From: a virus
Taxonomy: Duplodnaviria; Heunggongvirae; Uroviricota; Caudoviricetes
Direction: 5' to 3' (one strand)
Virus record (IMG/VR): IMGVR_UViG_2690315994_000032
Length of the DNA stretch: 13,558 nt
Shown here: positions 1 through 13,558 of the stretch, one piece after another
How positions within the stretch are numbered: position 1 is the first letter of the stretch
How the letters are laid out: each line of letters opens with the position of its first letter
Notes under the pieces: model-generated
What the model was told of the DNA's origin: nothing
Databases searched by the model: none
The model's input: the letters and a program-made list of their open reading frames with translations, nothing else
Made by a program: the position numbers and the translations under genes

Positions 1-483
1 ATGACGAAGAAAAAAGCACATAAACCTGGTTCAGCGACCATCGCGCTTAACAAGCGCGCCCGTCACGAATACTTTATTGAAGAAGAGTTCGAAGCGGGAC
101 TTGCCCTGCAAGGCTGGGAAGTTAAATCCCTGCGCGCAGGAAAAGCCAATATTAGCGACAGCTATGTCCTTCTGCGCGACGGAGAAGCGTTCCTGTTTGG
201 CGCAAACATCACGCCAATGGCTGTGGCTTCTACGCATGTGGTGTGCGATCCTACCCGTACCCGCAAGTTACTTCTCAACCAGCGCGAACTTGATTCGTTG
301 TACGGTCGCGTCAATCGAGAAGGCTATACCGTAGTGGCGCTCTCCCTGTACTGGAAAAATGCCTGGTGCAAAGTGAAAATCGGCGTCGCCAAAGGTAAGA
401 AACAGCACGATAAACGTTCAGATATCAAAGAACGCGAATGGCAGGTGGATAAAGCGCGTATCATGAAAAACGCCCACCGTTAA
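1..483 (+). CDS. smpB: SsrA-binding protein SmpB (trans-translation cofactor)
   Basis: Complete 160-aa ORF, ATG at 1 to TAA at 481-483. Translation ([48 protein letters not shown]...) is recognisable as enterobacterial SmpB, and it sits directly upstream of the tmRNA gene as in E. coli. Confidence 0.97.
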
Positions 484-677
484 ACCTGCACTCCAATTCT
501 TGACCAGTTCCTCACCGCGCCTCCCTCTCCGGCGGCGCGAATGAACATCTTATTGGCTATCACATCCGACAAAAATGTTGCCATCCCATTGCTTAATCGA
601 ATAAAAATCAGGCTACATGGGTGCTAAATCTTTAACGATAACGCCATTGAGGCTGGTCATAGCGCTCATAAATCTGG

Positions 678-683
678 TATACT
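678..683 (+). promoter_or_regulatory. Putative ssrA promoter -10 element (TATACT, preceded by TGg)
   Basis: TATACT hexamer with upstream TG lies about 15 nt before the mature tmRNA 5' end at 698, consistent with a short precursor leader removed by processing. No convincing -35 found. Confidence 0.4.
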
Positions 684-697
684 CGCCGTTACACATT

Positions 698-1060
698 GGG
701 GCTGATTCTGGATTCGACGGGATTTGCGAAACCCAAGGTGCATGCCGAGGGGCGGTTGGCCTCGTAAAAAGCCGCAAAAAATAGTCGCAAACGACGAAAA
801 CTACGCTTTAGCAGCTTAATAACCTGCTTAGAGCCCTCTCTCCCTAGCCTCCGCTCTTAGGACGGGGATCAAGAGAGGTCAAACCCAAAAGAGATCGCGT
901 GGAAGCCCTGCCTGGGGTTGAAGCGTTAAAACTTAATCAGGCTAGTTTGTTAGTGGCGTGTCCGTCCGCAGCTGGCAAGCGAATGTAAAGACTGACTAAG
1001 CATGTAGTACCGAGGATGTAGGAATTTCGGACGCGGGTTCAACTCCCGCCAGCTCCACCA
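698..1060 (+). ncRNA. ssrA: tmRNA (transfer-messenger RNA, SsrA)
   Basis: 363-nt sequence starting GGGGCTGATTCTGGATTCGACGGG and ending GGTTCAACTCCCGCCAGCTCCACCA. It has the tRNA-like acceptor/T-arm ends and an internal tag frame, and matches the E. coli tmRNA as I recall it. Confidence 0.96.
787..819 (+). other. tmRNA tag-peptide reading frame (resume codon GCA; encodes ANDENYALAA, stop TAA)
   Basis: GCA AAC GAC GAA AAC TAC GCT TTA GCA GCT TAA read directly from the sequence inside ssrA; this is the canonical enterobacterial degradation tag. Confidence 0.9.
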
Positions 1061-1070
1061 AATAAATCAA

Positions 1071-1099
1071 GGGGTTACGTGAAAGCGTAGCCCCTTTTT
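1071..1099 (+). terminator. Rho-independent terminator downstream of ssrA
   Basis: GC-rich hairpin GGGGTTACG-tgaaag-CGTAGCCCC followed by TTTTT, 10 nt after the tmRNA 3' CCA. Confidence 0.75.
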
Positions 1100-1118
1100 C
1101 TTAGGTAGTGGCGGCAAA

Positions 1119-1157
1119 ATGGCGACAGACTTTTGCGTCCATCTTGCCTGTCGCCAT
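1119..1157. repeat. Perfect 10-bp inverted repeat ATGGCGACAG-N19-CTGTCGCCAT (candidate operator or structured leader)
   Basis: Arms at 1119-1128 and 1148-1157 are exact reverse complements, read directly. The element ends 27 bp upstream of the ATG of the 160-aa ORF. Confidence 0.5.
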
Positions 1158-1183
1158 CTTGAAATCATGCAAAGAGGTTTGAC

Positions 1184-1666
1184 ATGGAAGAACTTCACTT
1201 TGTTTACATCAATGCAAATGGTCGTATCGGTGTTCACTCAATACAGAGCATCAGTTATAGCGAAAATCACATACAGGGCATTTGTAAGAACACCGATCGA
1301 ATAAAAACCTTCCGAAAAGACCGCATTCTTAAACAATACGATTCACAAGAACAAGCCATTCAGGAATGCGCGTCATTCCTCCCCGAAAACTACTCACATC
1401 TCACTAAGCAGTCAGGTCCGAAAAAAAATACATTCGATGTGTGTTTCACCGGATTTAAGAAAGCAGATAAAGAAAGGTTGGTTGATAAGGCGAATGAACA
1501 AGGATTAACGGTAAGAACATCTGTAACCCAAAACCTTCAGATGCTCTGTTGCGGTTACAATGCAGGCCCATCAAAAGTATCGGCAGCCAGGATGAAAGGC
1601 ACTATCATCATAGATGAGCCTGGCTTTATACATTTTCTTGAAACGGGTGAGATCCCAGATGAATAA
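1184..1666 (+). CDS. Hypothetical 160-aa protein with WYL-like N-terminal and BRCT-like C-terminal domains (accessory/cargo gene at the prophage end)
   Basis: ORF with good SD (AAGAGG at 1172-1177, 6-nt spacer to ATG 1184). Visibly AT-rich compared with flanking genes. N-terminal segment YINANGRIGVHSIQSISYSENHIQGICKNTDRIKTFRKDRI fits the WYL-domain pattern; C-terminal segment FDVCFTGF...GLTVRTSVTQNLQMLCCGYNAGPSKVSAARMKGTIIIDEPGF fits a LigA-type BRCT motif. Domain calls are by motif recognition only. Confidence 0.7.
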   Translation: MEELHFVYINANGRIGVHSIQSISYSENHIQGICKNTDRIKTFRKDRILKQYDSQEQAIQECASFLPENYSHLTKQSGPKKNTFDVCFTGFKKADKERLVDKANEQGLTVRTSVTQNLQMLCCGYNAGPSKVSAARMKGTIIIDEPGFIHFLETGEIPDE

Positions 1667-1694
1667 AAACCTGCCGTAGCAGGTTCTCTTTCTT
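1665..1694. terminator. Bidirectional rho-independent terminator between convergent ORF160 and ogr
   Basis: Hairpin ACCTGC-cgta-GCAGGT (1669-1684) flanked by an A-run upstream and a T-rich run downstream, placed exactly between the two convergent stop codons. Confidence 0.6.
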
Positions 1695-1911
1695 AAAAAT
1701 TCATATGGCCCTGACCACCTGGCAATGGATGTGGAGGGGCTGTGGCAATCACTGCAGGTGTCACAATAAACCGGACCACTGTTTCATGGGTAACAAAAGT
1801 GCTCCCGCAGTTAATATTTTGGCACTGGCAGTAACGCTCTTTGGTGCTTTCTGTTACTTGAAAACTGCTCCTTGTGTGCGCCGCATGACCACACTTTGGA
1901 CAATTCATCAT
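1693..1911 (-). CDS. ogr: Ogr/Delta-family zinc-finger late-gene transcriptional activator
   Basis: Translation MMNCPKCGHAAHTRSSFQVTESTKERYCQCQNINCGSTFVTHETVVRFIVTP...PHPLPGG has the C-x2-C...C-x4-C zinc-finger arrangement and length (about 72 aa) of P2 Ogr. The six-frame ORF extends to 1956, but the MM start at 1911/1908 matches the Ogr N-terminus. Confidence 0.85.
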   Translation of the reverse strand: MMNCPKCGHAAHTRSSFQVTESTKERYCQCQNINCGSTFVTHETVVRFIVTPAVIATAPPHPLPGGQGHMNF

Positions 1912-1979
1912 ATCCAGATCCCTACCTTTGCTATCAGAATCATTGCAATGATACACAAGATATCAATATTGAGAACCAT

Positions 1980-3080
1980 TTATTCCATTTCAAGATCACT
2001 AATTTTCACTTCAAGTTCAATACTGGTCGTAAAACCGTTATCCGGGCTGACGGTATGTGTCAGAGTCGTAATGGTCCATTCCGCATCATCTATTGGCTGT
2101 TTAAAGCCACTGACCTTCACAGGCATTTCCGTGTAGAGATCTGCCCGACCTTCCGCCAGTTGTAGCGAGAATGACGCAACACCGCGTTGCAGGCGTTCCC
2201 ACTGCATTTTCGCCGCTCGTTCGGCGTTGCTCCGGTTGGCATAAGTGCGATTAAGTACCAGCACGTTTTCATCCGTCCCCACCAGATAATCGCCCTGCTT
2301 CGCTTCCGGCTCTTTCTTCTGCTTCTTAGTTCTGCGCTTACGCTTCACCGTGGTGCTTTCTTTCTTCGCGGGTTCGCGGGTATGCAACCAGCTGGCAATG
2401 ACGCCCGTATAGGCTCCGCGATCTGCCAGGGTAAAGCGGTGACTGTCGCCGTCCTTACGCGTGATAGTGATCACCGGCAGTGGTTTACCGCTGGCGCTTT
2501 TGCCCTGTCCCTGCCGGATGAATAACAGATTGCCATTTTTCACCGATGCAATAGCACCGTACTGGCGCGCCAGTCGCATCAGAAAACTGCCGTCACTCTC
2601 ATTGGTCTGGTCTATATGTTCCACGGGTTTATCTGACAGGTCTTTACCCAATGCCATCTTCAGTTTGTGCCGTGCAGCTATTTCCTTCACCACTTCCCCA
2701 ACGGTGGTCTTGTGCCACGACTTTTCACGGCGGGTATTCAGCGTTTCACGAAAATCAGCACTTCGCGCCCGGATAGTCAGGCGGTCCGGTGCGCCAGTGT
2801 GTTCAATCTCGTCCACCGTGAATGCCCCTTTCGGGAAAAGCGGCTGCCCCTTCCAGCCCAGCGCCAGCGTAATAACCGCACCACGGCGCGGCAGCACGAT
2901 TTTTCCGTCGGCGTCGTCCAGCTCCAGATCAAGCTGGTCTGCTTCAAAGCCCCGATTGTCCGTCAGCGTCAAACTCATCAGGCGGTTATCCAGCACAGTG
3001 GTGATATCCCTGCCCTCAATACTGATGCTGAATGCGGGAGTTTTGTTGCCTTTGTTAAGCAGTTCAGAGCTGAAATTCAC
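1980..3080 (-). CDS. D: Phage late control / tail protein D (P2 gpD family)
   Basis: 366-aa ORF at the position and orientation expected after U in P2 synteny. Start is GTG at 3080-3078, overlapping the U stop as GTGA, with GGGAGGG SD upstream. Family assignment by recall of gpD-like sequence features. Confidence 0.85.
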   Translation of the reverse strand: MNFSSELLNKGNKTPAFSISIEGRDITTVLDNRLMSLTLTDNRGFEADQLDLELDDADGKIVLPRRGAVITLALGWKGQPLFPKGAFTVDEIEHTGAPDRLTIRARSADFRETLNTRREKSWHKTTVGEVVKEIAARHKLKMALGKDLSDKPVEHIDQTNESDGSFLMRLARQYGAIASVKNGNLLFIRQGQGKSASGKPLPVITITRKDGDSHRFTLADRGAYTGVIASWLHTREPAKKESTTVKRKRRTKKQKKEPEAKQGDYLVGTDENVLVLNRTYANRSNAERAAKMQWERLQRGVASFSLQLAEGRADLYTEMPVKVSGFKQPIDDAEWTITTLTHTVSPDNGFTTSIELEVKISDLEME

Positions 3081-3562
3081 GACAGCAGCCCTCCCACCGT
3101 TTTACTGATATCGCTTAAGGCAGACGTTGCCGTGTCCTGCAGATTATTCAGTTGCGCACTGAGATCACCGAACATATCGGACAGGGATTCATCCACCCGT
3201 TTGAGCGACAGGGTGAACTCAATCCGGCGCGGCATACCGTCGCGGAAAAACTCCGTTTTAGTCTGATTCAGTCCCTCAATCACATACATGCCGTAAATCG
3301 TGCCGCTGCCTTCAATCAGGGGCCATGCTTTCCCCTGTTCTGCCATCTGCTCCAGTACCAGCAACGACAGCCTGCCGCCTGTTATCTCCGGCATAAGAAC
3401 ACCAGAAAGCGTCAGCATGTCGTTGTCCGGTCCCAGAAACTGCGTGGACGGACGTCGGTTGACCCGGCTGTTTGCCGCATGTCGCCAGCTGCGTTGATAC
3501 TGCAGTTCCTGATACGGCACAGTGCGCAGCATAAACACGTACAATCCCAGCACCATCATCAT
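3077..3562 (-). CDS. U: Phage tail protein U (P2 gpU family)
   Basis: 161-aa ORF starting MMMVLGLYVFMLRTVPYQELQ, typical of P2 gpU. ATGA overlap with the T stop; located between T and D. Confidence 0.88.
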   Translation of the reverse strand: MMMVLGLYVFMLRTVPYQELQYQRSWRHAANSRVNRRPSTQFLGPDNDMLTLSGVLMPEITGGRLSLLVLEQMAEQGKAWPLIEGSGTIYGMYVIEGLNQTKTEFFRDGMPRRIEFTLSLKRVDESLSDMFGDLSAQLNNLQDTATSALSDISKTVGGLLS

Positions 3563-6500
3563 GCGTCGTATCCCCCCTGATCGCTGTAGTTACTCCTGGC
3601 TTTTGCCTTCAGCCTGCGTTCACGTTCATCAAGCTGGCGTGCCACCTCCCGCGCAATATCCTGCGCACTTTGTCCTGGCTGCGTCTGGATGATGATCTGC
3701 GTCGGTGCCTCAATCCGTTGAGCGGGCGGCACAGTGGCTGCACGACTCACCATCGCTTCGCCGCCTTTCGCGGGAAGTGCCAAAGGATGTAACGGCGGAA
3801 GCTCTGCAGGCGCGGCAGCAACGCCCATCATTCCGGCAACAACGGCAGCCAGTGCAGCTGTATTTCTCCGACTGGTCACGTTTGCCGGACCGTTGACAAT
3901 TTCAGGCCCGTTTTCACCGACAATGCCGAACTGCCCGCGCGGGATATAGCCGCCGCTGTCATACATCCCCGCAAAGCCATATCCCCATGACGGAAAACCA
4001 CCCGATGGCATCATCACTTTACCGTCTGCATTCACCGTCGCAGGTTGCTGACGCGTCACGCTTTCCGGCAGTTTCGCCTTTGCAGCCTCTTTACTGACAA
4101 TACCGAGTTTCTCCAGCAACCAGGAAACGCCGGATTTCAGGGAGTCCAACGGATGCATGACCATATTCAGCCCTTCCGCCAGTGCCTCCCCGAATCGTCG
4201 CCCCATTGCCGCTGCGCTCTGCAGTTCGGCAGAGGTCGACTTAACAGGCGTCAGCAGATCAGTAAACCAGCCCCACAACGCCTGTACTTTGTCGCCAATC
4301 CACTGGAACACGGGCTTAAGCGGTTCGAATGCAGCACTGATGGGACCTGCCGCCGCTTTGAATCCTTCCACCACGCCACCGAGAAATGCGGTGATGGGTT
4401 GCCAGTATTTCCAGACAACCAGCGCCACGCCCGCCAGTGCAGTAACCACAAGACCTATCGGACTGAGCAGAGCACCTAACAGACCAGATACGGCATACAG
4501 GGCAACGCGCAGCATCGCCAGCGGACCGGATGCCAGCACACGCAGCACCGCGCCTGCGGCAGCCAGTCCACCGCGTAGTGCTGCCAGTGGATTCATAAAC
4601 ATCACAGCAACCGCACGTAAACCGGATAATCCAGACCGCAACAGTGCAACCGGCACACCTGCTACAGTTTTCAGGACATTCCCCGTCAGTGATGCGGTGC
4701 GGCGCAAAGACGACAACGGCGCAGTAAGTAAACCCGCTGCGTTGCCCGATGAAGCAAGCCCGCGTCGCAGCAGTGCCAGTGGAGCGCCAGCTAACCAGGA
4801 CAACGCGCTGCTGGTTCGTGTTACTGCTGCCGTAACGGAAGGTAACGTTTTGATACCCAGCACAGAGAATCCCAGACGGATGACTGCCAGCGGCCCCAGC
4901 ACTGCAGCCAGCGCCACCGCTAAGGTGCCGAGGCCTACGGTAACCGCAGCCACAACAGCCGCTACTTTCATCAGTGTGCCTGTCAGTTCCGGGTTAGCTT
5001 CCACCCAGCGGCGCAACGCCCCCGTGATGCTTTTTACCGTGTACAGAATATCCATCAGCGGCTGGCGCAGCGTTTCGCCCAGGCTGCTGAAGGTGTTCTG
5101 CGCTCCGGTTTTGACCAGCAACCACTGAGCGGAAAGTGAGTCTTTGTTGATGTCGGATTCTTTCTGCATGGAACCGAGCGCATCATTGCCCGCTGTCAGT
5201 TTTAGCTGGCGCTGCAGTTCCGGAAGGTTGTTTGCCAGTTTCGCTGCATCATCACCAAACTCTTTACCAAACAACATGGTCATGGCAGACAGACGCTTGT
5301 CCTGCGGCAGTGCGTTCACCTTCTCCAGCACACGCTGGATAGTTCCCATCGCATCCTTCGTCATCTGCTTTTCAATCACTTCAGGATTGAGTTTCAGCAG
5401 ATTCATCCCTTCAAAGAAACTCTTACTTTGCATGGTGGCAATGGACAATTCACGCACCATCGCGTTTGCTGCACTGGCAGCAACCTCCGGCGCAGCGCCC
5501 AGTGTCAGGAAGGTGGAACCCAGCGCCGCCGCTTTACGATAATCCAGACGATCTGCCACACCGCCCAGGCGTTGCATGACATCAATGATGTCTGACCCTT
5601 TCGACATGGCGTTATCATCCAGATAGTTCAGCGCATCACCGAGCTGTTCAATATTGCGGGTAGGGATTTTGTAGAGCTGGGCGATTTTCCCCAGACTTTC
5701 TGACAGTTCATCCGCTGGCAGCTCAAAGGCTGTTGCCGCCTTTGCTGCCGTGCTGGCGAAGGCCAGCAGGTCACGTTTCTGGTCTTCCCAGCTGTCGTCA
5801 GGATTTGCGACGTTCATGCGCGCACCACCTTCAACCAGTGCGGCAAAGTCCACAGCACCGTTTTCCATCGGCAACTGTTCGCTGGCAGCCTTGATGGCAT
5901 CCTGCATTTCGTAAAAACGCGCAGTGCGGTTGCCATTATCATCACGCAGACCATTGACCTGCTTTGCCACACCTTTCATGGCATCTTCCATGCTGGTATA
6001 GCTTTTTACTGCTGCCATCACTGGCGCACCCATTGCCAGCCCTGCAGCCGTGGTAGTGGCTCCGGCTCCTGCGATGCGATCGCGCACTTCAAGCCGTCTT
6101 GAGTATTGTTCTCTGGCAGCGTTCATCCGTGCCTGTTGTTCACCCAGACGTTTAAGTGCTTTTTGCTGGCCCTCCAGTGCCTGCCTTGTTTCTTCAGCAT
6201 TTTTCTTAAGTTCTCGCTGGGCACTACTGAGTTGTCTGGTATCAATCCCTGATTCTTTAAGTGCCTGACGTTGTCTCTGGACCGCCCCCAACAAGCCGTT
6301 ATAGGTCTGCTGAAGTTCCTGTACTCGTGTTTTGGCCTGACTGAATAACTTTGCCTGCGCGGCGGTTGGCCTGTTAGTGGCAGCAAATTGTGTGGCGAGT
6401 TTTGCCGCCTCTTCGCGGGCTGCGTTCAGGTTGTTGGCTGTTATGGCTAGTTGCGAGCGCGTCTTGCGAAATTCATCAATTCTGCCAGCCTGCTTATTCA

Positions 6501-6636
6501 GTTCTTTGAGGCTGTTTCGGGTATACTGAATTGCGCCAGCCAGCTCTTTCGAACTGGCCTGTGCAACACGGAATGGGCGGGTGAGTTTGTCAACCGCATT
6601 AAGAATGACCTGCAGCCGCAGGTTGTTATCACTCAT
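3559..6636 (-). CDS. T: Tail tape measure protein (P2 gpT family)
   Basis: 1025-aa ORF. N-terminal half is coiled-coil-like (Q/A/K/E/R-rich heptad-like sequence), the central and C-terminal part carries hydrophobic Gly/Ala/Leu-rich repeats (…ALLRRGL…, …ALLRSGL…) and a GYGFAGMYDSGGYIPRGQFGIVGENGPE motif. Lies between E/E' and U. Confidence 0.9.
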   Translation of the reverse strand: MSDNNLRLQVILNAVDKLTRPFRVAQASSKELAGAIQYTRNSLKELNKQAGRIDEFRKTRSQLAITANNLNAAREEAAKLATQFAATNRPTAAQAKLFSQAKTRVQELQQTYNGLLGAVQRQRQALKESGIDTRQLSSAQRELKKNAEETRQALEGQQKALKRLGEQQARMNAAREQYSRRLEVRDRIAGAGATTTAAGLAMGAPVMAAVKSYTSMEDAMKGVAKQVNGLRDDNGNRTARFYEMQDAIKAASEQLPMENGAVDFAALVEGGARMNVANPDDSWEDQKRDLLAFASTAAKAATAFELPADELSESLGKIAQLYKIPTRNIEQLGDALNYLDDNAMSKGSDIIDVMQRLGGVADRLDYRKAAALGSTFLTLGAAPEVAASAANAMVRELSIATMQSKSFFEGMNLLKLNPEVIEKQMTKDAMGTIQRVLEKVNALPQDKRLSAMTMLFGKEFGDDAAKLANNLPELQRQLKLTAGNDALGSMQKESDINKDSLSAQWLLVKTGAQNTFSSLGETLRQPLMDILYTVKSITGALRRWVEANPELTGTLMKVAAVVAAVTVGLGTLAVALAAVLGPLAVIRLGFSVLGIKTLPSVTAAVTRTSSALSWLAGAPLALLRRGLASSGNAAGLLTAPLSSLRRTASLTGNVLKTVAGVPVALLRSGLSGLRAVAVMFMNPLAALRGGLAAAGAVLRVLASGPLAMLRVALYAVSGLLGALLSPIGLVVTALAGVALVVWKYWQPITAFLGGVVEGFKAAAGPISAAFEPLKPVFQWIGDKVQALWGWFTDLLTPVKSTSAELQSAAAMGRRFGEALAEGLNMVMHPLDSLKSGVSWLLEKLGIVSKEAAKAKLPESVTRQQPATVNADGKVMMPSGGFPSWGYGFAGMYDSGGYIPRGQFGIVGENGPEIVNGPANVTSRRNTAALAAVVAGMMGVAAAPAELPPLHPLALPAKGGEAMVSRAATVPPAQRIEAPTQIIIQTQPGQSAQDIAREVARQLDERERRLKAKARSNYSDQGGYDA

Positions 6637-7065
6637 CGTTGGCCCCGCTTCTCTGAATCGCTTTATACCGCCATTCCAGCACTTCGGTCAGCGGCATAAC
6701 GTCAGTAACGGATGGCGGCCAGTGAAAGATGGTGGCGATATCAGCCACCAGATCGTCAACCGTCAGGCTGTCGGTAAACCGGCAAGCACCGACTTCTTCA
6801 ACAAAAAAGTGACAACCTCAACCGACATGGCAGTGAGATCTGCCGGGTCCATCTCTGCAATTTCCTGTGCAGTCAGTGCCGGACTGGAGATACGGGGGAT
6901 CACGGTCATCATCGCGTTCACATCCATATCCATAATGGCCTGCAGGCGTGTACCGCGCAGCGCACCGGACTGCGGTTTACGCAGCACAATTTCGGTGATT
7001 TCTGTTTTACCGCGCTTGATGGGAGTATCCAGTTGAATAGTCTTTTCAGTCTGCTTATCGCTCAT
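6629..7065 (-). CDS. E+E': Tail assembly chaperone E+E' made by programmed -1 ribosomal frameshift
   Basis: Hand translation of the -1 frame from the slippery site gives 58 stop-free codons (VEEVGACRFTDSLTVDDLVADIATIFHWPPSVTDVMPLTEVLEWRYKAIQRSGANDE) ending at TGA 6631-6629, just before the T start codon. Same architecture as P2 E/E'. Confidence 0.75.
6763..7065 (-). CDS. E: Tail assembly chaperone E (P2 gpE family), zero-frame product
   Basis: 100-aa ORF with AGGA SD upstream of ATG 7065, located between FII and T. Contains the slippery heptamer near its 3' end. Confidence 0.85.
   Translation of the reverse strand: MSDKQTEKTIQLDTPIKRGKTEITEIVLRKPQSGALRGTRLQAIMDMDVNAMMTVIPRISSPALTAQEIAEMDPADLTAMSVEVVTFLLKKSVLAGLPTA
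6802..6808 (-). other. Slippery heptamer T-TTT-TTG for the E/E' -1 frameshift
   Basis: Minus-strand TTTTTTG (plus-strand CAAAAAA at 6802-6808) in the zero frame of E, read directly. Confidence 0.75.
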
Positions 7066-7119
7066 TTTGCTGTCCTGTAAATTGGGTTCTGGCGCGGTAT
7101 CCCGCGCCGTTCAGATACA

Positions 7120-7635
7120 TCAGAGGCCGAGGGCGTTGCGGTGCGCTTCCATCAGGTCCACACCGTCCACAATTTCCACCATGTTGATAAGGTCCACTTC
7201 ATAGAGCACCTCACCATTGATGGTCAGCTTCGCGTAGCTGTTGGTACTGGTCACTTTGGTGGTGTTGCTTTCGCCCGTCTTCCACTCGCCGGAATCCACT
7301 TCTTTGTGACGTCCCAGCACCACAAGCTCCACGGCCTGCACTTCCCCGGTATCGTCACGCTGGATAGAGCCGGTAAAGCGCAGCTGAATGCCATCTACCG
7401 TGGCTTTGCCCATCTGCTTAAACAGCAGCAGTTCAGTACCACCAATGGAAAATTCTGTGTCCAGCGCACTGTCATCAAGCCCCAGATCCACATCCACTGC
7501 ACCCGGCATTCCGCCGCCGCGATACTTCTCATATTTGCGGGTGAATTTCGGCAGCGTCAGCGACTCAACGATCCCCTGCCAGTTGTTCCCGTCGTTAAAC
7601 AGGTTCAGATGTTTTAATTTGCGTGGTAAAGCCAT
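7120..7635 (-). CDS. FII: Tail tube protein (P2 gpFII family)
   Basis: 171-aa ORF beginning MALPRKLKHLNLFNDGNNWQG, immediately downstream of FI in the same orientation. Confidence 0.9.
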   Translation of the reverse strand: MALPRKLKHLNLFNDGNNWQGIVESLTLPKFTRKYEKYRGGGMPGAVDVDLGLDDSALDTEFSIGGTELLLFKQMGKATVDGIQLRFTGSIQRDDTGEVQAVELVVLGRHKEVDSGEWKTGESNTTKVTSTNSYAKLTINGEVLYEVDLINMVEIVDGVDLMEAHRNALGL

Positions 7636-7644
7636 GTTGTCCCC

Positions 7645-8817
7645 TTACGCGCTGACCTGGCTGGCGAAATTCACCAGGTACTGATCGGTGATGCGCTGGC
7701 GCAGCATCAGATTTTCAAGTGGCGGCACTGGCGTGTAGTCATAGTCGATGGTGAGTTTTCCGGCTTTCAGCGTGTCTTTGTCGTTCACCGACTCATCCAG
7801 CCAGCAATCACCACCAATGAGATAGCCCTGACTGACCAGGCTGCGTATTTTGGCGCGGATACCTTCGATAATGTCGCGGGCCAGCGACGGGTTAAGCGGT
7901 TTATCCACCGCCCACATGTGTGCTTCTGCCATTGTGTCCGTCAGCACCTGCGCCGTGCGGGTGTAGTTTTCGAAGGCAAAAAGCGGATCATCGCTCAGAC
8001 AGCGGGAACCCCAGAAGCGGAAACCGTCTTTACGCACAAGCGTGGTGACGTCGTTCTGGTTCAGCAGACCTGCATCGGTTGCCGGGTCCTGCAGATCCCA
8101 GAACACATCTGCAGAAATTCCGGTGACACCGTTCACGCCCACGTTGGACAGGCTTTTGTGCCACCCGGTCTGCTCATCAATTTTGGCACGCAGACCAAGT
8201 GCACGGGCGGTGGCATATGCCGTTGCTTCGGCATTCAGCACCGTGTCCCAGCCAGTAAAGTCGGGCCAGATCAGCATTCCTTCGCGCTGGCTGAAGTTTT
8301 CACGGTAAGTGATCTCCTCCTGTACCGTCTTGCAGCCATACGCTGACAGGTAAGCAAACCCACGCAGGCTTTGCGCCACGCTCAGCAACTCAGTCGCAAC
8401 GGCTTTGTTATCGTGACCTGGCACGCCGAGAATGCGCGGTTTAACGCCGAGCTGTGACTGGGCAGATAACAGAGCTTTCATGCCTGTTTTTTTACCTTCA
8501 GCAGTCACTGCGCCGATGATATTGGTCGTGGTTTCTTCTTCCGTTTCACCCTGCGGCACACGCACAACAACGGTCACGGGTTTTGCCTGGTCAGCGATGG
8601 CATCCAGCGAACGGGCCAGCGTGCCGGACTCACCCGCTTTACCGCTGGCAGTCAGCACATCAGTGATCAGCACAGGTTTGTTAAGAGGAAACATTTTTGC
8701 ATCGGCATCATCGCCCGTGCAGACCATGCCCACGATGGCGGTGCTCACCGTGGTAATGGATCGGGTGCCTTCGTTGACTTCAACAACGCGCACCCCGTGG
8801 TGGTAATCCTGAGCCAT
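7645..8817 (-). CDS. FI: Contractile tail sheath protein (P2 gpFI family)
   Basis: 390-aa ORF beginning [21 protein letters not shown]; perfect AGGAGG SD upstream of ATG 8817. First gene of the FI-FII-E-T-U-D block. Confidence 0.92.
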
Positions 8818-8893
8818 AGTGGCGAACCTCCTGATTGGATTAGGCTTCGCCCTATGTTGAAGTGATTGTGCCTGACAAACAGCTAAGCGCAGT

Positions 8894-8911
8894 TGTACCG
8901 TTATTCACACA
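8894..8911 (-). promoter_or_regulatory. Candidate Ogr-dependent late promoter element (TGT-N12-ACA dyad) upstream of FI
   Basis: Minus-strand TGTGTGAATAACGGTACA, read directly, about 80-95 bp upstream of the FI start. P2-family late promoters carry a TGT-N12-ACA activator site centred near -55. Confidence 0.55.
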
Positions 8912-8959
8912 AAATGACGGTATTTGTCTACTTGCAGGGATAATCAAAATAATGCTGAT

Positions 8960-9526
8960 TCAGGGGGATTCATTACTCTTATTTGCCGGAAATTTTCTAT
9001 AAATTGTGGAAACACCCACATCAAAAATCAGTGCAATACGCTGTCTTGATTCTCCGGCCTCGAGTAAACGCCCAATCTGTGCCCACTGTTCGGTGGTCAA
9101 CTTAGGACGGCGTCCACCTACTCTGCCTTTGGCACGAGCTGCAGCCAGCCCTGCCCTGGTACGTTCAACTATCAGTTCGCGTTCCATTTCAGCCAGGGCA
9201 CCCATGACATGAAAAAAGAAACGGCCCATTGGGGTACTGGTATCAATACTGTCAGTCAGGCTTCGGAAATTCACACCACGCTGGCGCAACTCCTCTATCA
9301 GCGTAACAAGATGCCGCATACTGCGCCCCAACCTGTCCAGCTTCCAGACAACCAGCGTGTCTCCTGCCGATAGTGTCCTGAGCAGCTTTTTCAGCCCCGG
9401 TCTGTCGGACTTAGTGCCACTGATTTTATCCTCAAAAATCCGCTCACATCCCGCGCAGTTCAGTGCATTACGTTGCAAATCGGTGTTCTGGTCATTTGTT
9501 GACACGCGTACATAGCCAATAAGCAT
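8960..9526 (-). CDS. pin: Serine DNA invertase, Hin/Gin/Pin family
   Basis: Translation MLIGYVRVSTNDQNTDLQRNALNCAGCERIFEDKISGTKSDRPGLKKLLRTLSAGDTLVVWKLDRLGRSMRHL... has the resolvase/invertase catalytic N-terminus (serine in YVRVST) and a C-terminal HTH, closely resembling e14 Pin. The six-frame ORF starts at 9532 (MIM…); ATG 9526 has better SD spacing (GGGGGA, 5 nt). Confidence 0.93.
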   Translation of the reverse strand: MLIGYVRVSTNDQNTDLQRNALNCAGCERIFEDKISGTKSDRPGLKKLLRTLSAGDTLVVWKLDRLGRSMRHLVTLIEELRQRGVNFRSLTDSIDTSTPMGRFFFHVMGALAEMERELIVERTRAGLAAARAKGRVGGRRPKLTTEQWAQIGRLLEAGESRQRIALIFDVGVSTIYRKFPANKSNESP

Positions 9527-9581
9527 GATCATCCCCCTGAATAAAAACCGGAGATGATGCCAGTTAGCCGTTATCTCTGCA

Positions 9582-9607
9582 TTTTCATAAACGTTGGTTT
9601 GGGAGAA
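9582..9607. other. 26-bp gix/pix-like invertase crossover site A (TTTTCATAAACG-TT-GGTTTGGGAGAA), immediately upstream of pin
   Basis: Imperfect 12-bp inverted half-sites around a 2-bp core, resembling the Hin-family consensus (TTATCnAAAACC-core-GGTTTTnGATAA). Shares an identical 15-bp stretch TTGGTTTGGGAGAAG with site B in gene H. Confidence 0.7.
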
Positions 9608-9651
9608 GATGAACCGCCCCGGTTTTCCTGGAGAGTGTTTTATCTGTGAAC

Positions 9652-10539
9652 TCAGGCTGCCAGATCATCGTTTCTGATGGAAGCATAATAAGCTTTTTCT
9701 GCTTCTGCCGGAGGGATATGACCCAGCCTTCCCAGCAATCGTCGATTGTTATACCAGTCCACCCACGTGAGTGTGGCCAGTTCCACTTCTGCACGGTTTT
9801 TCCAGCTCTTACGGTGTATTACCTCCGCTTTGTAAAGACCATTGATGCTCTCCGCCATCGCGTTGTCATACGAGTCACCTGTACTCCCTGTTGATGCCAG
9901 CAGTTTTGCTTCTTTTAGTCGCTCCGTATAGGCCAGTGATACATACTGAGAACCTTTATCACTGTGATGGACTGTGCCGGACGGCCGACGGGCCCACAAC
10001 GCCTGCTCCAGTGCATCCAGCACGAATGTCGTTTCCATAGACGATGAGACTCGCCACCCCACGATGCATCCGGCAAACACATCAATGATGAACGCCACAT
10101 AGACGAAGCCCTGCCATGTGCTGACGTAAGTAAAATCAGCCACCCACAGCTGGTCAGGACGTTCTGCCACGAACTGACGGTTTACGCGGTCGCCTGCGGA
10201 AACGGCTTTCCGGCTGACGGTAGTACGGACCTTTTTACCCCGGAGAACACCGGCAAGTCCCATAACCGCCATGAGGCGCGCCACTGTACATCTGGCCACC
10301 CTGATACCTTCGCGTAACAACTGGCGCCAGACTTTACGCACACCGTACACCTGATGATTTTCATCGTATACGCGCTGTATCTCTCTCTTCAGCCAGTCAT
10401 CGCGCTGCGCACGGGCACTGCGTTTATCAGGATGATGTCGCTGTTGCTGACAGTGGTAATACGTTGACGGGGCAATATGCAGTTCACTGCATACCGGTCC
10501 GACCCCGTACTGCTCACGCAGCTTATCCAGCAGTGGCAT
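9652..10539 (-). CDS. IS629 OrfB (DDE transposase catalytic subunit)
   Basis: 295-aa ORF with an integrase-core pattern (…WVADFTYV…, …HHSDKGSQY…, …DNAMAESINGLYKAE…). Its ATG overlaps the OrfA stop as TAATG, next to an A6 run, so an OrfAB fusion by frameshift is expected. Confidence 0.88.
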   Translation of the reverse strand: MPLLDKLREQYGVGPVCSELHIAPSTYYHCQQQRHHPDKRSARAQRDDWLKREIQRVYDENHQVYGVRKVWRQLLREGIRVARCTVARLMAVMGLAGVLRGKKVRTTVSRKAVSAGDRVNRQFVAERPDQLWVADFTYVSTWQGFVYVAFIIDVFAGCIVGWRVSSSMETTFVLDALEQALWARRPSGTVHHSDKGSQYVSLAYTERLKEAKLLASTGSTGDSYDNAMAESINGLYKAEVIHRKSWKNRAEVELATLTWVDWYNNRRLLGRLGHIPPAEAEKAYYASIRNDDLAA

Positions 10540-10865
10540 TATTTTTTCCAGAGGCGGTCGAACTCCGCCTTCGCAAAATAAGCGGAAGCCTGGCGAAGGA
10601 TATCGTTACTGCGGCGCAGTTCACGATTTTCACGTTCCAGCTCTTTCAGACGCTGACGTTCAGCGGTGGTGAATCCACCATCACCACTCCCGGTATCCCG
10701 CTCATGCTGACGAACCCACACACGCAGAGTCTCTGGCGTACAGCCAATCTTTGGGGCAATGGAACAAATTGCCGCCCATTGTGAGTCATATTCGCCCTGA
10801 CTTTCCAGAACCATACGAACTGCCCGTTGACGGACCTCGGGGGAAAAACGTGTATTTTTAGTCAT
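10539..10865 (-). CDS. IS629 OrfA (HTH transposase subunit)
   Basis: 108-aa ORF with HTH region and leucine-zipper-like C-terminus ([25 protein letters not shown]), typical of IS3-family OrfA. Confidence 0.88.
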
Positions 10866-10920
10866 CCTGTTTACCTCTTTCTCAGGGAGTTTAGTCTCCA
10901 GGATTCCCGGGGCGGTTCAC

Positions 10921-11403
10921 AGCTTCCTGCCTTATCTCGCCTGGGCGTTCTCTGTGGATCGCTGGGACGAGGGCTGGACAGAAAGCGTCAAACGCCAGGT
11001 AGTGAAGGATGCTTTTTATATTCATCAGCATAAAGGAACTACCAGTGCCGTGCGGCGGGTGGTGGAACCGTTCGGATTCCTGATCCGCATTATTGAGTGG
11101 TGGCAGACCGGAGAAACACCGGGCACGTTTCGCCTGGATATCGGCGTGCAGGACCAGGGCATCACTGAAGATACCTATCTGGAACTTGAGCGGCTGATAA
11201 GCGATGCCAAACCATGTAGCCGTCACATGATCGGCATGTCCATCAATCTGCAGACCAGCGGTCCGCATTGGGTGGGGGCCGCCAGCTATCTTGGCGAAGA
11301 AATCACGATCTATCCGTATATCAACGAAACAATTATTTCCGGCGGCACCGCGCATGAAGGCGGGGCGGTCCATGTTATTGACACAATGAGAGTGAATCCA
11401 TGA
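10921..11403 (+). pseudogene. I: Baseplate assembly protein I (P2 gpI family), 5'-truncated by IS629
   Basis: The reading frame is open from the first base after the IS end (SFLPYLAWAFSVDRWDEGW…) with no in-frame start upstream; the six-frame ORF begins only at an internal GTG (10954). The translation resembles the gpI region …LLPWLAWAFSVDRWDE… as I recall it, so the N-terminus is missing. Stop overlaps the H start as ATGA. Confidence 0.75.
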
Positions 11404-12956
11404 GCACAAAATTTTATACCCTGCTGACGGATATTGGCGCGGCGAAACTTGCCAGCGCCGCCGCGCTCGGTGTGCCGCTAAAAATTACCCATATGGCGGT
11501 GGGCGATGGCGGCGGAACATTGCCAACGCCGGACGCCAAGCAGACAGCATTGGTAAATGAGAAACGCCGGGCTGCGCTGAATATGCTCTATATCGACCCG
11601 CAGAACAGCAGCCAGATTATTGCTGAACAGGTGATCCCTGAAAACGAGGGCGGTTGGTGGATACGTGAAGTGGGCCTGTTTGATGAGTCCGGGGCATTGA
11701 TTGCCGTGGGCAACTGCCCGGAAAGCTATAAGCCGCAACTGGCTGAAGGCAGCGGGCGTACCCAGACCGTGCGCATGGTGCTGATTACCAGCAGCACGGA
11801 CAATATCACCCTGAAAATCGACCCTGCCGTAGTGCTGGCAACCCGCAAGTATGTGGATGACAAGGTACTGGAGCTGAAGGTGTACGTGGATGATCAGATG
11901 GCAAAACATCTTGCCGCACCGGACCCGCATTCACAGTATGCACCCAAAGAAAGTCCGACGTTTACCGGGACACCAAAAGCGCCAACTCCAGCGGCAGGGA
12001 ATAACACCACGCAGGTTGCGACCACCGCGTTTGTTCAGGCGGCACTGACGGCTCTTATTAATGGTGCGCCAGCCACGCTGGACACGCTGAAAGAAATAGC
12101 CGCAGCCATTAACAATGATCCGAATTTCAGTACCACCATTAACAATGCGCTGGCACTGAAAGCGCCGTTGTCGAGTCCGGCACTCACCGGAACGCCAACA
12201 GCCCCCACTGCTGCACAGTCGGTCAACAATACACAGATTGCCACCACGGCTTTTGTGAAATCGGCGATTGCAGCAATGGTAGGTTCTGCACCTGCGGCAC
12301 TGGATACACTGAACGAACTGGCGTCGGCGTTGGGGAATGATCCGAACTTTGCCACGACAATGCTTAATGCGCTGGCAGGTAAACAACCGCTGGACAATAC
12401 GCTGACTAATTTGAGTGGAAAGGATGTCGCTGGTCTTCTCGCATACCTTGGTTTGGGAGAAGGTTCTGCATTACCCGTTGGTGTGCCTGTTCCGTGGCCT
12501 TCCGCCACTCCGCCAACAGGCTGGCTGAAATGCAACGGTGCGGCTTTTTCTGCTGAAGAATACCCGGAACTGGCAAAGGCTTACCCGACCAATAAATTGC
12601 CTGATTTACGCGGTGAATTTATTCGTGGCTGGGATGACGGTCGCGGGATTGATACTGGTCGCGCTTTGCTTAATTGGCAGCCACACACAATTTTGGACCA
12701 TGCACACTATATGGAATTATGGACAGGGGACGGACTCGCCGCAGGAAGTGCACGGGAAGGAGTAAACCCAGGAATACTGGCTACATACGGTGACGGGGGA
12801 ATAGTTAAAACGGACGAACCCGGTCTTAAGGTGCCTTCCTCACTACGAGCTATTAGCTCTCGTAGTGTTAAACGTTATGGTGAAATTAGTGAAAATGTAG
12901 GTACAGAAACTCGTCCTCGTAACATCGCTTTTAATTATATTGTGAGGGCCGCATGA
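11400..12956 (+). CDS. H: Tail fibre protein (P2 gpH-like N-terminus; C-terminal tail-collar/receptor-binding module)
   Basis: 518-aa ORF. N-terminus MSTKFYTLLTDIGAAKLASAA…MAVGDGGG… is gpH-like. Middle has two tandem copies of the conserved fibre repeat (…TGTP.APT…NNTQ.ATTAFV…LDTL.E.A.A..NDPNF.TT..NALA.K.PL). C-terminus has collar motifs (GWLKCNGAAFSAEEYPELAKAYP…LPDLRGEFIRGWDDGRGID). Confidence 0.9.
   Translation: MSTKFYTLLTDIGAAKLASAAALGVPLKITHMAVGDGGGTLPTPDAKQTALVNEKRRAALNMLYIDPQNSSQIIAEQVIPENEGGWWIREVGLFDESGALIAVGNCPESYKPQLAEGSGRTQTVRMVLITSSTDNITLKIDPAVVLATRKYVDDKVLELKVYVDDQMAKHLAAPDPHSQYAPKESPTFTGTPKAPTPAAGNNTTQVATTAFVQAALTALINGAPATLDTLKEIAAAINNDPNFSTTINNALALKAPLSSPALTGTPTAPTAAQSVNNTQIATTAFVKSAIAAMVGSAPAALDTLNELASALGNDPNFATTMLNALAGKQPLDNTLTNLSGKDVAGLLAYLGLGEGSALPVGVPVPWPSATPPTGWLKCNGAAFSAEEYPELAKAYPTNKLPDLRGEFIRGWDDGRGIDTGRALLNWQPHTILDHAHYMELWTGDGLAAGSAREGVNPGILATYGDGGIVKTDEPGLKVPSSLRAISSRSVKRYGEISENVGTETRPRNIAFNYIVRAA
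11952..12395 (+). repeat. Tandem duplication (2 x about 222 bp, 74 aa) inside tail-fibre gene H
   Basis: Two successive units starting AGTCCGACGTTTACCGGGACACC (11952) and AGTCCGGCACTCACCGGAACGCC (12174), encoding SPTFTGTPKAPT… and SPALTGTPTAPT… with roughly 60% protein identity by eye. Unit boundaries are approximate. Confidence 0.6.
12436..12461. other. 26-bp gix/pix-like invertase crossover site B (TTCTCGCATACC-TT-GGTTTGGGAGAA) inside gene H at the constant/variable junction
   Basis: Same architecture as site A; right half-site and TT core are identical to site A. Encodes …LAYLGLGEG…, immediately before the collar/receptor-binding C-terminus, matching the Sc/Sv junction position in Mu/P1/e14-type switches. 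Confidence 0.7.
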
Positions 12957-13558
12957 TGAATAAAGCTGTATTAAATAGCGAACTCATTGCCATAAAAGCG
13001 GGAGATATTACCGTTTATAATTATGATGGTGAAACGCGGGAATATATTTCTACATCAACTGAATATCTCGCTGTCGGCGTCGGTATCCCGGCATGTTCCT
13101 GTCTGGATGCACCAGGTACACATAAAGCTGGTTATGCAATCTGTCGCTCTGTAGATTTAAATTCATGGGAATATGTGCCAGACCATCGCGGTGAAGTTGT
13201 CTATAGTACCGAAACGGGAGATACCAAAGAAATCACAGTTCCGGGTGATTACCCTGAAAATACAACCACTATCGCCCCATTAACGCCATACGATAAATGG
13301 GATGGTGAGAAATGGGTGACGGATACCGAGGCACAGCATAGCGCCGCACTAGACGCGGCAGAAGTAAAGCGCCAGTCGCTGATTGATGCTGCAATGGCTT
13401 CCATCAGTCTGATTCAACTGAAATTACAGGCCGGGCGGAAGCTGACGCAGCCAGAAAACACCCGACTTAACGCTGTGCTGGATTATATTGACGCGGTGAC
13501 GGCAACAGATACCAGCACAGCGCCGGACGTCATCTGGCCTGAACTGCCGGAGGCGTAG
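12953..13558 (+). CDS. G: Tail fibre assembly chaperone (P2 gpG / Mu U / Tfa family)
   Basis: 201-aa ORF with ATGA overlap to the H stop and GAGGG SD. The C-terminal region (…QSLIDAAMASISLIQLKLQAGRKLTQPENTRLNAVLDYIDAVTATDTSTAPDVIWPELP) is the conserved Tfa chaperone motif. The stop codon is the last 3 bases of the window. Confidence 0.88.
   Translation: MMNKAVLNSELIAIKAGDITVYNYDGETREYISTSTEYLAVGVGIPACSCLDAPGTHKAGYAICRSVDLNSWEYVPDHRGEVVYSTETGDTKEITVPGDYPENTTTIAPLTPYDKWDGEKWVTDTEAQHSAALDAAEVKRQSLIDAAMASISLIQLKLQAGRKLTQPENTRLNAVLDYIDAVTATDTSTAPDVIWPELPEA

Follow-up and report, generated by a model that had tools for sequence, protein, structure and literature searches.

The window, by which we mean the whole stretch of 13,558 nucleotides analysed here (IMGVR_UViG_2690315994_000032, one strand, 5' to 3'), opens with the host genes smpB and ssrA, continues with a run of P2-type phage genes, and ends with an insertion sequence and a further block of phage genes in the opposite orientation (Table 1).

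Table 1. Features of the window, with the strand and the basis on which each was placed.
Feature	Position	Strand	Basis and details
smpB (SsrA-binding protein), host chromosome	1-483	+	ORF list; annotated smpB in matching genomes
Sigma-70-like promoter match upstream of ssrA, TGGTCA-18-TATACT with TG	654-683	+	Consensus scan; role suggested by position
ssrA (tmRNA), intact	698-1060	+	698-1015 host DNA; 1016-1060 att core common to the phage
att core of attL, ATGTAGGAATTTCGGACGCGGGTTCAACTCCCGCCAGCTCCACCA, 45 bp	1016-1060	+	Identical in Cartapus attP and in TOK-001 attL and attR
Phage-supplied intrinsic terminator, candidate end of the ssrA transcript	1069-1101	+	12-bp stem (1069-1096) and T run
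P' arm repeats, candidate integrase arm sites	1109-1156		TGGCGGCA 1109-1116; TGGCGACA 1120-1127; inverted TGGCGACA 1149-1156
ORF160, phage accessory gene (Cartapus gp32), WYL-like beta-barrel and BRCT	1184-1666	+	Cartapus genome, PHROG, AlphaFold
Hairpin between convergent ORF160 and ogr	1668-1685		Terminator-like by scan; homologous hairpin 3' of ogr in Fels-2 and SopEPhi
ogr, late-gene activator, zinc finger	1693-1911	-	Pfam Ogr_Delta, 73.5 bits, 1.3e-20; annotated in TOK-001 and Cartapus
gpD, tail / late control D	1980-3080	-	Pfam Phage_GPD, 96.5 bits, 2.2e-27; annotated in Cartapus and TOK-001
Tail module	3077-8817	-	gpU 3077-3562; tape measure T 3559-6636; gpE 6629-6748; tail assembly chaperone 6763-7065; tube FII 7120-7635; sheath FI 7645-8817
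Gin-type DNA invertase, tail-fibre switch	8960-9526	-	Pfam Resolvase, 180.6 bits, and HTH_7; annotations
IS3-family element, IS629/IS1203 type, 1310 bp, at inversion breakpoint	9610-10919	-	Each end carries the terminal repeat TGAACCGCCCCGG
Inverted block of the same prophage	10920-13558	+	Truncated gpI 10954-11403; tail fibre H 11400-12956; tail-fibre assembly protein 12953-13558

The left end of the window, positions 1-1015, is host DNA with 100% identity to E. coli O55:H7 genomes. ARAGORN reported a single tmRNA gene, encoding the tag ANDENYALAA, and the Rfam tmRNA model RF00023 matches it over its full length (295.8 bits). The mature gene is base for base that of K-12: the window and K-12 differ at 22 positions over 1-1062, all of them upstream of 698, which agrees with the preliminary description of ssrA as intact. 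Substitutions at 684, 685 and 688, seen relative to both K-12 and E. coli TOK-001, fall between the promoter-like -10 element and the 5' end of the mature tmRNA; since this part of the window is identical to the O55:H7 genomes, the allele is that of the O55:H7 lineage.

From position 1016 to 9608 the window matches the genome of Escherichia phage Cartapus (NC_070909 / OV696611; Peduoviridae, Elveevirus cartapus; 33,368 bp) without gaps and with 14 mismatches (99.84% identity). In a BLAST search of a phage collection this match started exactly at 1016, and over 1016-1300 the two sequences are 100% identical. All ORFs are open across the matching interval. The tail module, whose gene names were taken from the Cartapus and TOK-001 annotations, aligns ungapped, at 99.84% to the former and 99.46% to the latter. 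The late and tail genes stand in P2 order, colinear with Cartapus and TOK-001 and with D and ogr ending next to attP, and the Pfam domains Ogr_Delta, Phage_GPD, Phage_tail_fib and Caudo_TAP place the element in the P2 family. At the species level, for which the criterion is at least 95% nucleotide identity over the whole genome, the 99.84% identity to Elveevirus cartapus covers the comparable 8.6 kb, the remaining ~24 kb of the prophage lying beyond the window. No tyrosine integrase was found in the window, where the only recombinases are a Gin-type serine invertase and an IS3-family DDE transposase.

Left of 1016 the window and Cartapus are unrelated (CCGAGG/ATGTAGG in the window versus AATGGT/ATGTAGG in Cartapus, the slash marking the boundary), and the left edge of the shared block falls at the same point in Yersinia phage MLG42, Cronobacter phage ESSI-2 and SopEPhi. 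The excised Cartapus genome reads cox, cI, int, a RES-domain gene, the 45-bp core, ORF160 (gp32), ogr, D, U and T. Because the int-core-ORF160 junction occurs only in the excised phage genome, we identify it as attP; its core (L001 5956-6000) is 100% identical to the last 45 nt of ssrA, 1016-1060, and has phage genes on both sides. Judging from these alignments, the DNA from 1061 rightward is of phage origin and comprises, in order, the terminator, the P' arm, ORF160, ogr, D and the tail genes.

A complete copy of the same prophage is present in E. coli TOK-001, with 99.46% identity over window positions 1-9608. There, ssrA is followed by ORF160, ogr and D, then by the tail, baseplate, lysis and head genes, the terminase and portal genes, gpA, cox, cI, int, gapS1 and finally a second copy of the core. 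The exact 45-bp sequence thus occurs twice in direct orientation, once in ssrA and once ~34 kb away past int and gapS1 (attR, L002 35573-35617, 100% identity). The integrase of TOK-001 (L002 32894-33907) and that of Cartapus are tyrosine recombinases with Int_N and Phage_integrase domains and share 96% identity. The sequence to the left of the second core copy is the P arm of Cartapus attP; on the right is DNA like that found beyond ssrA in K-12, namely a CP4-57-type island that has its own terminator and an integrase of the P4 type. As read from these sequences, the four-way pattern of attL, attR, attP and an attB-like site is complete across the genomes compared. We conclude, with a probability of about 0.94, that positions 698-1183 represent the attL of a P2-family (Peduoviridae, Elveevirus cartapus-like) prophage inserted in the 3' end of the E. 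coli tmRNA gene.

Much of the preliminary description is borne out by these comparisons. It had a P2-like prophage meeting ssrA by its ogr/D end, in keeping with the order D-ogr-ORF160-attP-RES-int-cI in Cartapus; it saw no integrase in the window; and it reported no second ssrA 3' end, as did our search of the window with the last 40 nt of the gene, which allowed up to 3 mismatches and returned only the gene itself. The integrase and displaced ssrA fragment that it expected at the far end are there in TOK-001; in the window's own genome that end lies beyond 13558. Its proposal that insertion regenerated or preserved the ssrA 3' end is resolved in favour of regeneration by the 45 bp of ssrA in attP and their duplicate in TOK-001 attR. 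It misplaced the start of phage sequence, however, which is at or inside the last 45 nt of ssrA rather than about 120 bp past the CCA end. Its statement that the core and the boundary could not be resolved holds for the window read alone, but outside sequences set the core at 1016-1060.

Within this block attP and attB are identical across all 45 bp, and the exact point of strand exchange therefore cannot be read from the sequence. Placing the crossover by a polymorphism in the core was considered and rejected. The sole difference is at position 1017 (L020 6017), where O55:H7 strain CB9615, whose backbone equals the window over 1-1015, has C and the window T; the end of ssrA in CB9615 adjoins another prophage, so this base does not give the pre-insertion allele. 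The adjoining lambdoid prophage may itself be the source of the C.

Two further details of the compared genomes concern the surroundings of the att sites. In TOK-001 (L002 35573-36998), attR is followed at once by a P4-type integrase (Arm-DNA-bind_3), so that, together with the core copy at attR, its ssrA locus seems to hold two integrative elements in tandem. Between int and attP the two phage copies differ in cargo, with a gene annotated as RES-domain in Cartapus (L001 4631-5836) and GapS1 in TOK-001 (L002 33920-35440); neither has a Pfam match, and the slot looks like a variable position for accessory or defence genes beside the att site.

Immediately right of the core lies a hairpin with a folding energy of -21.3 kcal/mol (z = -4.45 versus shuffled sequences). 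The preliminary description had called it ssrA's own terminator, at 1071-1099. The hairpin is present, with its stem at 1069-1096, but it is phage DNA: it occurs in the attP of Cartapus, SopEPhi, Fels-2, MLG42 and ESSI-2 and is absent 3' of ssrA in K-12, CB9615 and TOK-001 attR. After integration this phage hairpin would be the terminator available to ssrA, and presumably the one that is used.

Beyond the hairpin, the motif TGGCGRCA has three of its 6 matches in the whole window inside 48 bp of the P' arm. Positions 1107-1127 hold AGTGGCGGCA and ATGGCGACA, and an inverted copy follows at 1149-1156. Reverse-complemented, AGTGGCGGCA gives the 186-type arm consensus tgccGCCActt, which is distinct from the P2-type consensus tgTGGaCa (PMC3448106). 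Across the core, Cartapus carries in its P arm the pair TGGCGACA-N3-TGGCGGCA, a mirrored pair also found in TOK-001 and MLG42. The att site thus appears to have at least two arm-type repeats fitting tgccGCCActt on each side of the core, as in attP sites of the 186/Fels-2 type. In ESSI-2 attP (L022 293-600) the core and terminator are as in the window, but GTCCAC repeats, which carry the core of the P2-type consensus, occupy the arm positions. This distribution of repeats across phages is what would be expected of arm-type integrase sites, to which Int probably binds, and the ESSI-2 arrangement suggests that core and arm specificities have been shuffled between P2-like lineages.

To compare the locus with empty sites, window positions 600-2000 were used as a query against 5426 complete E. 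coli genomes. All of them (5426/5426) contained its ssrA part, and 165 (~3%) the ssrA-ORF160-ogr junction. In the other 5261, homology did not reach into ORF160-ogr; it stopped at 1060-1066 in every sampled record, query positions 461-466 being the end points (window 1060-1065). With K-12 homology ends at 1062, and with O55:H7 CB9615 at 1060, exactly the CCA end, beyond which CB9615 has a different, lambdoid effector prophage with dinI, espM2 and nleG. Since homology stops here in genomes that lack the element, the interval 1061-1690 is not native chromosome. ORF160, whose membership of the element the preliminary description had left to such a comparison, lies inside it and is Cartapus gp32. 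The share of the window matched at a single place did not exceed 77% in any complete E. coli genome.

These results bear directly on two other readings of the junction. The first, which the preliminary description had named as the outcome that would overturn it, is that the hairpin and ORF160 (1061-1690) belong to the chromosome and that the prophage sits at a site further right, leaving ssrA untouched. It would account for a hairpin that resembles a normal ssrA terminator and for a gene without a recognisable phage function. Yet the whole interval lies within the excised Cartapus genome, its beginning without a single difference; it is missing after ssrA in 5261/5426 complete E. coli genomes, including O55:H7 genomes whose backbone over 1-1015 is identical to the window; and the same hairpin is found in the attP of Salmonella, Yersinia and Cronobacter phages. 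We give this reading practically no credence.

The other reading accepts the prophage at this locus and moves the exchange wholly 3' of the CCA end, so that the end of ssrA would be preserved host DNA instead of a phage-regenerated copy. The identity of mature ssrA to that of K-12 leaves room for it, as no base of the gene points to phage origin. We nevertheless consider it very improbable: attP holds 45 bp of ssrA ending exactly at the CCA and the same 45 bp are duplicated at attR in a full lysogen, which is the signature of exchange inside the gene, and attL and attR share no sequence downstream of 1060 where exchange could happen.

Integration within the gene is also what the established model for heterobivalent tyrosine integrases would predict (PMC3448106; PMC4383910), and the use of tRNA and tmRNA genes as targets is a general principle (PMC4383910). 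Under that model, the phage attP would bring in a copy of the last 45 nt of ssrA together with its own terminator hairpin and arm-type repeats, and Int, bound to arms and core, would exchange strands somewhere in 1016-1060. The gene would be rebuilt from its host 5' part (698-1015), the shared core and phage 3' sequence, and would now end at the phage-supplied terminator. The original 45-bp 3' fragment would have moved to attR beside int, ~34 kb away in intact copies.

ORF160, which starts 124 bp 3' of ssrA and past the phage hairpin, has a full-length match to PHROG 2561 (259.8 bits), and its match to Pfam BRCT is just below the cut-off (19.9 versus 21.3 bits). An AlphaFold model built from 37 homologues (mean pLDDT 91.5) has a five-stranded N-terminal barrel (residues 3-52) and a C-terminal BRCT fold (85-154). 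Superposition of the latter on the BRCT domain of RFC1 gives 2.1 Å and 26-28% identity, and the N-terminal part weakly matches the WYL protein PafBC. In public records ORF160 is named variously as DNA ligase, exonuclease or BRCT protein. We rejected the ligase and exonuclease names, as the protein has 160 aa, only its BRCT-like C-terminal half resembles LigA or RFC1, and no catalytic domain was found in it. Assignment as a defence gene was likewise set aside, the one PADLOC result, a weak C-terminal match to PDC-S48, being insufficient.

The gene is missing from Fels-2 and SopEPhi, where ogr directly follows the P' arm, indicating that window positions 1129-1663 are an added cassette. In P2/186-like prophages of Yersinia ruckeri and Pectobacterium, distant homologues come immediately after cI, within the lysogeny operon. 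In Cartapus cI, int, the RES-domain gene and ORF160 run in one direction, spanning attP; with ORF160 lying across attP from the other three, integration detaches it from them and puts it behind ssrA. The tmRNA gene is very strongly transcribed. One could imagine ORF160 as an accessory or defence-related gene that the lysogen expresses, with the integration state acting as the switch: once integrated, it would be served by read-through from ssrA or by a promoter that overlaps the Int arm sites, and in the circular phage by the lysogeny operon. We regard this as quite unlikely and offer it as speculation.

At its right end the colinearity of the prophage is broken by the IS629-type element, which has orfA with HTH_Tnp_1 and orfB with rve (Pfam) and an ALIL frameshift pseudoknot at 10468-10584 (Rfam, 120.9 bits). 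The element has no target duplication, the flanking triplets being AGA and CAG. In a related prophage copy (L013), window positions 968-9608 correspond to 21557-12918 in reverse and positions 10920-13558 to 9521-12159 forward, the latter at 99.96% identity. The flanks of the element are therefore non-adjacent and oppositely oriented in the phage map, and the block comprising I', H and the invertible segment appears inverted. The block contains the Pfam domains Phage_tail_fib, Collar and Caudo_TAP, and gpI' belongs to PHROG 48. It was matched to other copies of the prophage family (L012 and L013, 99.8-99.96%) and not to Cartapus, and it is visible from I' through the first tfa gene, the second breakpoint lying beyond 13558. 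From this arrangement we infer an inversion and suppose that both halves belong to one contiguous prophage. Exact-protein look-ups were made with tail fibre H and with the truncated gpI: every prophage that they returned was P2-like and either un-rearranged or unrelated, and among these are un-rearranged copies with an identical 518-aa H protein. The left IS junction had 0 matches in a scan of one genome per species.

The IS-associated inversion bears on whether the prophage is still inducible. In an intact prophage the essential morphogenesis genes are uninterrupted and colinear; here an IS stands at a breakpoint, and of gene I the C-terminal 149 codons are left. P2 needs its baseplate protein I. 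As the inversion breaks this gene, infectious particles are probably not made, and the copy in the window is probably defective. It could be argued instead that the element at ssrA is intact and inducible, and that the IS-flanked inversion is harmless or an assembly artefact. The near-identity of 1016-9608 to a phage deposited as a complete genome, with its ORFs open, and the close match of the inverted block to intact copies would fit such a view. We think it unlikely, given that the IS joins non-adjacent and oppositely oriented parts of the phage map without a target duplication, and given the truncation of gene I.

Taken as a whole this is an ordinary, well-understood junction, whose phage species, target site and mechanism have all been described already. 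Its value is chiefly for annotation: the left end of the prophage is to be placed at 1016-1060, the terminator available to ssrA is phage DNA, and ORF160 is a phage gene. It also adds one more case to the tmRNA gene as a crowded integration site, which in other genomes holds CP4-57-type islands or lambdoid prophages.

Among known systems, the closest is Cartapus, which shares with the window the order ORF160-ogr-D-U-T-E-FII-FI-invertase, the 45-bp core, the terminator and the attP arm repeats. It differs in being excised, with int and the RES-domain gene across the core, whereas the copy in the window is integrated and has the IS629-type element and the inverted I'-H-tfa block. MLG42, another Elveevirus with ~77% identity, keeps the core, terminator and arm repeats, and ESSI-2, of a different genus, is alike in core and terminator but has arm repeats of the P2-type GTCCAC. 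The Salmonella phages SopEPhi and Fels-2 (Felsduovirus), which a passage of PMC3448106 citing Pelludat 2003 describes as integrated in ssrA, are ~97% identical to window positions 1016-1128, including the core, the terminator hairpin and the first two arm repeats. Their ogr and D likewise adjoin the attP segment, but ORF160 is lacking, ogr lies within ~50 bp of the P' arm, and ogr and D are ~80% identical to those of the window.

An experimental precedent is PhiNP, a P2-like myovirus of Citrobacter rodentium that enters E. coli K-12 ssrA at its 3' end, reconstituting the gene and duplicating att; its reported att of 25 bp, GGTTCAACTCCCGCCAGCTCCACCA, is the right-hand part of the 45-bp block (PMC6456863). 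CP4-57-type islands and lambdoid effector prophages use the same target, as in K-12, where ssrA is followed by the intA of CP4-57, but they are unrelated elements with other integrases and have no similarity to the window to the right of 1060-1062.

Follow-up and report, generated by a model that had tools for sequence, protein, structure and literature searches.

The palindrome between ssrA and ORF160 is probably a pair of integrase arm-type sites in the attachment region of prophage Cartapus

We have analysed a perfect inverted repeat lying between the tmRNA gene ssrA and the small gene ORF160 in a stretch of 13,558 nucleotides, hereafter called the window, and we consider that this palindrome is probably composed of two arm-type binding sites of the heterobivalent tyrosine integrase (Int) of a prophage. 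The observations behind this reading are the identity of the motif, its clustering, the presence of two direct copies on each side of the attachment core, the conservation of these copies across phages and integration targets, and the 186-type Int encoded by the phage. From these observations we infer that the Int of the prophage binds these sites and that the inverted copy, the right arm of the palindrome, may serve as a third site.

In terms of locus context, the window begins with smpB (1-483) and ssrA (698-1060, plus strand; ARAGORN, and Rfam RF00023 with 295.8 bits), the 3' end of which is the integration target, and then enters the ogr-side end of a P2/186-like prophage. Both E. coli LF82 and the deposited genome of its prophage, Cartapus, match the window at 100% identity; in the Cartapus genome, cI and int are followed by a 401-aa cargo gene, attP, ORF160, ogr and the tail genes. 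When the window was compared with the LF82 junction on the int side (L205) and with the Cartapus attP (L001), a 46-bp att common core emerged at 1016-1061 (plus strand). This core is identical in the phage attP and the two prophage junctions, and strand exchange occurs somewhere within it. Considering that the published boundary of the Cartapus prophage corresponds to window position 1062 (PMC9928086), all sequence rightward of the core, and with it the palindrome, belongs to the phage P' arm of attP. Cartapus has been reported to excise and to yield virion DNA at a low level (PMC9928086), indicating that its att sites are functional, and the junction in the window is one of the two excision substrates. 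We also observed that a 10-nt word, CACCAAATAA, is located at the boundary of the core and the P' arm (window 1056-1065; L001 3017-3026) and recurs in the P arm 105 bp upstream (L001 2912-2921); this word is not conserved in phage MLG42 and is partly conserved in SEN8.

Directly after the CCA end of ssrA, between the core and the arm sites, the IHF consensus WATCAANNNNTTR is matched exactly by AATCAAGGGGTTA at 1065-1077 (plus strand), and we regard this match as a candidate H' bend site. The window contains two matches to the consensus versus 0.41 expected, the relatives carry the IHF-like site with one mismatch (AAACAAGGGGTTA), and the GenBank record of phage 186 shows an IHF DNase I footprint at the corresponding relative position. 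The match overlaps the 5' half of the stem of a phage-supplied intrinsic terminator (1069-1100, plus strand), which the terminator scan reported as a stem at 1069-1096 followed by a T-run. In the lysogen this terminator ends ssrA, and in the phage it ends the lysogenic int operon. Its counterparts are found in Fels-2, SEN8, MLG42 and a Klebsiella phage, and in 186 a 'predicted terminator of lysogenic operon' is annotated in the corresponding place. The first conserved phage gene past the P' arm is an ogr/B-like late-gene activator (1693-1911, minus strand; mapped from CARTA_31 of the Cartapus annotation).

The palindrome itself is located after the post-ssrA terminator and before the ORF160 start at 1184. 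Direct reading of the sequence gave the arms ATGGCGACAG (1119-1128) and CTGTCGCCAT (1148-1157) separated by a 19-nt spacer (1129-1147), so that the perfect 10-bp inverted repeat upstream of ORF160 described in the first-pass annotation is present as reported. When one mismatch was allowed in the repeat search, the arms grew to 14 nt, CAAAATGGCGACAG (1115-1128) and CTGTCGCCATCTTG (1148-1161), which are 93% complementary, with 13/14 identity. However, dinucleotide-preserving shuffles of the 13.5-kb window produced at least one perfect 10-nt inverted repeat with a loop of 3-40 nt in 39% of cases (mean 0.63 per shuffle), and the real window has three overlapping matches at two loci. Because a bare palindrome is this frequent by chance, its significance had to rest on the motif context. 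The palindrome per se is statistically unremarkable, and it is non-random since both of its arms copy a motif with a cluster of occurrences at the att site. Apart from this palindrome, the window has a single perfect inverted repeat of at least 10 nt with a short loop (13471-13481 and 13512-13522), which falls within the coding region of baseplate J and is probably due to chance.

Both arms of the palindrome contain the octamer TGGCGRCA. The arm-repeat consensus of 186-type integrases is tgccGCCActt, the reverse complement of which is aagTGGCggca (PMC3448106). In the GenBank entry of phage 186, Int arm-type sites are given as predicted, with the consensus YAYCGCCAYTY (reverse complement RARTGGCGRTR); three of them are assigned to the B/ogr side and another two to the int side. 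In the window, the first site with this consensus is P'1, TGGCGGCA at 1109-1116 (plus strand), which is kept in all aligned relatives. The left arm of the palindrome (1119-1128, plus strand) carries P'2, TGGCGACA at 1120-1127, 11 bp from P'1, and the right arm (1148-1157, minus strand) carries TGGCGACA in inverted orientation at 1149-1156 and is a candidate inverted P'3. Together with their flanks, these sites read tagTGGCggca (P'1), aaaTGGCgaca (P'2) and agaTGGCgaca (inverted copy). Scored against RARTGGCGRTR, P'1 (TAGTGGCGGCA) matches at 9/11 positions, P'2 (AAATGGCGACA) at 10/11 and the inverted copy (AGATGGCGACA) at 9/11, and the TGGCG core is intact in all three. The first-pass annotation had offered three readings of the palindrome, namely an operator, a leader stem-loop and a part of the att arm-type architecture. 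Considering that both arms fit the 186-type Int arm-site consensus, both as published (PMC3448106) and as annotated in the 186 GenBank record, it is the third reading that is supported, whereas the operator and the stem-loop find little support in the evidence given below.

The motif is concentrated at the attachment site. In the Cartapus attP, the int side shows TGGCGACA-N3-TGGCGGCA (L001 2864 and 2875) and the ogr side shows TGGCGGCA-N3-TGGCGACA (L001 3070 and 3081), each pair being 11 bp apart, and one inverted copy is added to these, giving five copies of TGGCGRCA in 255 bp of attP. The 6.7-kb locus has seven copies versus 0.54 expected, and none of 200 shuffles reached seven. By a naive estimate, another copy of the 8-mer would turn up in the 55-nt leader with a probability of approximately 0.003. 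The first-pass annotation had suggested looking for the half-site elsewhere in the prophage; across the window and the whole 33-kb Cartapus phage, we found scattered single matches only, with no other TGGCGRCA cluster and no operator-like pair.

The integrase agrees with this motif. By BLASTP, Cartapus Int is 54% identical to 186 Int (E=2e-136), and in its N-terminal arm-binding segment residues 1-40 are near-identical to those of 186 Int, including W11, E14 and Y16; these W/E/Y positions have been proposed to discriminate 186-type from P2-type arm recognition (PMC3448106). In terms of class, the Cartapus sites share with 186-type arm sites the consensus, the paired direct copies on each side of the core, the accompanying 186-type Int N-terminus, and a motif that stays constant when the target changes. 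Cartapus Int would accordingly be expected at its arm sites by prediction from sequence, as is the case for 186, whose arm sites are themselves annotated as 'predicted'; our literature search found no open-access paper with the primary description of the 186 arm sites.

The conservation of the left arm strengthens its assignment, and we are highly confident that it represents a genuine Int arm-type site, P'2, on the basis of the comparison among related phages. P'1 and P'2 keep an unchanged position in Fels-2, SEN8, Yersinia phage MLG42 and a Klebsiella phage, and the sequence similarity among these relatives, including Fels-2, stops directly after P'2. Among the loci gathered at that stage, a search of viral contigs for the P'1-P'2 pair returned 126 matches with 80 distinct downstream contexts. 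P'2 is thus kept regardless of the downstream cargo, with or without ORF160. The pair is also found downstream of tRNA-Met (at approximately 70 bp), tRNA-Leu and tmRNA genes, and phage 186 itself is integrated at tRNA-Ile. Arm sites, unlike core sites, would be expected to show such constancy across integration targets, as they go with the conserved N-terminal domain of Int and not with the target.

Based on this arrangement, a mechanism can be proposed for the P' arm, in which the core (1016-1061), the IHF-like site, the terminator, P'1 (1109-1116), P'2 (1120-1127) and the inverted copy (1149-1156) follow one another. On the model of lambda, P2 and 186, Int would occupy the TGGCGRCA sites P'1, P'2 and probably the inverted site through its N-terminal domain, while its C-terminal domains would be placed on the core at the 3' end of ssrA. 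A bend induced by IHF would then enable a single Int protomer to contact an arm site and a core site at once. Such bridging would assemble the intasome, for integration at attP and, together with Apl, for excision at the window junction and the int-side junction.

The right arm requires a more careful judgement, and we lean slightly towards its being a functional Int site and not a relic, considering the layouts seen in related attachment sites. In cargo-free Fels-2-like phages, a third direct copy stands 11-12 nt after P'2, directly before the ogr terminator, indicating that a third P' site is the norm. In the Cartapus type, the ORF160 cassette replaces the stretch that holds this direct P'3. 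The same arm of phage 186 reads GAGTGGCGATA GAATGGCGGTG gattttt TACCGCCACTT, i.e., two direct sites and one inverted site, and this layout is found in approximately 27 distinct relatives with gaps of 5-8 nt. In 18/27 of these, the inverted copy differs from P'2 at degenerate positions and retains its own consensus flank, AAGTGGCGGTA, a pattern that fits independent protein-binding sites rather than a selected hairpin. The inverted TACCGCCACTT plausibly accounts for the 'three sites' of the 186 annotation. As a side observation on that record, the arm-site feature starts at 20889 and the inverted TACCGCCACTT spans 20879-20889 (L126 1380-1390); the wording '3 sites to left' fits only when the inverted copy is included, and the coordinate may be a typographical error.

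The contrary explanation is that only the left arm works, as P'2, and that the right arm is a non-functional by-product. It would have arisen by a local inverted duplication of P'2 when ORF160 replaced the ancestral third site, or it would have been carried in with the cassette, and it would not yet have decayed. We regard this explanation as rather unlikely, although several observations speak for it. The right arm is confined to the Cartapus-type ORF160 leader, and all 13 distinct sequences with a 21-nt gap after P'2 (13/13) are of this type. It is missing from the 11 MLG42-type loci, whose ORF160 is 70-74% identical, and only a degenerate inverted trace is present at L200 (59%), so that the orthologues of 59-74% identity have either no right arm or a degenerate trace of one; the third copy is also missing from phages with other cargo in the same slot. 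The conservation called for in the first-pass annotation splits in two: the left arm is conserved across phages, but the right arm is not found in the ORF160 orthologues of 70-74% identity. In addition, the cassette took over the stretch of the direct P'3, and the 13/14 identity of the arms, flanks included, exceeds what the consensus needs and suggests recent copying. Within the Cartapus lineage, the right arm is substituted at about the rate of the rest of the leader, with 2/10 positions varying. Its spacing is unlike that of the 186-type inverted site: the centres of the 8-mers of P'2 and the inverted copy are 29 bp apart here versus 15 bp in 186, out of helical phase. Finally, MLG42 is an isolated phage without any third site, indicating that a third site is dispensable, at least for lytic growth.

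On the other side, the layout of two direct sites and one inverted site recurs independently in many 186-type attPs, and one of the two right-arm variants, CTATCGCCAT to TGGCGATA, stays within the consensus. Moreover, the right arm is present at 49 Cartapus-type loci (ORF160 identity of 96-100%), and the perfect palindrome is retained in 44/49 of them, although these loci are closely related.

Some further features of the leader were noted. A degenerate inverted arm-like copy, TGGACGCA, which matches at 6/8 positions, is located at 1134-1141 (minus strand); it is weak and may be due to chance. Together with the inverted copy at 1149-1156, it produces a direct repeat of CCATCTTG with copies 15 bp apart (1139-1146 and 1154-1161), the first of which belongs to the degenerate inverted arm-like TGCGTCCA (6/8), and the leader may contain a diverged tandem of inverted sites. 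We also considered the MLG42-type leader as a decayed inverted site and rejected this idea, since the GCCAA...GCC similarity was too weak. In some other 186-type attachment sites (L206, L214, L226 and L232), the P'2/inverted-P'3 palindrome is perfect, with arms of 9-12 bp, and has a short loop followed by a T-run; in these loci, the arm sites seem to act at the same time as an intrinsic terminator.

Immediately downstream of the palindrome, ORF160 (1184-1666, plus strand) is a small BRCT-domain cargo (moron) gene inserted into the P' arm, past P'2 and ahead of the ogr terminator. Its domain matches are Pfam BRCT (E=9e-4, under the cut-off) and phrog_2561 (E=2.5e-77); it is related to the C-terminus of NAD-dependent ligase and weakly matches PADLOC PDC-S48 (E=1.7e-7). 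The idea that ORF160 is a DNA-binding regulator was rejected, as Pfam, PHROGs, PADLOC, NCBIfam and the PDB gave only BRCT, LigA C-terminus and RFC1-BRCT similarity. ORF160 is one of two Cartapus morons expressed in the LF82 lysogen, at 15-fold over the prophage background (PMC9928086). A scan of 480-2000 predicted no sigma-70-like promoter between 1100 and 1183, and the terminator calls near ORF160 are at 1069-1096 and 1668-1685.

The part of the P' arm right after P'2 is a cargo-insertion slot, which in the window spans 1129-1692 and in the Cartapus type holds ORF160. In Klebsiella phages, the slot (L004, 1067 onward) has a small ORF whose predicted N-terminus resembles a secretion signal; other phages have unrelated sequence there, and cargo-free phages run straight to the ogr terminator. 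On the other side, between the P arm and int (L001 1652-2857), Cartapus has its 401-aa cargo gene, for which the annotation is RES / NAD+-binding, and together with ORF160 this gene places cargo on both sides of attP.

Considering this position, the P'2/inverted-P'3 pair could, besides its part in recombination, act as an Int-responsive control element of the BRCT cargo gene ORF160, an idea that we consider improbable. Int on the opposed sites may block or modulate read-through transcription or translation, or a hairpin may form in the read-through RNA. Since ORF160 has no recognisable promoter and stands behind the very strongly transcribed ssrA, a coupling of Int occupancy or ssrA read-through to ORF160 is possible. 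If this were true, the expression of the cargo would be tied to the integration or excision state.

An explanation at the RNA level alone, in which the repeat forms a stem-loop in the ORF160 5' leader or in the ssrA read-through and affects stability, processing or translation, is in our view very improbable. The isolated 53-nt segment does fold into a hairpin (-18.9 kcal/mol, z=-3.85), ORF160 is transcribed in the lysogen (PMC9928086), and with no promoter predicted between the terminator and the start codon, transcripts may cross the repeat. However, when 101 nt of sequence are folded, the minimum-energy structure is a different one, with P'1 paired to the right arm, and it is unremarkable (z=-1.37). 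The three independent natural variants G1128A, G1150A and G1153A in the Cartapus lineage each give an A-C mismatch with no compensation, so the leader stem-loop proposed in the first pass finds no covariation support. The hairpin is also missing from the orthologous leaders, and the left arm is kept in phages that have no downstream gene on that strand. An Rfam search at a permissive E-value returned the tmRNA as the only real match, the best score in the palindrome region being E=0.84, far under the gathering score.

Least credible of these is the idea that ORF160 is controlled by a dimeric transcription factor (ORF160 itself, CI or a host factor) with the palindrome as its operator, which we regard as barely tenable. 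The perfect palindrome directly upstream of ORF160 speaks for it, and the sequence ATCTTGA adjoining the right arm recurs in a putative CI operator palindrome of the switch region. Nevertheless, the palindrome is not conserved with ORF160, being absent from the 11 MLG42-type loci and L200, and phages lacking ORF160 also keep the left arm. With 29 bp from centre to centre, the half-sites are spaced in a manner atypical of a dimeric HTH operator, the half-site clusters nowhere else in the phage, and ORF160 shows similarity to BRCT domains only, with no DNA-binding domain found. ATCTTGA is also unenriched, with 8 copies observed versus 4.1 expected phage-wide. With regard to this heptamer, the copy at window 1156-1162 has a counterpart in the cI-apl switch region (L127 26466-26486), where it forms ACAATCTTGA-A-TCAAGATCGT between the TTGACA and TAATGT hexamers, probably the CI operator at pR; the link from the palindrome to a CI operator through ATCTTGA was rejected as probably due to chance, since no enrichment was seen. 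A LexA box and a terminator, both already discounted in the first-pass annotation, can be dismissed on the same grounds: the arms run ...ACAG-N19-CTGT..., with order and spacing wrong for CTGT-N8-ACAG, and the terminator scan reports nothing at 1119-1157, where the loop is 19 nt and the repeat is followed by CTTGAAATCA, with no T-run.

With the palindrome read as a pair of Int arm-type sites, an operator-looking element downstream of ssrA in approximately 170 of 5,426 complete E. coli genomes would be explained as part of a prophage attachment site. It would be ordinary integration machinery, not to be pursued as the site of a new regulator. The analysis also yields a map of the Cartapus/Fels-2-type attP with its core, IHF-like site, terminator and three P'-arm sites. 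In this map, the third P' site is evolutionarily plastic, being direct, inverted at two spacings, or absent, and cargo is inserted inside the P' arm directly after P'2, which is relevant to integrase engineering and to the acquisition of morons near att sites. The arm sites of 186-type phages were already known as predicted consensus repeats, of which the left arm is a textbook example; to these, the right arm adds a different spacing of an arrangement that 186 already shows.

Compared with known systems, the Cartapus attP is closest in plan to that of phage 186. Both have the TGGCG core motif, Ints of 54% identity and integration at the 3' end of a tRNA-like gene, and in both the order is core, IHF site, terminator, two direct sites 11 bp apart, an inverted copy and then ogr/B. 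They differ in the motif (TGGCGRTR in 186 and TGGCGRCA in Cartapus), in the position of the inverted copy (7 nt past P'2 in 186 and 21 nt in Cartapus), in what comes next (the B terminator in 186 and the cargo gene ORF160 in Cartapus) and in the target (tRNA-Ile in 186 and ssrA in Cartapus). In phage lambda, the P' arm of attP comprises P'1, P'2 and P'3 together with H', an IHF site separates core and arm, and the arm sites are bound by the N-terminal domain of the heterobivalent Int. The number and layout of the sites are comparable in Cartapus, where they are predicted from the sequence, whereas the lambda motif is unrelated and the lambda P' sites are all direct repeats. On the side of the ssrA-integrating phages, Cartapus has been described as closely similar to Fels-2 (PMC9928086), and the attP of Fels-2/SopEPhi (Felsduovirus) at ssrA agrees with it in the 46-bp core region, in the terminator and in P'1 and P'2, which are identical. 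ORF160 is missing from Fels-2 and SEN8, in which P'2 is followed at 11 nt by a third direct copy, whereas Cartapus has an inverted copy at 21 nt and ORF160. In Cluster J mycobacteriophages, an inverted arm-type-like pair lies over the int start codon, and control of expression by Int through this pair has been raised as a possibility (PMC3706429). In both cases, an inverted arm-type-like pair is placed directly upstream of or over a gene start, and regulation is hypothetical in both; however, the phage group and the motif are different, and the gene that would be regulated is int in Cluster J and the BRCT cargo gene in Cartapus.

Follow-up and report, generated by a model that had tools for sequence, protein, structure and literature searches.

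The stretch of DNA analysed here (the window; 13,558 nucleotides, from the virus IMGVR_UViG_2690315994_000032) opens with smpB and ssrA, after which a P2-like prophage begins whose tail genes lie on the minus strand (Table 1). Between ssrA and ogr is an ORF that we call the WYL-BRCT ORF, after the two domains assigned to its product below. As the first-pass annotation of the window had noticed, it runs opposite to ogr, gpD, gpU and gpT and is more AT-rich than its neighbours: its GC content is 41.0% (GC3 39.8%), against 53.6% for gpD, 54.5% for gpU, 56.1% for gpT, 47.0% for ogr and 53.2% for the prophage part of the window. The ogr gene is both the convergent neighbour of the ORF and the last backbone gene of the prophage. 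From 1061 to 2000 the window shares 99.8% identity with the temperate Escherichia phage Cartapus (Peduoviridae, Elveevirus), in which the counterpart of the ORF is gp32.

Table 1. Features around the WYL-BRCT ORF, in nucleotides from the first letter of the window
Feature	Position	Strand	Remarks
smpB	1-483		First gene in the window
ssrA (tmRNA)	698-1060	+	ARAGORN; Rfam RF00023, 295.8 bits; last ~45 nt (1016-1060) form the att core, in common with phage attP
Phage-supplied intrinsic terminator	1069-1096	+	Directly after the att core; 12-pair stem, 6 G-C pairs, T-rich tail
Two direct integrase arm-type sites (putative)	1109-1127	+	TGGCGGCA at 1109-1116 and TGGCGACA at 1120-1127; start-to-start spacing 11 bp
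Third, inverted arm-type site (putative)	1149-1156	-	TGTCGCCA; absent from MLG42
Shine-Dalgarno AAAGAGG	1171-1177	+	6 nt 5' of the ATG; read from the sequence
WYL-BRCT protein gene	1184-1666	+	ATG start, 160 aa plus stop; full-length match to phrog_2561, E = 2.5e-77
WYL domain, aa 3-52	1190-1339	+	Five-stranded Sm-like barrel
Two short helices, aa 55-73, and flexible linker, aa ~74-84	1346-1435	+	From secondary structure and per-block pLDDT
BRCT domain, aa 85-154	1436-1645	+	RFC1/LigA class
Hairpin terminator separating the WYL-BRCT gene from convergent ogr	1668-1685		7-pair stem, T-rich runs on both strands
ogr (late-gene activator)	1693-1911	-	Pfam Ogr_Delta, E = 1.3e-20; annotated at the same position in Cartapus
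gpD	1980-3080	-	Followed by gpU, gpT, then tube and sheath

When the window was compared with the attP regions of Cartapus and Yersinia phage MLG42, identity was unbroken from about 1016. Thus, the end of ssrA is the att core, and everything that follows, including the terminator and the ORF, is phage DNA. This agrees with the att-proximal position first proposed for the ORF, which lies at the ogr-proximal att junction. The terminator behind the att core is kept in the attP of both phages, and a "terminator of lysogenic operon" is annotated just past the attP core of phage 186. In the prophage this element would stop ssrA transcripts, and in the free phage it would stop transcripts of the lysogenic operon.

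Downstream of the terminator, the two direct octamers are repeated as a pair on the other attP arm in both Cartapus and MLG42. With CGCCA/TGGCG as the common core, they resemble RARTGGCGRTR, the form that the arm consensus annotated for 186 Int (YAYCGCCAYTY) takes as its reverse complement. The second of them forms, together with the third and inverted site, an inverted repeat (I2) of 14 nt that is 93% complementary. An upstream inverted repeat had been put forward as a gel-shift target for the ORF product. The octamers are explained better, and most simply, as putative integrase arm-type sites on both attP arms, and we rejected the repeat as an operator for the WYL-BRCT protein.

A consensus scan of the interval 1097-1183 returned no σ70 consensus promoter, and by eye there are weak hexamers only. 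The 3' half of this interval, past the arm-type sites, differs between Cartapus and MLG42. There was also no LexA box near or upstream of the ORF, and the number of LexA boxes in the whole window was at chance level; SOS control of the ORF was therefore rejected. In the free phage of the Cartapus lineage the gene lies across attP, beyond the terminator of the lysogenic operon, so that in the prophage, after integration, it follows ssrA at a distance of 123 bp with the same terminator in between. Since the stretch from this terminator to the start codon yielded no promoter, we assume that this lysogen expresses the gene, either by read-through of the terminator from ssrA or from an unrecognised promoter that overlaps the Int sites. 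Expression is the weakest link in our explanation for the window's own copy.

The WYL-BRCT ORF is a real gene under purifying selection. It has 122 database homologues with 30-98% identity. Of its differences from the allele in phage 500465-1, 8 are synonymous and 3 are non-synonymous, which gives a dN/dS of about 0.09; against distant alleles pS is 0.72-0.87 and pN 0.16-0.20. Of 5426 complete E. coli genomes, 176 carry the ORF; the order ssrA, ORF, ogr and gpD is shared by 164 genomes. These counts mark it as an accessory gene tied to the prophage, and not as a conserved backbone gene that stands beside ssrA in strains without a prophage, an outcome that the first-pass annotation had named as fatal to its own account.

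We modelled the 160-aa protein with AlphaFold2 on 46 homologues. The model (mean pLDDT 92) consists of two domains joined via a low-confidence linker; residues ~74-84 are the stretch of lowest confidence and also the region most variable in length in the family alignment. The N-terminal domain has the Sm/SH3-like five-stranded β-barrel fold expected for WYL (PF13280), and the C-terminal domain has the β-α-β-β-α-β-α fold of BRCT (PF00533). An N-terminal WYL and a C-terminal LigA-type BRCT domain had first been called by motif, and the structure and profile searches uphold that call. We consider it very probable that the protein has this two-domain architecture and belongs to the lysogeny module. 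A BFVD fold search returned no characterised match over the full length.

For the N-terminal domain, the window protein itself has no Pfam WYL match, and its sole WYL match is to a PADLOC model (E = 0.027). Pfam WYL matches were obtained for 14 of 30 N-terminal domains of relatives (best 2e-6) and for 25 of 59 longer relatives (best 1.2e-8), and P0144 (28.5 bits) and P0196 (27.6 bits) exceed the WYL cut-off of 21.8 bits. Because its own sequence misses the Pfam model, the WYL assignment of the window protein rests on transitive homology and fold. The motif quoted at first pass (Y8 ... G-x-C ... K-T-F-R-K-D-R-I) is present, with T42-F43-R44-K45-D46-R47-I48 as the signature; it is the best-conserved part of the domain, and K-T-F-R-K-D-R-I is nearly invariant. 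Against the PDB, the profile of the N-terminal domain gave weak matches, in register, to PafBC and PafC (E about 1), aligning "WYFEAYC...VRNFRLDRV" with "xYIQGIC...LKTFRKDRI" of the family. The position of the WYL triad itself is degenerate, reading Y-I/L-Q in relatives and N-H-I in the window protein.

For the C-terminal domain, the window protein scored 19.9 bits against PF00533 (cut-off 21.3 bits, E = 9e-4), and 34 of 46 relatives had BRCT matches at E ≤ 0.01. The best PDB matches of the family profile were RFC1 (2.7e-5) and Thermus filiformis LigA (7.3e-5). Residues T89, G90 and K131 are invariant and K96 nearly so (at least 90% conserved), and T89-G90, K96 and K131 align with the F-T-G, the R and the G-P-K-K of yeast Rfc1. 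This is the phosphate-pocket pattern of the RFC1/LigA class, with T/S-G after β1, a basic residue ~7-8 positions later and a K in α2. In the BRCT domain of RFC1 these pocket residues hold the 5'-phosphate of DNA. Thus, the fold and the F-T-G ... K/R ... G-P-x-K positions are those of the LigA and RFC1 BRCTs, whereas the domain in the window protein stands without a ligase or clamp-loader body, and its DNA binding is putative. There was no HTH match, no WCX domain and no enzyme domain in the 160 residues. On balance we think that the protein probably recognises nucleic acid without catalysis.

The WYL domains of CapW and DriD bind ssDNA, and those of PafBC, DriD and CapW sense ssDNA derived from DNA damage (PMC11662680). 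These regulators and BrxR carry a winged HTH and a WCX domain. The window protein has neither of the two and has a BRCT domain instead; it is therefore not a transcription factor of the CapW/BrxR/PafBC/DriD family. In addition to its degenerate triad, the triad-flanking arginines through which CapW contacts ssDNA are absent from the window protein, where N29 and G33 stand at these positions, and thus its ligand may differ.

The gene occurs well beyond the ssrA-ogr interval. A tblastn search found it in 28 phage records, six of which were inspected (the Pseudomonas phage record is not among the six). All six are P2-like, and most of the others are so by taxonomy or name; the P2-like phages with a homologue come from Escherichia, Yersinia, Mannheimia, Burkholderia and Vibrio. 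In Mannheimia PHL101 the homologue begins 3 nt past the stop codon of cI. It likewise follows cI in Vibrio PV94 (cI, homologue, gp03, int), in a prophage of X. bovienii (cI, homologue, int) and in one of Y. ruckeri (cI, homologue, then an integrase gene on the opposite strand). In Yersinia phage MLG42 the order is cI, int, attP and homologue, and Cartapus has a RES-domain gene between int and attP in an otherwise equal order. The Burkholderia phages have a ribbon-helix-helix gene, a hydrolase gene and then the homologue, which is convergent with gpD.

We scanned 48 loci, taking one genome per species. Six close enterobacterial relatives had the arrangement of the window, and in at least 12 further loci a CI-like gene ends just upstream on the same strand. 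The loci preceded by CI span Enterobacterales, Vibrionaceae, Aeromonas, Pasteurellaceae, Marinobacter, Wohlfahrtiimonas, Ignatzschineria and Pseudomonas. Among 31 co-directional upstream neighbours, eight encode Phage_CI_repr and eight HTH_3, six of the latter together with Peptidase_S24; thus, two unrelated repressor types precede the gene. In most lineages the gap from repressor to homologue is 3-55 nt, on the same strand. The downstream neighbours were varied and mostly reminiscent of defence (AbiTii, KAP NTPase, DUF7380+DUF4209, Mrr, bPH+SHOCT and Phd/YefM) and were followed by integrases. Outside P2-like contexts, AbiGi and MrcB_N+HNH genes were found upstream of the homologue. A gene with an Mrr_cat domain adjoins a marine homologue.

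The interval between cI and int of K139/PhiO18P-like phages, which are relatives of P2, is a defence hotspot (Rousset et al. 2022, PMC9122126), and the interval between int and att is a minor one (NAR 2026, PMC13586616). The WYL-BRCT protein is mentioned in neither paper. According to its annotated operon model, the pL operon of 186 runs through cI, int and orf69 across attP to the terminator; orf69, which follows int there, is unrelated to the WYL-BRCT ORF. The homologue is thus the fixed member that borders a variable cargo slot on its repressor side, within an operon expressed in the lysogen, and the position between ssrA and ogr reflects a relocation across attP that is specific to the E. 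coli/Cartapus lineage. The first-pass view of the ORF as variable cargo of an ssrA-ogr slot has to give way to that of a conserved family, which recurs in P2-like phages of many Proteobacteria and is normally located immediately behind the gene for the immunity repressor, nearly always on the same strand.

An exhaustive profile search yielded 2625 cluster representatives at E ≤ 1e-3, 201 of them at E ≤ 1e-30. Among the best 150 representatives, 77 were stand-alone proteins of 153-194 aa and 47 (about 31%) had at least one predicted transmembrane helix outside the module; eight had tandem modules or extra BRCTs, 12 had other extensions and six were partial. Membrane-anchored relatives occupy the post-repressor slot of P2-like prophages at two loci in Pasteurellaceae (L047 and L052) and one in a betaproteobacterium (L055), and the soluble form occupies the same slot in Mannheimia PHL101. 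Several of the tandem and otherwise extended forms bear a domain in which the motif F-x-E-G-D-[VIT]-[FIL]-Y is conserved; this domain is also encoded as a separate adjacent gene. This "EGDxFY" domain has no solved relative and gave matches at chance level only, and Pfam recognised almost nothing in the extensions of the longer relatives. We therefore discarded the fusion partners as a clue to function.

How might such a protein serve the phage? We propose that it is a small non-enzymatic part of the lysogeny module of P2-like phages (Peduoviridae), made in the lysogen. It joins a WYL barrel, the fold that binds ssDNA in CapW, DriD and PafBC, by way of a flexible linker to one RFC1/LigA-class BRCT domain, and may thereby recognise ssDNA combined with a 5'-phosphorylated junction, as at gaps, nicks and cohesive or resected ends. 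Bound to such structures on incoming or replicating foreign DNA, it would block their sealing or processing, and the lysogen would thereby gain superinfection exclusion or a defence that needs no enzymatic effector. As a whole, this reading of the protein as a lysogen-expressed, non-enzymatic DNA-junction binder that protects the lysogen is the best explanation we have, at a probability of roughly 0.38.

The protective or exclusion role by itself is put forward just as tentatively. It is favoured because of the post-repressor position, the defence genes among the non-phage neighbours and the membrane tethering of some relatives. That anchored relatives share the slot suggests action near the inner membrane, where DNA enters. 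The protein has no effector domain, which counts against this explanation. Moreover, that many P2-like phages keep one and the same family is what one would sooner expect of a function in the phage life cycle than of a defence moron.

One specific form of exclusion can be pictured. On incoming cos-phage DNA the protein could bind cohesive ends, which are single-stranded and 5'-phosphorylated, or nicks that are not yet sealed, and rival the host LigA, whose BRCT domain its own resembles; this would prevent circularisation of the superinfecting genomes, and the anchored forms would do so close to the inner membrane. Such an effector-less exclusion factor is an improbable reading when taken on its own. 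If it held, the move across attP would exploit integration to sit behind the very strong ssrA promoter.

Genes expressed in the lysogen that bring about exclusion and ride with the repressor include lambda rexAB and K139 glo. These genes and the cargo of the cI-int hotspot likewise lie downstream of the immunity repressor, in or beside a documented defence hotspot. The WYL-BRCT gene shares no sequence or fold kinship with them and, unlike interchangeable cargo, is conserved across lineages.

The main alternative to protection of the lysogen, which we regard as unlikely, is a DNA-damage sensor that modulates the lysis-lysogeny switch. Its WYL domain would sense ssDNA arising from damage, and its BRCT domain would contact the repressor, RecA filaments or the junction at which RecFOR loads; the output could be promotion of induction in the manner of an antirepressor, or damping of spurious SOS induction. 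RecFOR loads RecA at a 5'-phosphate-junction structure, and a BRCT pocket for a 5'-phosphate junction would suit that structure. The tight linkage of the gene to the repressor gene points the same way, as does ssDNA sensing by the WYL domains of PafBC, DriD and CapW (PMC11662680). However, the repressors that the gene accompanies are of two unrelated types, the non-cleaving 186-type CI and the self-cleaving LexA-like S24 repressors, which makes a specific repressor partner unlikely. Membrane-anchored variants in the same slot and the lack of a LexA box also weigh against a damage sensor.

The prophage family, moreover, already has a DinI/Tum-like gene of its own. Phage 186 had been said to carry tum at the position equivalent to that of the ORF. 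This does not hold: 186 has nothing between B/ogr and attP, and its tum gene is located behind gene A (29082-29522), a position whose counterpart in the closest E. coli genome is occupied by a DinI-like gene after gpA. The earlier failure to link the ORF to Tum was borne out (BLASTP E = 15), and we rejected both homology and positional equivalence on the grounds of this E value, the different position and the missing LexA box. Tum is an SOS-controlled, DinI-like antirepressor under the LexA-controlled promoter p95, and the WYL-BRCT ORF has neither a DinI-like sequence nor a LexA box; the two are alike only in that each is a small accessory gene that a P2-like phage carries. A damage-sensing regulator and an anti-phage moron, the roles offered at first pass, are thus both possible, and the evidence leans towards protection of the lysogen and away from an antirepressor.

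Regulation of the adjacent cargo, anti-defence and a part in integration are possible as well, and each fits fewer observations than protection of the lysogen does. The first two have about the same low likelihood, clearly below that of a damage sensor. As a regulator or co-sensor of the variable cargo, the protein would contact DNA through BRCT instead of an HTH. WYL proteins such as BrxR and CapW commonly control adjacent defence loci, and the homologue is constant beside variable, defence-like genes between cI and int. This idea meets three difficulties: (i) the protein has neither an HTH nor a WCX dimerisation domain, (ii) membrane-anchored forms exist and (iii) in many phages the gene is followed by no cargo at all, but by int in X. 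bovienii, by an opposite-strand integrase gene in Y. ruckeri and by a terminator and ogr in the window.

An anti-defence factor could work either as a WYL sponge for the ssDNA signal of host regulators of the CapW/BrxR type, or as a mimic of the LigA BRCT that shields nicks and ends of the phage's own DNA from nucleases of the host. Many phages encode small stand-alone WYL and BRCT proteins, and host WYL repressors release defences upon sensing ssDNA, including at prophage induction (PMC11662680). Yet residence in the lysogenic rather than an early lytic operon fits such a factor poorly, and a sponge is hard to square with membrane-anchored variants.

Still less probable, by some way, is that the protein assists integration and excision at attP in an accessory or architectural role. 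What prompts the idea is the E. coli lineage, in which the gene abuts the Int arm-type sites and adjoins int and attP. PHL101, the Burkholderia phages and several prophages have the gene away from int and attP, some variants are membrane-anchored, and P2 and 186 integrate without such a protein.

The identities under which the protein is filed, "DNA ligase" in PHROGs and RefSeq phage records and "putative exonuclease" in the Cartapus record, can be dismissed with near certainty, since its domain content refutes them and the matches behind them cover BRCT only and fall far below their cut-offs. NCBIfam LigA models are matched in their terminal BRCT alone (positions 547-692), at 12-21 bits against cut-offs of 369-1051, and a DEDDh-exonuclease model is matched at positions 229-307 of 331, at 26.4 bits against a cut-off of 389. 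Both labels thus derive from BRCT alone. The 160 residues hold none of the adenylation (NTase), OB-fold, Zn-finger or HhH domains of a ligase and no DnaQ-like nuclease domain, and the exonuclease match is limited to the BRCT end of its model. PADLOC has no model for the WYL-BRCT family; its PDC-S48 profile was also rejected, as the match covers profile positions ~322-406 of 411, which are again BRCT, and does the same in ten longer relatives. The annotation should read "WYL-BRCT domain protein".

The first-pass annotation knew of no described phage function for this two-domain arrangement, and we likewise found none among the open-access papers and bioRxiv preprints searched; searches there for WYL+BRCT in phages, for BRCT in P2-like phages and for anti-phage roles returned no functional study. 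A WYL+BRCT fusion is listed, without functional comment, by Makarova et al. 2014 (PMC4012209). The window protein has the same architecture and belongs to the same phage family, phrog_2561, whose PHROGs label its domain content leaves unsupported. Since the gene is present in public phage records, the fusion has been listed and a PHROG exists, the protein is not categorically new. New relative to the literature found are the placement after the repressor, the anchored and tandem variants, the recurrent partner domain and a WYL domain without an HTH.

Few prophages are commoner in Enterobacterales than the P2-like ones, which have been studied as a reservoir of defence genes, and a conserved gene of their lysogeny operon carries a wrong ligase or exonuclease label. 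A WYL sensor that lacks an HTH and is joined to a BRCT domain of the 5'-phosphate type represents an output logic unlike that of characterised WYL regulators. Should the protein bind ends or gaps of DNA inside lysogens, it would offer a simple model of non-enzymatic exclusion or of how damage signals are controlled. If it does not, its tight association with repressors of two unrelated types still indicates a step in lysogeny that has so far gone unrecognised.

In the window prophage, the full length of the tail-fibre gene, with its conserved N-terminal domain, lies together with the fibre-assembly gene on the plus strand (11400-13558), opposite to the remaining tail operon (1693-8817, minus strand). 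Fibre inversion usually reverses a C-terminal segment, whereas in this prophage the reversed part is larger and takes in the whole fibre gene and the fibre-assembly gene. In addition, the fibre-region junction was found in 0 of 5426 complete E. coli genomes at ≥80% coverage. Together, these two observations suggest that the reversed fibre genes reflect an IS-associated rearrangement and that the prophage is possibly defective.

Coordinates of features in the window and in related loci
Sequence	Feature	Position	Strand	Detail
Window	Serine invertase gene	8960-9532	-	Hin/Cin/Pin-type; Resolvase + HTH_7
Window	IS3-family (IS1203-like) element	9652-10900
Window	rve-type transposase ORF of this element	9652-10539		295 aa
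Window	ALIL frameshift pseudoknot of this element	10468-10584	-	120.9 bits (Rfam)
Window	Tail-fibre gene	11400-12956	+
Window	Fibre-assembly gene	12953-13558	+
Cartapus (L001)	RES-domain gene	4631-5836		401 aa
Pantoea sp. At-9b (L003)	YcaO-domain gene and 68-aa ORF	6843-8345
NZ_CP027462 (L013)	cI gene (annotated as frameshifted) and gpA-portal hotspot	4870-5503 and 11313-14259
L025	Adjacent partner-domain gene	7502-8098
L044	Adjacent partner-domain gene	2174-3163
L059	Adjacent partner-domain gene	5587-6036
L059	Relative with two BRCT domains	6056-7222		388 aa

The serine invertase gene adjoins the tail sheath gene, an arrangement that the window prophage shares with P2-like phages carrying switchable tail fibres. 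The insertion sequence, in which Rfam detects the frameshift pseudoknot, sits inside the prophage with the invertase gene on one side and the tail-fibre genes on the other.

The closest complete genome is E. coli NZ_CP027462, whose prophage cI is annotated as frameshifted. In its gpA-portal hotspot, a DinI-like gene precedes a member of the TIGR04255 family, an XRE regulator gene and a hypothetical gene. The RefSeq record “Escherichia phage 500465-1” (NC_049342), listed as a complete phage genome, is a mis-delimited prophage; it includes the host genes smpB, ratA, bamE, recN, nadK and grpE beyond the att site. A 168-nt “hypothetical protein” is annotated in its smpB-ssrA spacer.

The WYL-BRCT module is repeatedly accompanied by an uncharacterised domain, ~120-180 aa long, which is marked by the motifs W-x-[VA]-P-x-[AS]-F and F-x-E-G-D-[VIT]-[FIL]-Y ... 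L-Q-V. It is either fused to the N- or C-terminus of the module or encoded by a separate neighbouring gene; relatives with the domain are P0121, P0125, P0128, P0194, P0196, P0244 and P0253. Neither a Pfam match nor a solved relative was found for it. Locus L059 also encodes a relative that lacks the WYL domain and contains a pair of BRCT domains; the stretch ahead of them has a possible resemblance, judged by eye, to TerB-type acidic helical repeats.

In phage Cartapus, int and attP are separated by a gene whose annotated product is a RES-domain, NAD+-binding protein; this is the int-att interval, reported as a minor defence hotspot in P2-like phages (PMC13586616). Integration of Cartapus places this gene and the WYL-BRCT gene at opposite prophage ends. 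In the P2-like prophage of Pantoea sp. At-9b, ogr is separated from the WYL-BRCT gene by a YcaO-domain gene and an ORF of 68 aa, which together might form a small RiPP-type locus. The att-ogr interval is therefore able to accept additional cargo.

Follow-up and report, generated by a model that had tools for sequence, protein, structure and literature searches.

Positions 6629-7065 of the window, by which is meant the whole stretch of 13,558 nucleotides analysed here, almost certainly encode the paired tail assembly chaperones E and E+E' of a P2-like prophage, the longer product being made via a -1 frameshift. The prophage is of the Elveevirus/Felsduovirus type and the E. coli type and is integrated at ssrA. 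This reading is carried by the anatomy of the sequence, by the homology of the translations in both frames, and by the conservation of the slip site and of its register amongst relatives.

Gene order and reading frames of the E / E+E' locus

The tail genes follow one another on the minus strand in the order FI-FII-E-E'-T-U-D-ogr, with Pfam matches to sheath, tube, TAC_7, tape measure, GpU and GPD proteins, and form a P2-type late operon (Table 1). Codons 86-88 of E read ACT TTT TTG, which is the register required for tandem -1 slippage. The first-pass annotation had placed a slippery T-TTT-TTG in the zero frame of E and had given the feature the limits 6629-6808; the heptamer is indeed in frame, and these limits mark the exact span from heptamer to E' stop. 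Its count of zero-frame codons past the slip site was likewise accurate, with 12 sense codons (LKKSVLAGLPTA) preceding the TGA, and the 58 open codons that it assigned to the -1 frame correspond to 57 sense codons and the stop. The translation of these 57 codons past the heptamer is VEEVGACRFTDSLTVDDLVADIATIFHWPPSVTDVMPLTEVLEWRYKAIQRSGANDE. A stop codon shortly past the heptamer in the -1 frame, named in that annotation as evidence against a shift, is absent.

In the predicted decoding of E+E', the G at 6802 is used in two codons and the fusion comprises 88 + 57 = 145 aa, with a junction peptide that may also be written ...VVTFLVEEVGACR. The junction had earlier been given as VVTFLL-VEEVGA. 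This form contains one Leu too many, as it counts both the second TTG and the GTT that overlaps it, and is impossible for a -1 shift because the next -1 codon past TTG is GTT; the correct form is VVTFL-VEEVGA. At the other end, E' had been described as ending just before the start of T. Its stop lies instead past the T ATG (6636..6634), beginning 5 nt past the first base of that codon, and leaves an 8-nt overlap (ATGAGTGA), as in P2.

Upstream of the heptamer the -1 frame is shut by a TGA and is open only from 6817, so that a productive shift is confined to about 18 codons. The single in-frame X XXY YYZ heptamer that E possesses sits inside this zone. As a bare string the heptamer is not unusual in the window (2 observed versus 3.0 expected). 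In-frame X XXY YYZ heptamers number 8 in the approximately 3700 codons of the 13 window genes, and therefore about 0.04 would be expected in the 18-codon productive zone; -1 runs open for at least 57 codons are encountered at only 8% of in-frame positions. Chance is ruled out because the -1 translation matches a Pfam family and is conserved across relatives.

A further heptamer, G GGG GGA, lies 3 codons before the T stop and could in principle lead by a -1 shift into U. It was rejected as a T-U fusion signal because it is the Shine-Dalgarno (SD) sequence of U, and P2 has no T/U overlap.

Table 1. Features of the window around the E / E+E' locus, in order of position
Feature	Position	Strand	Description
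smpB	1-483		At the window start
ssrA (tmRNA)	698-1060		
Gene D	3080..1980	minus	Pfam GPD, gene order
Gene U	3562..3077	minus	Pfam GpU, gene order
Gene T	3559..6636	minus	Tape measure protein, presumed client of E and E+E'; 1025 aa; Pfam PhageMin_Tail, 1.3e-18; annotation
Composite E+E' coding region	6629..7065	minus	Predicted 145-aa fusion, junction ...VVTFL|VEEVGA...
E' segment	6629..6802	minus	-1 frame; 57 sense codons (VEEVGACRF...RSGANDE) and TGA at 6631..6629
39-codon ORF	6629..6748	minus	GTG-initiated; 'GpE family phage tail protein' in public records; here taken to be the C-terminal portion of E'
E+E' stop / T start overlap	6629..6636	minus	ATGAGTGA, 8 nt
Gene E	7065..6763	minus	Zero-frame tail assembly chaperone; ATG at 7065, TGA at 6765..6763; ORF of 100 aa
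Slippery heptamer T TTT TTG	6808..6802	minus	Zero frame of E, X XXY YYZ register
SD-like GAGGT	6815..6819	minus	Candidate modulator, 6 nt 5' of the heptamer
TGA in -1 frame	6820..6818	minus	3 codons 5' of the heptamer
Gene FII	7120..7635	minus	Tail tube protein, immediately 5' of E; Pfam Phage_tube, 1.2e-58
Gene FI	8817..7645	minus	Sheath; Pfam, gene order
IS3-family element	9610-10919		1310 bp, 25-nt terminal inverted repeats

Homology of E and E' and conservation of the slip site

E matches Pfam PF10109 (Phage_TAC_7), a family described as 'tail assembly chaperone proteins, E, or 41 or 14', with 67.5 bits (E = 1e-18; gathering cut-off 25 bits) over profile positions 1-78 of 79. The -1 extension matches PF06528 (Phage_P2_GpE) with 65.5 bits (E = 2.9e-18; gathering cut-off 23 bits) over profile positions 1-37 of 37. 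NCBIfam has no model matching E+E' or the 39-aa ORF, and a PDB sequence search with the fusion protein gave no match at E <= 1. In Cartapus (prophage 4 of E. coli LF82) and in TOK-001, E is annotated as 'tail assembly protein'. Protein identity over E+E' reaches 100% in Klebsiella phages and is 87% in SopEPhi, and a 701-nt query around E/E' (window 6500-7200) shows 97-99.7% DNA identity in Cartapus and the group of Klebsiella phage 4LV2017.

The alignment with the P2 products that the first-pass annotation had proposed is gap-free: the 145-aa fusion is 48% identical to P2 E+E' over 139 residues (E = 2e-50), VVTFL of the window stands opposite VVGFL of P2 at the slip site, and the heptamer falls at the same residue. 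The P2 reference record gives E+E' as a joined CDS at TTTTTTG with the remark '-1 frameshift; essential tail protein'; as joined in P2 RefSeq, the junction would carry a Phe. Published work on P2 describes a shift at TTTTTTG that is conserved in P2-like phages, an E of 91 aa, an E+E' of 142 aa and no downstream hairpin (PMC3091744; PMC3931495). The two loci thus have in common the heptamer at one aligned residue, the -1 direction, an E' of 57 codons, FII on the 5' side and T on the 3' side, the same Pfam domain in each frame, and an 8-nt overlap between E+E' and T (in P2, E+E' ends at 19857 and T starts at 19850). They differ in the length of E (91 aa in P2, 100 aa here), in the zero-frame tail past the slip site (6 versus 12 codons), in the length of T (815 versus 1025 aa) and in genus, and the window prophage lies at ssrA.

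Conservation was followed across 16 loci of diverse Peduoviridae and Vhmlvirus, namely the window, P2 and 14 fetched phage loci from Salmonella, Klebsiella, Erwinia, Burkholderia, Pseudomonas, Ralstonia, Mannheimia, Stenotrophomonas, Vibrio, Citrobacter and an uncultured skin phage. In all 16, E contains an X XXY YYZ heptamer in its zero frame; 15 of these heptamers lie at the homologous site where the TAC_7 domain ends, marked by hydrophobic-x-F-[L/F/M]. From the heptamer onward, the -1 frame is in every case open into a conserved ADIAxIFHWPP...WR..A..RSG domain. The motif itself varies (TTTTTTG in 10 loci, TTTTTTC in 2, and TTTTTTT, CCCTTTC, AAATTTT and GGGAAAG in 1 each) while the register stays, which is what ribosomal tandem slippage predicts. 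In a search of the phage collection, the relatives' protein identity to the E+E' of the window ranges from 37 to 100%, and an in-frame slippery heptamer with an open -1 frame is kept throughout.

Amongst close relatives (the window, SopEPhi and Klebsiella ST11phi8.4), differences in the zone that encodes E' only are concentrated at third positions of -1-frame codons: counted at position 3 versus positions 1 and 2, they amount to 9 versus 6 and 2, and to 12 versus 3 and 3. A set of 80 IMG/VR contigs, selected solely by identity of the E protein and used as a population check rather than a measure of diversity, contains up to 11 nt differences over the 437-nt region, and E' is interrupted in none of them. 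TTTTTTG is kept in 79 of the 80, and the remaining contig has TTTTTTA, a synonymous change that leaves the site slippery. The earlier assignment of the site to the conserved chaperone frameshift of the P2 family and the G/GT type is thus borne out by domains in both frames, by the gap-free alignment with P2, by gene order and by 16 of 16 relatives.

State of the prophage, candidate stimulatory elements and other possible sources of E'

Homology to phages starts at position 1016, inside ssrA. The 8593 nt from there to 9608 align with Cartapus at 99.84% identity and without gaps, and D, U, T, E/E', FII and FI are therefore intact. Low-level packaging of Cartapus DNA has been reported, though its virions were not seen (PMC9928086). 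To the right stands an IS3-family element, which holds a -1 frameshift site of its own with a curated stimulator (the Rfam ALIL pseudoknot). The DNA beyond it is inverted with respect to Cartapus and TOK-001 and begins within the baseplate gene I. This gene, 4 kb from the E/E' site, is without its first 122 nt and matches TIGR01634 at profile positions 50-138 only. In Cartapus, the group of Klebsiella phage 4LV2017 and SopEPhi/Fels-2, by contrast, I-H-tfa is uninterrupted, and neither junction of the IS element was found among 5426 complete E. coli genomes. The tail module in its present state is very probably defective.

Because the prophage is rearranged, the operon may have ceased to contribute to a productive phage, and the heptamer and open -1 frame might be an inert relic, inherited and no longer expressed or selected. 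The truncation of gene I, the inverted I'-H-tfa beside the IS element and junctions absent from the 5426 genomes all point that way. However, the stretch from FI to D, with its near-identity to Cartapus and neither gaps nor stops, shows no detectable decay, and we regard a relic as possible but doubtful; it would in any case bear on the present use of the feature and not on its identity. The first-pass annotation had taken the slip site as a sign that the tail module was recently functional. Recent function is plausible, but because FI to D are nearly identical to the active Cartapus and not because of the slip site, from which alone it does not follow.

A 3' RNA stimulator is neither required nor detectable at the slip site of E. 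The 54 nt past the heptamer were folded in 15 of the 16 sequences, leaving out SopEPhi, which is nearly identical to the window in that stretch, and each folds much as shuffled sequence does (z between -1.7 and +1.2). The window has a hairpin 8 nt 3' of the heptamer, with -13.5 kcal/mol and z = -0.06 versus shuffled sequence. An apparent compensatory change in a Klebsiella relative, from GTCGGT/ACCGAC to GTCGGC/GCCGAC, has no backing from the fold statistics and was set aside. A permissive Rfam scan of 6500-7150 returned only a chance snoRNA match (E = 0.72) and none at the slip site. This agrees with published work in which P2 and Burkholderia relatives are described as lacking a 3' structure (PMC3091744).

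On the 5' side, (G/A)AGGTG sequences of similar or greater strength than the GAGGT of the window precede the heptamer by 3-7 nt in 9 of the 16 relatives. The codons used in the element, GAG/AAG, make up just 29-33% of Glu/Lys codons in the window tail genes, but the element overlaps conserved [E/K]-V codons. It stands closer to the heptamer than the SD element of dnaX, where the spacing is generally known to be about 10 nt. That a family-specific 5' SD-like element of this kind, found 5-6 nt ahead of the heptamer in about half of the relatives, tunes the frameshift, and/or that E' is also made alone from an internal GTG or ATG, is an unlikely proposal; if it were true, three products instead of two would be expected.

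That E' is solely a separate gene of 39 aa, started at GTG 6748 with no frameshift, is very improbable. Exactly this ORF is annotated in Cartapus, plasmid CP019275, RefSeq E. coli TOK-001, SopEPhi and others, so that records of the Cartapus, 4LV2017 and SopEPhi groups give E' as a separate CDS of 39 aa and not as a frameshift product, and the aligned position is ATG or GTG in 12 of the 16 relatives. In the other 4, the aligned codon specifies Ala (RSA1), Trp (Vp_MAR) or Ile (the Mannheimia phage and U2F1), and a canonical start (ATG/GTG/TTG) is therefore not conserved. The -1 frame, in contrast, is open back to the slippery heptamer in 16 of 16, opening in several only 0-3 codons 5' of it, and the residues between heptamer and GTG (V-x-E-x-G...L.VDDL) are conserved. 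The SD of GTG 6748 is the weakest (-3.0 kcal/mol) among ten scored start sites in the window, which include two alternative starts for the invertase; as the ATG of E itself also has a weak SD (-4.0 kcal/mol), this is not decisive. For P2, E' is reported to be without a ribosome binding site (PMC3931495), and the P2 record says of E+E' 'shares amino terminus with gpE; -1 frameshift'. Our conclusion is that annotation pipelines blind to the frameshift have produced the stand-alone CDS as an artefact.

Transcriptional slippage, in which RNA polymerase would lengthen the U6 run by one U and the altered mRNA would be translated normally into E+E', is just as improbable: a run of six T is present at the window site, and T7 runs in Smp131, Vp_MAR and U2F1, but the relatives with CCCTTTC, AAATTTT and GGGAAAG, where homopolymers do not exceed 4 nt, disfavour it, since they still keep the register of tandem slippery codons. 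All 16 loci keep this frame-0 X XXY YYZ register, a constraint that RNA polymerase has no cause to obey; efficient slippage by the bacterial enzyme, moreover, requires about 8-9 consecutive A or T.

Proposed decoding and meaning for the family

That ribosomal frameshifting occurs in this prophage, how often, and which roles its products play are matters of inference. Most ribosomes would decode the zero frame of E, stop at 6763 and release the 100-aa Phage_TAC_7 protein. A minority, having decoded ACU UUU UUG, would slip back 1 nt at the heptamer U UUU UUG: the P-site tRNA-Phe, paired with UUU, and the A-site tRNA-Leu, paired with UUG, would together re-pair one base further 5', with U UUU UU. 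The G at 6802 would then be re-read and decoding would go on with GUU GAA GAA..., adding 57 residues with the GpE domain. The shifted ribosomes would terminate 8 nt inside T and yield a 145-aa fusion whose N-terminus is common with E. In P2, Christie et al. 2002 (J Bacteriol 184:6522) reportedly found about 10% fusion. If P2 and lambda G/GT (PMC5009743) are a guide, the tape measure protein T would be coated by E and by the E portion of E+E'. The rarer E' domain is presumed, likewise by analogy, to recruit the tail tube, and neither E nor E+E' would end in the virion.

A comparable known system is lambda G/GT, with the general 'conserved tail chaperone frameshift' (Levin 1993; Xu, Hendrix and Duda 2004). 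The pair G/GT resembles E/E+E' in its two overlapping ORFs between the major tail or tube gene and the tape measure gene, in a -1 shift late in the first ORF, in a common N-terminus and in having no obligatory 3' structure (PMC5009743; PMC3091744). It is unlike E/E+E' in that there is no sequence similarity, the slip site is G GGA AAG and the tail is non-contractile. The features by which the G/GT type is recognised (Xu et al. 2004), overlapping ORFs joined by a -1 slip and a site conserved while the protein drifts, are present at the E locus. The -1 sites of dnaX and of IS3-family elements follow the same logic of a tandem-slippage heptamer; those of dnaX and the IS3 ALIL type are stimulated by structure, a stable or conserved hairpin or pseudoknot lying 5-9 nt 3' of the heptamer, whereas the E site has no 3' structure that is detectable with Rfam or thermodynamically unusual.

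The feature is already known as the E/E+E' recoding site of P2, here in a common prophage lineage, and is not novel. This lineage is very common and is represented by at least 80 IMG/VR contigs with an identical E and by many E. coli and Klebsiella genomes. Its value lies in annotation: the 39-aa 'GpE family' CDS of public records, RefSeq included, should give way to the 145-aa frameshift product, with E' modelled as the -1 extension of E, and because these records list E' as free-standing, protein databases lack the actual fusion of that length. For the biology of P2-like phages it opens no new question and is one more instance of a textbook recoding event.

Sequence surrounding the E heptamer

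Upstream of the slippery heptamer T TTT TTG of the tail assembly chaperone gene E lies a Shine-Dalgarno-like GAGGT (6815-6819, minus strand), and GAGGT or (G/A)AGGTG is found about 5-6 nt upstream in 9 of the 16 family members (the window, P2 and 14 further phage loci). The element is composed of GAG or AAG, the less used codons. It could be a candidate modulator of shifting, or alternatively could merely reflect conserved [E/K]-V residues. On the 3' side, the first 9-15 nt (YTG CCG AAG NSG GC) are alike in related loci from enterobacterial, Burkholderia, Pseudomonas and Stenotrophomonas phages, and residues are conserved there in both frames, LPK[SR]A in frame 0 and AE.G in frame -1, a pattern that is compatible with a dual-coding constraint. 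Among the 80 IMG/VR contigs with an identical E protein (L005-L084), a single one carries TTTTTTA in place of TTTTTTG; this replacement is synonymous in frame 0, changes the first codon of the -1 frame extension E' from Val to Ile, and leaves the motif slippery.

Annotation of E' and the P2 junction

The free-standing E' coding sequence listed in the table is also annotated at the equivalent position in four public records of related loci (L001, L002, L004 and L085), RefSeq included (WP_000763311.1). The -1 frameshift fusion is modelled in none of these records, and the 145-aa product is therefore missing from their annotations. For P2, the RefSeq join of E+E' (19430..19685, 19685..19857 of NC_001895; position 19685 corresponds to 2686 of the P2 locus L003) reads twice the T that follows the G of the heptamer, which puts Phe at residue 86 (..GFL-F-AELGA). 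If the shift is a tandem slippage on T TTT TTG, it is the G that would be read a second time, with Val at the junction, so that the P2 junction residue is ambiguous in the reference annotation.

Other candidate frameshift sites

The orfA/orfB junction of an IS3-family element is a second programmed -1 frameshift site of the window. This site possesses a curated RNA stimulator, the ALIL pseudoknot, whereas the E site is without one. At the boundary between the tape measure gene T and the following gene U, an in-frame G GGG GGA (3571-3577, minus strand) is located three codons ahead of the T stop, and the -1 frame is continuous into U (164 codons). This apparent T-U fusion site was rejected, as the sequence is the Shine-Dalgarno of U (CAGGGGGGA, -10.2 kcal/mol). 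A T/U overlap is absent in P2.

Coordinates of annotated features in the window
Feature	Position	Strand	Remark
ssrA (tmRNA gene)	698-1060		prophage integration site
39-aa 'GpE family phage tail protein'	6629-6748	minus	free-standing, GTG start; public annotation of E'
Gin/Pin-type invertase gene	9532..8960	minus	
IS3-family insertion sequence	9610-10919	minus	1310 bp; 25-nt terminal inverted repeats
IS orfA	10865..10539	minus	
IS orfB	10539..9652	minus	-1 frame relative to orfA
ALIL pseudoknot RF01497	10468-10584	minus	full-length Rfam match, 120.9 bits; spans orfA/orfB junction
Baseplate gene I	10954..11403	plus	first 122 nt missing
Tail fibre gene H	11400..12956	plus	
Tail fibre assembly gene	from 12953 on	plus	

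Prophage boundary and tail-fibre region

Homology to Cartapus, a prophage of E. coli LF82, begins at 1016, a position within the 3'-terminal part of ssrA; the final ~45 nt of this tmRNA gene are therefore phage-supplied, and the ssrA/prophage boundary is a typical attL. Compared with the intact prophages Cartapus and TOK-001 (E. coli, RefSeq), the segment that follows the IS on its right side (10920-13558), with gene I, gene H and the tail fibre assembly gene, is inverted in orientation. Because of this inversion and the truncation of gene I, the tail/baseplate module of the prophage is disrupted. Both IS junctions are absent from the 5426 complete E. coli genomes searched. The Gin/Pin-type tail-fibre inversion switch has an 18-nt crossover sequence that occurs twice in the window, at 9591-9608 and 12445-12462, in direct orientation, whereas the two copies of TOK-001 are inverted. 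The host-range switch has probably been frozen by the IS-associated rearrangement.

Follow-up and report, generated by a model that had tools for sequence, protein, structure and literature searches.

A Pin/pix tail-fibre inversion module of a P2-like Escherichia coli prophage at ssrA, broken by IS629

The stretch of DNA analysed here (13,558 nt; hereafter the window) begins with smpB and ssrA and continues into a P2-like prophage, of which it carries a block of tail genes, the DNA invertase gene pin, a copy of IS629, a fragment of the baseplate gene I (I') and the tail-fibre genes H and G (Table 1). The tail block has the gene order of the related loci L007, L024 and L004, as judged from Pfam labels, and its DNA is 99.3–99.9% identical to that of L004, L005 and L007. 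In the latter three loci the collinear late-gene order of P2-like phages (Peduoviridae), V W J I H G ... FI FII E T U D ogr, is complete. In the window, FI to ogr is intact and lies on the strand opposite to I'-H-G, and V, W, J and the 5' end of I are missing. The intact I of L004 occupies positions 9399–10004, the window aligns from position 10920 on with L004 starting at 9521, and the Pfam profile Tail_P2_I could be aligned to the fragment at profile positions 49–138 only. H consists of a constant part, which extends as far as site B, followed by a variable part, Hv. The exact H protein was found in 83 collection blocks, and each contig read had the canonical context described below. The Hv-G cassette, which is shared by P2-like, Mu-like and e14-like elements, is the only fibre C-terminus/assembly set in the window; the opposed set is not represented, Hv' being absent.

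Table 1. Features of the window and their coordinates.
Feature	Position	Strand	Remarks
smpB	1-483		Pfam SmpB 1.5e-57
ssrA (tmRNA)	698..1060	+	ARAGORN; chromosomal attachment region beside prophage end
P2-type tail block D, U, tape measure T, E/E', tube FII, sheath FI	1980..8817	-	ORFs; same strand as pin
pin	8960..9532 (ORF)	-	intact Din-family serine DNA invertase; likely start ATG 9526, giving 188 aa
Site A	9582..9607	+	reverse complement TTCTCCCAAACC AA CGTTTATGAAAA; equals published pixR
Putative join base	9609	.	A in window, N in public contig, C in canonical prophage
IS629 (IS3 family), 1310 bp	9610..10919	-	orfA 10539-10865, orfB 9652-10539
Gene I 3' fragment (baseplate)	10920..11403	+	first 122 nt gone
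H, tail fibre	11400..12956	+	intact, 518 aa; Pfam Phage_tail_fib + Collar
Site B	12436..12461	+	TTCTCGCATACC TT GGTTTGGGAGAA; inside H
G, tail-fibre assembly, partner of Hv	12953..13558	+	Pfam Caudo_TAP 3.5e-30

Pin has the size (about 190 aa) and domain order of a small serine recombinase, with an N-terminal resolvase domain (Pfam Resolvase, 2.3e-53) that contains the catalytic-serine motif YVRVSTNDQ and a C-terminal helix-turn-helix (HTH_7, 1.5e-15). It matches the structures of Gin (3UJ3/4M6F) over residues 3–186 (8e-93) and shares 86% identity with PinE from an e14-like element. At the positions equivalent to Hin-H107 and Gin-M114, within FFHVMGALAEMEREL, the wild-type H and M are retained. 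By analogy with Hin, whose enhancer is located about 100 bp from hixL (PMC3798978), a Fis-binding recombinational enhancer is expected in the 5' part of pin.

Site A lies upstream of pin, 50–56 bp from the start of the gene, with its inner half facing IS629 and its outer half facing pin, and is identical to e14 pixR at all 26 positions (Table 3 in PMC3241671). Site B equals the pix sites of the same table over the inner half and the AA/TT core (14/14), which are the same in pixL and pixR, while its outer half agrees with pixL at 9 of 12 positions. In both 26-bp elements a 2-bp core separates 12-bp half-sites that are imperfect inverted repeats (12 + 2 + 12), in accordance with the dix consensus of Din-family inversion systems. 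The 15-mer TTGGTTTGGGAGAAG is present in the window in exactly two copies (9594–9608 and 12448–12462), both on the plus strand, where 0.02 chance matches are expected and none of 200 shuffled sequences contained two; the surrounding 27-nt repeats (9582–9608 and 12436–12462) are 81% identical. A third pix-like site was not found in the window at up to three mismatches. Alignments to the H genes of relatives stop at 12447–12462, that is, exactly at site B. A preliminary description of this DNA had recognised a tail-fibre host-range switch with two sites that share 15 identical bp on the same strand. Both the repeat and the type of switch are borne out, and the alignment to known sites that it had proposed identifies them as pix sites. 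It is also correct that, as assembled, the two are direct repeats (2854 bp apart) with IS629, truncated I and the constant part of H between them, and that Hv-G could not be inverted in such a layout. The inverted sites of a Din-family inversion system are thus lacking in the window and in L024, both sites being on the plus strand; whether they are lacking in the physical genome depends on the putative IS629 join considered below.

The canonical layout of the module, I-H(const)-site-Hv-G> <G'-Hv'-site-pin>, was found in 20 related loci; these are all of the two-site loci apart from the window and L024, and each has one forward and one reverse site. Both states of the switch are represented: two isolates of a single strain (L001 and L002) are in opposite states, and L028 and L036 likewise differ from L029, L030, L034 and L037. 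In L006 the segment has been lost naturally, with the junction in a CTTCTC microhomology, away from the core dinucleotide. Positions 968–9608 of the window are the reverse complement of L004 21557–12918 (99.85% identity), and positions 10920–13558 correspond to L004 9521–12159 (99.77% identity). Therefore, both flanks of IS629 come from one canonical prophage, with their relative orientation reversed; in the canonical prophage the same two pieces lie on opposite strands, 3.4 kb apart. Accordingly, the direct orientation of the sites stands as a description of the assembled sequence but not as a property of the switch, since it arises at IS629, where the opposite-strand pieces are joined.

The IS629 copy has the length (1.3 kb), the TG...CA inverted repeats (25 nt, 9610–9634 and 10895–10919) and the orfA/orfB pair of this element, with the Pfam domains HTH_Tnp_1, HTH_21 and rve, and a copy in E. 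coli O55:H7 DEC5E matches it with 100% identity. It is flanked by ...GAAG(A/N) on the left and CAGCTT on the right, and a 3-bp target-site duplication is absent. In this it is unlike a simple IS629 insertion; at this spot, L001 has an IS1203 that is a simple insertion with a CTT duplication. Insertions of IS629/IS1203 within pin modules are common (strains 2020N21-246, O157:H7 DEC4E and MS 119-7). The insertions in the window and in 2020N21-246 are at most 1 bp apart and in opposite orientation. An IS629/IS1203 hot spot at the inner edge of pix is not established by two lineages, one of them with a putative join.

The only public contig with the layout of the window is E. coli CYBJ01000038.1, from a short-read draft (assembly GCA_001284825.1), which agrees with it at 12604 of 12605 positions; the sole difference is an N at 9609, and the join of pin and site A to IS629 is putative for that reason. 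The A at this position in the window fits neither the canonical prophage nor IS629. The contig reads through the first IS629, yet ends 102 bp into the next. L024, which is one contig of the same sequence as the window, continues past G with 126 bp of the canonical G' 3' end on the opposite strand and then enters a second IS629-type copy, which has the orientation of the first and differs from it at 2 of the first 102 bp. Neither an intact alternative G'/Hv' pair nor a third site, both of which the preliminary description had proposed to seek to the right, is present in this extension. Neither the layout of the window nor any of its three junctions was found in 5426 complete E. coli genomes, and the site A/IS629 junction with 0–2 spacer bases had no match in species-representative genomes or JGI metagenomes. 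Exact-protein look-ups (G of 201 and 200 aa, H, Pin and the I' fragment) retrieved canonical or unrelated contexts, save L024, and a literature search on the assembly accession found nothing.

Taken as a whole, the locus belongs to a P2-like E. coli prophage at ssrA, whose ordinary Pin/pix module for tail-fibre inversion has been broken by IS629. The direct orientation of its sites is secondary to the IS629 join, be it an IS-driven flip or an assembly join, and does not represent a new type of switch. As to how the layout was made, we lean, with a little less than even confidence, towards inversion by recombination between two copies of IS629. The starting point would have been the canonical order, J I H(const)-[site B]-Hv G> <G' <Hv'-[site A] pin> FI..., in which the sites are inverted and Pin acts with Fis and an enhancer to flip Hv-G/G'-Hv', so that H ends in one of two C-termini. 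Insertions of three IS629-type copies would have followed, one each in I and G' and one where site A has its inner edge. A third copy and the recombination event are ones that we infer: the copies in I and beside site A, mutually inverted, would have undergone homologous recombination and flipped the I'(3')-H-G-G'(3') block, plus the G' copy and an Hv' remnant predicted to lie beyond the window. Such a flip would have brought site B to the strand of site A and left one hybrid IS629, lacking a target duplication, between pin/site A and I', whereas Hv', the 5' part of G', I(5') and J would have moved beyond the next IS copies. The outcome would be a dead remnant, in which there is no inverted partner site and hence nothing for Pin to invert. 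Whether the fibre specificity is locked, as the preliminary description had it, becomes moot, the baseplate gene I being broken and the upstream morphogenesis genes no longer adjacent. Against the inversion stand the N at the joining base of the sole public contig and the lack of the layout in complete genomes (0/5426); in addition, the model requires four events inside 3.4 kb. Models with two IS copies were considered and rejected: to invert the I'-H-G block, the copies at its own two ends would have to be inverted, but their ends point to direct orientation. Deletion adjacent to a single IS could not bring about the change of strand. An origin of the join through Pin was rejected as well, since the breakpoint lies at 9608/9609 and the core dinucleotide at 9594–9595.

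A serious possibility, albeit one that we place below an even chance, is that the layout is an assembly or scaffold join, in which a contig with pin and site A was linked to one with I'-H-G via a collapsed IS629 repeat. The real prophage would then be canonical and have received simple insertions of IS629 at three places (I, G' and next to site A), with sites that are still inverted and a segment that may continue to flip. The N sits exactly at the join of an otherwise identical contig, and the A in its place fits neither the flank nor the IS; scaffolders (SSPACE, for example) set a single 'n' between neighbouring contigs for which no overlap is found. The pin-side sequence ends at ...GGGAGAAG, the last base common to both flip states, where a unique flank would normally continue into the IS, and the unrelated draft contig L009 stops at this very base preceding the join. 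The end of the public contig within the next IS629 indicates that the IS copies were not resolved by the assembly, no complete genome has the layout, and a close relative flips normally with an IS1203 within its segment. On the other hand, the deposited sequence is contiguous bar one base, and the single N may equally be an ambiguous consensus from reads of other IS copies mapping to the junction. Moreover, ambiguous repeats are usually not extended through by scaffolders, and inversions between inverted IS copies are common, so that the layout is biologically plausible. The six junctions of flanks and IS ends are the same under three simple insertions without inversion; therefore, short contigs cannot discriminate between the two. 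If the segment flips with inverted sites, the pin-side half-site joined to Hv would read TTTTCATAAACGTTGGTTTGGGAGAAGGTTCTGC: the pin side, TTTTCATAAACG-TT-GGTTTGGGAGAAG, would adjoin GTTCTGC (Hv), and the constant part of H, TTCTCGCATACC-TT-GGTTTGGGAGAAG, would adjoin (C)TGAACCGCC (IS629).

It is improbable that IS629-I'-H-G-G'(3')-IS629 is a composite transposon or duplicated unit inserted beside site A, with a second H-G at the original place. The block is indeed flanked by two IS629-type copies in direct orientation, and the break (N) occurs at the left IS boundary only, the junction of the IS with I' being seamless. However, the two IS copies are not identical over the 102 bp available, nothing points to a second H-G copy, and the contig ends within the second IS, short of any target duplication.

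The preliminary description had further proposed a locked switch in which residual activity of Pin on the direct repeats would delete IS629, I' and the constant part of H. The direct sites of the assembled sequence and the intact pin gene are in line with this proposal, as is the behaviour of the hyperactive mutant Hin-H107Y, which deletes between direct hix sites at rates like those of inversion (PMC4817059). Pin, however, has wild-type residues at the positions where mutation confers Fis independence, and the wild-type Fis/enhancer reaction is orientation-specific, in explicit contrast to Hin-H107Y (PMC4817059; PMC3798978). When the core bases cannot pair after one exchange, ligation occurs only in the parental configuration, and the products are knots (PMC4817059). 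The segment loss in L006, which went through microhomology and not the core dinucleotide, also argues against deletion by the invertase. For these reasons the deletion is very unlikely, and resolution of direct repeats is not to be expected from wild-type Pin. Still more doubtful is a variant in which the direct repeats exist in the real genome and are still recombined by Pin, which would release a circle of 2.85 kb with IS629, I' and the constant part of H; the ambiguity at 9609 and the break at ...GGGAGAAG would then be traces of a mixed population. If true, a Fis-dependent invertase would here be working in nature as a resolvase. That sites A and B are alike by chance only, and are no recombination sites, can practically be dismissed given the 0.02 matches expected, the complete identity of site A to pixR and the recombination in relatives that falls exactly at these sites.

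Tail-fibre switches of the Pin/pix type are textbook systems, known from e14, Mu, P1 and P2-like prophages, damage by IS629 to E. coli prophages is well documented, and the locus in the window is a known system in a decayed state. Among the known systems nearest to it is the Pin/pix P-segment inversion system of the defective prophage e14 (E. coli K-12 pinE), with which it shares the pixR sequence of site A and the inner half and core of site B. As in the window, one site of e14 lies immediately upstream of pin, and its segment carries alternative fibre C-termini and assembly proteins (PMC4272514). Unlike e14, which is lambdoid, the element in the window is a P2-like prophage, its partner site is on the same strand, and its G'/Hv' half has been cut off by IS629. 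Gin/gix of Mu, Cin/cix of P1 and Hin/hix of Salmonella belong to the same Din family as Pin and depend on Fis and the enhancer; they share its domain order and 12 + 2 + 12 sites, although the half-sites in the window are of the pix type and not gix or hix. The logic of swapping tail-fibre C-termini is likewise the same, and Mu-like prophages carry the very Hv-G cassette of the window. The invertible loci of P2-like E. coli prophages, e.g. in EPEC E2348/69 (Goldberg et al. 2014, PMC4272514), have the order I-H-G/G'-H'-invertase-FI, which is the same in the canonical L004, L005, L007 (LF82) and L029 and has been observed in both orientations; in contrast to these, the copy in the window is disrupted by IS629 and cannot invert as assembled. 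Elements of the IS629/IS1203 type lie inside tail-fibre/pin modules of other E. coli prophages as well, and IS629 is described as highly active in EHEC (PMC7430833).

The biological weight of the locus is small. When an odd orientation of recombination sites is met beside a multi-copy IS element in a draft sequence, an IS-mediated rearrangement or a scaffold join should be suspected first. If the layout is real, the locus would be a further example of IS elements killing the phase-variation modules of prophages.

The two copies of the shared sequence just upstream of pin and within H are recombination sites. TTGGTTTGGGAGAAG occurs twice in the window, both times on the plus strand (9594–9608 and 12448–12462), where shuffling gives a chance expectation of 0.02 matches; two copies were reached in none of 200 shuffles. 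As a statement about the sequence, the pair of direct sites reported in the preliminary description is therefore real. Extending the two copies to 27 nt gives 81% identity between them, and no third site was found in the window with up to three mismatches allowed. Alignment with known pix sites also bears out the assignment made there: the reverse complement of site A matches pixR (TTCTCCCAAACC AA CGTTTATGAAAA; Table 3, PMC3241671) at 26 of 26 positions, whereas that of site B reads TTCTCCCAAACC AA GGTATGCGAGAA, in which the pix inner half and core are matched at 14 of 14 positions and the outer half of pixL at 9 of 12. Homology in H among relatives stops at 12447–12462, so that site B marks the boundary between the constant and variable parts of the gene. 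The window recombinase contains Resolvase and HTH_7 domains, matches the Gin crystal structures (8e-93) and shares 86% identity with a PinE.

Features of the window
Feature	Position	Strand
smpB	1–483	
ssrA/tmRNA	698–1060	
160-aa ORF	1184–1666	plus
ogr, D, U, tape-measure gene T, E/E', tube gene FII, sheath gene FI	1693–8817	minus
serine invertase gene (ORF, intact)	8960–9532	minus
site A	9582–9607	
IS629 (complete, 1310 bp), between the minus-strand and plus-strand blocks	9610–10919	
baseplate gene I, 3' fragment (I')	from 10920	plus
tail-fibre gene H	11400–12956	plus
site B (inside H)	12436–12461	
fibre-assembly gene G	12953–13558	plus

From smpB and ssrA/tmRNA the window passes into a P2-like prophage. 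Accessions for the I' protein bear the label Escherichia coli. The 160-aa ORF, located between ogr and the attachment end at ssrA, is conserved in relatives and may be a prophage cargo gene; its matches are all weak (a sub-threshold Pfam BRCT hit at 9e-4, and a hit at 1.7e-7 to the C-terminus of the PADLOC candidate PDC-S48).

Relatives of the locus were gathered by exact-protein look-ups and searches of E. coli genomes. Many P2-like prophages share the order J I H(const)-site-Hv G> <G' <Hv'-site pin> FI FII ..., where Hv and Hv' are alternative variable parts of H, and G and G' their assembly-gene partners. One forward and one reverse site were present in all 20 of the other two-site loci; two forward sites occurred only in the window and in a public contig with the same layout (L024). 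The switch is functional in nature: the P2-like prophage is the same in 2020N21-246 and 2020N21-246-1, two isolates of one E. coli strain, but its invertible segment points one way in the first and the other way in the second, and both flip states occur among complete genomes (L028 and L036 versus L029, L030, L034 and L037). Inversion has been shown experimentally in P2-like prophages and in e14 (PMC4272514). In both isolates an IS1203 (12314–13624 in L001 and 11480–12790 in L002, the respective loci) lies inside the segment and directly abuts the inner half-site, with a CTT target duplication; inversion thus tolerates a 1.3-kb IS right beside the crossover site. The IS629 of the window has the opposite orientation and is offset from this position by no more than 1 bp.

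Both flanks of IS629 derive from one canonical prophage, since window 968–9608 is the reverse complement of L004 21557–12918 (99.85% identity) and window 10920–13558 corresponds to L004 9521–12159 (99.77%). The two break points are 3.4 kb apart in the canonical prophage, relative to which the I'-H-G block is flipped with respect to pin. No target-site duplication flanks the window IS629 (...GAAG(A) on the left, CAGCTT on the right); the IS1203 of 2020N21-246, inserted at the same spot, has CTT on both sides. The preliminary description had proposed looking to the right of the window for an alternative G'/Hv' pair on the opposite strand. In L024, G' DNA does follow G on the other strand, but for only 126 bp, equivalent to the canonical 3' end of G', after which comes a second IS629-type copy oriented as the first. 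The IS ends join site A to the left inverted repeat, the right inverted repeat to I', and the 3' end of G' to a left inverted repeat, a pattern that fits three insertions, one each into gene I, G' and the inner margin of site A. Homologous recombination between the first and third of these copies, which would be inverted relative to each other, could then have flipped everything between them. Models with two IS copies, or with an adjacent deletion by a single IS, fail to yield the change of strand or the orientations of the IS copies. We tentatively give a physical inversion between IS copies not quite an even chance of accounting for the direct layout.

Alternatively, the layout may be an assembly join, the real sites still being inverted and possibly still flipping. 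L024 (E. coli GCA_001284825.1, CYBJ01000038.1) and the window agree at 12604 of 12605 positions, the sole difference being window 9609 (L024 position 8656), which is A in the window, N in L024 and C in the canonical prophage. The window appears to be CYBJ01000038.1 after substitution of the N, and this unverified base sits exactly at the join between pin and IS629. The N lies precisely between ...GGGAGAAG, the final stretch common to both flip states, and the first base of IS629. The draft contig L009, which is unrelated, terminates on the last base of GGGAGAAG. L024 crosses the IS629 of the window but, in the manner of short-read assemblies, halts after 102 bp of the next one. As all six flank/IS-end junctions are identical with or without the inversion, only linkage across the 1.3-kb repeat separates a real inversion from a scaffold join. 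Neither the layout nor its junctions were present in complete E. coli genomes, species-representative genomes or JGI metagenome contigs. Given the N at the join, the shared junctions and this absence elsewhere, an assembly join is a serious possibility, though below an even chance and slightly behind inversion; what little is left goes to other paths, among them a composite or duplicated block. Five independent contigs from drafts or metagenomes (L008, L010, L011, L012 and L013) have as their first base the one immediately preceding the start codon of pin (window 9533), which points to the short pin-upstream/pix region acting as a repeat or variable junction in many assemblies.

The preliminary description further proposed that residual Pin activity would delete the interval between the direct sites. 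The Fis-independent mutant Hin-H107Y has been reported to delete between direct hix sites at a rate matching that of inversion, which the authors contrasted with the Fis/enhancer-dependent wild-type reaction (PMC4817059). In the latter, orientation-specific synapsis is enforced by the invertasome (PMC3798978); cores unable to pair after one exchange are ligated only in the parental configuration, which yields knots (PMC4817059). At the positions equivalent to Hin-H107 and Gin-M114, the window Pin retains the wild-type H and M. Efficient deletion is therefore not expected. The only natural segment loss seen (L006 9900–9960; GCA_016076675.1) removed Hv, G, G' and Hv' entirely, joining the constant part of H to a pixR-type site, and left a single site adjoining pin; the junction falls in a CTTCTC microhomology instead of at the core dinucleotide. 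Resolution of direct repeats by a wild-type invertase in vivo would be the one surprising reading of the locus, and it has no positive support.

Parts of the module recur in other settings. A G protein identical to that of the window, with its Hv partner, is found in Mu-like prophages, an e14-like element and P2-like prophages (L003, L031, L032 and L033; gene at 6001–6603 in the last three), each time adjoining a Pin-type invertase; the Hv-G cassette is common to several phage families. In five loci the 3' fragment of gene I seen in the window is preceded by DNA of other origin (fragments of gpA, gpD or terminase), to which it is fused at one recurrent breakpoint, ...GG/TACCTGTCCGGTCAGC, located at ∼9954 in L018, L022 and L025 and at ∼9958 in L016 and L023, that is, 12 and 8 bp upstream of the position matching window 10920. 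No IS is present at these five junctions.

In parts and mechanism the window system is a Pin/pix system of the e14 type, which belongs to the Din family with Gin, Cin and Hin, and it occupies a location where many P2-like prophages carry such modules. As assembled, it has neither the inverted sites nor the two-cassette segment, both defining features of a working inversion system. Disruption of pin modules by IS629/IS1203 recurs: the e14-like modules of E. coli O157:H7 DEC4E (L026 2180–5703) and MS 119-7 (L027 4077–5505) bear one or two IS1203/IS3-family copies in pin or the adjacent fibre-tip gene, so that IS decay of these switches is recurrent. The window locus offers nothing new in kind; the best description of it is a decayed member of the Pin/pix system, not a variant of that system.

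Follow-up and report, generated by a model that had tools for sequence, protein, structure and literature searches.

Exchanged IS629 flanks and a possible inversion of the tail gene block in a degraded P2-like prophage at ssrA of Escherichia coli

The stretch of DNA analysed here in full, referred to as the window (13,558 nucleotides, IMG/VR record IMGVR_UViG_2690315994_000032), covers smpB, the tmRNA gene ssrA and a P2-like prophage located at ssrA (Table 1), which is also the prophage site in TOK-001 and 2020N21-246-1. The late genes are 99.5% identical to those of the annotated TOK-001 prophage, and their Pfam labels were taken from the relatives L002 and L003. The Pfam families, the gene order in these two relatives and a DNA identity of 99.5-99.9% place the prophage in the P2-like (Peduovirinae-type) group. 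Its H gene consists of a constant part fused to the Hv' variable end; the intact prophages L002 and L003, which were obtained by exact look-up of this 518-aa protein, encode an identical H. Between ssrA and ogr lies a cargo ORF of 160 aa (1184-1666, plus strand) that is annotated as hypothetical. It has a match to a BRCT domain that stays below threshold (E 9e-4) and shows similarity to the C-terminal part of PDC-S48, a PADLOC candidate (E 1.7e-7). At the same position, the related prophage L014 has a reverse-transcriptase gene.

Table 1. Features of the 13,558-nucleotide window and the basis on which each was assigned.
Feature	Coordinates	Strand	Basis
smpB, chromosomal flank	1..483	+	position and annotation same in TOK-001
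ssrA tmRNA, prophage attachment site	698..1060	+	ARAGORN tmRNA, tag ANDENYALAA
P2-like late genes ogr, D, U, T, E/E', FII, FI	1693..8817	-	ORFs, relatives
pin-type serine invertase, intact	8960..9532	-	Resolvase N-terminal domain (2.3e-53) and HTH_7
pin-proximal pix crossover site, 26 bp	9582..9607	-	exact match to TTCTCCCAAACCAACGTTTATGAAAA
base 9609, N in the public record, scaffold join of pix and IS	9609..9609	.	sole difference from CYBJ01000038.1
IS629, O55:H7-type variant	9610..10919	-	IRR left, IRL right; orfB 9652-10539, orfA 10539-10865
gene I without its first 41 codons, starting CAG	10920..11403	+	alignment to intact I genes
tail fibre gene H, 518 aa	11400..12956	+	Phage_tail_fib and Collar domains
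distal pix site inside H	12436..12462	+	repeat search; as drawn, in direct orientation to the proximal site
tail fibre assembly gene G'	12953..13558	+	Caudo_TAP domain

The order in which these genes are drawn differs from that of the intact relatives. In TOK-001 the 99.5%-identical prophage at ssrA has the order pin, (Hv' G' / G Hv), H, I, J, W, V, and in L002 and L003 the genes run J-I-H-G'-G(-)-Hv(-)-pix-pin-FI...D-ogr. To the left of the IS element the window agrees with L003 at 8629 of 8640 bases and to the right of it at 2638 of 2639 bases, the latter in the opposite relative orientation. As L003 matches on both sides, both halves of the window derive from one prophage, in which I'-H-G' is reversed relative to pin and against the P2-like order I-H-G...FI-FII-E-T-U-D-ogr. 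The preliminary description of this DNA had allowed that related intact phages might show the divergent order natively; the intact P2-like prophages at ssrA have instead the colinear P2 order, and judging by these alignments the order drawn in the window is not native. When the whole window and both of its IS junctions were compared with 5,426 complete E. coli genomes, neither the arrangement nor the junctions were found in any of them.

The element at the point of divergence is an IS629, a member of the IS3 family for which the names IS1203 and IS3411 are synonyms. It occupies 9610-10919 and, as had been proposed, is a 1310-bp element with both terminal inverted repeats in place (25 nt, arms 88% complementary, beginning TGAACCGCCCC), and it has the size of about 1.3 kb and the TGAACCGCCCC termini by which IS3-family elements are recognized. 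Both of its genes, orfA (HTH_Tnp_1) and orfB (rve/HTH_21), are intact, and their overlap carries the GAAAAAAT motif (an A6 slippery site) of a -1 frameshift, which agrees with RefSeq copies of the element that are annotated with a programmed frameshift. Over its full length the window copy is 100% identical to an annotated IS3-family copy in the O55:H7 strain DEC5E, and it differs from the O157-type IS1203 at 58 positions. It has been reported that the IS629 types differ by 55-60 bp and that O55:H7 carries type II (Rump et al. 2011, PMC3271280), and the window copy fits this published split both in its distance to IS1203 and in its identity to the O55:H7 copy. Like the IS629 elements of E. coli O157:H7 and O55:H7 prophages in its 1310 bp, its termini and its orfA and orfB, the element itself is ordinary; only its flanks have been exchanged.

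IS629 favours prophage DNA and makes duplications of 3-4 bp, although matching duplications were found at only 21 of 47 IS629 sites and more than half of the sites in O157 genomes are unmatched (PMC3271280). At other sites, the very IS present in the window is bounded by clean 3-bp duplications (GAC, CAC, CTT/AAG), as expected of simple insertions, and it is these that make the absence of a duplication in the window meaningful. Here the flanks are (N)/GAAG on one side and CAG on the other, and the two sites lie 3.4 kb apart.

At the right junction the IS terminus reads ...GGCGGTTCA/CAGCTTCCTGCC. Alignment to intact I genes, which read ...CCGGT CAG CTTCC, showed that the CAG is native to gene I and that exactly 122 nt (41 codons) are missing from the window gene. 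The remaining frame is open from 10921, and the Tail_P2_I profile is matched only from position 38 of 139, bearing out the earlier claim that gene I abuts the IS without its N-terminus. Breaks in gene I were also seen in at least six other degraded P2-like prophages (L004, L006, L008, L010, L013 and L021), where they fall within a 22-nt stretch (L003 9504-9526), some 40-50 nt upstream of the 149-aa I' ORF. The partners to which gene I is joined there differ (terminase, portal, gpA or D), three of these prophages have the same boundary, GG/TACCTG, and the microhomology is 1-2 nt. This clustering is probably best explained by ascertainment, as only breaks within a stretch of about 57 nt give the exact 149-aa ORF.

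The left junction proved to be of another kind. Exact look-up of the truncated I' ORF led to contig CYBJ01000038.1 of assembly GCA_001284825.1, to which positions 954-13558 of the window correspond at 12,604 of 12,605 bases; the sole mismatch falls on base 9609, where the window has A but the public record has N. An A as the native allele was found in none of 709 complete E. coli genomes with this Hv allele (best match 99.2%), and the A of the window seems to fill in for a gap in the assembly. Because of this N, the adjacency of pix and IS is a scaffold join and not read sequence. The contig passes from the IS into I' seamlessly yet has an N at the other IS end, which counts against reading the I'-H-G' block as inverted in the isolate. 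Two earlier statements have to be revised in part. Of the flanks AGA and CAG, between which no duplication had been recognized, CAG stands as native gene I sequence, whereas the last A of AGA is the N; and the IS had been placed 2 bp from pix, where a perfect pix does lie at 9582-9607 but the base-level adjacency depends on the scaffold join. Exact pattern scans for pix/IS, IS/I' and Hv/IS joins gave no matches in species-representative genomes or in JGI metagenomes.

The sequence of the proximal pix (9582-9607) had no match in 200 shuffles, and the pattern search returned this site as the only full match, with the second site (12436-12462) inside H. The region is conserved in every relative up to GGGAGAAG; all relatives agree as far as ...TTGGTTTGGGAGAAG and then split into their own Hv alleles, and in the window a single additional A precedes the IS. 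In intact relatives the two pix sites are inverted. In the window, as drawn, they are direct repeats, as had been noted before, and they become so through the reversal of I'-H-G'. Serine invertases require inverted crossover sites, and with direct repeats as drawn the Pin switch would be disabled. Like the Din-family switches Pin of e14, Gin of Mu and Cin of P1, the window has an intact serine invertase and 26-bp sites, and the alternative H C-termini and paired assembly genes of such switches are also found in P2-like prophages, with the native layout seen in L001-L003. Unlike those switches, the window lacks, as drawn, the pair of inverted sites, has the IS and gene I' between its sites and has an assembly gene G that is split by an IS.

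The evidence for the split in gene G lies to the right of the window. CYBJ01000038.1 runs 228 bp further, through 126 bp of the 3' end of gene G that are colinear with L003 and then into IS629, ending ...CCATT/TGAACCGCCCCGGGTTTCC. This is the IRR of a second IS629 copy, located in gene G and in the same orientation as the window copy. Its 102 available bases (12732-12833 of the contig) are identical to IS1203 and differ from the window copy at positions 14 and 66, and the contig stops inside it. It had been predicted that a second IS629, the inverted partner of the first, would be found to the right. A copy is indeed there, but it is an independent one, in direct orientation and with an ATT duplication of its own, and it is not the predicted partner.

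In order to recover the missing junctions, read-through peptides were predicted for all combinations of duplication and IS end and were then looked up exactly, and 2 of the 10 predicted junction peptides were found to exist. One is the 54-aa peptide I(1-41)+S(AG/T)+EPPRFSWRVFYL (CTU06124.1/WP_064761587.1, from an E. coli contig of 27.3 kb, annotated as "phage tail protein I"), which corresponds exactly to the I N-terminus followed by CAG and an IRR of the window IS subtype. It is the reciprocal junction that had been anticipated at the missing 5' end of gene I, with the same IS subtype and on another contig. The other, G(1-96)-LNRPGNPGD (CTU15019.1, on a contig of 739 bp), is an exact match to the N-terminus of G joined to an IRL through ATT. 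Peptide variants without the duplication, with the wrong IS end, or with an O157-type IRR on I were absent from the protein collection.

These matches, together with the junctions already in hand, allow both duplications to be put together. The halves of ATT on both sides mark the copy in G as a simple insertion (ATT/IS/ATT), and the halves of CAG indicate that the IS in gene I likewise began as a simple insertion (CAG/IRR...IRL/CAG), of which the IRL half is seen in the window. The possibility that I'-H-G' was carried between two direct IS copies as a composite transposon was therefore dropped, as the CAG and ATT halves belong to two separate simple insertions. Since I(N)-CAG-IRR was found, two IRR ends of the window IS subtype must exist; one adjoins pix, through the N, and the other adjoins I(N)-CAG. 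The 635-bp G(N)-Hv piece stands alone on its 739-bp contig, and so must be bounded by repeats at either end. In all, three IRR junctions (at pix, G(C) and I(N)) and two IRL junctions (at I(C) and G(N)) were counted, and from this tally the free end of the G(N)-Hv piece should carry a third IRL. Seven edge-partial variants of a Hv-end junction peptide were absent from the collection, while start-codon variants of 109 and 99 aa occurred on many unrelated contigs and were uninformative. An attempt to derive the k-mer size of the assembler from the contig ends was given up, as the value implied by the 102 nt of IS disagrees with that implied by the 739-bp contig.

Taken together, it is very probable that the locus holds two inverted IS629 copies of the same subtype that bracket the block from I' to Hv, with the tally of IS ends suggesting how the second copy is oriented relative to the window. 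Whether recombination between these copies has truly inverted the block in the isolate is, in our estimation, an evenly balanced matter. In the model that we propose, an IS629 copy of the O55:H7 type would have entered gene I, duplicating CAG, and a second copy of the same subtype, in the opposite orientation, would have settled at the inner edge of the pin-proximal pix, while a third, of the O157 type, would have interrupted the tail-fibre assembly gene G, with duplication of ATT. The block I'-H-G'-G-Hv of about 3.4 kb, with the third IS aboard, could then have been flipped, most likely by homologous recombination between the inverted copies of the same subtype. The exchange would swap the flanks, such that the window IS comes to have pix next to its IRR and CAG-I' next to its IRL, while the other exchanged copy would connect the Hv end with CTG-I(N-terminus)-J-W-V, read on the minus strand. 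The distal pix would be turned along with the block, giving the direct repeats that Pin cannot invert. The simplest chain under this model would be pin-pix-(IS1)-I'-H-G'-G(C)-(IS2)-G(N)-Hv-(IS3, inverted)-I(N)(-)-J(-)...

The four junction sequences around a pair of identical inverted repeats do not depend on which way the enclosed DNA points. Given this shared set of junctions, the N at the pix join and a repeat of 1.3 kb, a short-read scaffold cannot decide the orientation of the block. Thus, of the IS-mediated inversion put forward in the preliminary description, the two inverted copies of the same subtype are very probably as predicted but the physical inversion is not secured, on account of the N join and of junctions that are the same either way. 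The further claim that the prophage is defective holds, since the baseplate gene I and the assembly gene G are both split. The proposed event resembles the inversions between IS or prophage repeats in E. coli chromosomes in its probable brackets of two inverted copies of one IS and in that the halves of the CAG duplication are split between copies; it differs from the chromosomal inversions in its small span, about 4.7 kb within one prophage, in its putative second duplication pair and in a physical orientation that this assembly does not prove.

The strongest competing account involves no inversion at all. IS629 would have entered the prophage three times by simple insertion, into I, into G and at the edge of pix, leaving the native order as it was, and the assembler would have mis-threaded the identical inverted copies, joining the pix flank of one to the I' flank of the other. 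We regard this as a real but somewhat doubtful possibility. It would explain why the N stands exactly at the join of pix and IS, and CAG-IRR on I(N) with IRL-CAG on I(C) is the pattern of an undisturbed simple insertion; moreover, the junction set would be the same in both states, and the complete genome of 2020N21-246 has the unflipped layout pin-pix-IS-Hv-G-G'-H-I. On the other hand, among the contigs listed none links I(N)-IS-I(C), and among the listed contigs that have the 149-aa I' ORF the IS occurs only in the arrangement pix-IS-I'. The flipped state is also equally plausible a priori, and recombination between inverted repeats of 1.3 kb separated by about 4.7 kb is to be expected in a RecA+ host.

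It might also be supposed that the pix join is spurious, that no IS lies at pix, that the prophage has insertions in I and G only, and that misleading read pairs led to the pin-pix contig being attached to the IS-I' contig. The N at the join would fit such an error, as would the presence of other E. coli pin regions with a nearby IS629 that could mislead the mapping of pairs. We consider it improbable, since a single simple IS in I should give one contig J-I(N)-IS-I(C)-H, whereas I(N)-CAG-IRR and I(C) are found on separate contigs, and G(N)-Hv lies on its own 739-bp contig and does not continue into pix-pin. In addition, the left contig ends exactly where an independent insertion of an IS629-family element is documented.

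A single step of intramolecular replicative transposition, in which both ends of the IS in gene I attack the pix edge, inverting the DNA between and making the second copy, would yield the same end structure, with CAG on both halves and a new copy of the same subtype in inverted orientation. Although structure alone cannot separate this from an insertion followed by homologous recombination, transposition in the IS3 family follows a copy-out/paste-in route via a circular intermediate, which does not invert the flanking DNA, and we hold the one-step route to be very unlikely. Finally, a rearrangement made by Pin between pix and a secondary site, brought to mind by the intact pin that adjoins the junction and by the evident activity of Pin in flipping an IS-carrying segment of a related prophage, is effectively refuted on base-level grounds, as the right breakpoint coincides exactly with the IS629 terminus (10919/10920) at a native CAG, with no pix-like sequence there, and the pattern search gave one full pix match, the second site being inside H.

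Returning to the arrangement with an IS at the pix edge, on which the favoured model of two inverted copies depends, we have found a precedent in the complete genome of 2020N21-246, which reads GGGAGAAG/IS1203/AAG..., the IS standing at exactly this edge of pix and being flanked by a clean duplication of AAG. This makes the scaffolded junction of pix and IS biologically plausible. In both 2020N21-246 and 2020N21-246-1 the IS1203 occupies the same nucleotide as the window junction, after GGGAGAAG, and the prophage is of the same kind and also located at ssrA, but the IS is of the other subtype (95.6% identity to the window IS) and in the opposite orientation, has the AAG duplication and lies in a prophage of native order. 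The differences in IS subtype, orientation and strain indicate that the pix-edge insertions in the window and in 2020N21-246 are independent events. In the two sister strains (L019 7115-8515 and L014 28010-29410) one has the IS at the pin-proximal pix and the other has it at the distal pix in H, from which we infer that Pin flipped the IS-carrying segment.

One could speculate that IS629-family elements prefer the inner edge of Din-invertase crossover sites as a target, for example because the DNA there is bent or bound by the invertasome, and if true such a preference would link the target choice of a transposase to a site-specific recombination site. We think this unlikely. IS629-family copies were also seen at other positions in or near pin and the invertible segment of e14-like elements, in MS 119-7 and in O157:H7 DEC4E (L017 3523-5535; L018 2199-5722). 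The pin genes and invertible tail-fibre segments appear to be frequent landing places for IS elements.

For work of this kind, the locus shows that a short-read scaffold does not suffice for calling an inversion between identical inverted IS copies, and that a flank taken as evidence of "no duplication" may hang on a single base for which the source assembly has N. The approach of predicting the read-through peptide of a missing junction and looking it up exactly, by which junctions on other contigs were recovered, is reusable. An IS-bracketed inversion is a textbook outcome, and the accumulation of IS629, exchanged flanks and small IS-bracketed inversions are already well documented in defective E. 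coli prophages. The prophage is dead in either orientation, and the biological weight of its exact arrangement is small; inverted or not, the locus is a case of routine, IS-driven prophage decay.

Follow-up and report, generated by a model that had tools for sequence, protein, structure and literature searches.

Gene content of the tail fibre locus

The window analysed here is a stretch of 13,558 nucleotides whose P2-like prophage would be integrated beside ssrA. It encodes a truncated baseplate gene I (I'), the tail fibre gene H and the tail fibre assembly gene G in the same order as in the intact P2-like prophage L007, with the stop codon of H overlapping the start codon of G (ATGA), as well as an IS1203 element, a serine invertase gene (pin), and one pix crossover site each beside pin and inside H (Table 1). 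The invertase is 100% identical to that of L007, 86.7% to PinE of e14 and 74.6% to Gin of phage Mu. The product of G shares 90% of its residues with e14 TfaE and has no match to P2 G or Mu U, and it would be the cognate chaperone that folds the collar-type C-terminal module of H.

A database protein present on 78 contigs (P0002, annotated as "MULTISPECIES: phage tail protein") shows 100% identity to H. Among intact P2-like prophages of E. coli/Shigella with an invertible fibre segment, L007 and L008 encode the identical protein too, and the fibre of a third, L001, is 97.9% identical across all 518 aa. H is an ordinary, already catalogued tail fibre gene of P2-like prophages with an e14-type tip; invertible fibres of P2-like E. 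coli prophages are already in print, and H is of this known kind, a case of textbook tail fibre mosaicism with little significance past its annotation. No NCBIfam model matched H or G. Three antisense ORFs within H (11478-11930, 11931-12386 and 12035-12535) and an overlapping one on the plus strand (12538-12765) belong to no Pfam family and were taken as spurious.

Table 1. Features of the tail fibre locus (positions in the window; residue numbers refer to H unless stated otherwise).
Feature	Position	Strand	Remarks
Serine DNA invertase (Pin family)	8960..9532	-	intact; Resolvase and HTH_7 domains
pix site A, beside pin	9582..9607		TTTTCATAAACG TT GGTTTGGGAGAA; identical to the e14 pinE-proximal site
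IS1203/IS629 (IS3 family)	9610..10919	-	1310 bp; 25-nt terminal inverted repeats
IS1203 orfB	9652-10539	-	rve
IS1203 orfA	10539-10865	-	HTH_Tnp_1
Truncated baseplate gene I (I')	10920..11403	+	first 122 nt gone; longest ORF from GTG 10954
Tail fibre gene H	11400..12956	+	intact ORF, 518 aa
gpH-type N-terminal domain, aa 1-150	11400..11849	+	PF12571; 88/150 residues identical to P2 gpH aa 1-151
Linker between N-terminal domain and repeats, aa 151-182	11850..11945	+	11/24 aligned residues identical to P2 gpH, gapped
Fibre repeat copy 1, aa 183-256	11946..12167	+	HMM of the unit, 131.5 bits
Fibre repeat copy 2, aa 257-330	12168..12389	+	HMM of the unit, 138.3 bits
Pre-crossover linker, aa 331-345	12390..12435	+	short; P2 gpH counterpart longer (its aa 328-377)
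pix site B, inside H, aa 346-354 (LAYLGLGE)	12436..12461		26 bp; 1 mismatch to the Gin/Pin-type consensus
Collar block, aa 355-434	12462..12701	+	almost no variation among relatives; PF07484 spans aa 361-408
Hypervariable insert, aa 435-503	12702..12908	+	putative receptor-contacting tip
Conserved C-terminal strand, aa 504-518	12909..12953	+	TETRPRNIAFNYIVRAA
Tail fibre assembly gene G	12953..13558	+	201 aa; PF02413, E 3.5e-30

A P2-type constant part with a tandem fibre repeat

The N-terminal domain of H matches PF12571 (phage tail-collar fibre protein; E 3.6e-65, 219 bits with a gathering cutoff of 23), is 59% identical to that of P2 gpH, and would attach the fibre to the baseplate. Both proteins are encoded after gene I and share a 74-aa fibre unit, present once in P2 gpH and twice in H. 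Nevertheless, H is markedly shorter, as an earlier note on this DNA had pointed out (518 vs. 669 aa), and P2 gpH differs from it in having two PF03406 repeats, a longer linker, and a Mu-S-type C-terminus (PF21446) that has no collar. The P2 locus further differs from the window in its unrelated chaperone G and in the lack of an invertase.

The tandem duplication of 74 aa (222 nt) that had been read from the sequence of the shaft is borne out by direct Smith-Waterman alignment, which scored 229 compared to 37.7±7.1 (maximum 64) for 500 shuffles, and in the aligned core (aa 185-256 vs. 259-330) 44 of 72 residues (61%) are identical. This repeat was unlisted in a BLASTP self-comparison of H and not seen in a DNA-level repeat search, consistent with only 62.5% nucleotide identity between the copies, whose longest exact run is 12 nt. 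Copy 2 and the one unit that P2 gpH has (its aa 254-327) agree in 80% of residues (59 of 74; 74% at the DNA level), and copy 1 sits where P2 gpH has its PF03406 repeats, so the description of this shaft as P2-type holds for one unit but not for the two repeats that precede it in P2. A further match of the copy 2 region is PDB entry 9d93, the gp4 tail-collar fibre. With 26,210 cluster representatives at E≤0.001, in thousands of fibres and with 2 to >10 matched stretches per fibre among the best matches, the unit is very widespread, and the shaft of H consists of two copies of it.

Judged from their sequences, these two copies are an old duplication. The idea that they serve as a substrate for length variation by slipped recombination does not fit their present state, since 62.5% nucleotide identity and exact runs of at most 12 nt make them poor slippage substrates. 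It does hold on evolutionary time, over which hybrid middle copies and unit numbers from 2 to >10 across fibres indicate that copy number changes. Exactly two copies, as in H, are found in 117 of the 120 closest clusters. In the rare three-copy relatives (P0036 and P0042), protein and DNA alike show the middle copy to be a hybrid of copy 2 and copy 1, as an unequal crossover long ago would leave behind. In L009, the hybrid copy differs by around 10% from its parents, so that this event would indeed be old.

Change of partner at the crossover site

The full sequence of pix site B is TTCTCGCATACCTTGGTTTGGGAGAA, or TTCTCGCATACC TT GGTTTGGGAGAA when written by half-sites. A search with the crossover consensus, allowing up to 2 mismatches, found 2 matches in the whole window compared to 0.00 expected from 200 shuffles. 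In L001, L002 and L007, the left end of the invertible segment is the homologue of site B.

At the protein level, similarity to P2 gpH covers aa 1-340 of H, and nothing beyond aa 340 aligns, while similarity to e14 StfE covers aa 350-518; at the DNA level, P2 similarity extends to nt 12389, and e14 stfE is matched from nt 12445 onward. The change of affinity at the pix site that had been proposed for H is thus real, and uniform similarity to one fibre along the whole length exists only in the trivial sense that an annotated protein is 100% identical to H. From the site onward, H and StfE are 59% identical overall with a near-identical collar and 16 identical residues at the end, but e14 differs in the N-terminus of StfP, which is short and unrelated to gpH, and in a StfE tip cassette unlike aa 435-503. 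These alignments support a mosaic structure of H, in which the pix site joins a constant part of the P2 gpH type to a T-even-like collar C-terminus of the e14 StfE type. All that follows the crossover site (the variable part of H and G), together with pin, would accordingly represent the module of the e14 P segment, grafted onto a P2-type constant part. A comparable change of partner is seen in P2 gpH, which has a vestigial gix-like site at aa 375-384 and is Mu S-like from there on.

The logic of the locus is that of the Mu G segment with S/S' and Gin: there, too, the fibre gene combines a constant part with an internal crossover site, a serine invertase is encoded next to it, and either of the two alternative C-termini comes with a chaperone of its own. 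The C-terminus of H had also been called Mu-S-like, but this part of the comparison fails: neither S nor S' has a BLASTP match to H at E<0.01, and Mu S is composed of PF21446 and PF03406 without a Collar domain, so that Mu S/S' were ruled out as relatives of the H C-terminus.

A conserved collar module with a probable hypervariable tip

The C-terminal part of H carries the collar motifs GWLKCNGA…YPELA…LPDLRGEFIRGWDDGRGID and matches PF07484 (E 1.2e-14; 54.4 bits against a cutoff of 24). In profile searches, the C-terminal module matched the T4 gp37 tip (2XGF, E 4.8e-20), T4 gp12 (1OCY, E 2.1e-5 over aa 357-516) and the φTE short tail fibre (9CUY, E 7e-18; PMC11972413), which upholds its classification as a T-even-like collar C-terminus. 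Like H, these fibres (including gp12 in 1PDI) have a collar, an HxH motif right after it, and a strand of the type …NIAFNYIVR, but their tip sequences are unrelated, and their N-terminal parts and chaperones differ. The needle of gp37 (2XGF) has a series of HxH motifs compared to one in H. The C-terminal module of H would thus be of the T4 gp12/gp37 type, with a collar, one HxH, a hypervariable cassette, and a last strand that returns to the collar. An AlphaFold2 monomer model of aa 340-518 from a 16-sequence alignment was unusable (pLDDT 38.6, pTM 0.24), and the fold of this module is hence assigned by homology alone. H would be a trimer, putatively with the interdigitated fold of this type, in which HxH may bind a metal on the three-fold axis; the receptor-contact residues are likewise inferred.

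Variation among relatives is concentrated in one segment of this module. The collar block is 92.8% identical to e14 stfE at the nucleotide level (12445-12665), and no DNA similarity to e14 is found for aa 435-503. Of 117 close relatives, 80 have little identity to H in the latter segment, with all other segments at least 85% identical. Across the 120 closest clusters, the cassettes of the tip region fall into at least 12 unrelated kinds and measure roughly 55-105 aa. The single HxH of H (DHAHY, aa 433-437) straddles the start of the insert and is aligned with EHSHY of T4 gp37; most variant cassettes of relatives begin with an HxH. At the other end, the C-terminal strand is kept in nearly all relatives and in StfE, and aligns with NIAFNYIVR at the C-terminus of T4 gp37.

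Because the collar is nearly invariant and at least 12 unrelated cassettes occupy aa 435-503, receptor specificity of H most likely resides in this segment, which is bordered by the collar and the last strand and is probably the true receptor tip. The C-terminus as a whole had been named as the region that determines host specificity; it is indeed the module exchanged in relatives, but the near-invariant collar narrows the variation to aa 435-503. Host range prediction from prophage sequences should therefore compare this segment and not the collar. Variation in the H family has three layers: the flip by the invertase at pix, the exchange of cassettes between collar and last strand, and an occasional gain of shaft repeats.

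The fibre switch of intact relatives

L001, L007 and L008 have the pix sites of the window and its genes I, G and pin near H, in the intact architecture J-I-H-G1-<G2-<Hv2-pin-FI, in which gene I is complete. Their pix sites are inverted (as determined for L001 and L007 as well as for L002, e14 and Mu), and Pin would flip a segment of 1.9 kb between them. The alternative fibre of the relatives has a predicted length of 468 aa, and its chaperone G2 is 55.6% identical to TfaP. In keeping with the e14 P segment (StfP/TfaP/TfaE/StfE with PinE), this alternative arm of the relatives combines a gp53-like tip with a chaperone resembling TfaP. Flipping would put this tip and chaperone in place of the collar-type pair and result in an alternating host range, and the C-terminal part of H as the module exchanged by the invertase in intact relatives is supported by these sequence comparisons. 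Phase variation of invertible fibre loci has been described for P2-like prophages of EPEC (PMC4272514) and for e14 (PMC12529663).

IS1203 and the rearranged locus

The window departs from these intact prophages in having IS1203 in between, a truncated gene I, and direct pix sites, all of which the earlier note had overlooked. Both sites have the same polarity (…TT GGTTTGGGAGAA on the plus strand), and what lies between them is IS1203, I' and the constant part of H, without an alternative C-terminal exon or chaperone. The alternative arm of this locus, found in relatives only, may lie past the end of the window. Overall, the window is composed of two L007-colinear blocks (99.8-99.9% identity) in opposite orientation, with the I'-H-G block inverted relative to pin-FI-FII-E-T-U-D. 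Its position 10920 corresponds to position 6001 of L001 and 9521 of L007, both within gene I; I' covers only profile positions 49-138 of PF09684, and its product agrees at every residue with aa 53-201 of the protein that gene I encodes in L007 (100% identity). The IS1203 copy is 95.6% identical to the annotated IS1203 of L002 and has no target duplication, as the flanking triplets AGA and CAG are unequal.

The absent target duplication fits a rearrangement between two IS1203 copies. A copy in gene I would have recombined with an inverted copy at the pin-proximal pix edge, leaving an IS1203 that joins pix site A and pin to the truncated gene I. This is the most likely origin of the I'-H-G inversion, and the second copy would lie past the window end, as would the 5' part of gene I. 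Base 9609 (A), which matches neither L007 nor any obvious 3-bp duplication, speaks against this model. As a consequence of the inversion, the pix sites are direct, and H would be locked in its collar form and severed from the V-W-J-I late operon. A scan limited to sigma-70-like promoters found none on the plus strand between the IS and H; the late promoters of P2 are Ogr-dependent. With the pix sites direct, the fibre switch is most likely dead at this locus, and H is probably neither switchable nor expressed with the tail operon. In the source strain, the tail module of the prophage would be broken, with gene I truncated, H-G inverted and the switch frozen. Taken as a whole, we consider it very likely that H is a modular P2/e14 mosaic fibre of an ssrA-adjacent P2-like prophage whose switch was broken via IS1203.

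Other readings of the locus

It is unlikely that the inverted arrangement is an assembly artefact in which IS1203 copies were misjoined and the true order is I-H-G-G2-Hv2-pin. An assembly error at a repeated IS would look no different in the sequence. Genomes contain IS1203 in multiple copies, which classically leads to misjoins, its copy here lacks a target duplication, and neither junction appears in complete E. coli or species-representative genomes. No complete E. coli genome covered at least 80% of 8800-13558, the six that covered at least 80% of 9400-11200 did not reach the junction of IS and gene I at 10919/10920, and both IS junctions had 0 exact matches among species-representative genomes; a search with the truncated I product returned only other defective P2-like prophages without the window junction. 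However, even a misjoin would presuppose that IS1203 had inserted twice, into gene I and at the pixR edge, to yield these junctions, so that gene I would be disrupted regardless. L002 moreover has an independent IS1203 at almost the same pixR edge, 1 bp from the window position, with a proper CTT/CTT duplication. Recombination between IS elements ordinarily yields IS-bounded inversions that lack target duplications. The earlier reading of H as a working host range determinant, with a pix-switched C-terminus and a shaft varying in length by slipped recombination, is quite improbable for the window. It can point to an intact H ORF identical to that of intact prophages, an intact pin, three-copy relatives with hybrid middle copies, and the wide variation of unit number among fibres. 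Yet the direct pix sites, the truncation of gene I and the inversion of I'-H-G relative to other tail genes speak against a working switch, and the low identity of the repeats, the age of the L009 hybrid, and the constancy of two copies in nearly all of the closest clusters against a shaft of changing length.

It is very unlikely that the orphaned H-G pair is kept because the host uses it, e.g., as a receptor-masking anti-phage protein comparable to what is reported for the e14 chimeras StfE2 and StfP2. The variable part of H and its chaperone do correspond to the e14 StfE/TfaE module, the ORF is undamaged, and the chimera StfP2, which has the StfE C-terminus, has been reported to confer some protection against T2 and Bas69 (PMC12529663). 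But the 99.8-99.9% identity to intact prophages means a recent rearrangement, which makes intactness uninformative about selection; no promoter is evident; and the strong blocker in that work is StfE2 with its gp53-like tip, not the collar tip (PMC12529663). That the promoter-less but fully intact H-G would be host-expressed as receptor-masking defence instead of being a decaying part of the prophage, with Pin causing a deletion or no reaction on the direct sites, is likewise very unlikely.

A hot spot of IS1203 at the outer pixR edge was considered and dropped, with L002 as its sole support; in L010 and L011, the IS is found around 1 kb off, inside the segment.

A mosaic tail fibre module with its boundary at a crossover site

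Gene H is flanked by what is left of baseplate gene I (its C-terminal three quarters; PF09684 in Pfam) and by a gene for a tail fibre assembly protein, G (PF02413), and none of the antisense ORFs within H has a family match (Table). Its product is 100% identical over the full length to the database cluster "MULTISPECIES: phage tail protein [Enterobacteriaceae]", which occurs on 78 contigs, and the intact P2-like prophages L007 and L008 encode an identical protein; the H fibre, its architecture, and its invertible module have all been described and annotated before.

Table. Features of the window and of comparison loci.
Feature	Position	Strand	Size	Remark
smpB	1-483			start of window, before ssrA
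ssrA, tmRNA gene	698-1060			tag ANDENYALAA; directly before prophage ogr end
160-aa ORF	1184-1666	+	160 aa	between ssrA and ogr
ogr, D, U, T, E, FII, FI, pin		-		prophage genes, followed by pix site A
pix site A	9582-9607			consensus match; adjoins invertase gene
IS1203/IS629	9610-10919		1310 bp	complete; after pix site A
truncated I, H, G		+		after IS1203
H	11400-12956	+	518 aa	intact ORF; stop overlaps start of next gene
gpH-type N-terminal domain	H aa 1-150			PF12571, E 3.6e-65 (Pfam)
tandem repeat units	H aa 183-256 and 257-330		74 aa (222 nt) each
pix site B	12436-12461			consensus match; inside H, aa 346-354
phage tail collar domain	H aa 361-408			PF07484, E 1.2e-14 (Pfam)
S-V insert	L009 694-1509			TIR_2 protein
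S-V insert	L015 6185-7885			AIPR protein
S-V insert	L007 6951-7481		176 aa	unannotated ORF

The 26-bp consensus of Gin/Pin-type crossover sites has two matches in the window, against 0.00 expected. The earlier note had described H as a mosaic that changes character at the internal site, pix site B, and this is correct: Protein similarity to P2 gpH spans aa 1 to 340 (59% identity across the N-terminal domain and 80% across repeat copy 2; repeat copy 1 aligns weakly and with gaps, and P2 has two PF03406 repeats at that place), similarity to StfE of e14 spans aa 350 to 518, and at the DNA level the P2 similarity stops at nt 12389 and that to e14 starts at nt 12445, within the site. Since the chaperone G is 90% identical to TfaE of e14 (it has no relation to P2 G or Mu U) and the invertase shares 86.7% identity with PinE, the mosaic extends to a whole module in which pin, G, and the variable H part match the e14 P segment. 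G+C content is ~55% before site B, ~50% after it, and 40-45% in the first part of G. Such a change of partner at a crossover site is a general pattern of the gpH fibre family: P2 gpH has its own vestigial gix-like site (TTATCGAATATCTCGGTTTACAGGAA; 2858-2883 of the P2 locus L006, aa 375-384), its likeness to Mu S begins exactly there, and P2 is without an invertase.

A conserved collar and a hypervariable tip cassette

The T-even/e14-type collar module proposed from the sequence holds up: Besides the PF07484 and StfE matches, a profile of H and its relatives matches the tip of T4 gp37 (2XGF; E 4.8e-20), the short tail fibre of phage φTE (9CUY, PMC11972413; E 7e-18), and, over aa 357-516, T4 gp12 (1OCY; E 2e-5). 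The alignments take in the last strand (…NIAFNYIVR), and the HxH motif of H, DHAHY (aa 433-437), aligns to EHSHY of gp37. The supposed likeness to Mu S has to be abandoned, given that neither Mu S nor S' has detectable similarity to H and that Mu S lacks a collar domain.

The collar is kept among 117 close relatives of H; aa 435-503 (nt 12702-12908) show low identity in 80 of these 117, with every other segment at ≥85%. At least 12 unrelated cassettes of ~55-105 aa, most of them opening with HxH, occupy this place, flanked by GWDDGRG.D.GR and ETRPRNIAFNYIVRAA; on the C-terminal side it is bounded by the last 15 residues of H, which are conserved. The AlphaFold monomer model is unusable (pLDDT 38.6). 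From sequence homology, by analogy with gp37 and gp12, we infer that collar and last strand would form a conserved scaffold and the cassette the receptor-contacting tip. Host receptor specificity would then reside in the cassette and not in the collar, and the earlier note is wrong or incomplete on where it lies. The conserved flanks would supply homology for cassette exchange, and host range would vary at a second level, that of the cassette, without involvement of the invertase.

An old repeat in the fibre shaft

The tandem duplication in H is real, since its core (44 of 72 residues identical) aligns with a score of 229, compared with 37.7±7.1 after shuffling. DNA identity between the copies is 62.5%, with longest identical runs of 11 and 12 nt; the duplication is old and ill suited to homologous or slipped recombination, so that the slippage-prone repeat of the earlier note does not stand. 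Two copies are found in 117 of the 120 closest protein clusters, as in H (P2 gpH has one); among the others, P0036 and P0042 have three and P0001 carries a larger internal duplication. The middle copy of three-copy proteins joins ~30 residues from the start of copy 2 to ~44 from the end of copy 1, and in locus L009 (three-copy region 4547-5212) its informative DNA sites pass from copy-3-like to copy-1-like at unit nt ~85-90, with the hybrid junction at TTAFV|QAAL. Copy number thus does vary among relatives; this hybrid, which has since diverged ~10% from both parents, bears the signature of an old unequal crossover. A search of the full library with a single unit found 26,210 cluster representatives at E≤0.001, and the best matches have from 2 to more than 10 such stretches in one protein; the unit is thus a general module of fibres that changes in copy number over evolutionary time, not a peculiarity of H.

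In P0001 (768 aa, from a Salmonella Typhi record), the duplicated stretch of ~250 aa begins in the repeat region and ends midway through the tip cassette, with the join at an NNTT motif common to repeat copy 1 and the cassette. The rearrangement may be real, or it may stem from an error of assembly or annotation.

An IS1203-associated rearrangement of the fibre switch

The intact relatives L001, L007, and L008 share the order J-I-H-G1, opposite-strand G2 and alternative C-terminal exon, pin, FI, FII, with two inverted pix sites 1.9 kb apart, and inversion is predicted to yield a 468-aa fibre with a gp53-like tip (PF21882) and a TfaP-like chaperone. Measurements of phase variation at such invertible fibre loci exist for P2-like prophages of EPEC (PMC4272514) and for e14 (PMC12529663).

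Unlike in every intact relative examined, e14, and Mu, where the pix sites are inverted, sites A and B of the window have the same polarity and are thus in direct orientation. The window matches L007 in two blocks of opposite orientation at 99.8-99.9% identity (window 968-9608 to L007 21557-12918; window 10920-13558 to L007 9521-12159). Relative to intact L007, I'-H-G is inverted with respect to the other tail genes, IS1203 joins pix site A and pin to truncated gene I, and H is cut off from the V-W-J-I operon, with no sigma-70-like promoter found between the IS and H. This rearrangement is the only strain-specific feature, and the probable breakage of the switch had been overlooked in the earlier note, whose observation on H is confirmed and whose interpretation is partly right.

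In the simplest model, one IS1203 would have entered gene I and another the outer border of the pix site next to pin, and recombination between the inverted copies would then have flipped the segment I'-Hc-pix-Hv1-G1-G2-Hv2 (Hc, constant part of H; Hv1 and Hv2, its present and alternative C-terminal parts), leaving both pix sites with the same polarity. IS1203 has no target-site duplication here, its flanks being AGA and CAG (9607-9609 and 10920-10922), and locus L002 carries an independent IS1203 (9314-10650) 1 bp off at the same pix edge with a clean CTT duplication. The rearranged picture could possibly be a misassembly instead, the far junction lying beyond the end of the window. With its direct sites, the fibre switch is probably frozen in the collar form: By what is established for Gin, Hin, and Pin invertasomes, sites in this configuration do not undergo inversion and support deletion only very poorly.

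Other E. coli genomes (L002, L010, and L011) likewise have IS1203/IS3-family elements within or next to Pin-invertible fibre segments; in L010 (4261-5474) and L011 (4565-5778), the element lies inside the segment.

Prophage ends and cargo genes

With smpB and ssrA directly before the ogr end, the P2-like prophage appears to be integrated at ssrA. The 160-aa ORF, found in the same place in L007, L008, and L015, has a sub-threshold BRCT hit (E 9e-4) as its sole Pfam match and is a possible cargo gene of this prophage end. Differing genes are inserted between tail genes S and V of related P2-like prophages, and this interval, which lies outside the window, looks like a hot spot for cargo or defence genes.
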